Shown here one piece after another: positions 1 to 48,196 of a stretch of 48,196 bases of DNA. The stretch's first letter is position 1. The number at the start of each line of letters is the position of its first letter. Under the pieces are notes generated by a model that was not told where the DNA came from, searched no databases, and worked only from the letters and a program-made list of their open reading frames with translations. Made by a program: the position numbers and the translations under genes. The DNA lies in the NCBI GenBank assembly GCA_964495755.1, contig CAZBXU010000001.1, forward strand, positions 14,798 to 62,993, given 5' to 3'. This DNA comes from an uncultured Spirochaetaceae bacterium. GTDB taxonomy: Bacteria > Spirochaetota > Spirochaetia > SZUA-6 > DRHE01.

Positions 1-56
1 ATCTTCCCTTCATTTTAATCGAAGATTGCGTTATTATAGAAGAAGATGGTGCAGGA

Positions 57-566
57 ATGAAATGTGAAATATGCGGTGCTCGCAAAGCGGTAATCCACAT
101 CCAACAGGTCATCGGAAAAGAACGGGTGGATCTGCATCTATGTGAAGAGTGCGCCTTGGAGAGAGGGATCAGCGGTGGAACCGGTGACGGTGATCACCTA
201 GAGCTGTCCATTTCTAACATGCTCAACGGCCTGGTGGACATCCGCAATGTGAAAGAAAAGAAGAACGCGGTGTGCCCTCAATGCGGTTTGAATTGGGAAT
301 CGATCCGAAAACGCGAGAAGATAGGGTGCGCGGAATGCTACACAACCTTCAGACGGGAAATACATTTTCTTCTGGAAAAGATGGGCGCCCAGCCAAGCCA
401 CAGGGGAAAGCTGCCAAAACGTCTGAACACCTACAAGAAGTTCCTGATAGATGTGGTGAAACTGAAGGAGGGACTTAAAAGTGCCCTCAAACGGGAAGAC
501 TATGAAAAGGCTGCTCGTATTCGCGACCGTATCCAGGAATTGGAAAAGTCTCCGGAGGATGGCTGA
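57..566 (+). CDS. mcsA: McsA-like protein-arginine kinase activator (zinc-finger plus UVR-domain protein)
   Basis: 169 aa. Paired CxxC motifs (CEIC..CEEC; CPQC..CAEC) followed by a C-terminal UVR-type helix (EDYEKAARIRDRIQELE). The stop overlaps the mcsB start (TGATG). Gene order is mcsA-mcsB-clpC. Confidence 0.8.
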   Translation: MKCEICGARKAVIHIQQVIGKERVDLHLCEECALERGISGGTGDGDHLELSISNMLNGLVDIRNVKEKKNAVCPQCGLNWESIRKREKIGCAECYTTFRREIHFLLEKMGAQPSHRGKLPKRLNTYKKFLIDVVKLKEGLKSALKREDYEKAARIRDRIQELEKSPEDG

Positions 567-1621
567 TGCGTATTGACGAGGGTTGGTTTACAGCTCCCGG
601 CGCCGAAGATGACGTGGCGGTTTCCAGTCGGGTCCGCCTGGCCCGAAATCTGCTCGGTTTTCCCTTTCCCCCGGTCATGAGCAAGGAAGAGGAGGAACAG
701 GTCCAGCAGGAGGTCACCGAAGCCTTCGAAAAATTCGGAGGTTCCTTTGAAGCGATTTACCTGGACCGTCTCCCCCCTCTTGAACGTAAGATCCTTATGG
801 AGCAGAATATTATTTCCCAGGATTTCTGCGTCTCGCCGAACAAGCTGGTTCTCCTGGGCGGCGACGGCGCAATCAGTGCTATGGTCAACGAGGACGATCA
901 CCTTCGGTTGGCCTGTATGCGCACGGGCCTCTGCCTGCAGGAGATCTTTGCCGCCGTAGATGAACTGGACAGCCGGCTGGAGGATAAACTGCACTTTGCC
1001 GCGTCGATTGAATGGGGGTATCTCACCTCACGGCTGGACAACGCCGGTACGGGGTTGAGGGCTTCGGTTATGCTGCATATGCCCGCCCTGGTAACCGATG
1101 GTACGATCGGTTGGGCTTTGAAGCGGATCAACCAGATGGGACTGCAAATCAAGGGCTATTGGGGAGATGGAGATCACTCGCTGGGCGACATGTACCAGAT
1201 TTCCAATCCCCTGTGTATCGGCTACCGGGAGAAGGAGATTCTCGCTTCAGTGGGGGAGGCAGCCCGGGAGCTGGTGGAGTACGAACGAAAGGCCCGGGAG
1301 GAGGTAGCCAAGAGCCGTCGAATCGAGTAGGAAGACCGAGTTCACAGAGCCTTCGGTGTGTTGAAGGCCTGCCGCTTGGTATCTTCTAAAGAGGCGATCA
1401 CCCTGCTGTCCACGGTCCGCCTGGGAATCGGCCTGGGAATGATCAGCGAGCCTGGGATTGAGGTGGTTACCTCCCTCATGATTCGGGCTCAGAAGGCTCA
1501 TATCCAAAAAATGCTCGACCAAATGGATGACGATGCAGATAATAAATTAGTAGATTATACCCGGGCAAAACTGATACGGCATGCCCTGGAAGGGCATGTC
1601 CGGGAGGATAACAATGTTTAA
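566..1621 (+). pseudogene. mcsB: Protein arginine kinase McsB (ATP:guanido phosphotransferase family) interrupted by one in-frame TAG at 1328-1330
   Basis: ORFs 566..1330 and 1358..1621 are in the same frame. The joined product (about 352 aa) runs ..RRIE*EDRVHRAFGVLKACRLVSSKEAITLLSTVRLGIGLG.., matching the conserved McsB C-terminal region (..LEDRVYRSYGVL..RLG..G). The N-terminal part has phosphagen-kinase-like motifs (NEEDHLR, GTGLRASV). The second ORF has only a TTG start and no SD. The gene end overlaps the clpC start. Confidence 0.8.
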
Positions 1622-4157
1622 GGGCCTAACCCAACGCGCTCAAAAGATATTGACTGTATTGGCCCAGGAAGAGGCAAAGCGATTTCACTCCGACCAGCTT
1701 CTCCCTGAGCATATTATAATTGCATTGCTTAAAGACGGAGAGGGAGTAGCGGTAAAGGCGCTGCAGAAGGCCAAGGTCGATCTTGGAGAGATGCAGTTGG
1801 AGATCGAGCGTTCCCTTCCTCTGGGAAAGGGAGGGTTGATTCTGGGTGACGTCCCGCCATCGAAGCGGGGGAAAAAGATCCTGGAGGATTCCGCTGCGGA
1901 GGCGAGAAACATGGGCCACGAGTATATCGGGACCGAGCATCTGCTTCTCGCGGCCAGCCAGGAGGCGGACAGCCCAACCATGCGTTACTTGAACCGCAAC
2001 AAAGTCACATCGGCCACGTTGAGAGAGTTGATTATCCAAATCAACGGTCTCGGCGACCTGAATCAGCAGGTACAGCACAAGAAGAAGACCCAGTCCATCG
2101 CCAGAAAAGCTACCCCCACACTTGATGAGTTCAGCCGCGACCTGACCAAACTGGCCCGGGAAGACAAACTTGATCCGGTTATCGGTCGGCTGCGGGAGAT
2201 CCAGAGAGTCGTTCAGATCCTGGCCCGGCGCACGAAGAACAATCCGGTTCTGATCGGGGAACCCGGAGTGGGCAAAACGGCGATCGTTGAAGGACTCGCT
2301 CAGCTGATCGTTACCGGCGAGGTCCCCGATGTTCTGGCCGGACGGCGGGTACTCACGCTGGACTTGGCTTCACTGGTTGCCGGAACCAAGTACCGTGGTG
2401 AGTTTGAAGAGCGATTGAAGCGGGTCATGAAGGAGATCGTGGTCGCGAACAACGTCATTCTTTTCATCGACGAGCTGCACACCCTCATCGGTGCCGGCGG
2501 CGCGGAAGGCGCCATTGATGCCTCGAATATGCTTAAGCCCTCTCTGTCCAGAGGTGAGCTCCAGTGTATCGGAGCAACGACCCTCAACGAGTACAGGAAA
2601 TACGTGGAGAAGGATGCCGCTCTGGAGCGAAGGTTCCAACCGATTTATGTAGAAGAACCGAATCTGGAGGAGACGATCGAGATACTGAAGGGCTTGAAAG
2701 AGCATTACGGGAAATTTCACCACGTGACCTACACATACGAAGCGCTGGAGGCTTCCGCCGCCCTATCTCATCGCTACATTTCCGACCGGTTTCTCCCGGA
2801 CAAAGCGATCGACCTGATTGATGAGGCGGGCAGCCGTAGGAAGATAGACACCAGCGTGCGGCCCAAGGAGCTATCTGATATCGAGAACAGGATCGAGAAG
2901 TTGAGCGCAGAGAAGAGCAATCTCGTCGTTCAGCAGGACTATGAGCGGGCGGCGGCACTTCGGGATCGGGTGAAAAATCTGCGTGGACGCATGGATGTGA
3001 TCAAACAGGACTGGGAAGCGAATCTCCGGGTGGAGGAGAATCTGATCGATGTAGAGGACATCCAGACCGTAGTCTCCGAGATAACCGGAATTCCCCTGAA
3101 CCGGATCGCTCAAAGTGAATCCGAAAAGCTGCTGAAGATCGAAGAGGAACTGCACAAGCGAGTGATCGGCCAGGATGCGGCAATCAGCTCGATCGCCGCG
3201 GCGATCCGACGTTCCCGCACGGGTTTGAGCTCGCCAAAACGGCCCTTGGGGTCCTTTATCTTTCTCGGTCCAACCGGTGTAGGGAAGACACTGCTGGCCA
3301 AGACCTTGGCGGCCTTTCTCTTCGGAAATGAAGATGCCCTGGTTCGCATCGACATGTCTGATTTTATGGAGAAGCACAACGTTTCCCGACTGGTCGGTGC
3401 TCCCCCGGGATACATCGGCTACGAGGAGGGCGGTCTTCTGACCGAGAAGATCCGCAGGCGTCCCTACAGCGTCATTTTGCTCGATGAGATCGAAAAGGCC
3501 CATCCGGACGTGTTCAACCTGCTGCTGCAGGTGCTGGAGGAGGGACAGCTTCAGGACAACCTCGGCCATACCGTCAGCTTCCGCAATACTGTTCTGATCA
3601 TGACCTCCAATGCCGGAGCTCGGGAAATCAGCAAGGATTCATCCCTGGGATTTCGCGTGGAAGAGGGGATGATGCGCTACGAAGAGATCCGCACCAGCGC
3701 TTTGAGTGAGATGAAGCGCCTGTTTAACCCGGAGTTTATCAACAGGGTTGATGAGGCCGTCGTCTTCCACAGCCTGAATCGGGAGCATCTGCGGGACATT
3801 CTCGAGTTGATGGTCAGGGAAGTCCAGGAGCAGCTGAACGAGCAGAATATCACCTTGCAGATAACCACAGCGGCTCGAACCTTCCTGATCGAAGAGGGTT
3901 ATGAAGCAAAGTACGGCGCACGCCCGCTGCGCAGGACCTTGCAGAAGTTGGTCGAAGATCCACTCTCCATAGATATATTGAAAGGACGGTTCAAGCAAGG
4001 CAGTACTATTGTGGTCGATCTGAAGGAGGAGAAGATCGCCTTCCGCGCGAAGAGAGAACGTAAGAGTCCGGACAAAGGGAATCAAAGCAAGCGCGGTAAG
4101 GGCGACTCCCCTGGAAAGGATTCTTCCCAGCTGCCCCAGGAGGTGGCGGTACGCTGA
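1614..4157 (+). CDS. clpC: ATP-dependent Clp protease ATP-binding subunit ClpC (class I AAA+ Clp/Hsp100)
   Basis: N-terminal Clp_N repeats. Two Walker A boxes (GEPGVGKTA, GPTGVGKT). A middle UVR-like motif (DYERAAALRDRV). ATG at 1614 (MFKGLTQRAQ) is preceded by GGGAGGA; the longer track ORF from 1581 lies inside mcsB. Confidence 0.95.
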   Translation: MFKGLTQRAQKILTVLAQEEAKRFHSDQLLPEHIIIALLKDGEGVAVKALQKAKVDLGEMQLEIERSLPLGKGGLILGDVPPSKRGKKILEDSAAEARNMGHEYIGTEHLLLAASQEADSPTMRYLNRNKVTSATLRELIIQINGLGDLNQQVQHKKKTQSIARKATPTLDEFSRDLTKLAREDKLDPVIGRLREIQRVVQILARRTKNNPVLIGEPGVGKTAIVEGLAQLIVTGEVPDVLAGRRVLTLDLASLVAGTKYRGEFEERLKRVMKEIVVANNVILFIDELHTLIGAGGAEGAIDASNMLKPSLSRGELQCIGATTLNEYRKYVEKDAALERRFQPIYVEEPNLEETIEILKGLKEHYGKFHHVTYTYEALEASAALSHRYISDRFLPDKAIDLIDEAGSRRKIDTSVRPKELSDIENRIEKLSAEKSNLVVQQDYERAAALRDRVKNLRGRMDVIKQDWEANLRVEENLIDVEDIQTVVSEITGIPLNRIAQSESEKLLKIEEELHKRVIGQDAAISSIAAAIRRSRTGLSSPKRPLGSFIFLGPTGVGKTLLAKTLAAFLFGNEDALVRIDMSDFMEKHNVSRLVGAPPGYIGYEEGGLLTEKIRRRPYSVILLDEIEKAHPDVFNLLLQVLEEGQLQDNLGHTVSFRNTVLIMTSNAGAREISKDSSLGFRVEEGMMRYEEIRTSALSEMKRLFNPEFINRVDEAVVFHSLNREHLRDILELMVREVQEQLNEQNITLQITTAARTFLIEEGYEAKYGARPLRRTLQKLVEDPLSIDILKGRFKQGSTIVVDLKEEKIAFRAKRERKSPDKGNQSKRGKGDSPGKDSSQLPQEVAVR

Positions 4158-4179
4158 CCCGTTACCGGGGGAGAGAGGT

Positions 4180-7089
4180 TTGCATATCAAGACAAACCTA
4201 TTTTTTCTTGTCTTCCTGATTCTCTGGGCTGCTCCTGCAACCGGCTACGCCCAGGGTGTCGAGAACCTGTTCGAGGCTGGGAAGAAAGCCTTCCAGGACG
4301 GCTTATACGTGATGGCCGGGCGGAACTTCAGGCAGCTGGTCGATCAGTATCCGGACAGTCCTCTGGCCGACGATGCGGATTACCTCAGTGGTGTGTCGGA
4401 TTTCTATCTTGGCGAGTTCCGCAGCTGTATAGCCGCTCTGGATAATTATGCCGGAAAGTATCCCCGGTCGGCCAACAATCGAAGGGTGTCCTACTGGCTG
4501 GGGAATGCCCACTTCCAACTTCAAGATTACCCCGACGCTCTCTCTAACCTGAAGGCGCAGGTGGAAAAATATCCCAATGAGCAACCCTATTTCGACCATT
4601 CTCTGCTCCTGAAGGGGATGGTCGAGGAAAACCTACCGAACTGGGCGGCTGCCCGGAGCAGCTACGGCCGGCTTCTGGAAAGAGAGTCGGCGAAGTATCT
4701 CTGGCCGGAAGCTCTGTACCGAGTCGGCGGCATAGCTTTGCGCTTTTCCGATTATTCGGAAGCTCTCACCGCTTTTACGCGGATTCTGATCGAATTTCCG
4801 AACTCCCAGTATGCCGGCGAGGCTGGGTTTTTCATTGGGGAGGGCAATTTTTTTCTAGGCCGCTACGCAGAGGCTGAGCGAAGCTATCGGAGTGTTCTTG
4901 CCGCTGAACCGCCGCCTGAGCAGCAGGAGACCGGTCTGTACCGTTTGGCGATCATTCTTGCCGAACAGGGACGCAACTCCCAGGCTCTGGAGTTCTGCGA
5001 TGAGTTGGAACTCCGTTTTCCCCGCGGTCAATACATAGATCTCCTCATCCGGTTGAAGGCGGATATGCTGTTCGACCTCGGGCGTTATGACCGGGCCTTC
5101 GCAGCCTACTCGGAGGCTCTGGCCGCGGCTGCCGGGACGGAGGAACGGCAGGTTATCTACTACAACATGGGACTGTCCGCATTCCTGAACGGCAATATTC
5201 GAAGATCCATCGAACCTCTCGAGAAAGCTCTGCAGGGGCGGGGTGAGATTTCCGAGCAGAGCCTGTTCCGTTTGGCAGCTGCGCTGACCGAGCTGGGGTC
5301 AAAGGAGCAGGCGGTTGCCCGTTATGAAGAGTTTCGGAGGCGCTTCCCGGCTTCTCAGGCGCGGGAGGAAGCCACCAGAATGCTTGCCTCCCTCTACCAG
5401 GACGGTGGAGACCTGGAACAGGCGGAAGGGATGTACACCGAGCTGATTACCCGTTATCCCGACTCTCCCTATCAGGACGAGTACCTTTTCAAGCGGGGCA
5501 GTTCTCATCTTCAAAGGGACGCACCGGCTGCCGCCCTCAGCGACTTCTTCTCCTTGACGCAGACGTGGCCGAGCTCTCCTTATATTGCCGAAAGCCGGTA
5601 CAACATCGGCTACATCTATTCCCGGAGGGGAGAATACAAACGGGCTTTGCCATTTTTCGAGCAAGCCCTGAAGGCTAACCCATCGCCCGAGCAGGCCGGA
5701 CGTTCGATCCTCGCCGCGGGGGTGTGCGCCTTCAATGCCGGTGAGTATTCCCAGGCTATCCAGTGGTTTGGCAAGAATACCGCCTCCGAAGCTGCCTGGG
5801 CAGGGGAGAGTTGGTTCTACCTGGGCAGAACTCATTACAAGCTGGAACAGCTGGAAGAGGCTGCGGGCAGCTTCGCTCGGGCGGCGGAACTTCTCGGGGG
5901 TACATCCCAGGGCGAGGAGGCGCTCTTTTGGAAGGGACTCTGTCAATTCAGGCTCGATCGGCTCATCCCTGCCAAAGAAACCTTCCTCGAGCTGACCGCC
6001 TTGTATCCGGGGGGGCAGCGAGTCGCAGAGAGCTACTACCGCGCCGGGATCTGCGCATCCCAGTTGGACAGCTATCCGGAAGGTATCGATTACTACGACA
6101 AAGCGCTTCAAACGGTGGGATCCCAGAGTGCGGAGTACCGGGACAAACTGAATCAGGAAATCCTATACCAAAAGGGTTTCGCACTTATTCAGTCGGGAGA
6201 GCGGGATCGAGCGGTTGCGACTTACGAAACCTTGAGCCGGGAATACCCGAACAGCACTCTGGCCTCGGAAGCCTTCTTCAAAATAGCCGAAGAAGATTTT
6301 CGTGTCGGCAACTACGGAGGCGCCGAACGGGGGTTCTTGCTGGTGAGGAAGAGATTCCCGGCAAGTCCCGCCGCCCGATCAGCCCTGTATTGGGCGGGGG
6401 TGAGCGCCTCCCGGGAGGGGATGAGGGCGAGCGCTTTGGAATACCTGATCGGCTTCCTCGAAGAGAATCCGGGCGGCGACGAGTCAGCAGCCGGGGGTCT
6501 GATCGATGTGGCGATTCACGAGATCCGTACGGTACTGTCAGGCATCAGCAGTGCCGGGGCATCCGGCCAGTTCGAAGATTTTTACAGGCGGGTCGATCGC
6601 AGCCCTTCCCTCAGGGAAGGTTTCAAGAATCTGGTGCGCTTCGAATACGCCCGTTTTATTTTCCCCGGCAGGCCCGAAGAGTCGATGGCCATCCTCCAGA
6701 CCTTGAGAACCTCAAGTCTTGCGGAGCCGCTGCGTAGCGAGGTGAACTATCTGATCGGGGAATACTATAGAATCAATGGCGATCTGGACCGGGCTTATGA
6801 TATCTTTACCGGGATTATCGCCGCCAGTTCGGAACAACCCGGCGCCGCATCACAGCTCGCTATTGCTCGAGTGCTCGAGGACCGGGGACAAAAGCAGGAA
6901 GCGGCGGAGGAGTACCTGAAGGTGCATTTTCTCTACCCAGACCAGCAGGATCTCGCCGCCGAGGGTTTGTACGGCGCAGGCAGACTGTACTGGGATCTAG
7001 ACTTAAGAGACAGAGCGGAGCAGCTTTTCGAGACACTGGCGGCGGAATACCCGGACAGTCCCTGGCTCGAGAAGCTTCCGGAGCGATAG
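4180..7089 (+). CDS. Secreted tetratricopeptide-repeat (TPR) protein, function unknown
   Basis: 969 aa. TTG start after GGGGGAGAGAGG. N-terminal signal peptide (LFFLVFLILWAAPATGYA-QG). Many repeats of the YbgF/TPR type (..YPDSP.., ..A.Y..G......Y..A...F..). Confidence 0.8.
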   Translation: MHIKTNLFFLVFLILWAAPATGYAQGVENLFEAGKKAFQDGLYVMAGRNFRQLVDQYPDSPLADDADYLSGVSDFYLGEFRSCIAALDNYAGKYPRSANNRRVSYWLGNAHFQLQDYPDALSNLKAQVEKYPNEQPYFDHSLLLKGMVEENLPNWAAARSSYGRLLERESAKYLWPEALYRVGGIALRFSDYSEALTAFTRILIEFPNSQYAGEAGFFIGEGNFFLGRYAEAERSYRSVLAAEPPPEQQETGLYRLAIILAEQGRNSQALEFCDELELRFPRGQYIDLLIRLKADMLFDLGRYDRAFAAYSEALAAAAGTEERQVIYYNMGLSAFLNGNIRRSIEPLEKALQGRGEISEQSLFRLAAALTELGSKEQAVARYEEFRRRFPASQAREEATRMLASLYQDGGDLEQAEGMYTELITRYPDSPYQDEYLFKRGSSHLQRDAPAAALSDFFSLTQTWPSSPYIAESRYNIGYIYSRRGEYKRALPFFEQALKANPSPEQAGRSILAAGVCAFNAGEYSQAIQWFGKNTASEAAWAGESWFYLGRTHYKLEQLEEAAGSFARAAELLGGTSQGEEALFWKGLCQFRLDRLIPAKETFLELTALYPGGQRVAESYYRAGICASQLDSYPEGIDYYDKALQTVGSQSAEYRDKLNQEILYQKGFALIQSGERDRAVATYETLSREYPNSTLASEAFFKIAEEDFRVGNYGGAERGFLLVRKRFPASPAARSALYWAGVSASREGMRASALEYLIGFLEENPGGDESAAGGLIDVAIHEIRTVLSGISSAGASGQFEDFYRRVDRSPSLREGFKNLVRFEYARFIFPGRPEESMAILQTLRTSSLAEPLRSEVNYLIGEYYRINGDLDRAYDIFTGIIAASSEQPGAASQLAIARVLEDRGQKQEAAEEYLKVHFLYPDQQDLAAEGLYGAGRLYWDLDLRDRAEQLFETLAAEYPDSPWLEKLPER

Positions 7090-7111
7090 GGACAAGAGGC
7101 TTTCTGAAGTC

Positions 7112-8695
7112 ATGGATAAATTTGTCGAGTTTATGGACACGACTCTTCGGGACGGGAACAAGCTTCCCTTCGTGGTTCTGGACAGGCACGATCGTTTGGT
7201 AATAGCCCGGCAGCTGGCCACCCTGGGGGTTGATATTATCGACGCGGGTTATCCCGCCGCCTCGAGGGAGGAAAAAGAGAGTGTAGAGGCCATTGTCGAC
7301 GAGGTCCGGGGGCCTCGAATCTCCGCGCTCTCCCGAGCGGTGCCAGAGGATGTACGCGAAGTCTGTGAACTGCTGTCCAGAAGCGACAAGCCCTTGCTGC
7401 ATGTTTTTCTTCCCGCCTCCCCCCATTTCCTCAAGGCAGTGCTCAAGCTGAAAACCGATCAGGTTTTGGATCTCATAGGCCGTTGCCTGGAGGCGGGTTC
7501 GGAGCTGCCGGTTCAGTTCTCTTTAGGAGAGATCGCCGAGGCGGAGCCGGGATTTCTTGTTGAGGCAGCCGTAAGTATCGTCGAGGGGGGAGCGGAGGTC
7601 CTCAATTTAGCCGATACCAACGGCATTATGCATCCGGGTGCCGCTGCCGACCTGGTGCGCAGGATTGTCGGGAGCGTAGCGCGCGTAGCGCGTCCCGGGG
7701 GGGCGCCGGGTGTGCGGATCGGCGTTCACTTTCACAATGACCTTGGTCTGGCTACGGCCAACTCTCTGGCCTGCCTGGAAGCGGGAGCGCGCCACGTCGA
7801 GTGCACGATAGGGGGCATCGGGGATCGAGGCGGTACCACGGCGCTGGAGGAGGTTGTGTTCGGTCTGGAAGCCTTCCGCGAGCGGTTGAATCTAACCCAT
7901 CGTATACAGCTGGATCAACTCTGGCGCACGTCAACCCTTCTCTCCAGGTTGACCGGCATTCCTCCCCATCCGAACAAGCCGGTCCTGGGAAAATGTGCGT
8001 TCCGGGAAACCAGGCCCGGGGGAAGCACGGATGTCAGAGACGCACTACCCGGGCATCTTCGGGAGCTGCTGCGGGAGAGGACGATCGGTCGATCCGAGGA
8101 TGCCCTTTTCGGCGATCAGGAGATGAGTCGTGCCGGATTCAGGCAGCAGCTGAAAAACTTCAGGGTCGACGTGGAAGGGGTGGACTTGGACAAGGCCTAC
8201 GGGCTGTATCAATCTCAAGTGCGTCGAAAAAAGACGGTTTCCTTGAGCGAAGTTCAGTCGATTGTAGCGCAGGCCCGATTAGAGGAGACTCAGAGGGTAT
8301 ACACCCTTGCTTCTTTCAACGTGATGACAGGCAGCCAAACGCTTCCCGTCGGCAGTGTGGAGCTGAACAGGGAAGATACGGTACTTGTGCAGTCCGCCAC
8401 GGGCACCGGACCGGTGGACGCCCTGTGCCGCGCCGTTGACAAGGCGGTCGGGGTAAATCCGCGGCTGATCCTCTACTCTGTGGATCACCTCACCGAGGGG
8501 AAGGATGCCCGGGCGGAGGTGACCGTCAGTCTGGCCTACCTGGGGAGGCGTTTCCACGGCCGCTCCGGATCCACAGACGTGGTGGAAGCCAGCCTGAGGG
8601 CGTATCTGGACGCAGTAAACAGCATCGAGACTCACCGCCGTTCCTATCCGGAAGAGGAGTTTTATATAAACGGCGAAGAGCTCTGGTGGGAATAA
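7112..8695 (+). CDS. 2-isopropylmalate/citramalate/homocitrate synthase family protein (DRE-TIM metallolyase with a LeuA-type C-terminal domain)
   Basis: 527 aa. N-terminal DTTLRDG motif (here DTTLRDGNK). HxH metal motif in VHFHNDLGLATAN. GGIGDRGGTTALEEV. C-terminal LeuA-dimer-like region. No other leu/ilv genes are nearby. Confidence 0.8.
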   Translation: MDKFVEFMDTTLRDGNKLPFVVLDRHDRLVIARQLATLGVDIIDAGYPAASREEKESVEAIVDEVRGPRISALSRAVPEDVREVCELLSRSDKPLLHVFLPASPHFLKAVLKLKTDQVLDLIGRCLEAGSELPVQFSLGEIAEAEPGFLVEAAVSIVEGGAEVLNLADTNGIMHPGAAADLVRRIVGSVARVARPGGAPGVRIGVHFHNDLGLATANSLACLEAGARHVECTIGGIGDRGGTTALEEVVFGLEAFRERLNLTHRIQLDQLWRTSTLLSRLTGIPPHPNKPVLGKCAFRETRPGGSTDVRDALPGHLRELLRERTIGRSEDALFGDQEMSRAGFRQQLKNFRVDVEGVDLDKAYGLYQSQVRRKKTVSLSEVQSIVAQARLEETQRVYTLASFNVMTGSQTLPVGSVELNREDTVLVQSATGTGPVDALCRAVDKAVGVNPRLILYSVDHLTEGKDARAEVTVSLAYLGRRFHGRSGSTDVVEASLRAYLDAVNSIETHRRSYPEEEFYINGEELWWE

Positions 8696-8699
8696 AAAC

Positions 8700-9263
8700 T
8701 CATGCGTTGACCCGCTCTACATACTCTCGAGTCTCTGAGTTCAGCAGGATCTTATCTCCCTGTTTGATGAACAGCGGTACCTTCACGACCAATCCCGTTT
8801 CCAGCGTGACCTGTTTGGTCGCCCCGGACACGGTATCTCCCTTCAGACCCTCTCCCGCTTCCGTCACGGTTAAGGCGACTTTGTAGGGAAGTAGGATATC
8901 GATTGGTTTTTCATCCCAAAAGGAGAGCTGAACCGTATCTCCCTCCAGAATGAAGAACTTCTTGTCTTCGTGGCCCTCTATGGCAACGGTGAACTGCTCG
9001 TAGGTTCCCAAGTCCATGAAGTGATAGTGTTCACCATCGGCGTAGAGGTACTGAGCGTCTTTCGTTTCGACGTTGATGTCCTCGAGCGTTTCCTGACTCT
9101 TGTTTACCTGTTTCAGCACCTGTCCGCTGATCAGGCTTTTCAGCTTCAGGCGCACGAAGGCGGAACCCTTTCCCGGGTTGACGAACTCCCGTTCGACCAC
9201 CACGTAGGGTTCATTCTTAACGCGAAGAAAATTTCCTTTTGAAATGGCGCCTGCGCGTATCAT
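8700..9263 (-). CDS. efp: Translation elongation factor P
   Basis: 187 aa. It aligns by eye over its full length with EF-P, including the modified-lysine loop NPGKGSAFVR. Confidence 0.95.
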   Translation of the reverse strand: MIRAGAISKGNFLRVKNEPYVVVEREFVNPGKGSAFVRLKLKSLISGQVLKQVNKSQETLEDINVETKDAQYLYADGEHYHFMDLGTYEQFTVAIEGHEDKKFFILEGDTVQLSFWDEKPIDILLPYKVALTVTEAGEGLKGDTVSGATKQVTLETGLVVKVPLFIKQGDKILLNSETREYVERVNA

Positions 9264-9369
9264 GAGCCCCTATCCTAATCACTTCCCCTGCCTGTTGCAA
9301 TACTCCGATCCTAACCGGGTGAGTATTGGCAAAGTAAGTAAAAAGGCACGAAAAATCCCTCCCAGGTAG

Positions 9370-10605
9370 GCTATAATAGCCCATCACAACCGCATCGCCC
9401 TGTCTGACTTCGCCGTTCATAGCAACAATCCCAAGTATGAGTTTATGGGAAAAGGCGTTCCCGAGATGATCGCTGTCGAGTTGGCAAAGTCTACGGATGT
9501 GGATCTGATCGAACGGGAAAAGCGGGCGGAGGTACTCGAAGAGATCGAGTTCGCCTTCTCCGATTTGGCGGATACCACCAAGCAGGTCGAGGTGGGAAAG
9601 ATGTTGGCCACGAAGTACCTCGTTTTCGGCGAGATAATAGACATGGACAAGGAAGTCCTGATCAGCCTGCGGATGATCGATCGAAGCAAAGGAAGAGCTC
9701 ATAATCGCTCGCAGGATCGACCCCGACAACGAGGCGGTCCAGGCATATCTCAGCAAGTTACTCGTAAACCTCTCGAAGTTTAAGTTTGAAGCCGCTGCGA
9801 TGCAGCTGCCCAGACAGAACCCGGCATACCTCGGAATCCTGCAGTATGCTCAAATATCCATTATGGTGAACATGAATGACAAGTGGTCGACACCACTCCT
9901 TGATGCGTTCGGTGTGGTCTATAAGGGTGCTTTTCTCCATGTTATTGCGGGATACAGCTTTCCACTTGGCACACACCTCGGTGTGCAGGCAAATTTATTT
10001 TCGCATAGTTCTTACGAAAATTTCCGCACACCAATCACCGAGCATGACGAGATTCGTGTAGGTCATCGGGACCGGGGCGCCCAGCTCAGCTTTGGATGGG
10101 CTGCCGCCGACTGGGCGTCCATAGGGATTGGCGCATCTGTTTTCTCGATGGATGCTGAATTCGAAACGCGGGGAAGCGGAATTACCATACCACCGAACGA
10201 AGAGTATATACGAACCGCATACTGTTTCGGAGTTCTTCTGAAGAATCACGACTCCACGGGAATATTTGACATCCTTTCTTGATACTCGTTTACTCGCCAA
10301 TATCTACTTCATGCTGATGAGTTCAAGGATTTTATTGACTAAGGAACGATATCTTTATCGATCAATCTTCCTATACCGGTCGAGTCAATCCGGGAGTTGA
10401 GTTCTGGCTGACCGAGTGGTTTTCGGTGAGAGGAGCGCTGGAGCTGTCAATCCACAAAATGGAAGATGTTTTCGCTTTCGGCATTGGTGGTTTTGGGGGG
10501 ATTGGATTCAGGAGCATACGACGTGGCTGGGATTTCGAACTTGGCGGTTCCTATCGAATGGAGTCAATTGTAACGCACATAACACTGTTGGAGGCACAGC
10601 ATTAA
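9370..10605 (+). pseudogene. Decayed gene: a CsgG/LpoB-like periplasmic domain followed by a strand-rich C-terminal region, broken over at least three frames and lacking an N-terminus
   Basis: Frame 1 reads RIALSDFAVHSNNPKYEFMGKGVPEMIAVELAKSTDVDLIEREKRAEVLEEIEF..GKMLATKYLVFGEIIDMDKEVLISLRMID, then turns into Arg-rich nonsense. The sensible reading (IEAKEELIIARRIDPDNEAVQAYL...) continues in frame 2 from 9677 and runs into ORF 9800..10282. A third piece (10339-10605, frame 1) reads ..YTGRVNPGVEFWLTEWFSVRGALELS..GGFGGIGFRS... An upstream in-frame TAG lies at 9367, and no signal peptide is present. Confidence 0.45.
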
Positions 10606-10705
10606 GCCTTGCTTGAACGAAATCCACAGGTAGCAAGAGCGCGAATAGAGGGAGGAGCGGACGGTCAACACTCAAGCCCGGGAGTATCAACCCTGTGCGG
10701 TCTCA

Positions 10706-11710
10706 TCACACGGACAGGTCCGCACCGTAGGGAAGGACGCCGCCGATCGATTCCTGATTGAGGAAAAAAAGTAGGAGGCGTTCCAGACCGAGAGCCACCC
10801 CGGAACACTTCGGCAGCCCCTGTTGACGGATGATCCGAACCAGCTCCCAGTCGCTGGGGTGGAACTCGAGCCCCTGCCGTTTCTTCTTCTCCTGTTCTGT
10901 GAAGAAGACTTCGATGCGGTCAGGGTCGGTCTGCTCGGAATAGCAGTTGGCCACCTCTACGCCGGCCAGGTACAGCTCCCAGCGCTCCGCCCACGGAGTG
11001 CCGGGTTTGTTACGGGCCAAAGTGGGTATCAGGGCGGGGTAATCGTAGAGGATCACGGGTCGGCAGTGGGGTAGGTTGGGTTCAACAGCGCTCAAGAAGA
11101 TTTTGTGGAAGAGATCCTCCGGGCGGTCCTCCCCGGTAACCGTGAGACCTAGCTTCAGAGTCGCCTCCGCGAGAGAGTCGTAGTCCGAGAGCCGTTGCAG
11201 ATCGAGCTGCAGGTATTCGTGAAACGCTTCGGCCATGGACAAGCGCAGGAAGGGCCGGGAGCAGTCCACCCGGTGGTCGCCGAAGGTTAGAAGAGGATCT
11301 CTGTCCGTTTTCTCCAAAAGGTGGGAGAACAACTCCTCCAGCGTGTACATGGACTGCAAGTAGTCCGCCTGCAGGGTATACCATTCCAGCATGGTGAACT
11401 CGGGGCTGTGCAGGGGGCCGGCGGGTTCGCTGTTGCGGAAAGACTTGCAGATTTGGAAGATGCTTCCACTGCCCCTTGCTATCAGGCGTTTCATCCACAG
11501 TTCCGGCGAGGGGATGAGAAATGCATCCCGGTCCGTGCCGTCCGCCGAGCGGTAGCAGGTACGAAACACTTCCAGACTGCCCTCCGGAATCAGAGTCGGG
11601 CAGAGCAGGGCTGTGTCCACCTCGAGATAATCCCGGTCCAGGAAAAACATCCTGACCAGCTGAAGGAGCTTTGCCCGTTCACGCAGGGTTTGCAAGTTGA
11701 TAACGGTCAT
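10706..11710 (-). CDS. epmA: EF-P--(R)-beta-lysine ligase EpmA (PoxA/GenX, a truncated class II LysRS paralogue)
   Basis: Class II aaRS core motifs (FLDRDYLEVDT; FRNSE..HSPEFTMLEWY; GVALGLERLL) with no anticodon-binding domain. The ATG at 11710 has a GGGAG SD 8 nt upstream. The track start at 11794 has no SD and would overlap the divergent gene. Confidence 0.8.
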   Translation of the reverse strand: MTVINLQTLRERAKLLQLVRMFFLDRDYLEVDTALLCPTLIPEGSLEVFRTCYRSADGTDRDAFLIPSPELWMKRLIARGSGSIFQICKSFRNSEPAGPLHSPEFTMLEWYTLQADYLQSMYTLEELFSHLLEKTDRDPLLTFGDHRVDCSRPFLRLSMAEAFHEYLQLDLQRLSDYDSLAEATLKLGLTVTGEDRPEDLFHKIFLSAVEPNLPHCRPVILYDYPALIPTLARNKPGTPWAERWELYLAGVEVANCYSEQTDPDRIEVFFTEQEKKKRQGLEFHPSDWELVRIIRQQGLPKCSGVALGLERLLLFFLNQESIGGVLPYGADLSV

Positions 11711-11744
11711 ATCGACTTCTCCCATTGGACGGAGAGGTGTTGGG

Positions 11745-14700
11745 ATGACTATATTCTCAAAAGCATCGGTTCGTGAAGGTACCAAGGAGACCATCTTGAA
11801 TCCAGATGATATTTCACCCGGCTATCGCAGCGCGGGTTTCGAGGCGATATCCAACAAGGACACGCGGGAATACAGCTCTCGGGCATTACATTTTCGTCAT
11901 TTAAGCACGGGGTGCGAGGTGTTTCATCTCTGGAACGATGATCCTGAGAATCTGTTTGCCTTTGCCTTTCGTACTCCCCCCCAGGACGATACCGGAGCGG
12001 CTCATATCCTGGAGCACTCGGTTCTCTGCGGCTCGAAACGGTTTGCCCTCAAGGATCCTTTCGTTGTGCTGTTGAAAAGCAGTTTACAGACCTTTCTCAA
12101 TGCCTTTACGTTTCCGGATAAAACCGTATACCCGGCTGCCAGCATGGTTGAAAAGGATTTCTTCAATCTCATGCTGGTAACCGGGGACGCCGTTTTTTTC
12201 CCCCTGCTCCAGCGGGAAGTGTTCATGCAGGAGGCTCACCACCTCGAACCGTCCGCAACGGAAGATCAGGAGGATGAGCTGATACGAACCGGAGTCGTGT
12301 ACAACGAAATGAAGGGAGTGTTTTCCAGCCCCGAATCGATCGTGGCCTATACCTCGATGCGCAGCCTCTTCCCCGACACACCCTACGGTTTTGAATCCGG
12401 CGGCCATCCTGAAGCGATCGCTTCCCTGACCCACGGGGAGCTGCGGGCATTCCACAGGCGGTTCTACCATCCGGGGAACTGCCGGATTTTTCTCTACGGA
12501 AATATCCCCACTCCTCAAACTCTCGAATTCCTCGAGGAAAATTTCCTGAAATCATTCGGCCCGGCGCAAATCGACTCCCACCTGGTTCTGCAACCCCGCT
12601 GGCAGGAGCCGCGAATGGTAGAGCAGACCTTTCCCATGGAAGCAGGCACACGGGAAAATCTCAAGAGGAAGTCTTCTGTCACTCTGAACTGGTTGACCGT
12701 ACCGGTCAAGGATCCGCTCAAACTCCTGTCCTTCGAGGTGCTTACGGAACTGCTTATCGGCAACGAGGGCGCCCCTGTGCACAGGGCTCTGCTGGAGTCC
12801 AAATTGGGAGACGATCTTTGCCCGGCTGCGGGTCTGGAGACGGAGCTGAACGAGCTCACGTTTTCGGTAGGTCTGCGGGGCACAGAACCGGAATCGGCCG
12901 GTGCAATTGAGTCCGTAGTATTCGAGAGCCTCCGAGCCCTGGTGGATCGGGGAGTGACGGAAGAAGCGCTACAGGCCGCGCTGCACCAGGTCGAGTTCGG
13001 TAATCGTGAGATCAAAAGGGGAGGGCGGCCCTACTCCTTGACACTTATGCGGCGGGCATTGCGCGGTTGGCTGCACGGCAGTGATCCGGAGACCACCCTC
13101 GAGTTTCAGCGCTGGATGGATGTACTGAAATCGGAGGTCGCTGAAGGCGGATATTTCGAACGGCTGATAGAGGAGTATCTGCTTGCCAATCCTCACAGAA
13201 CCACCGTTGTGCTTCGGCCCGATCCGGAGCAGCAGAAACGGGAAGAAGAGGCGGGGAAAAAGGAGCTTTTATCCCTCAGACAGGCCATGGGCCGGGAAGG
13301 CCTCCGGCAGTTGCAGGTGGATCTGGACAAGCTCAAGATGTTTCAGGAGCAGCAGGATCCTCCGGAGATCTTATCACGGATTCCCGCCCTGCACCTGAGC
13401 GATCTGCGCCGAGAGGTGGAAAAGATCCCCACCGAACGGATAGACCCCGGTCCGCTTCTTTTCCACGATCTGTACACCAACGGTATCGTCTATCTCGATC
13501 TGGCCTTCGACACCTCGGGGGTCAGAAAGGAACTGCGGCACCTCTTGCCTCTTTTCAGCCGGGCGGTCCGAGGAAGTGGTCTGCCCGGGATACCGTACTA
13601 CGATGTTGCTGGCAGGCTTTCCCTGCATACGGGGGGCTTCGGCGCTTCCTTGAGTGCCGATACCAAGGTTGCCCCGCCGGGAAATATCGAAGAAGGGTTG
13701 GTTTTTCGGGTAAAGATGCTCGAGCAGAATGTTCCGGCAGCGGTTGCCCTTGTGGGGGAGCTGCTCCTGTCGGCGGATTTTCAAGACCTGGAGAGGATGC
13801 GCACGATCGTCCTGGAGATGCGCAATGACCTCAAGGCGTCTCTGGTGCCCGCGGGCAGTCATTACGCAGCTCTTCGCGCCGGGGGACGTCTTTCACCGGC
13901 ACTGGCGATCGAGGAGCAATGGAAGGGGATCTCGCAGTACATCTGGCTCAATGGGGTCTGCCAGGATCTACAGCGGGATCTTCCCGATCTGGGGGCCAAC
14001 TTGAGCGCACTCAGAGCATCATTGCTCTCCCCCTCCGGGCTTACCGTCAATCTGACCTGCGGGCGGAGCGCCTTGGACCGAGTCATTCCCGTTGTTGAGG
14101 ATTTGGTTGCAGCCCTGGGCCATTCCCAACCCGGGCAGTTGGCATCCGGCGAATCTGAAGGTCCGAATCCGATCGGCGCACAGGTCCGCCCGGCTTTGGA
14201 GACCCTGGTTGGGTCAATGAACGTGAACTTCGTTGCCCATGCGATTCCCGGCAGTTCCTTCGGCAGTGTAGAAAATGCCCACGAAACGGTTTTGGCCCAC
14301 TACCTGGCTACCGGATTTCTCTGGGAACGGATCCGCATGCAGGGCGGCGCCTACGGCGCCGGTGCATCTGCGAACGGGCTGGAGGCTTTGTTTGGTTTTT
14401 CTTCTTACAGGGACCCAAACACTCTGGATACGCTGGAAGTTTTTCGGGAGGGACTCCGCTCTGCCGCCGGAAGCGAATTCGACCGGGCGATGTTTGAAAA
14501 AATCGTCCTTGGTGCGGCGGGAAAGGAGGAGCGGCCCATGGCGCCGGGAGAAAAGGGGTTTGTCGCTTTGAAGCGGGAGCTGCTCGGAATCCGGGATGAC
14601 CAACGTCAGGCGCGAAGGGATGCCTTGATCGACTGCACGCCGGAGCAGATCGCCGCGGCGGCAGAGCGTTTGCTGGCCAGTTTCGACAGCGGTGTTACGG

Positions 14701-14786
14701 CGATTGTCACCCACCCACGGGCGGTGCAGAGGGACAAACAGCGCTTGGAAAAGTTAAAGGCCGTCTCGGTTCAGCTCCCGGACTAA
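11745..14786 (+). CDS. M16C family zinc metallopeptidase (PreP/insulinase-like)
   Basis: About 1010 aa. Inverted zinc motif HILEH in AAHILEHSVLCGS, plus the typical PreP N-terminal block (NDDPENLFAFAFRTPP). The ATG at 11745 is preceded by GGAGAGG; the track start at 11697 is TTG. Confidence 0.85.
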   Translation: MTIFSKASVREGTKETILNPDDISPGYRSAGFEAISNKDTREYSSRALHFRHLSTGCEVFHLWNDDPENLFAFAFRTPPQDDTGAAHILEHSVLCGSKRFALKDPFVVLLKSSLQTFLNAFTFPDKTVYPAASMVEKDFFNLMLVTGDAVFFPLLQREVFMQEAHHLEPSATEDQEDELIRTGVVYNEMKGVFSSPESIVAYTSMRSLFPDTPYGFESGGHPEAIASLTHGELRAFHRRFYHPGNCRIFLYGNIPTPQTLEFLEENFLKSFGPAQIDSHLVLQPRWQEPRMVEQTFPMEAGTRENLKRKSSVTLNWLTVPVKDPLKLLSFEVLTELLIGNEGAPVHRALLESKLGDDLCPAAGLETELNELTFSVGLRGTEPESAGAIESVVFESLRALVDRGVTEEALQAALHQVEFGNREIKRGGRPYSLTLMRRALRGWLHGSDPETTLEFQRWMDVLKSEVAEGGYFERLIEEYLLANPHRTTVVLRPDPEQQKREEEAGKKELLSLRQAMGREGLRQLQVDLDKLKMFQEQQDPPEILSRIPALHLSDLRREVEKIPTERIDPGPLLFHDLYTNGIVYLDLAFDTSGVRKELRHLLPLFSRAVRGSGLPGIPYYDVAGRLSLHTGGFGASLSADTKVAPPGNIEEGLVFRVKMLEQNVPAAVALVGELLLSADFQDLERMRTIVLEMRNDLKASLVPAGSHYAALRAGGRLSPALAIEEQWKGISQYIWLNGVCQDLQRDLPDLGANLSALRASLLSPSGLTVNLTCGRSALDRVIPVVEDLVAALGHSQPGQLASGESEGPNPIGAQVRPALETLVGSMNVNFVAHAIPGSSFGSVENAHETVLAHYLATGFLWERIRMQGGAYGAGASANGLEALFGFSSYRDPNTLDTLEVFREGLRSAAGSEFDRAMFEKIVLGAAGKEERPMAPGEKGFVALKRELLGIRDDQRQARRDALIDCTPEQIAAAAERLLASFDSGVTAIVTHPRAVQRDKQRLEKLKAVSVQLPD

Positions 14787-17344
14787 TCTCCACGAGCCTC
14801 TGCGGGGATCGTCACGGTGACTGTGGTTCCATGACCGAAGACGGATCGAAAACACATCGTCCCCCCATGATCTCGAACGATGCGTTGGGATACCGAAAGA
14901 CCAAGCCCGGTCCCGCCTTTTTCCCCACGGGTAGTAAAAAAAGGATCGGTCACCCTGGCCAGACTGTCCGCAGAGATGCCTGCTCCCTGATCCGCAACCT
15001 CGATACAGAGGAACTTGCGAGCGGTGTCGAAGCGGGTGGAGATCCGCACTTGCCGCTGTCTGTCCGGCAAGGACTGGCAGGCGTTGTGCAGCAGATTCAT
15101 AATCACCTGCTCCATCCCGATTCGGTCCGCGGGAACCGTGGGAATATCGGTCTGGAGAACAAGGTCAAAACGATCCGTTGCTCTGACGATCATGTGCCGC
15201 GACAGATCCACCACCGTGCGAATCACCTGGTTCATGTCGGTGGATTCCCTCTTGCCCTTCGTTCCTCCCCGAACGAACCTCTTGAGCTCTGAGACGATGT
15301 GGTCGATCCTTGTGGTGCTGGCCCCGATTTCAGAAATCGCCGATCTGGAGGCTTCTTTGAAATCCTCGTAGCTCATCCCGGACAGGCGGATATCTTCATC
15401 GATTTCTTCAGCCGAATCCGCCAGGGCGAACAGATGGGGTAGACCGTCTAAGAGGAAGCGGGCGTTCATAACGATGACCTGGTTCGGATTGTTCACCTCG
15501 TGGGCTACGCCGGCAACCAAGGCTCCGAGGGATGCCAATTTATCCGTCCGCATGAGCTGCTGCTGTTGGGCCTGAAGGCGTTCGGCCGCTTCTTTGCGCT
15601 CGGAGATGTCGCGGATGATTACGACATTCGCCGCTTCATTCTGCCAGGTGGTACGCGCGCCGGTAATCTCCACGGGAATCACCTTTCCATGGCGGGAAAC
15701 GATGCGGGTCTCGTAGCAGCGGGGGGCATCCCGCCCGGCCATTCTTTCACTGAAACGATGGCTGACGGAGGCAAGCTCATCCGGGTGAACGAAGTCTGTG
15801 AAATGCATTCGTCTCAGGTCCACGGGGCTGTATCCGGAGATCTCGGTTGAGTGTAAATTGGCATAGAGAACCTGCCCTTGATGGGAAAGGATCAGGATGG
15901 CGTCGTTGGCGTTTTCTGCAAGCGCTTTGAAGTTCCCCTCGGCCGCCCGCAGGTACGAGACCATCTGATTGTATCCACGGGCGAGCTGCCCGACTTCATC
16001 CTCCGACGGTACCGGAACGAACATTCTGTAATTCCCCGATGACACCTGCTGGACAGCCTCGAGGAGAATACGGAGGGGTTTAAACAAGCCTCGACGGAAG
16101 GCCATTGGAAATCCAAGGACAACCAGGATGGAGGTGATCAGCGCGATAAGTGCGATTTTGGAGCAGAAGCGGTGAATCGCCAGACGGTACTCTGTGTAGG
16201 GCAATCCCACCCGGTAGGAAACGCCTCGATCGGTGATCGTGTAATACAGGTAGAAACTGTCGGTATCGTTCAAATCTAGATAGAGGAAACGGGGAATCAG
16301 TCCTCGACGCTCGGGGAGCAGACCTTTGCTGCCGGGTTCGCTCCCCAGACGAAGGATCGCCGTATCCGAGAGCTCCTGAGAGGAAAATTTAAGTGTGGCG
16401 GGGGAGGCGTTGGCCGGCTGGATGAAGGCTATGCCCGGAGAGAGTCCCGTTAGATCCTGATTTTGAATCGACATCCGGACCTGGTCGATTTCTCTACGGT
16501 AGCTGTCCGCCAAAGAACCGCGGACAACCGGCATCAGGGCACTGGCTGTAATACCGAAGGCCACCATGATTACAGCCAGCGGGATGCCGATCAGCTTGGT
16601 TAGATAGCTCGTCGGTTGTGGAGAATTGTTGACATAGACAACAAAGATGAGAAGACATACAAGCAAGGAGCCGGTATTGAACACCAGAGCGTAGGTACCG
16701 CGGGTGATTACACCAGTCTGGAACAGCGTATAGGTCAGGGCGATGCCAGTGGTCGCCAGGGTCAGCAGAGCGAAACTGCGGGCCGACAGGGCCACTCGTC
16801 CGCCGGGACGGGCGATACAGCGAAATACGCCGAACCGTTTCCGCTCCTGCTTCGAGGAGCGGAGGACTTTGCGAAGCAGAACCACGGTCGACCAGAAGTA
16901 GCCGATCAGTACCAGGAAGCTGACCCTGGGCCCGTACTCGTAGGTAAAGTACTCCGCCGTGAAGTCGTACACCGATTCGATATTCGGGACTACAAACAGG
17001 GAACCCCAGACGGTGAAGGCTGTCGCCGCGGAAAGAATCAGGACGATCCGGGACTCCCGAGGGTGATGGTTCACCCCGTAGTGGTAGGCGAATTGGACAA
17101 GACAGACGACCCCGAAGACAATGAGGTTCGAGAATTGGCCGGTGTTCAAGGAGGCGCTCGAGAACACGGAGTAGCGCACCGTGTAGGAGAGGAGAAGCAC
17201 GAACAGGCAGCCGAGATATCCCGCCAGATACCAGGTATCGGGATGTTTTGCCTTCAGAGAGAGCAGGTAGCCGGTTATGACGGCTAGGAGCAGCGTCGTG
17301 GTCAAGGATCCTATGGACAGGGTGGCGAATCTGAGCCAGCTCAC
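14783..17344 (-). CDS. Multi-pass membrane sensor histidine kinase (N-terminal polytopic domain, HAMP-like linker, PAS, HisKA, HATPase)
   Basis: 853 aa. GTG start 6 nt after AGGAGG. At least 6 N-terminal TM segments and a further TM before the cytoplasmic part. PAS-like region. H-box AHEVNNPNQ, N-box LLHNACQS, G-boxes DQGAGI and GTGLGLS. Confidence 0.9.
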   Translation of the reverse strand: MSWLRFATLSIGSLTTTLLLAVITGYLLSLKAKHPDTWYLAGYLGCLFVLLLSYTVRYSVFSSASLNTGQFSNLIVFGVVCLVQFAYHYGVNHHPRESRIVLILSAATAFTVWGSLFVVPNIESVYDFTAEYFTYEYGPRVSFLVLIGYFWSTVVLLRKVLRSSKQERKRFGVFRCIARPGGRVALSARSFALLTLATTGIALTYTLFQTGVITRGTYALVFNTGSLLVCLLIFVVYVNNSPQPTSYLTKLIGIPLAVIMVAFGITASALMPVVRGSLADSYRREIDQVRMSIQNQDLTGLSPGIAFIQPANASPATLKFSSQELSDTAILRLGSEPGSKGLLPERRGLIPRFLYLDLNDTDSFYLYYTITDRGVSYRVGLPYTEYRLAIHRFCSKIALIALITSILVVLGFPMAFRRGLFKPLRILLEAVQQVSSGNYRMFVPVPSEDEVGQLARGYNQMVSYLRAAEGNFKALAENANDAILILSHQGQVLYANLHSTEISGYSPVDLRRMHFTDFVHPDELASVSHRFSERMAGRDAPRCYETRIVSRHGKVIPVEITGARTTWQNEAANVVIIRDISERKEAAERLQAQQQQLMRTDKLASLGALVAGVAHEVNNPNQVIVMNARFLLDGLPHLFALADSAEEIDEDIRLSGMSYEDFKEASRSAISEIGASTTRIDHIVSELKRFVRGGTKGKRESTDMNQVIRTVVDLSRHMIVRATDRFDLVLQTDIPTVPADRIGMEQVIMNLLHNACQSLPDRQRQVRISTRFDTARKFLCIEVADQGAGISADSLARVTDPFFTTRGEKGGTGLGLSVSQRIVRDHGGTMCFRSVFGHGTTVTVTIPAEARGD

Positions 17345-17363
17345 GCCGCACCTCCTCTGGACC

Positions 17364-18797
17364 TCACGACAGGGCTCGACTCCTCGCTTCCGTATTGCCG
17401 CCTTTTCGCCGCTTGAGCCTTTTGCTAAGCGCTTGAGGAGTGATCCCGAGCAGTCCTGCTGCGATCGCTTGATTGCCCTTGGCCCGAGACAGGGCCTCTT
17501 CGATCAACCGCCCGGTCATTCCCTTCAAAGTGGGAAGCTTTTCCGGAAAGGAGAACGCCTGTTCGGCGGCGGGAAGGTGGATCTCCCCGCCCGTGTATCC
17601 CATGGCCTCGCGAAAGGGTTGAAGGGACAGCATTTTTTCCCGCTGGCGGCTTACCGCGTTGAAAATCATGGAGCGAAGCTCCCGAACATTGCCGGGAAAG
17701 TCGTAGGTTTCCAGGAGGGTGAGCAGCTCGGGGGGTACGGCCAGTTTCTTCCTGCCCAGCTGCTCTACGGCCCGGCCGTGGAAATGATCGATGAGCAGGG
17801 GTAGATCATCCCTGCGTTCCCGCAGAGGCGGGATGCGAATCTCGTAGGTCTGCAAACGATAGTAGAGATCGCGGCGGAAATGCTGCCCCGCAACCAGGTC
17901 GGGCAGCAGGCGGTGGGTGGCGATGACGAACCGTGCACTGGTTGTACGCGGCAGGTCCGACCCTAGTGGGTAGTATTCCCGAGATTCCAGTAGCCGAAGC
18001 AGCTTGATTTGGCTGGCTGCGGATAGGTCCCCGATCTCGTCGAGGAAGAGCGTACCCGAGTTCGCCTGCTGTACGAGTCCTTTGCGGTCACTGTCTGCGC
18101 CGGTGTATGCACCTTTCGTGTGTCCAAAAAGTGTATCGGCAAACACGCTGTCGTCCAATCCGGCGCTGTTTACCTTTACCAGAGGTCCCCGCAGGGCGCT
18201 GACTGCGTGGATCGCCTCGGCAAAAAGCTCCTTGCCCGTGCCGGTTTCCCCGGTGATCAGGACCGTTTCTGCTGTTGGGCCGATGGATTCGATGAATCGG
18301 AAAATCGCGTGGACACGATGATTGCGGCTTACGATCGAGCGAAATGCCTCCGGATGGCTGATCTTGTCTGCCAGTAGACCTTCCCTGAGGGAGTTGTAGC
18401 GGCGGGAAAGACGCCGCATGTCGATGGCCCGCCCGACACCGCTGGTCAGCCTGTTCGGCTCGACAGCCTTGATCATGTAGTCAAAGGCTCCTTCCTTCAT
18501 ACAACCCACAGCCATGTCGATGTCTTCTGATGCGGTGACGATGATGACCGGGATATGGGGGTATAACTCGTGGATCTTTCTCAGCAGCTCATCCCCGGTA
18601 ATGTGAGGCATGGAGATGTCCAGCAGGACGGCCTCCACCTCCCGCTTCTCCATAAGGGGGAGAACCTCCCGGGAATCGCTGCAGGTCAGTAGATTGTCAA
18701 TCCCGGCGGATTTCAGCACTTTTGCCATGCTTGAGAGGACTGCCGGCTCGTCGTCGACCAGGAGCACAGGTACTTCGGGGTTCTCGCCGCTGTTCAT
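17364..18797 (-). CDS. Sigma-54-dependent response regulator (NtrC family enhancer-binding protein)
   Basis: Receiver domain (VLLVDDEP, LLDISMP). AAA+ domain with GETGTGKE, a GAFTGA-loop variant GAYTGA, and FRRDLYYRL. C-terminal Fis-type HTH (GNQAIAAGLLGITPQALSKRLK). It lies 19 nt upstream of the kinase gene. Confidence 0.9.
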   Translation of the reverse strand: MNSGENPEVPVLLVDDEPAVLSSMAKVLKSAGIDNLLTCSDSREVLPLMEKREVEAVLLDISMPHITGDELLRKIHELYPHIPVIIVTASEDIDMAVGCMKEGAFDYMIKAVEPNRLTSGVGRAIDMRRLSRRYNSLREGLLADKISHPEAFRSIVSRNHRVHAIFRFIESIGPTAETVLITGETGTGKELFAEAIHAVSALRGPLVKVNSAGLDDSVFADTLFGHTKGAYTGADSDRKGLVQQANSGTLFLDEIGDLSAASQIKLLRLLESREYYPLGSDLPRTTSARFVIATHRLLPDLVAGQHFRRDLYYRLQTYEIRIPPLRERRDDLPLLIDHFHGRAVEQLGRKKLAVPPELLTLLETYDFPGNVRELRSMIFNAVSRQREKMLSLQPFREAMGYTGGEIHLPAAEQAFSFPEKLPTLKGMTGRLIEEALSRAKGNQAIAAGLLGITPQALSKRLKRRKGGNTEARSRALS

Positions 18798-18996
18798 AGC
18801 ATCTCCCCGCCGTTCATCTCCCCGGTGTATGCGGTATTTTTAAGTATGTCCCTCAGGGATTCCGTAGGCTACCCAAACTATAGCCTCAACTCCATTGATA
18901 GGTCAATGTCACTCTGTCTGCTTTGTACGTCAAACACCTTCCTAAATTCATCCTTCTGTGCTACTAATGACAGAGTTTAAGAAAACGCCTATGAAT

Positions 18997-19917
18997 ATGG
19001 AATTGTTTGTGCTCGGAACAGGCGGCATGATGCCCCTGCCGTCTAGGAGCCTTACCTCGGTGCTGCTGCGGCGCGAGGGGGAGCTGTTTCTCTTCGACTG
19101 CGGTGAAGGCACCCAGGTGTCGCTGCGCCGCCTGGCTCTGCGCTGGAAGAAGATATCGGCCATATTCGTATCCCACACCCACGCCGATCACGTAACGGGG
19201 ATTCCCGGCATGCTGATGCTCTCCTCTCAGGTGGAGAGGGACGATCCCCTGTATGTCATCGGACCACCCCGGATCAAGGAGTACGTCCAGGCGAGCCGGA
19301 AAATTCTCGACATGTACATCAACTACGAGATCGTTGTGAAAGAGGTCTTCGGAGAGGAGACCGTCTTTGAGGGTGACGGCTTCAAGGTCCGTTCGTATCC
19401 CTTGTATCATACAAAACCCTGTCTGGCCTTCTGCCTGGAAGAAGATATGCGCGCCGGGGTGTTCGATCCGCAGGCCGCCGGCGCTCTGGGCATCCCCAGG
19501 GGACCTCTGTGGTCCACCCTCCAATCAGGCACTCCGGTTCGTCTAAACTCAGGTGTCGAAGTGAAGCCGGAACAGGTTATGGGTCCCAGGCGGGCGGGGC
19601 GAAAGTTCAGTTTCGTCACCGATACGACCTGGGTTCCCGGCGCACCTGAGTTTATACGGGATTCGGATCTGCTGATCTGCGAGGGAATGTTCGGTGAAGA
19701 ACTGGCAGAAGATGCCGCGGAAAAGAAGCACCTGACCGCTGTTCAAGCGGCTCAGATCGCCCGGCAGGGAAGGGTCGGTCGGCTCGGTCTGATCCATTAC
19801 AGCCCTCGCTACACCGAACGGGACCTCAGGAATCTGCTCAATCAGGCCAAGAAAATTTTCCCCCGAACCTTCCTGACCCGGGATCTCCAGATCATCGATT
19901 TGCCCTATCGGGAGTAG
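18997..19917 (+). CDS. rnz: Ribonuclease Z (metallo-beta-lactamase fold tRNA 3' endonuclease)
   Basis: MELFVLGTGG..LFDCGEGTQ..HTHADH motif set. Start chosen at the third ATG (18997), which gives the canonical N-terminus. Confidence 0.85.
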   Translation: MELFVLGTGGMMPLPSRSLTSVLLRREGELFLFDCGEGTQVSLRRLALRWKKISAIFVSHTHADHVTGIPGMLMLSSQVERDDPLYVIGPPRIKEYVQASRKILDMYINYEIVVKEVFGEETVFEGDGFKVRSYPLYHTKPCLAFCLEEDMRAGVFDPQAAGALGIPRGPLWSTLQSGTPVRLNSGVEVKPEQVMGPRRAGRKFSFVTDTTWVPGAPEFIRDSDLLICEGMFGEELAEDAAEKKHLTAVQAAQIARQGRVGRLGLIHYSPRYTERDLRNLLNQAKKIFPRTFLTRDLQIIDLPYRE

Positions 19918-20002
19918 AAGATCCCTTGACGCTTTAAGGCCGTTGATATTATTTTAGCCACAAAATGCGATAAATAACTACGGGATTTAGAAAGGTAGAT
20001 TC

Positions 20003-20938
20003 ATGATCGAGGTAAGCAACCTGGGCAAGCGGTATGGAACCCTGGAAGCGATTCGGGGAGTCAACTTCTCTATCAATCCGGGAGAAGTGGTGGGACTGCT
20101 CGGCCCCAACGGCGCCGGGAAGACCACAATTATGAAGATTCTGACCTGTTTTATATTTCCCAGCTTCGGAACCGCCACGGTCAATGGATGGGACATCTTC
20201 GAAAGACCGTTGGAGATCAAGAGGTTGGTCGGCTATTTGCCGGAAAATGCGCCGTTGTACACGGATCTGAACGTTCTGGAATACCTCAGCTTCATGGCTG
20301 AATCCCGCTCCCTGAAGGGAAATGCCAAAGCGGAGCGGATCGAATGGGCGGTAGAGGAGTGTGGTCTGAAGAGCGTTGTCTACCGAGGCATCGATACCAT
20401 TTCAAAAGGATTTCGGCAGCGCACCGGCCTTGCCCAGGCGCTTCTTCACAATCCGGAGATTCTTATCCTGGATGAACCGACCACGGGCCTCGATCCCAAT
20501 CAGATCATCGAGATTCGAGAGCTGATAAAGCGCTTGGGCAAGGAAAAGACCGTAATCCTTTCGACCCACATCCTCCAGGAAGTGGAGGCGACCTGCGGAC
20601 GCGTTTTGATCCTGAACGAGGGGCAGATCGTGGCCAAGGGCAGCCCGGAGGAGATCAACCGAGAGATGAAGGGGGAGTTGCTTCTCGAGCTCTTGCTGAA
20701 AGGAGATCGAGAGCCGGCCGATGTTGACCGAGTGTCCGGCGTGCGGGATCTGTTGAAAAGCTCGTCCCCGGGGGAAGGGCTTCACCAACTCCAGATCGCT
20801 CTTCTTCCTGATTCCGGTGGCGAGGAGGCGGTATTCGATTGGGCGGTCAAGGAGGGATACAAAATTCTGTCAATGGTGCCCAAGCGACTCAGTTTGGAAG
20901 AGTTGTTCATAAAATTGACTCGGGAAGGAAGAGAATAA
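20003..20938 (+). CDS. ABC-2 type transporter ATP-binding protein (GldA-like)
   Basis: Walker A GPNGAGKTT, signature-like ISKGFRQR, Walker B ILILDEPTTGLD. The stop overlaps the permease start (TAATG). Confidence 0.9.
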   Translation: MIEVSNLGKRYGTLEAIRGVNFSINPGEVVGLLGPNGAGKTTIMKILTCFIFPSFGTATVNGWDIFERPLEIKRLVGYLPENAPLYTDLNVLEYLSFMAESRSLKGNAKAERIEWAVEECGLKSVVYRGIDTISKGFRQRTGLAQALLHNPEILILDEPTTGLDPNQIIEIRELIKRLGKEKTVILSTHILQEVEATCGRVLILNEGQIVAKGSPEEINREMKGELLLELLLKGDREPADVDRVSGVRDLLKSSSPGEGLHQLQIALLPDSGGEEAVFDWAVKEGYKILSMVPKRLSLEELFIKLTREGRE

Positions 20939-21660
20939 TGTTGAGCAATATCATTCCGGTTATCAAGAAAGAACTGAAATCCTACTTCAACTCCCCGATC
21001 GCCTATGTTTTGGTGGTGACCTTTCTGGCTTTCTCGAGCGTTTGGGTCTTTTATCTCCAGACCTTCTTCGCAAGTAATATCGCTTCGCTTCGGAGCTTTT
21101 TCTCCGTGATTCCGATCGTCTTTATCATCGTGATGCCCGCCCTGACCATGCGGAGCTGGGCGGAGGAGAAAAAGCTGGGGACCATAGAAGTGCTGATGAC
21201 CCTGCCGTTTCGAGAGAGCACCCTCGTGTTGGGCAAGTTCATCGCCGCCCTCAGCCTGCTACTGATCATGATTGCTCTAACCCTTCCCCTTCCCCTGCTG
21301 CTCGGTCGTTTTGGAGATTTCGACTGGGGAGAAATTCTGGGGCAGTACATCGGAGTTGTCCTGCTGGGCGCTGCGGGCATTTCCGTGGGTATGTTTGTAT
21401 CCTCCCTGATGTCCAATCAGATCAGCTCATTTCTGATCAGCCTGTTTGTGCTGCTCGTGCTCACCCTGATCTCGCAGGTGAATTTCGTATTCTCCCTTCC
21501 ACTCTGGGCCGTGGGTGTGGTGAATTTCCTGTCCTTCGGCCACCACTTCTCCAACTTCCAGAGGGGGCTCATCGATACCAGAGACTTTCTTTACTACGCG
21601 GTGGTAAGCGGTCTGTTCCTGTATCTCAACACCAAGACCCTGATTTTCAAGAAATGGTAA
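20938..21660 (+). CDS. ABC-2 type transporter permease (GldF-like)
   Basis: 240 aa from the ATG at 20938 (MLSNIIPVIKKELKSYFNSPIAYV..), with about 6 predicted TM segments. The upstream part of track ORF 20839 lies inside the ATPase gene. Confidence 0.8.
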   Translation: MLSNIIPVIKKELKSYFNSPIAYVLVVTFLAFSSVWVFYLQTFFASNIASLRSFFSVIPIVFIIVMPALTMRSWAEEKKLGTIEVLMTLPFRESTLVLGKFIAALSLLLIMIALTLPLPLLLGRFGDFDWGEILGQYIGVVLLGAAGISVGMFVSSLMSNQISSFLISLFVLLVLTLISQVNFVFSLPLWAVGVVNFLSFGHHFSNFQRGLIDTRDFLYYAVVSGLFLYLNTKTLIFKKW

Positions 21661-21673
21661 AGGAGGAGACCAA

Positions 21674-23275
21674 ATGAAGAAACGCGCTGAAATCATTCTT
21701 TTTATCCTCGGGCTGATCCTCATCCTCCTGATTGGTTTGAACGCAAGCCGATACTTCACCCGGATCGATCTGACGGAGAACAAAGCCTTCACCATTTCCA
21801 GGGTTTCTCGGGAGCTGTTCCGGGATATTCCGGACCGGGTGTTTCTGACCTATTACGTGTCGGACAAACTGAAGTCTCTCTACGCCTTCCCGTTTCAGAT
21901 CGAGGACCTGCTGTACGAGTACGCCGCGTACTCGAGGGGCAGCATCAAGGTCGAGGTCCTCGATCCCATGAAGGCGGGTGAGCAGAGCCGGGCGGAGAGC
22001 TTGGGTGTATTCCCACAGCAGATAGAGGTGATCGAGCAGGACGAGAGGAGCTTTGCCCAGGTTTATACAGGGGTCGTGATCCAATATCTCGACCGCTACG
22101 AAACAATTCCGGTGGTATCTCAGGTGGAGACTCTGGAATACGATCTTACCTCGCGAATCCGCAAAATCGTCACCGAAGAGGAACGTTCCATTGGCATATT
22201 GACCGGAGACGCGTCGCGGCAGATCCAGAAGGATTTCAACACCCTGATGGCCAGTCTATCGGTGGATTTCGACATCCGGGAGATCGGAAGGGGAGAGGAT
22301 ATACCGGTGGACATCGATGTTCTGTTCGTTCTTGGCGGGCGTGACCTGGACGCCTTTGATCTGTTCCCCATCGATCAGTACATAATGCGAGGCGGGCGGG
22401 TTCTGTTTGCCGTAGAGGGCATGGATCTGGATTTGATGCGGGGAATTGTTCCCCGAAAACTAGAAAACACGGAAATCTTGTCGATGCTCGAGCACTACGG
22501 TGTGGAGGTGAAACAGGCATTCGTGTTGGACAAGTATTCCAAGAACTTTCGGGTCCCCAGGCAGATATTAGGACAGATTATGTGGGAGGTGATGGACAAA
22601 TATCCTTACTGGATAACCGTGGCCAACCAGTTCGTGTCGAAGGAGAACCCGATCACGGCTCGATTCCAAGGTTTGGATCTCCTGTGGGCAAGTCCCCTTG
22701 AGATCATCGAACGGCCTGGAATCGAAGCGGAAGTCCTTCTCAACACGACCCCGGAGGCCTGGATTCAGGATCAGGAGCCCTTTGAAACCAACCCTCAACG
22801 AGCCGCGATGCTGGAGTTCATGGGTCATGACAGTGAGGGGCAGTATCCTTTGGCCGTTGCTCTACGGGGATCCTTCTCCAGCTATTTCGCGGATCGGCGG
22901 ATTCCCATCAGAGAGGGGGAGGAGCGGGAATGGAACGAGGTGGAGGAGCGGGGAAGCGAGACTCGTCTGATTGTAATCGGAGACGCCGACTTTGCCAGTG
23001 AGCTGTATCAGTACAGCGGCGGCAACTACAACCCCGAGTTTTTGGCCAATACAGCGGAATGGCTCAGCAATTCCGAGGATCTCCTCGAGATCAAGACCCG
23101 AGTGGCCCGGGATACGCGGTTGAACAAGATCCAGGAGCCGGGGGCGCGCCTGCGGGCCGCTCTGTTTACTCAAGTGTTCAATCTAATTGTTGTTCCTTTG
23201 GCAGTTGTTGTTTTCGGCATCCTCCGCCTCGTCTTTCGACGGCGCAGGGCTGCGATCCGGGAACAGGAGGGTTAG
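21674..23275 (+). CDS. GldG-like ABC transporter auxiliary protein (ABC_transp_aux type)
   Basis: 533 aa. N-terminal TM, then the characteristic RIDLTENKAFTIS motif, a large extracytoplasmic domain and a C-terminal TM (FTQVFNLIVVPLAVVVFGIL). Confidence 0.75.
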   Translation: MKKRAEIILFILGLILILLIGLNASRYFTRIDLTENKAFTISRVSRELFRDIPDRVFLTYYVSDKLKSLYAFPFQIEDLLYEYAAYSRGSIKVEVLDPMKAGEQSRAESLGVFPQQIEVIEQDERSFAQVYTGVVIQYLDRYETIPVVSQVETLEYDLTSRIRKIVTEEERSIGILTGDASRQIQKDFNTLMASLSVDFDIREIGRGEDIPVDIDVLFVLGGRDLDAFDLFPIDQYIMRGGRVLFAVEGMDLDLMRGIVPRKLENTEILSMLEHYGVEVKQAFVLDKYSKNFRVPRQILGQIMWEVMDKYPYWITVANQFVSKENPITARFQGLDLLWASPLEIIERPGIEAEVLLNTTPEAWIQDQEPFETNPQRAAMLEFMGHDSEGQYPLAVALRGSFSSYFADRRIPIREGEEREWNEVEERGSETRLIVIGDADFASELYQYSGGNYNPEFLANTAEWLSNSEDLLEIKTRVARDTRLNKIQEPGARLRAALFTQVFNLIVVPLAVVVFGILRLVFRRRRAAIREQEG

Positions 23276-23278
23276 GTC

Positions 23279-24265
23279 ATGGCAGTTTTATCATTTCGGC
23301 GCAAGGTACTGATTCTTGGCGCGATTATCGCCGTGCTCGCAGCGGCGTACGTCCTGGGTTTGGTGTTTTCCCCCGCCAGAATGGGAAGGAGAGAGGCGGA
23401 AACTCCGCTGCTTCCTGACTTAAACCGCAACCAGCGGGATCTGGTGGCCGCTGTCGAGCTCAGCGGCGAAGAGGGAAGCCTGAAGCTGGTCAAGAACGAG
23501 GAGTCCTGGGTACTGCCCGGAGGCGCTCGGGAGTATCCTGCGTCCCGGTCACGGATCGACGCCTTTTTTAATTTTTTGGCAGAGACGAAAAGCACTCGGG
23601 TCGTCACCGACAATCCCCAAGCCTGGCCGGATTTCGGGGTCGGCGACGAAGCACGCCGGCGGATCCGATTGTTCGACGGAGCGGGGAATATTCTGACTGA
23701 CATCATCGTCGGCAAAGCCGCCGCGGGCGGCGGTGCCGATTATGTTCGTCTCGGCGACGGCAACGACGTCGTGCTGTCAAACCGCAGCTTCGATTACTAC
23801 CTTAACGTGGAGGACAAATTCTGGTCCTACTTGAGGATCTTTCCCGAAGACCTGGAAGGACAGAGTCTCATGCGCATATCCGTCGACAGTCCCGGGCCTC
23901 TTCACTATACCCTTGTCCTCGATGCAGAACAGCGGAACCTCTGGCGTGTCGCAGGTCAGCCCCAGCTGCCTCTGGACAATGCCGAGGTCGATCTTCTGGC
24001 CAACAATTTGGCCGATCTGGAGGGAACGGAGTTCGCTGCTGCGGTCGACCGTGCAGAAGCAGGACTGACGGATCCGGCCGCACGGATTCTGCTGTCTACC
24101 CAGGATGACAAAGATTTTAGACTCCTTATCGGTGGGGCCGCCGGGGAGGATCAGCTGTACGTTGCTCTGGAAGACGGGCCCTATATCTATAAAGTGTCGG
24201 AGTGGCGCCTGAAGGGGATTCTCAAACCGGTAGATGATCTGCTGGAGGAGCAGTCGCAGGAGTAG
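23279..24265 (+). CDS. DUF4340-like membrane-anchored protein (the usual partner of GldG-like genes)
   Basis: 328 aa with an N-terminal TM anchor. Positioned 3 nt after the GldG-like gene. Overall similarity is by recollection only. Confidence 0.6.
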   Translation: MAVLSFRRKVLILGAIIAVLAAAYVLGLVFSPARMGRREAETPLLPDLNRNQRDLVAAVELSGEEGSLKLVKNEESWVLPGGAREYPASRSRIDAFFNFLAETKSTRVVTDNPQAWPDFGVGDEARRRIRLFDGAGNILTDIIVGKAAAGGGADYVRLGDGNDVVLSNRSFDYYLNVEDKFWSYLRIFPEDLEGQSLMRISVDSPGPLHYTLVLDAEQRNLWRVAGQPQLPLDNAEVDLLANNLADLEGTEFAAAVDRAEAGLTDPAARILLSTQDDKDFRLLIGGAAGEDQLYVALEDGPYIYKVSEWRLKGILKPVDDLLEEQSQE

Positions 24266-24269
24266 GCAC

Positions 24270-24289
24270 GTCCTGACTATCGTCAGGAC
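24270..24289. terminator. Perfect 8-bp hairpin between convergent genes (possible bidirectional terminator, no U-tract)
   Basis: GTCCTGAC-TATC-GTCAGGAC lies in the 32-nt gap between the stop at 24265 (+) and the stop at 24298 (-). Confidence 0.3.
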
Positions 24290-24297
24290 AGCCCAGA

Positions 24298-25425
24298 CTA
24301 TCGTCCGGGTTTGCCGGCGACGCGAGAGGCGGCAATCGCGCTTCGGTACTTATTAGGGTCCGCTCGAAACGCGATGATTTGACCGCCCCCGGCGGATTCA
24401 GCCTGTTTCAATGCCTGGCTGACCTCGGTGAGCAGTCTGTTCGGACTTATCAATCGTCCGTTGCGCGCACTCAAACCGATGGAGATGTTGACCGGCCCGG
24501 ACCAGGAACCCGGACGAAGTATGCTTTGGAAACCACGGGCTTCCTGCAAAGACTGATCCAGGTCCTTGTCTGGAAAGATTACCGCTGCGGCTCGGGAGTC
24601 ATACTCGAAGGCCAGGTCCCGGAAGGGAAACGCTTCAAGGATGTGCTTCGCCAGCACTTTGAGATCGTGTCTGTCCAGCTCAGGGGAACCGATAAGGAGC
24701 AGGGACAGGTCCTGATCCGAGGCGGCAGCCCTTTCGAGCTCCGAGCCAAGACGCTGGACCAGATGATCGTTCCAGCCCAAGCCAGTTTCTGCAGAAAACA
24801 ACCCCGCTGCGCTACTGGAAGAGGTCTCTATCGGTCTGGACCGCATGGGTTTTGAAGCTGTTTCAGGATCCCTGCTGGTGGCGGCAGCTAGCAGGAACAC
24901 TGTGGCGATCATCAAGTAGACGAGAACGATGTAGAAGATTTCTCGAAGGATTGGATACATTTCCGTTTTTTCCAGATCCTGAAAGATTCCGTCGATATAC
25001 AGATCCTTCCGGATTCCCGGACTGAACAACAGGGTGATGGGGCTTTCGTACAAGGGGCGAAGCGTGTATTCAGGGGCCCCGTTCCAGGAGGCAGAACCCG
25101 CCGCGGTGGGCGCTTCGACCAGGTAGCGCTGATCTTTGGATATCAGATATAAGATGCCCTCGCGAGAGGAGTAGACGGCAAGGAGGAGGAGGCGATCGGT
25201 GGTCAGGAATTCCTGCCTTACAGTTGTCTTGAAATACTCGGCGTTGAAATCTCCCTCGGCCAGGTATACCGAGAGGGCTGAGATTCTTATGCTCTCCAAG
25301 TTCTCTACGGATTCTTTCCGGTTGCCGTCGATTGTTAGTTTTAGACGATAGGCGGTGAACATGAGGATAAATAGCAGAAATACAACACTTATTATATAAT
25401 AAAAATTGACGATCCGCTGATTCAT
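24298..25425 (-). CDS. Membrane sensor protein with a degenerate GGDEF-like cytoplasmic domain
   Basis: 375 aa: TM1, an extracytoplasmic domain of about 150 aa, TM2, then a GGDEF-fold-like region (GLFSAETGLGWNDHL..DLSLLLIG..AFEYDSRAAAVIFP..ISIGLSA..AL.QAESAGGGQIIAF) with YDSRA in place of GGDEF. Confidence 0.55.
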   Translation of the reverse strand: MNQRIVNFYYIISVVFLLFILMFTAYRLKLTIDGNRKESVENLESIRISALSVYLAEGDFNAEYFKTTVRQEFLTTDRLLLLAVYSSREGILYLISKDQRYLVEAPTAAGSASWNGAPEYTLRPLYESPITLLFSPGIRKDLYIDGIFQDLEKTEMYPILREIFYIVLVYLMIATVFLLAAATSRDPETASKPMRSRPIETSSSSAAGLFSAETGLGWNDHLVQRLGSELERAAASDQDLSLLLIGSPELDRHDLKVLAKHILEAFPFRDLAFEYDSRAAAVIFPDKDLDQSLQEARGFQSILRPGSWSGPVNISIGLSARNGRLISPNRLLTEVSQALKQAESAGGGQIIAFRADPNKYRSAIAASRVAGKPGR

Positions 25426-25489
25426 CTTATTATTATTATAGGCGAATCGATGGCATAAGTATACTCTTTTTGAGGTAAGGAGATACAGG

Positions 25490-26338
25490 ATGAAGGTACG
25501 TCCCCGAAGTCTTCCTCCCGGCTGGTATCCCGGAGGGCGAAGTCAGACGATTTTGGAAATCGAGGAGTTTAGCCGCTCCTTCGAAAAACCGGAGAAACCC
25601 GCAGTCGCCGGTGTCGCCCCTCATGCCGGCTGGAGTTTTTCCGGCTCGATTGCCTGCCACGTGTTCCAAAGCATTCCCAGAGACACGGATACAGTTGTTG
25701 TGGTCGGTGGACATCTGGCGCCTCATTCGGGTCTGCTTGCTGCCTTCGAGGAGGGATATGAAACACCCCTGGGTGTGCTGGAAAGTGATTTGGAGTTGCT
25801 CGAGGTTCTTGGAAATACTCTCTCAATACACGAAGATCGGGATGCCGACAATACAGTGGAGGTGCAGCTGCCCCTGCTGAAATACTTCCACCCCGAAGCA
25901 CGAGCCCTTCACATGAGGGCTTCTCCCTCCGAGGAGGCGCTGCAATTGGGCGCGGAATTGGCCAAAGCGGCAACAGGTCTGAAAAAAAAGATCGCTGTTG
26001 TTGGATCCACGGATCTAACCCACTACGGCGGGAATTACGGATTTTCCCCTCATGGTTCGGGTCCGAAAGCGGTGAAGTGGGTGAAAGAAGTCAATGACAA
26101 GCGTATCGTCGATGCGCTGCTATCCCTGGAACTCGACAGAGCCATGGAGTACGCCCGCCGCGAGCAATCGGCCTGTTCCGTCGGTGGAGCCGTGGCCGCG
26201 GCCTGTTTTGCCGCACAGACAGGTGCGGAAAAAGGAGAACTCCTCGAGTACAAGACCAGCTACGACGTGTATCCGGGACCGTCCTTTGTAGGCTATGCGG
26301 GAATCATCTTTCCAAGAAACGACGAGCCACCTCGATAG
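25490..26338 (+). CDS. Memo-like protein (AmmeMemoRadiSam system protein B family)
   Basis: 282 aa. PGWYPG near the N-terminus, APHAGWSFSG, and His/Asp-rich metal-site-like motifs (DNTVEVQLP, GSTDLTHYG). Confidence 0.75.
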   Translation: MKVRPRSLPPGWYPGGRSQTILEIEEFSRSFEKPEKPAVAGVAPHAGWSFSGSIACHVFQSIPRDTDTVVVVGGHLAPHSGLLAAFEEGYETPLGVLESDLELLEVLGNTLSIHEDRDADNTVEVQLPLLKYFHPEARALHMRASPSEEALQLGAELAKAATGLKKKIAVVGSTDLTHYGGNYGFSPHGSGPKAVKWVKEVNDKRIVDALLSLELDRAMEYARREQSACSVGGAVAAACFAAQTGAEKGELLEYKTSYDVYPGPSFVGYAGIIFPRNDEPPR

Positions 26339-27962
26339 ACCAGTCCCGTACCTTCCTCAAGCGCAGGTGCTCCTTGGCCGCGTCTTTCGGATCATGCTCG
26401 CGAAATGCTGCGACGGCCGGATACAGGGTGATCCAGAGCGAACGCTGATCCTCTTGAAGATCGAGCAGATAGCGGCTGATCGGTGTTGTGGGCCGCGGCA
26501 GATCCTGCAGACCCTTTAAGTAGTTTCGCAAGAATTCTCTCCAGTCCGACCGCGGGGCACCGGCGGCAAGGATCTTTCCGCCAAAGGAACGTGCACTCCG
26601 TCCTCGCGGTTGCAGCTCAAGGGGTACGCCCTTGCCAGGTAGAGGAATAACCCGGGCGTCGAACTCCTGCAGATATCTCTCCAGTCTTTCTTTGTATCCT
26701 ATCAGTGGTCTGGTGGTGTAGCGTAGAATCCCGTGCACCCGGTCTTTCATGATCGTTTTGTTTTTCAGAATAAAGGATAGAAACAGGCTTTCCGAAGGGG
26801 ATAGAAGATCCTCCTGCGATCGAAACAATGGGTACAGATACGTACCCCGACAATAGGCTTTGCCTTCGGGATAGGAAAAATCCACTCCCAGTAGATAGAT
26901 TTCCCGAGCACCGAGGTACTCAGCCAGGGATACCGCGGCATGGGAGACGTTGCCCCCTGAGGTGTCTATGAACGGCAGCGGTCGCCAGTGCGTGCTCAGA
27001 TACAGCGACAGGGGATGGCTGCTGGTGAAGAAAATGCCGCGCTTCGTCAACCGGGTGAGCACCGGAGGGGAAGCAAGGTCGAGAAGCAATGGGACCTCAT
27101 CGGGTAGACCTCGAAGAAAATGATGGTAGCTGACCAACTGACAATCTATCGAAATCACGAGATCCGGTTTTAATCCGTAGCTCAGAAGGGCGGGCAGGGA
27201 CGTGTCTGAAGCGATTAGAAACCCCGTATCCCTTATCTTTCGAAGTTCCGCTATCTGGGATTCCAAAGACGGACCGGCGCCGGTAACGAATGCCCGGCGA
27301 ACCGGTTTCACAATCACCGTGGATGCCTGCACTGCGGGAAGATTAGACAACGTGTTTACGTACCACTTTTTCCCGAACTGGGCCTGCACGGTGTAGTCGT
27401 CGGCTACCATGCCGATTAGCTCCTGGATCGCACGCATCACTTCAGTGTAGTACTGCCCTCCAAACTCGATGCTGGGCCGCAGGGGCACGGTCTTCATGTC
27501 ACCGTATATAGCCGGCAGATAATCCGAGAGCAGAAAATCTTTGACCTTCTCGGGATCAACTCCTGCGAGAAGGCGGACCCGGGGGTCGAGGAGAATCCTC
27601 CTCAGATCGAGATGTTCGAGCACGGCCCGGAGGAAGGCTGGGTCTTTTTCAATGACGACAATTCTTGAAACCTCAGAGCTGTCGAGGAAGGGTTGAATTT
27701 GATAGCCACCCCCGAGGCCGAGAAACACCAGGTAGCCCGCTCCGCGGTAGCTGTGGAAAAAACGGCGGCCTTCTTTCTGCGGATCCACGGTGGAGTGCAT
27801 CTGAGTGGGACGTTCACCGTAGGCCGGGACCGGTGCACCGCTGCGGCTGGTGATAAAGGTTGTCTCCAAACTGGGTCGGGTGCGGCTGATCAACCTGCCC
27901 AGCTGGGGGTGATTCGCCGACAGGGCCAACAGGTTTCGTTCGACAACAGAAGGTGTGCTCAT
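26304..27962 (-). CDS. Maf-like (motility-associated factor; DUF115/MptE-like) protein, paralogue 2
   Basis: 552 aa. N-terminal ERNLLALSANHPQL, FLGLGGGY, GAGPSL, SDTSLPALLSYGLKPDLVISIDCQ, GGNVSHAAVSLAEYLGAREIYLLGVDFSY. The start overlaps the upstream stop (ATGA). Confidence 0.7.
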   Translation of the reverse strand: MSTPSVVERNLLALSANHPQLGRLISRTRPSLETTFITSRSGAPVPAYGERPTQMHSTVDPQKEGRRFFHSYRGAGYLVFLGLGGGYQIQPFLDSSEVSRIVVIEKDPAFLRAVLEHLDLRRILLDPRVRLLAGVDPEKVKDFLLSDYLPAIYGDMKTVPLRPSIEFGGQYYTEVMRAIQELIGMVADDYTVQAQFGKKWYVNTLSNLPAVQASTVIVKPVRRAFVTGAGPSLESQIAELRKIRDTGFLIASDTSLPALLSYGLKPDLVISIDCQLVSYHHFLRGLPDEVPLLLDLASPPVLTRLTKRGIFFTSSHPLSLYLSTHWRPLPFIDTSGGNVSHAAVSLAEYLGAREIYLLGVDFSYPEGKAYCRGTYLYPLFRSQEDLLSPSESLFLSFILKNKTIMKDRVHGILRYTTRPLIGYKERLERYLQEFDARVIPLPGKGVPLELQPRGRSARSFGGKILAAGAPRSDWREFLRNYLKGLQDLPRPTTPISRYLLDLQEDQRSLWITLYPAVAAFREHDPKDAAKEHLRLRKVRDWSIEVARRFLER

Positions 27963-29557
27963 TTCCTTCCCACGAATTTTCCTGATAGAGCGTGGAGGAA
28001 CTCCAAGTGATTTTCCATAACCTCAAGCGTTCGCTTGACCGCAGCGTGTTGACCCTTTAAGCGGAAGATTCTGCGCATTTCGGTGATGGCAGCGGCGTTA
28101 CATAGAAAAATCAGCGACAAGCTTTCAGAATCGCTCAAAAGCGCTTCCAAGCCGTCGCTGCCGGCTACAGCCTCTGCTATTTCTTCGGATCGCCTGATCC
28201 AGCCTGTCAGCAGTGAATCGACTAGCCTTAAGCGCCGATGCCGTGCAGGGTGGTCTTTCACCTCCAGAAGCGGTTCAGGGGAACGGTTCCCGTCCCGGCG
28301 AACAAGCCGGCCCAGTTCCTTTTCACTTATCTCCGGTATGCCAGGTAGTTCCGTGGCTGAGGGGTGCAGGCGACGAATCCTGGTTGAATCCGCCCTGTCG
28401 ACATCGGAAAACCAGCCTGCATAGGTATCCAGAGCTAGGTTGCTCCGGATCCCCCCTTCTTTCCTGACGGCGTGATCCGTAGCCAGTGAGAAGAGCTGGT
28501 GGTGCAGTGGTTGCAGGCGGTTCATCTCGAGCCAGTTTTCGAAGTTGTTGGGACGAGCGTGTGAAAAAATGTCCCGGTAGCAGAAGTCGAGTCCCGAAAA
28601 TACGACCAATCCTCTTCTCCGCTGCAGGGCCAGTACGAGGGCCGTTGCGGAAACAGTGCCCTGCGGCGGAGTCGAGGGCGCTTCGATTCCAGCGGTCTTC
28701 AGCAATATCCGTTCAAACGGGGCGTCCTGACTGAGCAAAGAGACCCGGGAACCGATCCGCCAGGAACCGCCGGCTGCGGATATCGGCATGGCCAGATGAA
28801 GGTTATGGTCTTTCGCGCATTGGAGATGACTGAAAGCATAGTAGCTGGGATCTGTCAGAATCGTCATGTCGGGAACCAAACCGTGTTCCAACAGGAAGGA
28901 GAGGGAAGAGGGCACGGCCCAGAGCTCGATTCGATCCCGGTGTAAGCGGAGGAAATCGATGTTTTCCTTAAGTGTAGGGCCCGAAGCCGCGATCACCGTA
29001 GTGTTTCGATCAGAGCTCTCAGCCAGCTGGAAAATCTTATCGATACAGATGAAATTGATCAGGCTGTTCCTCAGCCACCGCCTTCCCAATGCGGAAGTGG
29101 TAACCAGGCTTCCCCTGATTTCCCTGAGTAGTTGATGTATCGCCTGGTTTGTCTCCAAGCCCTGAGTCGGAAAGATACGCGCGCTGGGAGGCCATTCCAC
29201 CAATACCAATCCTTCCGCTTCCAGCTCGTGGATCTGAGTGCGCAGGAAGGTGAGCAAAGATTCGGATCTTCCGGGGTGCCAGAACATCCGTTCCGGCAAG
29301 CTTGTGCAGAAGGCATTGTGAACGGTTTCGTCATAAAACAGCGCTATTACCCTGGCGTTCGGATGGCTGCGCACGAGTTTTTCGTAGATGTAGCCGATTC
29401 CTGCACCGAGCAGTAGAATAATCGACGGATGCTGATCTTTAAGTGCTTGCTGGACAAAACGGCCGGCTTCTTTTTCGGGATCGTAGGGAGAATGAAGATA
29501 CGTACCGTTTGCGTAGGCGGTTCTATTCCCATTTCTTGTGGTTCTGATTTCCAGCAT
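27959..29557 (-). CDS. Maf-like (DUF115/MptE-like) protein, paralogue 1
   Basis: 532 aa with the same motif series as its neighbour (LLGAGIGY, ASGPTL, VPSSLSFLLEHGLVPDMTILTDPS, GTVSATALVLALQRRRGLVVFSGLDFCY). The start overlaps the upstream stop (TGATG). Confidence 0.7.
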   Translation of the reverse strand: MLEIRTTRNGNRTAYANGTYLHSPYDPEKEAGRFVQQALKDQHPSIILLLGAGIGYIYEKLVRSHPNARVIALFYDETVHNAFCTSLPERMFWHPGRSESLLTFLRTQIHELEAEGLVLVEWPPSARIFPTQGLETNQAIHQLLREIRGSLVTTSALGRRWLRNSLINFICIDKIFQLAESSDRNTTVIAASGPTLKENIDFLRLHRDRIELWAVPSSLSFLLEHGLVPDMTILTDPSYYAFSHLQCAKDHNLHLAMPISAAGGSWRIGSRVSLLSQDAPFERILLKTAGIEAPSTPPQGTVSATALVLALQRRRGLVVFSGLDFCYRDIFSHARPNNFENWLEMNRLQPLHHQLFSLATDHAVRKEGGIRSNLALDTYAGWFSDVDRADSTRIRRLHPSATELPGIPEISEKELGRLVRRDGNRSPEPLLEVKDHPARHRRLRLVDSLLTGWIRRSEEIAEAVAGSDGLEALLSDSESLSLIFLCNAAAITEMRRIFRLKGQHAAVKRTLEVMENHLEFLHALSGKFVGRK

Positions 29558-30636
29558 CAGACGATCTCGGCAAGAAACGTGAGTACCTCTTCAACATTCG
29601 CTCCAGGTATGCGCACACGTTCTTCAAGATCGATCTCCTCTTGATCGGCAAGCTCCGGAAGCAGTCTGGTCAGCGTTGCCTTCAGATGATACAGCAGCAA
29701 ACCCGGATCCCGTTCGGGAGTGAGGGTCACAAGAATGAGGATCCGTTCCTGATCGATCTGAAAAACAGGACCCAAGGACTGGAAGAGGGAAAGGATGACC
29801 CGGGCAATGTCCTCGCGCAAGCGAAAGGGATCGATATATGGGATTCGCTTTTTCACTTTTTCGATGATGTCGGCGGTGTTGACGCCGATCATTATTGGCG
29901 GCGCGCCTGCCGCCAGGCACGACTGTACAGCATCCCGAACGCTTTCTCGAAGAGATCCCGGTTTTTCCGGAATTCCTCGTTTTGCCGTTTCCAGGCGCCT
30001 CTCCCGTGCTTGGTAGAACAACCCGGCGGCGCGAACGGCCAGAGTCTCAAAACCACTCAGGTCGCTTTGACTGAAATCACCTTCCATCTCGGCGATCAAG
30101 AGCACTCCCATGAACTTATTCTCATGGATGAAAGGAACGAGTAGTAAGTTTTCAAGAGTGGAGAATTCCCGGAAGGAGAAGAACTGCTGGAATCGTTTCA
30201 GAGTGTCCGGATCTGAGAGGAAGAAAACCTTTCCCGCCGCCAGCCGGTTCATGGTTTCATTTGCGCCTAGAGGGATCCGGAGATGATGATTTGTTGTCTC
30301 ATCGAAGCCGTGGGAAGCCCAAGGAGCAAAGATCATGCGCACAGGATCGTAGAGCAGAAGCGCCGCCCGCTTCAGATTGAGTTGTTCTTTGACCAGCGCG
30401 AAGAATCGTCCAGGAGCTTCGATTCCGTCCTCCAACTCGCTCAAACGGGTCAATAACTCTTCCAGCTTACCGGCTGGCGAACCAGCGAGCTCCGCTTGAC
30501 CAACACTTTTTGTCGGATCGCTTGAGGGGGGAAAGACTTTTTCAAGGAAGTGAAGGCTCTTTTGTAAGAGTCCGCCGCTGAAATCAGCAGCGCGAGACGC
30601 CCTGTGAAATGAGCGCGCTCGCTTGAAAAGACCCAT
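29557..30636 (-). CDS. Cytoplasmic GAF-domain protein with a GGDEF-fold-like C-terminal region lacking the GGDEF motif
   Basis: 359 aa. GAF-like block (AALLLYDP..FAPWASHGF..LLVPFIHENKFMGVLLIAE). C-terminal block (IMIGVNTADIIEKVKK..REDIARVILSLFQSLGPVFQIDQERILILV). The start overlaps the upstream stop (TAATG). Confidence 0.5.
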   Translation of the reverse strand: MGLFKRARSFHRASRAADFSGGLLQKSLHFLEKVFPPSSDPTKSVGQAELAGSPAGKLEELLTRLSELEDGIEAPGRFFALVKEQLNLKRAALLLYDPVRMIFAPWASHGFDETTNHHLRIPLGANETMNRLAAGKVFFLSDPDTLKRFQQFFSFREFSTLENLLLVPFIHENKFMGVLLIAEMEGDFSQSDLSGFETLAVRAAGLFYQARERRLETAKRGIPEKPGSLRESVRDAVQSCLAAGAPPIMIGVNTADIIEKVKKRIPYIDPFRLREDIARVILSLFQSLGPVFQIDQERILILVTLTPERDPGLLLYHLKATLTRLLPELADQEEIDLEERVRIPGANVEEVLTFLAEIV

Positions 30637-32411
30637 TAGGCCCCCAGACCAAGCTCTTCAAACAGCCTTTTGTAGATGCCGAAATATTCGGATTGGGCGA
30701 ATTCTTTGATCTTATCTTCAGGGAGTGCTTCGAACAGTTGATCCAAATAGGAAAGTACCGATTTGATGTCTGACTGCAGTTCTTGGGGGAGAACCTGCGA
30801 ACTCGACTGGAGTTCGGGTTCATCACTCTCCAGATCCTCCGGTTCTTCCGGAATTGAAAGCTCTTCCGCAGCGAGCTCGAGATCTTCCGTATCTTCAGCT
30901 TCCAAACCCGTACCCTCGAGATCGTCGAGAGCCAGGACATCATCCTGAAAACTGTCTTCTTCCCCTGGAAGTTCTTCCAAACTTAGGGCTTCGACAGCTT
31001 CTGGTTCTTCAAGGCTAAGCTCTTCGATCTCTTCGAACTCTTCGACCTCTTCTAAGCTTGAGCCGCCATGCGGCTCTTCGAGGCTTACGTTTTCAAGTTC
31101 CTCGATTTCACCCAGCTCCGATTCCATAGCCGGTTCCGCCAGGCTGATCTCCTGGGCCTCTCCCAGCTCGCCCAGCTCCGAAGCGTCTTCAAGTTCCTCC
31201 AGGCTAAGTTCTTCTAACTCTTCTATCTCTTCGGTCTCTCCCTCAAGGGTCCCCAGATCCTCGTCGAGGCTGAGTTCTTCGATATCTTCAAATGATTCAG
31301 ATTCATCGAGTAGAAGTTCTTCTTCCTCGGATTTCTCACCGATATCGATTTCTATGGATTCGTCTTCCGCCGCAGACGGTTCAAGTTCCTCCAAGGATAG
31401 TTCAGAATCTTCCAGAGTCAGTTCCTCCGGCGGTGCCTCCTCCTCGAGATCCAGAGAGCCCAGTTCCATGATTTCCTCAGGCAGATCCCCCGCCGGAAGT
31501 TCCTCTTCTTCCAGGCTTTCCAAACTTTCCTCGGGCCCCTCGACTTCCTCGGTCACATCGGCGGTGTTAAGAATATTGTCAAGCTCGTCTCCAGTCAGGG
31601 CGATTGTCTCCTCCTCTCCCTTCTGGAAGAACCCATCCGAGTCCGCGTGGGCTGGTGCAACTTCGCCTTTTCCGGACGGCAGACCTCCCCTGGCCAAACC
31701 GGCAAGCTCGTTCTTGAGGCTCTGAATTTCCGCTTTAATCTGATTCAGATCCTGTTCGATTTTCTCCAGTAGGCTTGAGGATGCTTTCGCTGGAGTCTGC
31801 CCTGGTGTCGAGGGGACCTCCTCCACCGTAGCAAGATCTTCGTAGTGTTCCTCTACGATCGCGCTGTCTGAAAGCGGTACTTCTATATCCGTATCCGCTT
31901 CGATGTCGATACCGAACTCTTCATCCCCCTCCATCTCCGGAAGTCCTTCCATGGCTGTGGTGTCCTCCGGCACAGCGAGGTTGTCGTCGCCCAAGTCATC
32001 AAAATCGACATCCAGATCTTCGACGGTCAGGTCTTCTCCCTCTTCGTCTGCAAATGCGGCGCCCTTTCCCAATTCTTCAAGGTCTTCCTCGAGACCGGAG
32101 AGTCCTGCCAAATCGTTTTCGTCGTTCTCTTCCAATTCGCCCAGGAGTTGCTCTTCTTCCTCTGTGAGAGCGGATTCATCATCGGATTCCAGATCGGATA
32201 GTTCAAATGCCATGTTTTCTTCCGCCTCTTCTTCTACGTTTTGCGGTTTAACCTTTACCCACACACCGTACTGCTCCAAATTCTGCTCTGCTCCGCCGGG
32301 CGGCTCGGTGGTTACACTTGCGCTTTTCAGCACGTTGTCCAGTTCACTGTCAGACAGGGCAATCTTTTCCTCTTCGGGATTCAGTACGGGTTCTCCCTTG
32401 GTATTTGCCAT
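30636..32411 (-). CDS. Hyper-acidic Glu/Asp/Leu-rich repeat protein with a conserved-looking C-terminal helical domain; function unknown
   Basis: 591 aa. AGGAGA SD 6 nt before the ATG. Two copies of EE(K/T)IAL(S/T)xxELDN(V/I)L (aa 14-28 and 267-281). A central coiled-coil-like segment (LLEKIEQDLNQIKAEIQSLKNEL). A long EELSLEE-type repeat tract. Non-acidic C-terminus SVLSYLDQLFEALPEDKIKEFAQSEYFGIYKRLFEELGL. Confidence 0.7.
   Translation of the reverse strand: MANTKGEPVLNPEEEKIALSDSELDNVLKSASVTTEPPGGAEQNLEQYGVWVKVKPQNVEEEAEENMAFELSDLESDDESALTEEEEQLLGELEENDENDLAGLSGLEEDLEELGKGAAFADEEGEDLTVEDLDVDFDDLGDDNLAVPEDTTAMEGLPEMEGDEEFGIDIEADTDIEVPLSDSAIVEEHYEDLATVEEVPSTPGQTPAKASSSLLEKIEQDLNQIKAEIQSLKNELAGLARGGLPSGKGEVAPAHADSDGFFQKGEEETIALTGDELDNILNTADVTEEVEGPEESLESLEEEELPAGDLPEEIMELGSLDLEEEAPPEELTLEDSELSLEELEPSAAEDESIEIDIGEKSEEEELLLDESESFEDIEELSLDEDLGTLEGETEEIEELEELSLEELEDASELGELGEAQEISLAEPAMESELGEIEELENVSLEEPHGGSSLEEVEEFEEIEELSLEEPEAVEALSLEELPGEEDSFQDDVLALDDLEGTGLEAEDTEDLELAAEELSIPEEPEDLESDEPELQSSSQVLPQELQSDIKSVLSYLDQLFEALPEDKIKEFAQSEYFGIYKRLFEELGLGA
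30957..31424 (-). repeat. Intragenic degenerate tandem repeats encoding (E/D)-E-L-S-L-E-E-like units
   Basis: Protein aa ~330-485 reads ..ELTLEDSELSLEELE..IEELSLDEDLG..IEELEELSLEELED..EISLAEP..IEELENVSLEEP..IEELSLEEPEAVEALSLEELPGEE. The DNA is an imperfect GAA/GAG/CTC-rich repeat. Confidence 0.6.
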
Positions 32412-32443
32412 TTGTATCTCCTGGGACAGGATGTTCCATATAA

Positions 32444-32470
32444 TTATCGGAACTTAATCATCCCTATTAA
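32444..32470 (-). promoter_or_regulatory. Sigma-28 (FliA)-like promoter candidate for the acidic-protein/GAF/Maf/Maf operon
   Basis: The minus strand reads TTAA-N15-TCCGATAA, against the consensus TAAA-N15-GCCGATAA. The -10 element ends 32 nt before the ATG at 32411. Confidence 0.3.
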
Positions 32471-32474
32471 TCTA

Positions 32475-32502
32475 ATATTACCTTTCTAAACGCTTTTTTC
32501 AA
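32475..32502 (-). promoter_or_regulatory. Sigma-70-like promoter candidate for the same operon
   Basis: The minus strand reads TTGAAA-N16-TAATAT, about 65-90 nt upstream of the ATG at 32411, in an AT-rich divergent intergenic region. Confidence 0.3.
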
Positions 32503-32569
32503 TAGCTAAACTGAGCCTGGTTTTGACTTCTATTAAGGGAAGAATGTTTTTGGCCGTTGATATAGTAGA

Positions 32570-33013
32570 ATGAAAATTCCCCGAATCGTGATCTATATCG
32601 CCTTCAGTTTTGTGGTAACCTCCCTTTTATTCTTTTTTTTCGGCAGTGGGGGGCTCCTTGATTACGACAACCTTCTCGCCTATCGGGCCGGCTTGCAGGA
32701 AAACATCGTCGGTCTTGAAGGTACGAACGACGATCTACTCGAGGAAGTCCAAGCCCTGGGTTCCGATCCGGAACGCCTTGCCCTGCAGGCCAGAGAGCTC
32801 GGGTACTTCCGGGAAGGTGAGAAGGTGATCCGTATCGAAGGGTATAAAACCGGGAAGAGTTACTACACTGTAGGAAAGATACTCAGGAGAAAGCCGAAAC
32901 AGCCCCGGATGGATTGGCCTTTCAAGGCCCTCGGTCTGGGACTGCCGATCCTATTATCCTTTGTGAGTTTTTCCGTGAGGAGGCATAAGAACCGTGAAGC
33001 TGGAAATCGATGA
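32570..33013 (+). CDS. FtsB/DivIC-like septum formation initiator with an extra C-terminal TM segment
   Basis: 147 aa. N-terminal TM (IVIYIAFSFVVTSLLFFFF), coiled-coil (LQENIVGLEGTNDDLLEEVQAL), typical DPERLALQARELGYFREGEKV, then a second hydrophobic segment (ALGLGLPILLSFVSF). Confidence 0.7.
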   Translation: MKIPRIVIYIAFSFVVTSLLFFFFGSGGLLDYDNLLAYRAGLQENIVGLEGTNDDLLEEVQALGSDPERLALQARELGYFREGEKVIRIEGYKTGKSYYTVGKILRRKPKQPRMDWPFKALGLGLPILLSFVSFSVRRHKNREAGNR

Positions 33014-33566
33014 TCCGAAGCTTCTCGAAACTTTGGTCGACGTGCTGAACTCGAATGGAGTGGTGGTTATGCCCTGCGATACCATCTATGGACTCGTGGG
33101 CATCGCTCCGGAAACCGAAGACAAGATACGTAGCCTGAAGGGAAGGCAGGAGAAATCCTTTCTTCGGCTCATTCCCGACCTGCGGTGGCTTCCGCGGTTC
33201 ACAGCCAGCGTGCTGCCGGAGGAGTTGAAAGCCTATTGGCCCGGAGCGTTGACCGTTATCTTTCCCGCCGGGGAAGGGCAGACCGGGACGGTCGCTATCA
33301 GGATTCCGGATGATGCCCTGCTTCTGCGTGTGATGGAAAGGCTCGGAAAGCCACTTTACTCCACCAGTGTGAACTCGGGCGGTCAGCCAGCCCTGTGGCG
33401 AATCCAAGAGATCGTATCGGCATTCGAGGCAAGTGTAGATCTGGTTGTAGCGGCCGGAGATCGCCCTGCAGGTATTCCCTCTACTATCATCGACATAACC
33501 AGCAGGCCGTATCGGCTGCTGCGGCGGGGAGCGGTTGATATACCGAGCGGGTTACTGAAAAACTAG
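32994..33566 (+). CDS. tsaC: L-threonylcarbamoyladenylate synthase, short YrdC/TsaC type
   Basis: 190 aa. GTG start after GGAGG. Motifs PCDTIYGLVG, KGRQEKSF, SVNSGGQPA. Overlaps the ftsB-like gene by 20 nt. Confidence 0.85.
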   Translation: MKLEIDDPKLLETLVDVLNSNGVVVMPCDTIYGLVGIAPETEDKIRSLKGRQEKSFLRLIPDLRWLPRFTASVLPEELKAYWPGALTVIFPAGEGQTGTVAIRIPDDALLLRVMERLGKPLYSTSVNSGGQPALWRIQEIVSAFEASVDLVVAAGDRPAGIPSTIIDITSRPYRLLRRGAVDIPSGLLKN

Positions 33567-35905
33567 GGGAACAGCCTTTCGATTACCTCTTCCATGCTCT
33601 GTACCGGGTGAAAATCGATCCCTTTCTTGACGTGCTCCGGTATATCCGCCAGATCTTTCTCGTTCTGTGCCGGAATGATAATCTCTTTTATCTTGTTGCG
33701 TTTGGCGGCGATCACCTTCTCCTTCAAACCACCGATCGGTAGTACCTGACCTACGAGGGAAAGCTCTCCTGTCATTGCGAGGGAATGTTTTATCTTTTTC
33801 TCGGTCGCCAGGGACAACAGACAGGAGGCCATGGTAATGCCGGCGGACGGTCCGTCCTTGGGCGTCGATCCTGCGGGCACGTGAAGATGGATCTGATTGT
33901 TTTCGAAAAACTCCTTGTCCACCCCGAATTGTCCGGCGATGTGACGGACATAGGTGTAGGCGATATTTGCCGATTCCTGCATCACATTGCCCAGCTGCCC
34001 CGTGAGCTTGAAGCCCTCTTTCCCGGGATTGGCCATAGCCTCTATGGTGAGCATAGCCCCTCCCAAGGGCGTCCAAGCCAGACCTAAGGTCATGCCGGGC
34101 TGAGTTATTTTCTTGATGCCCTCTTCGTAGAAGATGGGTTTGCCCAGATGTTCTTCTATTTGGACCGTATCGATGGCGATGGGCAGCTTGAGGGTGTCCA
34201 AAAAAGATTTGCGAGCCAGCTTTCTATGGATCTTGTCCAGGGCCTTTTCAAAATTCCGCAAACCCGCCTCGCGGGCATACCCTTCGGCGATCTGCAGCAG
34301 CGCCGACTTTGAATATTTCACGTCATTTTTCTTGAATCCGCTTCGAGCCAAGGACTTGGGGATCAGGTATTTGCGGGCGATCTCCACTTTCTCGTCGTTG
34401 ATGTACCCGGATAACCTTATGACTTCCATCCTGTCGAGAAGCGGGGCGGGAATCGTGTCCAGAGTATTGGCTGTGGTGATGAACAGGACGCCGGAAATAT
34501 CGAATGGCAGATCCAGATAGTGATCTCGGAAGGCAACGTTCTGTTCCGAATCCAGAACTTCGAGAAGCGCAGAGGAGGGATCGCCCTGGAACGATACACC
34601 GAGTTTGTCGATTTCGTCGATCATGAACACCGGATCTTTGGTCTTGATGATTTTTAGTCCCTGAATGATCTTACCGGGCATCGCCCCCACATAGGTGCGA
34701 CGATGGCCCTTGATTTCCGCCTCGTCCCTCATGCCGCCGACGGAGAAGCGGAAGAATTTTTTGTTCAGTGCCCGGGCTATTGATTTTCCTACGGAAGTTT
34801 TCCCGACACCGGGAGGACCGACCAGGCAGAGGATCGAGCCCTTGCTGTCCTTCTTGAGCTTGCGAACGGCGAGGTATTCGAGGATCCGTTCCTTGACATC
34901 GTCCAGCCCGTAGTGGTCCTGATCAAGAATGTGTTTTGCCTGCTGCATATCCAGGTCCTTCACCGGGGGATTTTCCCAGGGAAGGCTGATGATCGTGTCG
35001 AGGTAGTTCCGGGTAACGATGAACTCGGAGGAATTGGTATCCATCAAACTGAATTTCTCCAGCTCCTGCTCGATCTGATCGCAAATATCCTTATCCAATT
35101 CCAGCTTGTCGATCACGTCCTTGAAGCGCTGGTATTCACTGGATTTGGAGTCCACCGGCATTCCCAGCTCTTGTTTGATAGCTTTGAGCTGTTCTTTGAG
35201 AAAATAGTCCCGCTGACTCTTGGATATCTTCTCATTGATCTGCTTCATGATCCTTTGCTGGATGGACATCAGCTCCTGCTCTTTACGGATAAACACCAGA
35301 ACTTTCATCATCCGTTCGTGCACATCCAAGGTCTCCAGAACTTTCTGCTGTTCGTTTCTGTCGATGTTGAGGATCGAAGTGATGAAATCAGCGATCTTTC
35401 CCGGATGGTCGATGTTGACCATATTGAGCCTCATCTGTTCTGAAAACAGGGGATTGTTCTCCGATACCTGCTTCATCTCCGATATCAGCGCCCGGGTAAG
35501 GGCGCGTACTTCGTTGGATTCGTCATTCTTGTCTTCAAGATACTCCGCTGCAACGGTAATCGGATGTTCCTTGTAGATGTACTTCTTGATACGAAAACGC
35601 TTGAGGGTGGAGATGAATATATTTATCCCGCCGTCCGGTAAATTGACTTTACGCACCACTTTTGCCACGGTCCCTACCCTGTGCAGGTCATCTCCGGTAG
35701 GATTCTCGGCGTCTTCCGTTCTGGTAAGAACAAGTCCGATGAACCCATGCTCGGTCATGATATGCTCTACCAACTTCACGTCTCTCTCGATCGCCACTAT
35801 CAAAGGGGTAAAGATACCGGGGAAGATCGGTGTCCCGGTAATAGGTAGTATATTCAATTTCGGGGGCATTACCTGTGAAGTCGGGATTATGTGCCTCTCA
35901 TCCAT
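33563..35905 (-). CDS. lon: ATP-dependent Lon protease (LonA)
   Basis: 780 aa. LON N-domain, Walker A GPPGVGKTS, catalytic Ser motif PKDGPSAGITM. Confidence 0.95.
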   Translation of the reverse strand: MDERHIIPTSQVMPPKLNILPITGTPIFPGIFTPLIVAIERDVKLVEHIMTEHGFIGLVLTRTEDAENPTGDDLHRVGTVAKVVRKVNLPDGGINIFISTLKRFRIKKYIYKEHPITVAAEYLEDKNDESNEVRALTRALISEMKQVSENNPLFSEQMRLNMVNIDHPGKIADFITSILNIDRNEQQKVLETLDVHERMMKVLVFIRKEQELMSIQQRIMKQINEKISKSQRDYFLKEQLKAIKQELGMPVDSKSSEYQRFKDVIDKLELDKDICDQIEQELEKFSLMDTNSSEFIVTRNYLDTIISLPWENPPVKDLDMQQAKHILDQDHYGLDDVKERILEYLAVRKLKKDSKGSILCLVGPPGVGKTSVGKSIARALNKKFFRFSVGGMRDEAEIKGHRRTYVGAMPGKIIQGLKIIKTKDPVFMIDEIDKLGVSFQGDPSSALLEVLDSEQNVAFRDHYLDLPFDISGVLFITTANTLDTIPAPLLDRMEVIRLSGYINDEKVEIARKYLIPKSLARSGFKKNDVKYSKSALLQIAEGYAREAGLRNFEKALDKIHRKLARKSFLDTLKLPIAIDTVQIEEHLGKPIFYEEGIKKITQPGMTLGLAWTPLGGAMLTIEAMANPGKEGFKLTGQLGNVMQESANIAYTYVRHIAGQFGVDKEFFENNQIHLHVPAGSTPKDGPSAGITMASCLLSLATEKKIKHSLAMTGELSLVGQVLPIGGLKEKVIAAKRNKIKEIIIPAQNEKDLADIPEHVKKGIDFHPVQSMEEVIERLFP

Positions 35906-36069
35906 TATTCGATTCCTCTTTTTGGGGTTTCGCTTATTATAGAAAAATAGTATTGCCGTTCGGGGTTGTCAAGCTGACCTACTGTCAATCCTGGGATCAA
36001 CTCATCAGCTAACGGGAACAGGACGCTTGCTTCCCTACAGCTTTCCCAATAAGATAGCAACAAGCGGTA

Positions 36070-36822
36070 ATGCGAACATCCACGACCGAGGCAGTTGTTC
36101 TGCGCAAGATCCGGATCGGCGAGATCCACAAAGCTCTTACCCTTTTTAGCCCCGAGAGGGGTCTGCTCAGTGCGATTGCCCACGGTGCGTTCAAAATGAA
36201 AAGCAGGCTTCGCACCGCATCGGAACCGTTCCATGTGATCCGGGTCTATCTGTATCACAACCCGGTGCGCAATCAATATAAAATCACGGACATCGAGAGC
36301 TTGAACGCCCTCGATGGAATTAGGCGCAGCGTCGAGCGTTACTACGCTGCCTCGCTCTGGGCCGAGGTGATCATCAGGTCCTATGGAGGGGGCGAAAGCT
36401 TCGCTGTACCGTATCGCCTGCTCGTCGATTCGCTGAGTCTCCTCGATCACGCCCAGCAACGCAGCATCACCTATTTGACTTGCCAGTACTTGATGCGATT
36501 CCTTGATATATTGGGACAGAGGCCGGATCTCGAGCACTGCAACATCTGTGCCTCCGGATTCGATACTCAATCGGGAGTATATCTTTCGAGGGAAGAGCGA
36601 GTCTTTGTCTGTAATCGATGTGCCAAGCCAAGCGCTCTGTACTTGCCGGCCGGAGCCCGGCGTTACCTGGAAAGTACTCTAAAGATGCCTCTGGAGGTGG
36701 CGGTCCGCATCGGTCTGGAGGATCGATCCCTCCAGGCTGTGAAGGAAGCCGCATATTTTCTGGTGCAGGCTACTTTGGAAACAAATCTGAACGCTTTAAA
36801 GAGTGGGGTGGGGATCCTATGA
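36070..36822 (+). CDS. recO: DNA repair protein RecO
   Basis: 250 aa. N-terminal OB-fold pattern (EAVVLRKIRIGEIHKALTLFSPERGLLSAIAHGAFKMKSRL) and a C-terminal Cys cluster (CNICAS..CNRC). Confidence 0.85.
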   Translation: MRTSTTEAVVLRKIRIGEIHKALTLFSPERGLLSAIAHGAFKMKSRLRTASEPFHVIRVYLYHNPVRNQYKITDIESLNALDGIRRSVERYYAASLWAEVIIRSYGGGESFAVPYRLLVDSLSLLDHAQQRSITYLTCQYLMRFLDILGQRPDLEHCNICASGFDTQSGVYLSREERVFVCNRCAKPSALYLPAGARRYLESTLKMPLEVAVRIGLEDRSLQAVKEAAYFLVQATLETNLNALKSGVGIL

Positions 36823-37370
36823 GAATATTTGCGGCTCTTCCTCTGCCTGCGCAGGCAGTGGCAAAATTGGAAGAAATGGCGGCGGAGCTGAAAAACCGAT
36901 ACCCGGATCTGCGGGTGGTCAAACCGCAGGGGATGCACATAACCATGGTCTTCTTCGGCGAGTTGCACCAGGACCAGGTTCTCGAAATCATGCGGGTAAT
37001 GGACAACCCGGAGTTGAAGGTGGCCAGCATCCAGACGGTCCTGGGTGGGATCGGTCAGTTTCCGCCGAAGGGTCCTCCGCGGGTCATCTACTGCCCGATA
37101 CACAAAGGAGCGCCGGAAATCAGTTATCTGTATCATCTGTACTATCAGCTATTGTCAAACACCGGCGGTCTCTCTATCGAAGAGCAGCGGGAGTTCACAC
37201 CCCATATCAGCCTGGCCCGCAACAGGGACACTCGCGTGTCCTTGTTGGATGTTGAGGAGCTGTTTCGATTTGAGTATTCCCTGATTTTGGACAGGTTCGT
37301 CCTGTACCAGTCGATCCTTCGGCCCCAGGGTGCTGAATACAAGACCATGAAGACCGTGATGCTCGGATAG
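36819..37370 (+). CDS. thpR: RNA 2',3'-cyclic phosphodiesterase (2H family, ThpR/LigT)
   Basis: 183 aa from the ATG at 36819 (ATGA overlap with the recO stop). Two HxT/S motifs (HITMVF and HISLAR). Confidence 0.8.
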   Translation: MRIFAALPLPAQAVAKLEEMAAELKNRYPDLRVVKPQGMHITMVFFGELHQDQVLEIMRVMDNPELKVASIQTVLGGIGQFPPKGPPRVIYCPIHKGAPEISYLYHLYYQLLSNTGGLSIEEQREFTPHISLARNRDTRVSLLDVEELFRFEYSLILDRFVLYQSILRPQGAEYKTMKTVMLG

Positions 37371-37372
37371 GA

Positions 37373-38704
37373 ATGGATATGAGAGCAGTCGATTTGATCG
37401 TAAAGAAGAGAGAGGGTCAGCCTCTTACGGAGGAAGAGATTTCTTTTCTCATTCAGGGGTACGTGAAAGGCGGAATCCCGGATTATCAGATGTCGAGTTT
37501 CGCCATGGCCGTGTTTTTCAAAGGTATGAGCTTCGAAGAGACGGGCTATTTGACCAGAGCGATGATCGACTCAGGGCAGGTGATCGATCTCAGTGGGATC
37601 GGGGCGCCTCTGGTGGACAAGCATTCCACCGGGGGGGTGGGGGACAAGGTATCTCTGATTCTGGCTCCACTGGCCGCTGCCTGCGGCTGTACCGTGCCAA
37701 TGATGAGCGGCCGAGCCCTCGGGCATACCGGCGGTACATTGGATAAGCTGGAATCCATACCGGGATACCGCACCGATTTATCCGTTCAACGCTTCACGGA
37801 GCTGCTGAAACGAACCGGTTTTGCCATGACCGGCCAGAGCGAACACATTGTCCCCGCGGATCGTAAGCTCTACGCGCTTAGGGATGTTACAGGCACGGTG
37901 GAATCAATCCCCTTGATCACGGCCAGCATCATGAGCAAGAAGTTTGCCGAAGGTGCGGCCTCTTTAGTCTTCGACGTGAAATGCGGCTCCGGCGCCTTCA
38001 TGAAAAATTTGGACCAAGCCCGTGCGCTGGCCGTCTCTTTGGTCCGTACCGGAACCGGTCTGGGCAGGCGTATCAGGGCTGTCCTCTCCGATATGGACCA
38101 ACCTCTGGGCTTGATGGTAGGGAATTTCCTCGAGGTCCGTGAAGTAGTCGAAGTCTTGCGCGGCGGCGGCCCGAAGGACCTTTTCGATCTTACGATTCGA
38201 CTAACCGCGCATATGCTGGTGCTCGCGGATCTGCAGCCGGACGTTCCTCAGGCCGAGGCTGAATGTCGCCGAAAACTCAAAGACGGTTCGGCCTGGGAGA
38301 AATTCATCGAAAATGTCGCGCTGCAGGGGGGCGACACAAAAGCCGTTGAGAAGAAAGACGGCGGTCCACGGGCGAGTCTGATCGAACCGATGCTTGCGCC
38401 GAAATCAGGGGTCCTTCAGCGAGTCGATGCATATAAGATCGGGATCGCCGCCGGGCTGCTCGGGGCCAGTAGGGAGAAAAAAGAAGACGAAGTACTCCCC
38501 GATGTGGGAATCGAGTTGAAAAAAATCCAGGGAGATGCGGTGCAAGCGGGGGAAGCGCTCTGTTTGATCCATGGGCGGAACTCCAAGAGCGTTTCCAGAG
38601 CCAGATCCTACGTGGAAGCCGCCTACTCGATCGGCGAGGAGGAGACGGCACCGCGGGACCGCATTCTAGAAGAAATCGGCGAAGATGATCTGGGAAAAAA
38701 CTGA
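37373..38704 (+). CDS. Pyrimidine-nucleoside / thymidine phosphorylase
   Basis: 443 aa. N-terminal KKREG..L..EE..F.I.GY, DYQMSSFAMAVFFKGM, DKHSTGGVGDK, and a C-terminal PYNP domain. Confidence 0.9.
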   Translation: MDMRAVDLIVKKREGQPLTEEEISFLIQGYVKGGIPDYQMSSFAMAVFFKGMSFEETGYLTRAMIDSGQVIDLSGIGAPLVDKHSTGGVGDKVSLILAPLAAACGCTVPMMSGRALGHTGGTLDKLESIPGYRTDLSVQRFTELLKRTGFAMTGQSEHIVPADRKLYALRDVTGTVESIPLITASIMSKKFAEGAASLVFDVKCGSGAFMKNLDQARALAVSLVRTGTGLGRRIRAVLSDMDQPLGLMVGNFLEVREVVEVLRGGGPKDLFDLTIRLTAHMLVLADLQPDVPQAEAECRRKLKDGSAWEKFIENVALQGGDTKAVEKKDGGPRASLIEPMLAPKSGVLQRVDAYKIGIAAGLLGASREKKEDEVLPDVGIELKKIQGDAVQAGEALCLIHGRNSKSVSRARSYVEAAYSIGEEETAPRDRILEEIGEDDLGKN

Positions 38705-40778
38705 ACTAAATCCCGACGAGGTCAGGGAGATCGCCAGACGATACAATCTGGACCTGATAAGCGCAGCGGTCTTGATCCGTCGTGACTACCTAGACGGGGA
38801 GTCCATCCGCTTTATTCTCGAAAACGATCCTCTGCTGATGCATAATCCCTTCCTGTTCAAAGACATGGGCAAAGCGGTAAAGCGGGTTCACCAGGCGGTT
38901 TCCGAAGGACAGACCATCCAGATCTTTGGAGACCGGGATGTCGACGGGATTACCTCTACGATCCTGCTCCGGGAAGCCCTCCAGGGGCTCGGAGCGCAGG
39001 TACGGTGGCAGATCCCCGTGGGTGAGGATGACTACGGGCTGACCCTGCAGGTGGTGCACGCTTTCGCCGCAGAGGGCTGTAAGTTGCTGATCACCGTAGA
39101 TTGCGGGATCTCGAACAACGAAGAGATTGCCCGAGCCGCGGAACTGGGGATCGACACGATCGTTTTGGATCATCACAATCCACCGGAGCAGCTGCCCGAA
39201 GCGCTTGCCATCGTTGATCCCAAGTGCCGGGACTCTGCATATCCCTTTCGCGATCTTTCCGGCTGCGGCGTTGTGGCCAAGTTGGCCGTGGCCCTCGCCT
39301 TCAGTGCGGCTCCAATATTTGACACACCTATCTGGTTCCTTCATGTTCAACCTGCAAACGAGACCTTCAATATCGAGGCGGTCAGGCTGGTGAATTTGGT
39401 CGTGGAGGAACGTATCGTCGATACCCTTCCGGCCGGAGGCTCGGGTTTGGCAAGAACCAGATGCTATGGCAAACTCAAGGGGAATAGAGTTCTCGTCTAC
39501 GATCGGGAGGCCCAACTGCGTTTTCTGCGGGAGATGAACGGCGAAGGGGAGTTTGAATTGGAGGATATACAACCCCACATCGCTGCAGTTTTTCCTGAGT
39601 TCGCCGGAAAAAGCCTGATTCGCATACGGGAAATCAAGGGGACGCTGCGCTTCGACCGTAGCGCAGAGATGGACGTGCTGTTGGAGTTGTACACGGCGAT
39701 TACCTGGCGTAAGCTCGATCTGAACACCACTCTAGAGCCGATTGTCGATCTTGCTGCATTGGGGACGATCGCCGATATGATGCCCCTGGTCAACGAGAAC
39801 AAAATTATCGTGCGGCGGGGCTTGGAAGTAATGAGCCGGATGCGGCGTTCAGGTCTTCGTGAACTCCTGATCAGGCAGAATCTGCACGGTCGGCGGCTTA
39901 CCGCCAAAGATATTTCCTGGCATATCACTCCTGTCCTCAATTCAGCAGGCAGGATGGGCGAGCCCCAGCGAGCGGCCGAGCTTTTCCTGTCCGACACTCA
40001 GAAGGACATTGAGGGGGTCATCGATTCGATCCTCCAGCTCAATCGACAGCGCAAGCGGCTGGGTGACAAGGTTTGGGATACCTGTTTCCCTCGAGCCAAG
40101 GCCAGCCTGGAGCGCACCGCTGGAAAGTTCGTTTTCGTGGCGGATGCTTCGATTCGCAGAGGCATCACCGGTATCTTAGCGGCCAGGCTGGTAAGTTTTT
40201 TCAAAACACCCTCCATCGTTGTATCCCTCGGAGAGAGCAAAGCTGTGGGATCCCTGCGAAGCCCGTATCCCGCCGACGGGTTTCTTGACCTGTTCGCCGA
40301 GTATTTCTTGAATTACGGAGGACACGATCGAGCCGCCGGTTTCAATCTCCCCGCTGATCTTTTCGAAAAGTTTGAAAACCGTTTCTTCCAGGTAGTCCAA
40401 ACCCACACACCTCCTGATCGAGAAGAGGTAAAGATCTCCGTAGACGCTGAGGTTCCCCCGGCCTACCTAAATCCTGAGCTCATCAAGATCGTCGAGACGT
40501 TCGAACCCTACGGGGAGGGATGTCCGCCCCTGGTTTTCCTAACCCGGGGAGTACGTATCGAGCGGGTGGAGATTGTAGGTCGAAAAGATCCGGTTCATGT
40601 GAAGATGCTGCTCGCTGCGGATCGTTATAAATGGCCCGCCGTGTATTGGAATGCCGCACCCCGCGCAGGGAAGGATTTCGATCTCAACGATACGGTGGAC
40701 ATCGTGTTCCGACTGAACCGCAACTATTTCATGAATACCGAAACCCTTCAGCTGACGATTCTAGACCTGAAGCGATGA
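38685..40778 (+). CDS. recJ: Single-stranded-DNA-specific exonuclease RecJ
   Basis: 697 aa. DHH motifs (FGDRDVDGITS, ITVDCG, LDHHNP) and DHHA1 (GGHDRAAGF). Confidence 0.9.
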   Translation: MIWEKTELNPDEVREIARRYNLDLISAAVLIRRDYLDGESIRFILENDPLLMHNPFLFKDMGKAVKRVHQAVSEGQTIQIFGDRDVDGITSTILLREALQGLGAQVRWQIPVGEDDYGLTLQVVHAFAAEGCKLLITVDCGISNNEEIARAAELGIDTIVLDHHNPPEQLPEALAIVDPKCRDSAYPFRDLSGCGVVAKLAVALAFSAAPIFDTPIWFLHVQPANETFNIEAVRLVNLVVEERIVDTLPAGGSGLARTRCYGKLKGNRVLVYDREAQLRFLREMNGEGEFELEDIQPHIAAVFPEFAGKSLIRIREIKGTLRFDRSAEMDVLLELYTAITWRKLDLNTTLEPIVDLAALGTIADMMPLVNENKIIVRRGLEVMSRMRRSGLRELLIRQNLHGRRLTAKDISWHITPVLNSAGRMGEPQRAAELFLSDTQKDIEGVIDSILQLNRQRKRLGDKVWDTCFPRAKASLERTAGKFVFVADASIRRGITGILAARLVSFFKTPSIVVSLGESKAVGSLRSPYPADGFLDLFAEYFLNYGGHDRAAGFNLPADLFEKFENRFFQVVQTHTPPDREEVKISVDAEVPPAYLNPELIKIVETFEPYGEGCPPLVFLTRGVRIERVEIVGRKDPVHVKMLLAADRYKWPAVYWNAAPRAGKDFDLNDTVDIVFRLNRNYFMNTETLQLTILDLKR

Positions 40779-41872
40779 GAAGGATCCCCTTTCTCGCCTG
40801 TTTGCTCGCCGCTCTGCTGCCGCCGGCGCCGATCAGCACGGAAACCCTGCGGTTGCCCGCCGACTCGGTCGCCTCGATGATCCTTGGCGGAAGGCCCTAC
40901 TGTAGAATCTCAGAACAGGGCCGTTATGAATGGTTGCACGGGGAGCTCATCCCTGTGGAGGGGCTCTTCTCCTACTATGCGGCGAATCAGCTGCCCATCG
41001 GGGCTCGGCTTGCCGTGCCGGAGCAGACGGCCCGGGGAGAGGTGCTGAGCGGTTATTTCCAGTTCACTGAGAGCATCGATCGCCTCGAGGTAAGCTTGGA
41101 ACAGCGGGATGGGGATAGTAGCATCACGGTCAGGGGATTTCCCGTCGATGATACGGGACGTGCCTGGTATTTTATGCTGGGAATCCCCAGCACCGCTGAC
41201 TCGGGGGCGTATTTATTGCAGGTTCGCGGGTCCCGGAACAGACGGTACACTTTCTATCTGGCCGAAGTGGAGGTTCGCTACAAGCGGTTCGGCAGCGAGG
41301 AAATTGCCTTCAATCAGTCTCTCTCCGAGCTCATGACCACCCCGGATCCGCGCAAAGTCACGGAGTTCCATGAACTGCATGAGATCCTTGCCTCCTTTCG
41401 TTACCGGTCGTTATTTCATACGGGGACGTTATCCATACCGGTTGAAGCCACGCGGCGCTCTTCCCAATTCGCCGATCGCCGGCTGTACAGCTATACGGAT
41501 GGAGGCAGCTCGCGATCCCTTCACAATGGGATTGATCTGGCAGCACCGAAGGGTACACCTGTTTTCGCCTCCGGAGCCGGGCGGGTGGTTCTGGCCAAAG
41601 AGAGGATCATAACAGGCAACAGCGTGGTGATCGAGCATCTTCCCGGGGTGTTCTCCCTGTACTACCACCTGAGGGATATCGAGGTTCAGGAGGGGCAACG
41701 GCTGTTCCAGGGTCAGCGGATCGGAACCGTCGGAATGACGGGTCTGGCAACGGGTCCGCACCTTCATTGGGAGTTGCGGGTCTCGGGAGTCGCCGTGGAT
41801 CCCGATTTTTTTGTAGGCCGACCGATGATTGACAAAACCGTTTTTTCACATAATATTATGGATCAAAATTAG
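40775..41872 (+). CDS. Secreted M23 family metallopeptidase (LytM-type)
   Basis: ATG at 40775 (ATGA overlap with the recJ stop). Signal peptide [35 protein letters not shown] and GPHLHWEL motifs. Confidence 0.85.
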
Positions 41873-41882
41873 AAGAGGGGAG

Positions 41883-42116
41883 GTGATTTCCATACCAGCA
41901 ATCATTGTTGGAGAGGATGAGGTCCTCGAAAAAGCAATCAAACGCTTCAAGCGTATGGTCGAGAAAGAGGGCATTGTTCGTGAGTGGAAACAACGAGAGT
42001 TCTACGAGAAGCCTTCGACGATCCGCAGCCGCAAAAAGAAGGCTATGGAACGAAAGCGGATGAAAAAAATGCGTAAGTTCCATAATGGAAGAAAGTTCGA
42101 ATTCCGCAAGATGTAA
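41883..42116 (+). CDS. rpsU: 30S ribosomal protein S21
   Basis: ..[48 protein letters not shown].. matches S21. There is no in-frame ATG near the N-terminus. The best start is GTG at 41883, directly after AGAGGGGAGG, and is uncertain by a few codons. Confidence 0.85.
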
Positions 42117-42138
42117 CGTCGACGTTTGTAACAACCCG

Positions 42139-42169
42139 AGGCCCTTTCTGCCGGATGTAGCAAGGGCCT
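42139..42169 (+). terminator. Possible rpsU terminator hairpin
   Basis: AGGCCCTT-(15-nt loop)-AAGGGCCT followed by TATTTATCC. The loop is long and the U-tract is interrupted. It abuts the stop of the convergent his gene. Confidence 0.3.
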
Positions 42170-43395
42170 TATTTATCCTTGTTCCTTCCCCCAAGCTCGG
42201 CGGTGATCTCCTGCCAGGACAGGCCGTTCTTCACGGCGAGCACGGACAAAAAATAAGTCAGATCGGCGATCTCCCACACCAGGTTTTCGCGGTCTCCCGA
42301 CGACACCACCTCCCTCGCTTCCTCCATTATCTTCGACTTGAGATACGCCGGGTCGGAGAGCAGCCGGGCCGTGTATGACCGCGCAGGCGGATTATCCCGC
42401 CGCCGGGCCAACAGATCGTACAGGGTGTGCAGGTTGAAGCGGCGGGAACCGAAGCAGCTGTACGAGCCGGTGTGGCAGGCCGGCCCGTTCTGTCTGACGG
42501 TAAAGAGAAGCGCGTCCGAATCGCAGTCGGTCCGGCAGGAAACAAGGTCCTGGCTGTTCCCGGAGATCAGCCCTTTTTCCCAAATTTCCCGGCGGGAGCG
42601 GCTGTAGTATATCCCTTTTCCACCCAGCAGGGCTAGACGCAGCGATTCAGGCGAGCTGTAGGCCAGCATCAACACCTGGCCGTTGGTCTCCTGTACGATC
42701 GTGGGTAGAAGGTTGTCCTTAAAAGCAAGAGTGCCGATGAGCGCGGCGGCAAGATCCAGCTTGCCCGTATAGAGGGCCGTACCGACCTGAAGATCTGCGC
42801 CCAGGGCTAGGATTTCGAGGGCATTTTCCGTTCCGCTGATGCCGCCGGATGCGGTAAGGGGATGGGGCAAGCGCTCTTGCAGCTCCGCCACGGCGGCTGC
42901 GTCCAAACCCTGCAGGCTGCCCTCGCGGTCGACGAAGGTACAGAGATAGGAACTGCAGTAGGGAGCCAGTCTCTGCGCCCGTTCGACGACCTTTTCACCG
43001 GTGGAGCGGGACCAGCCCTTGTCCACAACGATTCCCCCAGAATGATCCAGGGCTACCTGTATTTTTGCCGCTGGGAACTGCTCGAGGAACTCCGGCTGCG
43101 CCGCGCTGCCGATGATGATCTTACGCGCCCCGGCACGAAGAAGCTCATCGGCGCGTTCTTTGCTCCTGATCCCGCCGCCCGCTCGCACGTCGGCCACCCG
43201 GCAGAGCTTTTTCACCAGCTCCAGGTTGTTGCCCTTTTCTGTGGCGGCGTCCAGGTCTATGACGGCGACCTCGCCGTAGCGGTTGAACTCCGCCGCCAGC
43301 TCAAGGGGATCTTTGAGGCAGGCGAGCAGTTGCTGCCGGCCGCCGCGAAGCTGGACGGCGCGGCCGTCCAGCAGGTCAATGCTCGGTATGATCAT
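42169..43395 (-). CDS. hisA-hisIE: Fused HisA (ProFAR isomerase) - HisI (PR-AMP cyclohydrolase) - HisE (PR-ATP pyrophosphatase)
   Basis: 408 aa from the ATG at 43395 (ATGA overlap with the hisF stop). The HisA part reads MIIPSIDLLDGRAVQL..VIDLD..AGGGIRS..ASGGIS. The HisI part reads LLPTIVQE..VLMLAYSS..YYSRSRREIWEKG..SGN..DCDSDALL..ACHTGSYSCF. The HisE part reads LYDLLARRR..SYTARLL..KIMEEAREV..LVWEIADLTYFLSVL. No stop or frameshift at the junctions. Confidence 0.85.
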   Translation of the reverse strand: MIIPSIDLLDGRAVQLRGGRQQLLACLKDPLELAAEFNRYGEVAVIDLDAATEKGNNLELVKKLCRVADVRAGGGIRSKERADELLRAGARKIIIGSAAQPEFLEQFPAAKIQVALDHSGGIVVDKGWSRSTGEKVVERAQRLAPYCSSYLCTFVDREGSLQGLDAAAVAELQERLPHPLTASGGISGTENALEILALGADLQVGTALYTGKLDLAAALIGTLAFKDNLLPTIVQETNGQVLMLAYSSPESLRLALLGGKGIYYSRSRREIWEKGLISGNSQDLVSCRTDCDSDALLFTVRQNGPACHTGSYSCFGSRRFNLHTLYDLLARRRDNPPARSYTARLLSDPAYLKSKIMEEAREVVSSGDRENLVWEIADLTYFLSVLAVKNGLSWQEITAELGGRNKDK

Positions 43396-44153
43396 AGTCT
43401 TACCCTTATCCCTCTTTCCTTCAGCTCTCTTTTCAGGGCTTCCACGCTCCACAAGCCATCGTGAAAAATGTTCGCCGCCAGTGCGGCGTCAGCGGAGCCC
43501 AGCTTGAAAATCGCAACAAAGCTTTCCGGGCCGGCGGCCCCGCCGGAGGCAATAACCGGCACGGGGAGGTTTTCCGCGAACAGCTTGGTCAAAGGAACGT
43601 CAAAACCCGCGCGTGTTCCGTCCTGGTCCCAGGAGGTAAGCAGGATTTCCCCGGCTCCCAGTTGCACCGCCTCCCGCGCCCATAAAAAGGCGTCCCGGCC
43701 GGCTTCCCTCCTGCCTCCATGGGTCAGTACCGTCCAACCGGTCCCGTCCTGTGTTCTTTTCGCGTCTATGGCCACCACGCAGCACTGGGAGCCGTGCTCA
43801 CCTGCTATTTCTCCTATTAGAGGCGGTCGGAGCACGGCGGCGGTGTTTACGCTGATCTTGTCCGCCCCCGCCGCAAGCAGGAGGGCGGCCTGCTGCTGGG
43901 AGGATACCCCTCCCCCCACGGTGAAAGGAATCATCAGATTTGAAGCGACCTTTTCCACCACACGGATCAGGGTCCGCCGTCTTTCATGGGTCGCGGAGAT
44001 GTCCAGAAAAACGATCTCGTCGGCCCCCTGGTTTTGATAGATCAAAGCCAGCTCAGCCGGATCGCCGACATCCCGCAGGCCTTGAAAACGCACCCCTTTC
44101 ACCGTTCTGCCCCCGTCCACATCGAGGCAGGGAATGATCCTTTTACAGAGCAT
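43392..44153 (-). CDS. hisF: Imidazole glycerol phosphate synthase cyclase subunit HisF
   Basis: 253 aa. MLCKRIIPCLDVDGGRTVKGVRF..DEIVFLDISAT.. matches HisF. Confidence 0.95.
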   Translation of the reverse strand: MLCKRIIPCLDVDGGRTVKGVRFQGLRDVGDPAELALIYQNQGADEIVFLDISATHERRRTLIRVVEKVASNLMIPFTVGGGVSSQQQAALLLAAGADKISVNTAAVLRPPLIGEIAGEHGSQCCVVAIDAKRTQDGTGWTVLTHGGRREAGRDAFLWAREAVQLGAGEILLTSWDQDGTRAGFDVPLTKLFAENLPVPVIASGGAAGPESFVAIFKLGSADAALAANIFHDGLWSVEALKRELKERGIRVRL

Positions 44154-44727
44154 CGATCCACCTCCTGATCAGTGCCTGACCGAAATCGCCGCTTTTCTCG
44201 GCATGGAACTGATAGGCGGTGATGCCGCCGGTTTTGACGGCGGCACAGAACTCCACCCCGTACTCCGCCGTATAGAGTACCGCTTCCGGGATACCGCATT
44301 CGGCGTAAAAGGAATTGACGAAGTAAGCGTACCCGGCCGGGAAGTTTTTTTCTGCCGCCGGGACGACCCAGTTCCAACCGATCTGGGGCACCTTACCCCA
44401 AACATAGCGCTTGACGCTTCCCGGCAGGACCCCCAGACCGGCCTGCCCGGGTGATTCCTCACTGACACTGAATAGGATCTGCATGCCGATACAGATGCCC
44501 AGGTAGGGTATTCCTTCCATCAATATGTTTTGCAGGGCAGGGACGAAACCCCTGCTTTCCAGGCCCTTCATTACCGCTCCGAACGCGCCGACCCCCGGCA
44601 GAACCAATGGATTATTCCCACTCAGCTCGTCGGCCGAGCTCACAATCCGGAATTCCGCCCCCAGCCGCGTCAGGCAGCGGGCTACACTTCCCATGTTGCC
44701 GCCGCCGTATTGAATCAGCTCAATCAC
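44143..44727 (-). CDS. hisH: Imidazole glycerol phosphate synthase glutamine amidotransferase subunit HisH
   Basis: 194 aa. GGGNMGSV, LPGVGAFG, and the catalytic Cys context YLGICIGMQ. Confidence 0.9.
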   Translation of the reverse strand: MIELIQYGGGNMGSVARCLTRLGAEFRIVSSADELSGNNPLVLPGVGAFGAVMKGLESRGFVPALQNILMEGIPYLGICIGMQILFSVSEESPGQAGLGVLPGSVKRYVWGKVPQIGWNWVVPAAEKNFPAGYAYFVNSFYAECGIPEAVLYTAEYGVEFCAAVKTGGITAYQFHAEKSGDFGQALIRRWIDAL

Positions 44728-45343
44728 CGATCTTCCCTTTGCTGCTCATCACGGTCGCCTCGGAAAGAGGCCGCGTGGCTGCATACAGGGCTCGGGCGAA
44801 GGCCTTGAACACCGCTTCGACGGCGTGATGGTCGTTGTCCCGGTAGTGAAGTTTTATGTGAATCGTGGCCGTCAGAGTGTCGGCCAGGCCTTTGAAAAAG
44901 TCGCGCCACAGCCGGGGATCAACTCCACCGATCGGAGCACTCCCGGTGCCCGCCTTCCATACCAGGTTGGGCCGGCCGCAGAGATCCACCGCCGCCTGAG
45001 CCAGACTGCCGTCCATCGGGAAGATAAAAAAGCCGCAGCGGACGATACTGCTGAAATCCCCGAGCGCCGAATGAAGTGCCTTGCCCAGTACGATGCCGCA
45101 ATCCTCGATCAGGTGGTGGGGGTCGACATCGATATCCCCGCTTGCCGTCACCTCCAGCCCCATCCAGCCGTGGCAGGCCAGAACACTGAGCATGTGATTG
45201 AGAAAAGGAAGAGGCGATTCGATCCTGGCCGCGCCCGGTTCGTCTAAACGCAGCTTCATCGAAATCGATGTTTCCGCTGTTTCTCTGGTCAGGTCCGCCT
45301 CTCTGTTTAGAGCCTTGTTCCCCGAAGCGTCTTTAGCAATCAT
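44720..45343 (-). CDS. hisB: Imidazoleglycerol-phosphate dehydratase HisB (monofunctional)
   Basis: 207 aa. RETAETSISMKL, FLNHMLSVLACHG, DPHHLIEDCGIVLG, DNDHHAVEAVFKA. Confidence 0.9.
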   Translation of the reverse strand: MIAKDASGNKALNREADLTRETAETSISMKLRLDEPGAARIESPLPFLNHMLSVLACHGWMGLEVTASGDIDVDPHHLIEDCGIVLGKALHSALGDFSSIVRCGFFIFPMDGSLAQAAVDLCGRPNLVWKAGTGSAPIGGVDPRLWRDFFKGLADTLTATIHIKLHYRDNDHHAVEAVFKAFARALYAATRPLSEATVMSSKGKIGD

Positions 45344-45344
45344 A

Positions 45345-46244
45345 TTAAAATATCTCTCCTTCGCTCATGCCGGCAGGGGCGCCGACGATTTTTTCCAGCC
45401 GGTACTCCAGGATGTCCACAGCTCCCGCCGCTATGAGCCTGGGGATGAGCCGCGGCACCTCCTGAATGGGTACTGCGGCCTTGACGGCAAAACCGCTGTT
45501 GTTATGCAGGGGGGAAACCGTGGGAGCGCGCATGCAGGGCAGAATCGCGATGACGCCCTCGAAGCGATCCGAAGGTACATTCATCTCCAAAAGCACCCGA
45601 CTGTCCGCCATGAGGACCCCCCTCATCAGGGTGACCATCTCCTTAAGGCGGTTGCGCTTCCACGGGTCCTGCAGGGAAGTTGGGTTCCCGATAAAACGGG
45701 TGGTAGAGCACATGAGGCGCTCCACGATAACCAGCTGATTGTGCCACAATGTCGCCCCCGTGGCTGTATTGTCGATGATGATATCTGCATCTTCCGGCGG
45801 CATGGCTTCGGTGGCGCCGTGAGTACGCAGAAACACGGCCTCGAGCCCATTTTTTTCAATAAAGCTCTTGGCTAGGTTCTGGTATTCAGAAGCCACCACA
45901 ACAGGCTGTCTCCGCCAAGCCTGCTTGGCTGCCAGTTTCGCGGGAACCGCGACCACCACTTCCACCGGGTCGAATCCCAGGTCGGCCAGTTCTACCACGT
46001 CGGCTCCCTGCTCCACAATACAGTCGTAGCCGGTGAAGCCGCAGTCATGCCGCCCCAAATTTACCAGCTTGGGAATATTTTGGGGTTTCAGCATCTTGGC
46101 AGTGATAGCGGGATCGCTGCATTCAGGGCGATAGGAGCGGTCGCTCAGTATAAACTCGATGCCGATGCGGGCCAGGATGCGGAGAACCTTGTCCTGGATG
46201 CGGCCTTTCGGCAGGATCATATTCAGCTTTCTTTCTCGGGGCAC
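45345..46244 (-). CDS. hisG: ATP phosphoribosyltransferase HisG, long form with a C-terminal regulatory domain
   Basis: ..KLNMILPKGRIQDKVL.. N-terminus. C-terminal LEMNVP..PTVSPL..VDILEYRLEKIV regulatory block. The preferred start is GTG at 46244, 5 nt after GGAGGAGG; an alternative ATG lies at 46220. The track start at 46277 abuts the leader terminator U-tract and has no SD. Confidence 0.9.
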   Translation of the reverse strand: MPRERKLNMILPKGRIQDKVLRILARIGIEFILSDRSYRPECSDPAITAKMLKPQNIPKLVNLGRHDCGFTGYDCIVEQGADVVELADLGFDPVEVVVAVPAKLAAKQAWRRQPVVVASEYQNLAKSFIEKNGLEAVFLRTHGATEAMPPEDADIIIDNTATGATLWHNQLVIVERLMCSTTRFIGNPTSLQDPWKRNRLKEMVTLMRGVLMADSRVLLEMNVPSDRFEGVIAILPCMRAPTVSPLHNNSGFAVKAAVPIQEVPRLIPRLIAAGAVDILEYRLEKIVGAPAGMSEGEIF

Positions 46245-46277
46245 GTTATCCTCCTCCGGCACCGCGGCAGAAAGCAT

Positions 46278-46304
46278 AAAAAAAAGCCCGCTGCCGCGGG
46301 CTTT
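46278..46304 (-). terminator. Intrinsic terminator within the his operon 5' leader (attenuator terminator)
   Basis: The minus strand reads AAAGCCCGC-GGCA-GCGGGCTTT followed by TTTTT (8 consecutive T in total). It sits between the His-rich leader ORF and the hisG SD. Confidence 0.7.
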
Positions 46305-46330
46305 GATCTTTCTAGTAGCGATAGAACGCG

Positions 46331-46414
46331 CTAAAGTGCACGCCGACCTCCACCCGCATGTGTGGTATCGTGGGGGAGATGATGGTGATGCACAGAAACG
46401 CGCTTGTCCGTCAT
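46331..46414 (-). CDS. his operon leader peptide (hisL-like), 27 codons: MTDKRVSVHHHHLPHDTTHAGGGRRAL
   Basis: The minus strand reads GAGAGGA-N9-ATG ACG GAC AAG CGC GTT TCT GTG CAT CAC CAT CAT CTC CCC CAC GAT ACC ACA CAT GCG GGT GGA GGT CGG CGT GCA CTT TAG. It has four consecutive His codons and six in total. It lies between a promoter-like element and the leader terminator, upstream of hisG. Confidence 0.65.
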   Translation of the reverse strand: MTDKRVSVHHHHLPHDTTHAGGGRRAL

Positions 46415-46448
46415 AAAATTCTGTCCTCTCGATTCATTCTAAGCAGCT

Positions 46449-46478
46449 AATATAGGTTATTTGGAGATTAGCTGTCAA
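46449..46478 (-). promoter_or_regulatory. Sigma-70-like promoter candidate of the his operon
   Basis: The minus strand reads TTGACA-N18-TATATT. The -10 element ends 34 nt before the leader-peptide ATG. Confidence 0.4.
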
Positions 46479-46870
46479 GTCCTCGCGTCGCCTTACTAAA
46501 TAACTACCTGAAAGGGCGCCGTCGCCCTGGGCCAGTTTCTGGGCGTTGCCAGCAACTATGTGTTCGCAATCCACAGAGCACCGGAAAGATGAGGCTGACT
46601 GTAGATTGACGGAAGTCAGGTCGTATATCGGAGATCTCCACCACATTCTTCATTTCAAGCCTCCTATCGCATAATATGTGTACAGTTGTTCTGTGTTAAG
46701 TCAAGCTTCGTGAAGATCGTGTGGCGACGATTTTACCTAATGGGCTGACTCTTTGCGAAGGTATTATGGCGCATCTGTAGGTTTCCGGCAAGAATGAGAT
46801 CCCCGGTGAATGTTTTCCTCGCCCACCACCCAGTGGGGGACATACGAGAAGCTGCAGCTATCAATGAGTA

Positions 46871-46898
46871 TTGACACGTAACGGGTTACACATATAAA
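46871..46898 (+). promoter_or_regulatory. higBA promoter candidate with an embedded palindromic operator candidate
   Basis: TTGACA (46871-46876)-N16-TATAAA (46893-46898). A perfect inverted repeat GTAAC-GG-GTTAC (46878-46889) sits in the spacer. The higB ATG is 12 nt after the -10 element, and no SD is present. Confidence 0.4.
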
Positions 46899-46910
46899 TT
46901 TATTGGTAGA

Positions 46911-47189
46911 ATGATAAGGTTGTTCCGGCACAAAGGATTGAGCGAGTACTATGAAACCGGAAACAAAAGAGGCATCAATCCGGACCATGCCTCCAAATTG
47001 GCGCGCATTATAGATAGGCTAGACGCATCTGTTCGGCCTTCTGATATGAACTTGCCGGGCTACCAGCTTCACCAATTATCAGGGCAAGAGAAGGGAACAT
47101 GGTCTGTTCGAGTGAGCGGAAACTGGCGTGTTACATTTAAGTTTGAAGGTGAAGATGCCACAGATGTTGATTATTTGGACTATCACTGA
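46911..47189 (+). CDS. higB: Type II toxin HigB (RelE/ParE superfamily 'killer protein')
   Basis: 92 aa. MIRLFRHKGLSEYYETG..GI..LARIIDRLDAS..PSDMNLPGYQLHQLSG..KGTWSVRVSGNWRVTFKFEGEDATDVDYLDYH is the typical HigB pattern. The toxin-first gene order fits HigBA. Confidence 0.85.
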   Translation: MIRLFRHKGLSEYYETGNKRGINPDHASKLARIIDRLDASVRPSDMNLPGYQLHQLSGQEKGTWSVRVSGNWRVTFKFEGEDATDVDYLDYH

Positions 47190-47207
47190 ATATCGGAGGG
47201 AAAGATT

Positions 47208-47501
47208 ATGATAATGAGGAAGCCTATCCATCCCGGAGAAGTCCTCTTAGAGGATGTGATCAAGCCCCTTGGGCTTACCGTGACTGAAGCCGCAAAAAAC
47301 CTTGGTGTTTCTCGGAAGACACTTTCTGAGCTGGTTAATCAGAAAGCAGCACTCAGCCCCGAAATGGCTTTAAGGATTGCAAAGGCAACAAATACGAGCC
47401 CGGAAAGTTGGTTGAACATGCAGACGAAATTGGATCTATGGAATGCTTTACAACACGAACCTGAAAACGTCTCGGAGTTTTCTCATCAACTGGTAAGATG
47501 A
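47208..47501 (+). CDS. higA: Type II antitoxin HigA (XRE-family HTH)
   Basis: 97 aa. GGAGGG SD. PIHPGEVLLEDVIKPLGLTVTEAAKNLGVSRKTLSELVNQKAALSPEMALRIAKATNTSPESWLNMQ. Confidence 0.85.
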   Translation: MIMRKPIHPGEVLLEDVIKPLGLTVTEAAKNLGVSRKTLSELVNQKAALSPEMALRIAKATNTSPESWLNMQTKLDLWNALQHEPENVSEFSHQLVR

Positions 47502-47581
47502 GATTCAAGTCGTTTTCGCAAAGGTACCCCGGCCTTATACCACATAAGAACTTTGATTTTCCCGAATTTCGGGCAAACCAC

Positions 47582-47610
47582 TTGATATATGCATATCGTA
47601 TGTATATACT
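47582..47610 (+). promoter_or_regulatory. brnTA promoter candidate with overlapping palindromes; predicts a leaderless mRNA
   Basis: TTGATA-N17-TATACT. The GTG start of brnT is 6 nt after the -10 element. Palindromes ATATGCATAT (47587-47596) and GTATATAC (47602-47609) overlap the -35/spacer and the -10. Confidence 0.4.
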
Positions 47611-47616
47611 AACAAT

Positions 47617-47889
47617 GTGGATGTCGTTTGGGATCCTGAAAAGGCGAGGTTGAATCTAAAGAAACACGGTGTCCGATTTTCGGATGCTGAAATGGTGCTA
47701 TTCGATCCCAACGCGCTCACCAGGGAGGATATGGAAATCGAGGGCGAGCAACATTTTGTGACCGTTGGAATGGATGCCGTCGGTCATATCCTCGTGGTCG
47801 TTTATGCGTATCGCGGTGAAGATATCCGATTGATATCAGTTCGGTCCGCGACTAAAAGAGAGAGAATGCAATATGAAGAAGGAATATGA
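47617..47889 (+). CDS. brnT: Type II toxin BrnT (DUF497 ribonuclease family)
   Basis: 90 aa. VVWDPEKARLNLKKHGVRFSDAEMVLFDP..ILVVVYAYRGEDIRLISVRSATKRER. Confidence 0.85.
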   Translation: MDVVWDPEKARLNLKKHGVRFSDAEMVLFDPNALTREDMEIEGEQHFVTVGMDAVGHILVVVYAYRGEDIRLISVRSATKRERMQYEEGI

Positions 47890-48124
47890 TTTCTCCAAAG
47901 CCAAGCGTGAAGCGGTAGTTCCTCAAAAGGGGAAGACAAGAATCAGCATCTATATCGACAACGATGTTCTGGAGGAGTTCCGCCAGCGGTCGGATGAGTC
48001 TGGCAGAGGGTATCAAACGATGATGAATGAAGCTCTTCGAGAGTATTTAGGTAAATCACGTCGTCCTGTAGATGAAACTACTCTGCGCCGAGTTCTTCGT
48101 GAAGAACTAAAGACTGTAGGATAA
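47873..48124 (+). CDS. brnA: Type II antitoxin BrnA (RHH/CopG-like)
   Basis: 83 aa, overlapping brnT by 17 nt. ..GKTRISIYIDNDVLEEFRQRSDESGRGYQTMMNEALREYL is the typical BrnA C-terminal RHH block. Confidence 0.8.
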   Translation: MKKEYDFSKAKREAVVPQKGKTRISIYIDNDVLEEFRQRSDESGRGYQTMMNEALREYLGKSRRPVDETTLRRVLREELKTVG

Positions 48125-48196
48125 CTATTTTCCAGATCCCTAGCACCTAACCATGCTTTATCCGCAAACCTTCACCCCTTAGATTGCCAACTCCAC

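Follow-up and report, generated by a model that had tools for sequence, protein, structure and literature searches.

The minus strand of the window, by which we mean the whole 48,196-nucleotide (48-kb) stretch of DNA that was analyzed, carries a short ORF preceded by a Shine-Dalgarno sequence (SD), tandem His codons within this ORF, and an intrinsic terminator ahead of hisG. Based on the sequence and on modeled RNA folds, we consider it probable, at roughly 85%, that these elements form a ribosome-mediated leader-peptide transcription attenuator, which would make the expression of hisGBHF-A/IE dependent on charged tRNA-His. From the same elements, we infer that ribosome stalling, anti-termination and termination take place in the cell.

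Architecture of the his leader and operon

A sequence-only reading of this DNA had proposed a promoter pair, an SD and a 27-codon ORF that contains the run CAT CAC CAT CAT and six His codons in total. All of these elements were confirmed at their minus-strand coordinates (Table 1). The promoter-like pair agrees with the consensus at 11 of 12 positions and is the top-scoring site in the 4.2 kb scanned. It is identical in the sister strain (L001), and homology with that strain starts 18 nt ahead of the -35 element, at position 46496, which places the boundary of the unit just upstream of the promoter. Across both strands of the 48-kb window, the leader ORF is the sole short ORF to contain a His run. 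Beyond the tandem four, its His codons are codons 15 and 19.

The terminator consists of a 9-bp stem with six GC pairs, a 4-nt loop and a U8 tract, and the hairpin alone has a predicted energy of -16.0 kcal/mol. It had been described as lying about 30 nt after the TAG stop and immediately before hisG. The terminator and its eight U residues stand as described, whereas the spacing from the leader stop codon to the start of the terminator is 25 nt. The placement immediately before hisG did not hold, since the end of the stem is separated by 39 nt from the probable GTG start (46244) and by 63 nt from the ATG (46220) of the sequence MILPKGR, with a conserved segment in between. Terminator-like sites as a class are not enriched in the 4.2 kb scanned, where 5 were found vs. 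4.4 expected from shuffled sequences.

The operon has the order hisG-hisB-hisH-hisF-hisA/IE on one strand, with genes that overlap or abut (hisB onward, 42169..45343). The probable ATG of the hisA-hisI-hisE fusion (43395) overlaps the hisF stop codon. HisG is a 299-residue protein of the long form, with a C-terminal regulatory domain, and is 98% identical to a database relative of the same length (P0001). The upstream neighbors of the leader are toxin-antitoxin genes on the plus strand. No minus-strand gene is apparent 5' of the leader, and both upstream ORFs are without a Pfam match.

Table 1 Coordinates of the putative his attenuator and of the his operon in the window.
Feature	Position	Strand	Details
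Sigma-70-type promoter-like pair TTGACA-N18-TATATT	46449..46478	-	-35 46478..46473, -10 46454..46449
Leader SD GAGAGGA	46424..46430	-	9 nt 5' of ATG; direct sequence reading
Leader ORF MTDKRVSVHHHHLPHDTTHAGGGRRAL	46331..46414	-	27 codons and TAG; ATG 46414, TAG 46333..46331
Putative regulatory His codons CAT CAC CAT CAT	46379..46390	-	four in tandem
Region 1	46370..46403	-	5' strand of predicted 1:2 hairpin, codons 4-15; MFE and centroid folds
Region 2	46326..46357	-	3' strand of predicted 1:2 hairpin; contains TAG stop; starts with GCGGGU (46357..46352)
Region 3	46296..46304	-	terminator 5' arm AAAGCCCGC; partner of region 2 in predicted anti-terminator
Region 4	46278..46291	-	terminator 3' arm GCGGGC, then U8 (UUUUUUUU)
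Terminator AAAGCCCGC-GGCA-GCGGGCTTT	46304..46283	-	U8 run reaches 46278
Region 5 CUGCCGCGG	46262..46270	-	complementary to terminator 5'-arm end and loop (CCGCGGCAG)
hisG	45345..46257	-	SD GGAGGAGG 46257..46250; probable GTG start 46244; PF01634 and PF08029
hisB	44720..45343	-	Pfam IGPD
hisH	44143..44727	-	Pfam GATase
hisF	43392..44153	-	Pfam His_biosynth
hisA-hisI-hisE fusion	42169..43452	-	Pfam His_biosynth, PRA-CH and PRA-PH

Predicted folds and the proposed switch

The MFE fold of the leader comprises the 1:2 hairpin and the terminator (-55.7 kcal/mol, z = -2.2). Two pairings had been pointed out from the sequence, and both recur in the predicted structures: CUCCCCC with GGGUGGAG forms part of the MFE fold, and the helix of GCGGGU with GCCCGC closes the predicted anti-terminator. 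Region 1 includes the His run and CUCCCCC, and would be covered by a ribosome that stalls on the His codons. The GCGGGU at the start of region 2 is the anti-terminator strand. In a fold of the ribosome-free nascent RNA that ends with region 3, region 2 stays within the 1:2 hairpin and the 2:3 pairing sum is 0.04. A 30-nt ribosome mask placed on His codons 3 or 4 raises this sum to 5.8-5.95 of 6 pairs, with lower sums of 4.4 and 2.8 for a mask on His codons 1 and 2, respectively. The masked nascent folds thus agree with the earlier proposal that a stalled ribosome would free an anti-terminator.

The energies of the competing conformers had been suggested as a check on this model. The predicted energy is -22.4 kcal/mol for the anti-terminator domain and -16.0 kcal/mol for the terminator hairpin. 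In the equilibrium fold of the full-length leader, the terminator wins even with region 1 masked. Anti-termination would therefore depend on kinetic order, as it appears only in the nascent-transcript view. The anti-termination of the E. coli trp attenuator likewise relies on kinetic order. For a ribosome at the stop codon, the local upper 1:2 hairpin is predicted at -10.6 kcal/mol vs. -7.6 kcal/mol for the bare 6-bp 2:3 helix. With the TAG placed within region 2, a ribosome at the stop codon is expected to remove the inner anti-terminator helices by its footprint. The unconstrained fold under a stop-codon mask, which ignores sterics, retains the 2:3 helix.

We propose the following sequence of events. 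Transcription would start from the promoter at 46478..46449, and a ribosome would then translate the 27-codon leader. With plentiful histidine, the ribosome would reach the TAG within region 2 and disrupt the inner anti-terminator helices, the upper 1:2 hairpin (CUCCCCC paired with its partner) would re-form behind it, and region 3 would remain free. The GCCCGC-GGCA-GCGGGC hairpin with U8 could then form and RNA polymerase would terminate before hisG. Without translation, the full 1:2 hairpin would form, which would also lead to termination. When charged tRNA-His is scarce, the ribosome would stall on CAU CAC CAU CAU and cover region 1, such that the GCGGGU of region 2 could pair with GCCCGC once region 3 is made. 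This 2:3 pairing would block the terminator, and the polymerase would read into hisG.

Mutually exclusive 1:2, 2:3 and 3:4 pairings were predicted in constrained folds of the window leader and of seven relatives (L037, L101-L105 and L107), despite their differing sequences. In L100 with a stalled ribosome, the MFE fold is not the anti-terminator. A generic measure, the pairing probability of the terminator 5' arm, was compared between masked and unmasked folds of 73 leaders; it failed to tell the states apart (means 0.55 vs. 0.60) and was dropped as too crude.

Conservation of the leader and competing explanations

The sequence-only reading had made conservation in relatives a condition of the attenuator model. 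Of 99 related loci, 78 have a His-run short ORF 180-320 nt ahead of hisG, vs. 5 of 2109 control windows (0.2%). The loci come from records labeled Gemmatimonadota, Planctomycetota, Zixibacteria, Rhodothermales, Alphaproteobacteria and others. In nearly all of the His-run loci, the leader stop is followed 21-38 nt later by a GC-rich hairpin that has a U-rich tail. The His run is kept in L001, L036, L037, L100-L105 and L107. Among 28 distinct Gemmatimonadota-type leaders, the minor-base total in the His codons is 11 at position 3 and 1 each at positions 1 and 2. This CAU/CAC wobble variation fits a coding constraint on the His run. Among the closest HisG relatives examined (63-68% identity), it is present in all except L106. 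In the window's closest group, which comprises eight leaders (the window, L001, L037 and L100-L104), all have GCGGG within the ORF, and the terminator core CCCGCG-NNA-GCGGG is invariant, including in L100-L104. Purine-rich GAGG or AAGG motifs occupy the position of the leader SD in relatives. Promoter-like pairs (8-9 of 12 positions) are found upstream of the leaders in L101, L102, L105 and L107, and are not clear in L100, L103 and L104.

A covariance model built from L100-L104, and thus with the window's own lineage excluded from training, matched 46278..46419 on the minus strand with 33.2 bits (E about 1e-7, by a rough calibration). This was the only significant match on both strands of the 48-kb window. 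The 5' half of the model is poorly aligned, and the score comes mainly from the terminator and the central region.

Covariation in the stems had been named earlier as a further check. The invariance of the terminator core in the closest group leaves no countable covariation there. Taken alone, the 6-bp 2:3 core of the window sequence does not outperform dinucleotide shuffles (z -1.2, p 0.14), and the 2:3 duplex is likewise not significant by this test for most single lineages, including most GC-rich leaders. The shuffle test was replaced by a swap test between lineages. Across 22 lineages, the pairing of region 2 is better with the terminator arm of the same leader than with the arms of other lineages (permutation p = 0.002).

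Downstream of the terminator, region 5 is a conserved segment with a further predicted pairing. Its duplex with the terminator arm and loop is predicted at -19.4 kcal/mol, whereas shuffles give -11.1 kcal/mol (p 0.004). The position of region 5 is constant in 7 sequences, at +14 to +16 nt after the stem, and where the loop changes, region 5 changes to match. The region 5-paired fold and the terminator state differ little in energy. This covarying segment, which abuts the hisG SD, counts in favor of an alternative in which the leader ORF senses His-tRNA but has an output other than the proposed hairpin switch. Stalling may act on the translation of hisG via refolding of the read-through mRNA, perhaps with region 5, or the output may run via Rho or polarity, in which case the hairpin would be a constitutive partial terminator. 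The shortness of the 2:3 core and its shuffle result also fit this alternative, as does the prediction that region 5 pairing raises the accessibility of the hisG RBS from about 0.5 to about 0.9 in L101 and L102. That effect is limited to these two leaders, as the window, L100 and L103 do not show it; a role of region 5 in exposing the hisG RBS was rejected on this prediction. Moreover, the 9-bp stem is GC-rich and runs into U8, as is canonical for an intrinsic terminator, the in-ORF GCGGG is a copy of the 3' arm that all eight closest-group leaders retain, and the swap test supports the co-adaptation of regions 2 and 3. We regard an output other than the hairpin switch as improbable.

The coding sequence itself bears on a second alternative, that the ORF encodes a functional His-rich micropeptide, for instance a metal-binding one, and that the hairpin just ends a small transcript. 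Both the SD and the start codon of the ORF are good, and His-rich peptides can bind Ni or Zn. However, conservation of the peptide between lineages is confined to the His run and a Gly-codon-rich tail, with the remainder variable, and some of the relatives' peptides are as short as 18 residues. The ORF is also tied to hisG in many phyla, at the frequencies given above. In addition, L101 and L102 have an analogous WWW leader and terminator before trpE (the L102 case was read by eye), which suggests that attenuation is also used elsewhere in the closest group. A micropeptide function is, in our view, very improbable. Among 28 distinct Gemmatimonadota-type leaders, the minor-base total in the His codons is 11 at position 3 and 1 each at positions 1 and 2. 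This CAU/CAC wobble variation fits a coding constraint on the His run.

A chance meeting of short ORF, His run and a hairpin that terminates something else or nothing would suit the unenriched count of terminator-like sites (5 vs. 4.4) and a leader fold z-score of only -2.2, but is scarcely credible given the single His-run ORF in 48 kb, the lack of an apparent minus-strand gene upstream, where the neighbors are plus-strand toxin-antitoxin genes, the conservation of the element at 63-68% HisG identity and across phyla, and the match of the relatives' covariance model to the site.

Relation to known leaders and a possible wider family

The leader had been put forward as an independent and unannotated instance of his attenuation, and database comparisons bear this out. 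The Rfam His_leader model (RF00514) scored 16.7 bits at the site (E = 3.4 in a 601-nt search), short of its gathering score of 49, a scan of the window at the gathering score gave no His_leader match, and none of 20 related leader loci reached the threshold. The leader peptide is absent from the called proteins in a collection of 15 billion. Leu_leader (24.2 bits) and Trp_leader (22.7 bits) also gave sub-threshold scores, which are largely driven by the terminator and the layout; the terminator also drives the His_leader score. The T-box model (RF00230) had no match at its gathering score in the window, nor at E <= 10 within 46100..46700. A translatable His-run ORF is present here.

The closest functional parallel is hisL of E. 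coli and Salmonella. Like the window leader, it has a promoter-proximal His-run ORF, hairpins that can form as alternatives and, ahead of hisG, an intrinsic terminator. The output of the enterobacterial attenuator is read-through when charged tRNA-His is scarce, and its leader peptide has seven consecutive His residues (PMC3896937). The 27-residue window peptide has four consecutive His and two more. The window leader has no detectable sequence or structure homology to hisL by RF00514, its stop codon lies deep in region 2, and it has the extra covarying region 5. The operon, hisGBHF-A/IE, is without hisD or hisC, and the host is a spirochaete-labeled MAG rather than an enterobacterium. The Trp, Leu, Thr and Phe leaders follow the same three-state logic but use other regulatory codons and operons, and none was found here at the gathering score. 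His T-box leaders of Firmicutes resemble the window leader in controlling his genes by a terminator/anti-terminator choice that reports tRNA-His charging. T-boxes differ in binding uncharged tRNA directly, such that translation is not needed. A T-box-like element has been proposed for Corynebacterium hisD (PMC3896937).

Outside Proteobacteria, His leader peptides were predicted by Naville and Gautheret in 2010 upstream of hisS paralogs and hisZ in Firmicutes; these were found by comparative genomics and argued to have an origin independent of the proteobacterial ones (PMC2965389). They resemble the window leader in having His-run short ORFs and premature terminators. From their description, they are set apart by their targets, which are hisS paralogs or hisZ and not hisG, and by their phylum. 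At the time of that survey, which added Firmicutes, leader-peptide systems were known only in Proteobacteria and Actinobacteria (PMC2965389). Our results suggest that ribosome-mediated his attenuation reaches well past the documented groups, a judgment of novelty that is provisional with regard to the literature. Vitreschak and colleagues reportedly predicted his attenuators in some Firmicutes in 2004, and, for operons other than his, attenuators in Thermotogales and in Bacteroidetes/Chlorobi. More phyla may be covered in the later Russian-language surveys of Lopatovskaya, Seliverstov and Lyubetsky.

The mechanism of attenuation is textbook knowledge, so the element itself would be no surprise to a specialist. 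The gap is one of annotation, with Rfam models that remain below threshold and peptides that are too short for gene calling. Since current resources miss these His leaders, building a new model family could open many uncultured lineages to the annotation of his regulation. The covarying region 5 is a concrete candidate addition to the classical attenuator scheme. A joint reading, which we offer tentatively and consider rather doubtful as a whole, is that a large uncatalogued set of His-leader attenuators precedes long-form hisG genes and that, in the window's own group, region 5 provides a second control step. The set would span records labeled Spirochaetaceae, Gemmatimonadota, Planctomycetota, Zixibacteria, Rhodothermales, Fermentibacterales and Alphaproteobacteria. 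If this reading is true, region 5 would open the terminator hairpin in read-through transcripts, after the termination decision, and the second step could be, for example, on hisG translation or mRNA processing. To our knowledge, the enterobacterial his attenuator has no such second step. Within the set, roughly 50 Gemmatimonadota-type leaders share the peptide pattern M-x-RTSSHRHHHGHSVHGG.

Leader anatomy and predicted folding

The sequence-only reading had placed a promoter-like pair, an SD, a 27-codon ORF with a His run and a terminator ahead of hisG, and had proposed that together they form a ribosome-mediated his attenuator. All of these parts are present on the minus strand. The leader peptide contains six His residues in total, and no other short ORF in the 48-kb window, on either strand, has a His run. 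The terminator begins 25 nt past the stop codon of the leader. We put the probability that this element is a ribosome-mediated his attenuator, with all of its functional steps being predicted ones, at roughly 85%. This interpretation is supported by folding of the nascent RNA, a survey of hisG loci, a swap test between lineages and the match of a model built from relatives.

Features of the his leader and its surroundings
Feature	Coordinates	Strand	Basis or remark
Promoter-like pair TTGACA-N18-TATATT	46478..46449	minus	11/12 consensus positions
Leader ORF SD GAGAGGA	46430..46424	minus	sequence
Leader ORF, 27 codons, peptide MTDKRVSVHHHHLPHDTTHAGGGRRAL	ATG 46414 to TAG 46331	minus	sequence
Region 1	46370..46403	minus	1:2 hairpin
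Four consecutive His codons CAT CAC CAT CAT	46390..46379	minus	sequence
Region 2	46326..46357	minus	1:2 hairpin; 2:3 anti-terminator
Region 3	46296..46304	minus	2:3 anti-terminator; 3:4 terminator
Region 4	46278..46291	minus	3:4 terminator
Terminator AAAGCCCGC-GGCA-GCGGGCTTT	46304..46283, eight T (U8 in RNA) reaching 46278	minus	sequence
Region 5 CUGCCGCGG	46270..46262	minus	seven nt past the U tract
hisG probable GTG start, after SD GGAGGAGG	46244		matches 299-aa database relative, 98% identical
hisA-hisI-hisE fusion gene	42169..43452	minus	probable ATG 43395 overlaps hisF stop codon (ATGA)
Type II toxin-antitoxin pairs (higB/higA-like; brnT/brnA)	46911..47501 and 47617..48124	plus	immediately upstream of, and divergent from, the his promoter

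Folded without a ribosome, the leader has its free-energy minimum (-55.7 kcal/mol, z = -2.2) in a structure with a long hairpin and, after it, the terminator. In the long hairpin, codons 4-15, comprising the His run and CUCCCCC, pair with a segment from codon 20 to slightly beyond the stop codon, including GGGUGGAG. Equilibrium folding of the full leader always favours the terminator, so anti-termination requires that region 2 capture region 3 first. Anti-termination in the E. coli trp attenuator likewise depends on kinetic order.

Since the attenuator decision is kinetic, a nascent RNA ending with the terminator 5' arm was folded. The switch proposed earlier was reproduced in the predicted folds: masking the His codons led to 2:3 pairing, and leaving them unmasked gave the 1:2 hairpin. 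Without a ribosome, region 2 was kept in the 1:2 hairpin and the terminator 5' arm was free (2:3 pairing sum 0.04). A 30-nt footprint on His codon 3 or 4 allowed GCGGGU (46357..46352) to pair with GCCCGC (46301..46296) at 5.8-5.95 of 6 pairs; on His codons 1 or 2 the sum was lower (4.4 and 2.8). The anti-terminator closed by this helix is multibranched and comes to -22.4 kcal/mol; the terminator hairpin comes to -16.0 kcal/mol. With the ribosome at the stop codon, the footprint takes out the inner helices of the anti-terminator, and the local upper part of the 1:2 hairpin, at -10.6, is then predicted to outcompete the bare 2:3 helix, at -7.6.

The 6-bp 2:3 core of the window alone did not stand out from dinucleotide shuffles (z -1.2, p 0.14), nor was the 2:3 duplex significant by this comparison in most GC-rich leaders, and a generic measure of terminator-arm pairing was uninformative across all 73 leaders. 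In a swap test of 22 lineages, pairing of region 2 was better with the terminator arm of the same leader than with arms taken from other lineages (permutation p = 0.002).

Leaders at related hisG loci

Scanning metagenome contigs and a one-genome-per-species set with HisG yielded 99 loci whose upstream sequence was long enough. In 78 of these, a His-run short ORF begins 180-320 nt before hisG; applied to control windows from those loci, the same criterion picked out 5 of 2109. Record labels in the survey include Gemmatimonadota, Planctomycetota (Phycisphaerae, Isosphaeraceae), Zixibacteria, Rhodothermales, Fermentibacterales and Alphaproteobacteria; loci labelled Myxococcota and Melainabacteria showed no such ORF. 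Nearly all leader-bearing loci have a GC-rich hairpin with a U-rich tail 21-38 nt past the leader stop. Gemmatimonadota-type leaders are very uniform (M-x-RTSSHRHHHGHSVHGG), and in the His codons of 28 distinct examples the summed minor-base total is 11 at position 3 versus 1 each at positions 1 and 2, a pattern that points to translated sequence. In L035, an alphaproteobacterial-labelled MAG, a 12-nt unit (CAUCAUCAUGUG) of the His leader (~2680..2850) is expanded in tandem, giving HHHV x7 and 28 His in 56 aa; sister contigs (compare L030, L031) have a single unit.

The window HisG is 99% identical to that of L001, a MAG labelled "uncultured Spirochaetaceae bacterium", and the two leaders show scattered single-base differences only. 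The metagenome contigs L036 and L037 are ~100% identical; the L037 peptide carries D16G and H19L and retains HHHH. The window and L001 are homologous from 46496 onward, 18 nt ahead of the -35; farther upstream their sequences are unrelated. Such an abrupt edge would be expected if the promoter bounds a conserved regulatory unit. Because the L001 sequence is unrelated from this point, the toxin-antitoxin block is variable between strains.

Apart from these near-identical sequences, the closest HisG proteins share 63-68% identity with that of the window, and most of their loci have leaders. Most of these relatives keep the His run, and the peptides vary outside it. Two elements are constant in the window's group: an in-ORF GCGGG, always within Gly-Ala-Gly-type codons, and the terminator core CCCGCG-NNA-GCGGG. 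The former copies the terminator 3' arm, exactly as a predicted anti-terminator strand should. The core is invariant in the closest group, so classical covariation is not countable there. Constrained folding reproduced the three-state behaviour in L037, L101, L102, L103, L104, L105 and L107, and did not do so cleanly in L100. L105 and L107 have a different terminator sequence, and region 2, judged by eye, changes along with it. A covariance model built from L100-L104 alone had a sole significant match in the window, at 46278..46419(-), with 33.2 bits and E ~1e-7 by rough calibration. L106 (63% HisG identity) has no His-run ORF by the survey criterion in the region upstream of hisG, at about position 820; its leader may have been lost or replaced by one of a different kind. 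A terminator-like hairpin, GAAGCCCGCCGACCGGCGGGTTTTTTG, lies upstream of its hisG.

Leader peptides, terminator loops and region 5 at hisG loci
Locus	Leader peptide	Loop	Region 5
Window, L037		GGCA	CUGCCGCGG
L100	MSLNSSRRHHHHAHHRGAGDVRPAVR	GACA	CUGUCGCGG
L103	MSFLTSCRHHHHAHHRGAGVVRPAVR	GACA	CUGUCGCGG
L104	(V)NIFVNSLHQHHHHHAHISAGDGAARS		
L101	MLNISGTQHHHHHHHHTNGIGAGGESWR	GAAA	UUUCGCGG
L102	MFSNSSLHHLHHHHTNGIGAGCAKLERIA	GGAA	UUUUCGCGG (one G-U pair)
L105	MSIFAQVHPHHSSLPHHHGVSSDRKSGPRTRRG		
L107	MDYRTGIHHHEMHHRHAVA		

A fifth segment downstream of the terminator

Region 5 is exactly complementary to CCGCGGCAG, a stretch that runs from the last part of the terminator 5' arm through the loop to the first base of the 3' arm. 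This complementarity lies at a constant distance (+14 to +16 nt past the stem) in seven sequences, namely the window, L037 and L100-L104 (p = 0.002-0.014 versus shuffles). Region 5 tracks the terminator loop, changes in the loop being met by changes in region 5, with a poorer fit in L104. In the window, L100 and L103, the fold containing the region 5 helix and the terminator fold lie within 1-3 kcal/mol of each other. Region 5 is transcribed after the termination decision and therefore cannot affect termination. It adjoins the hisG SD, and an effect on ribosome-binding-site accessibility is predicted for L101 and L102 only. Possible roles are refolding of the read-through mRNA, hisG translation or processing.

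Known attenuators and operon context

The element is predicted to work like the his attenuator of E. coli and Salmonella (PMC3896937), and it lies outside the Rfam His_leader sequence family, scoring 16.7 bits versus a gathering score of 49. No Rfam family reached threshold in the window or in 20 other leader loci, and no T-box was found in the window. The tested leader peptides are absent from a collection of ~15 billion proteins and were therefore never called as genes. An independent and probably unannotated instance, as first suggested, agrees with these searches. His attenuators in the surveyed phyla may have been predicted before. The predictions of Vitreschak et al. in 2004 reportedly cover his attenuators in Bacillus cereus and Clostridium difficile; those for Thermotogales and Bacteroidetes/Chlorobi concern other operons. 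Naville and Gautheret in 2010 described leader-peptide systems as then known in Proteobacteria and Actinobacteria only, and extended the list to His leaders that precede hisS paralogues and hisZ in bacilli (PMC2965389). In Actinobacteria, Seliverstov et al. detected no RNA element ahead of the his genes (PMC1262725). The mechanism itself is an ordinary one; its host lineage is unusual, and the element is invisible to current annotation. Worth following are the breadth of such leaders across phyla and region 5 with its covariation.

The downstream genes form a his operon, in which hisG, of the long form (PF01634 + PF08029), is followed by hisB, hisH, hisF and a final three-domain fusion of HisA (His_biosynth), HisI (PRA-CH) and HisE (PRA-PH); hisD and hisC are absent from it. 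Unlike the window, where hisB directly follows hisG, L100, L101, L102, L105 and L107 have a gene of ~558 aa after hisG with an aminotransferase (Aminotran_1_2, HisC-like) and a HAD phosphatase domain, possibly a hisC-hisN fusion. L101 also contains a second classical leader before trpE-trpG-trpD (2470..2620, minus strand of the locus), divergent from its his leader and by eye also present in L102. It comprises a TTGACA promoter, an SD (AGGAGA), an ORF (MNLVHNNFWWWTCYIASREGNLR) with three Trp codons and the terminator AAAGCCGTGGAG-ACAG-CCTCCACGGCTTTTTTG. Judged from these parts, leader-peptide attenuation appears to serve at least two pathways in this lineage.
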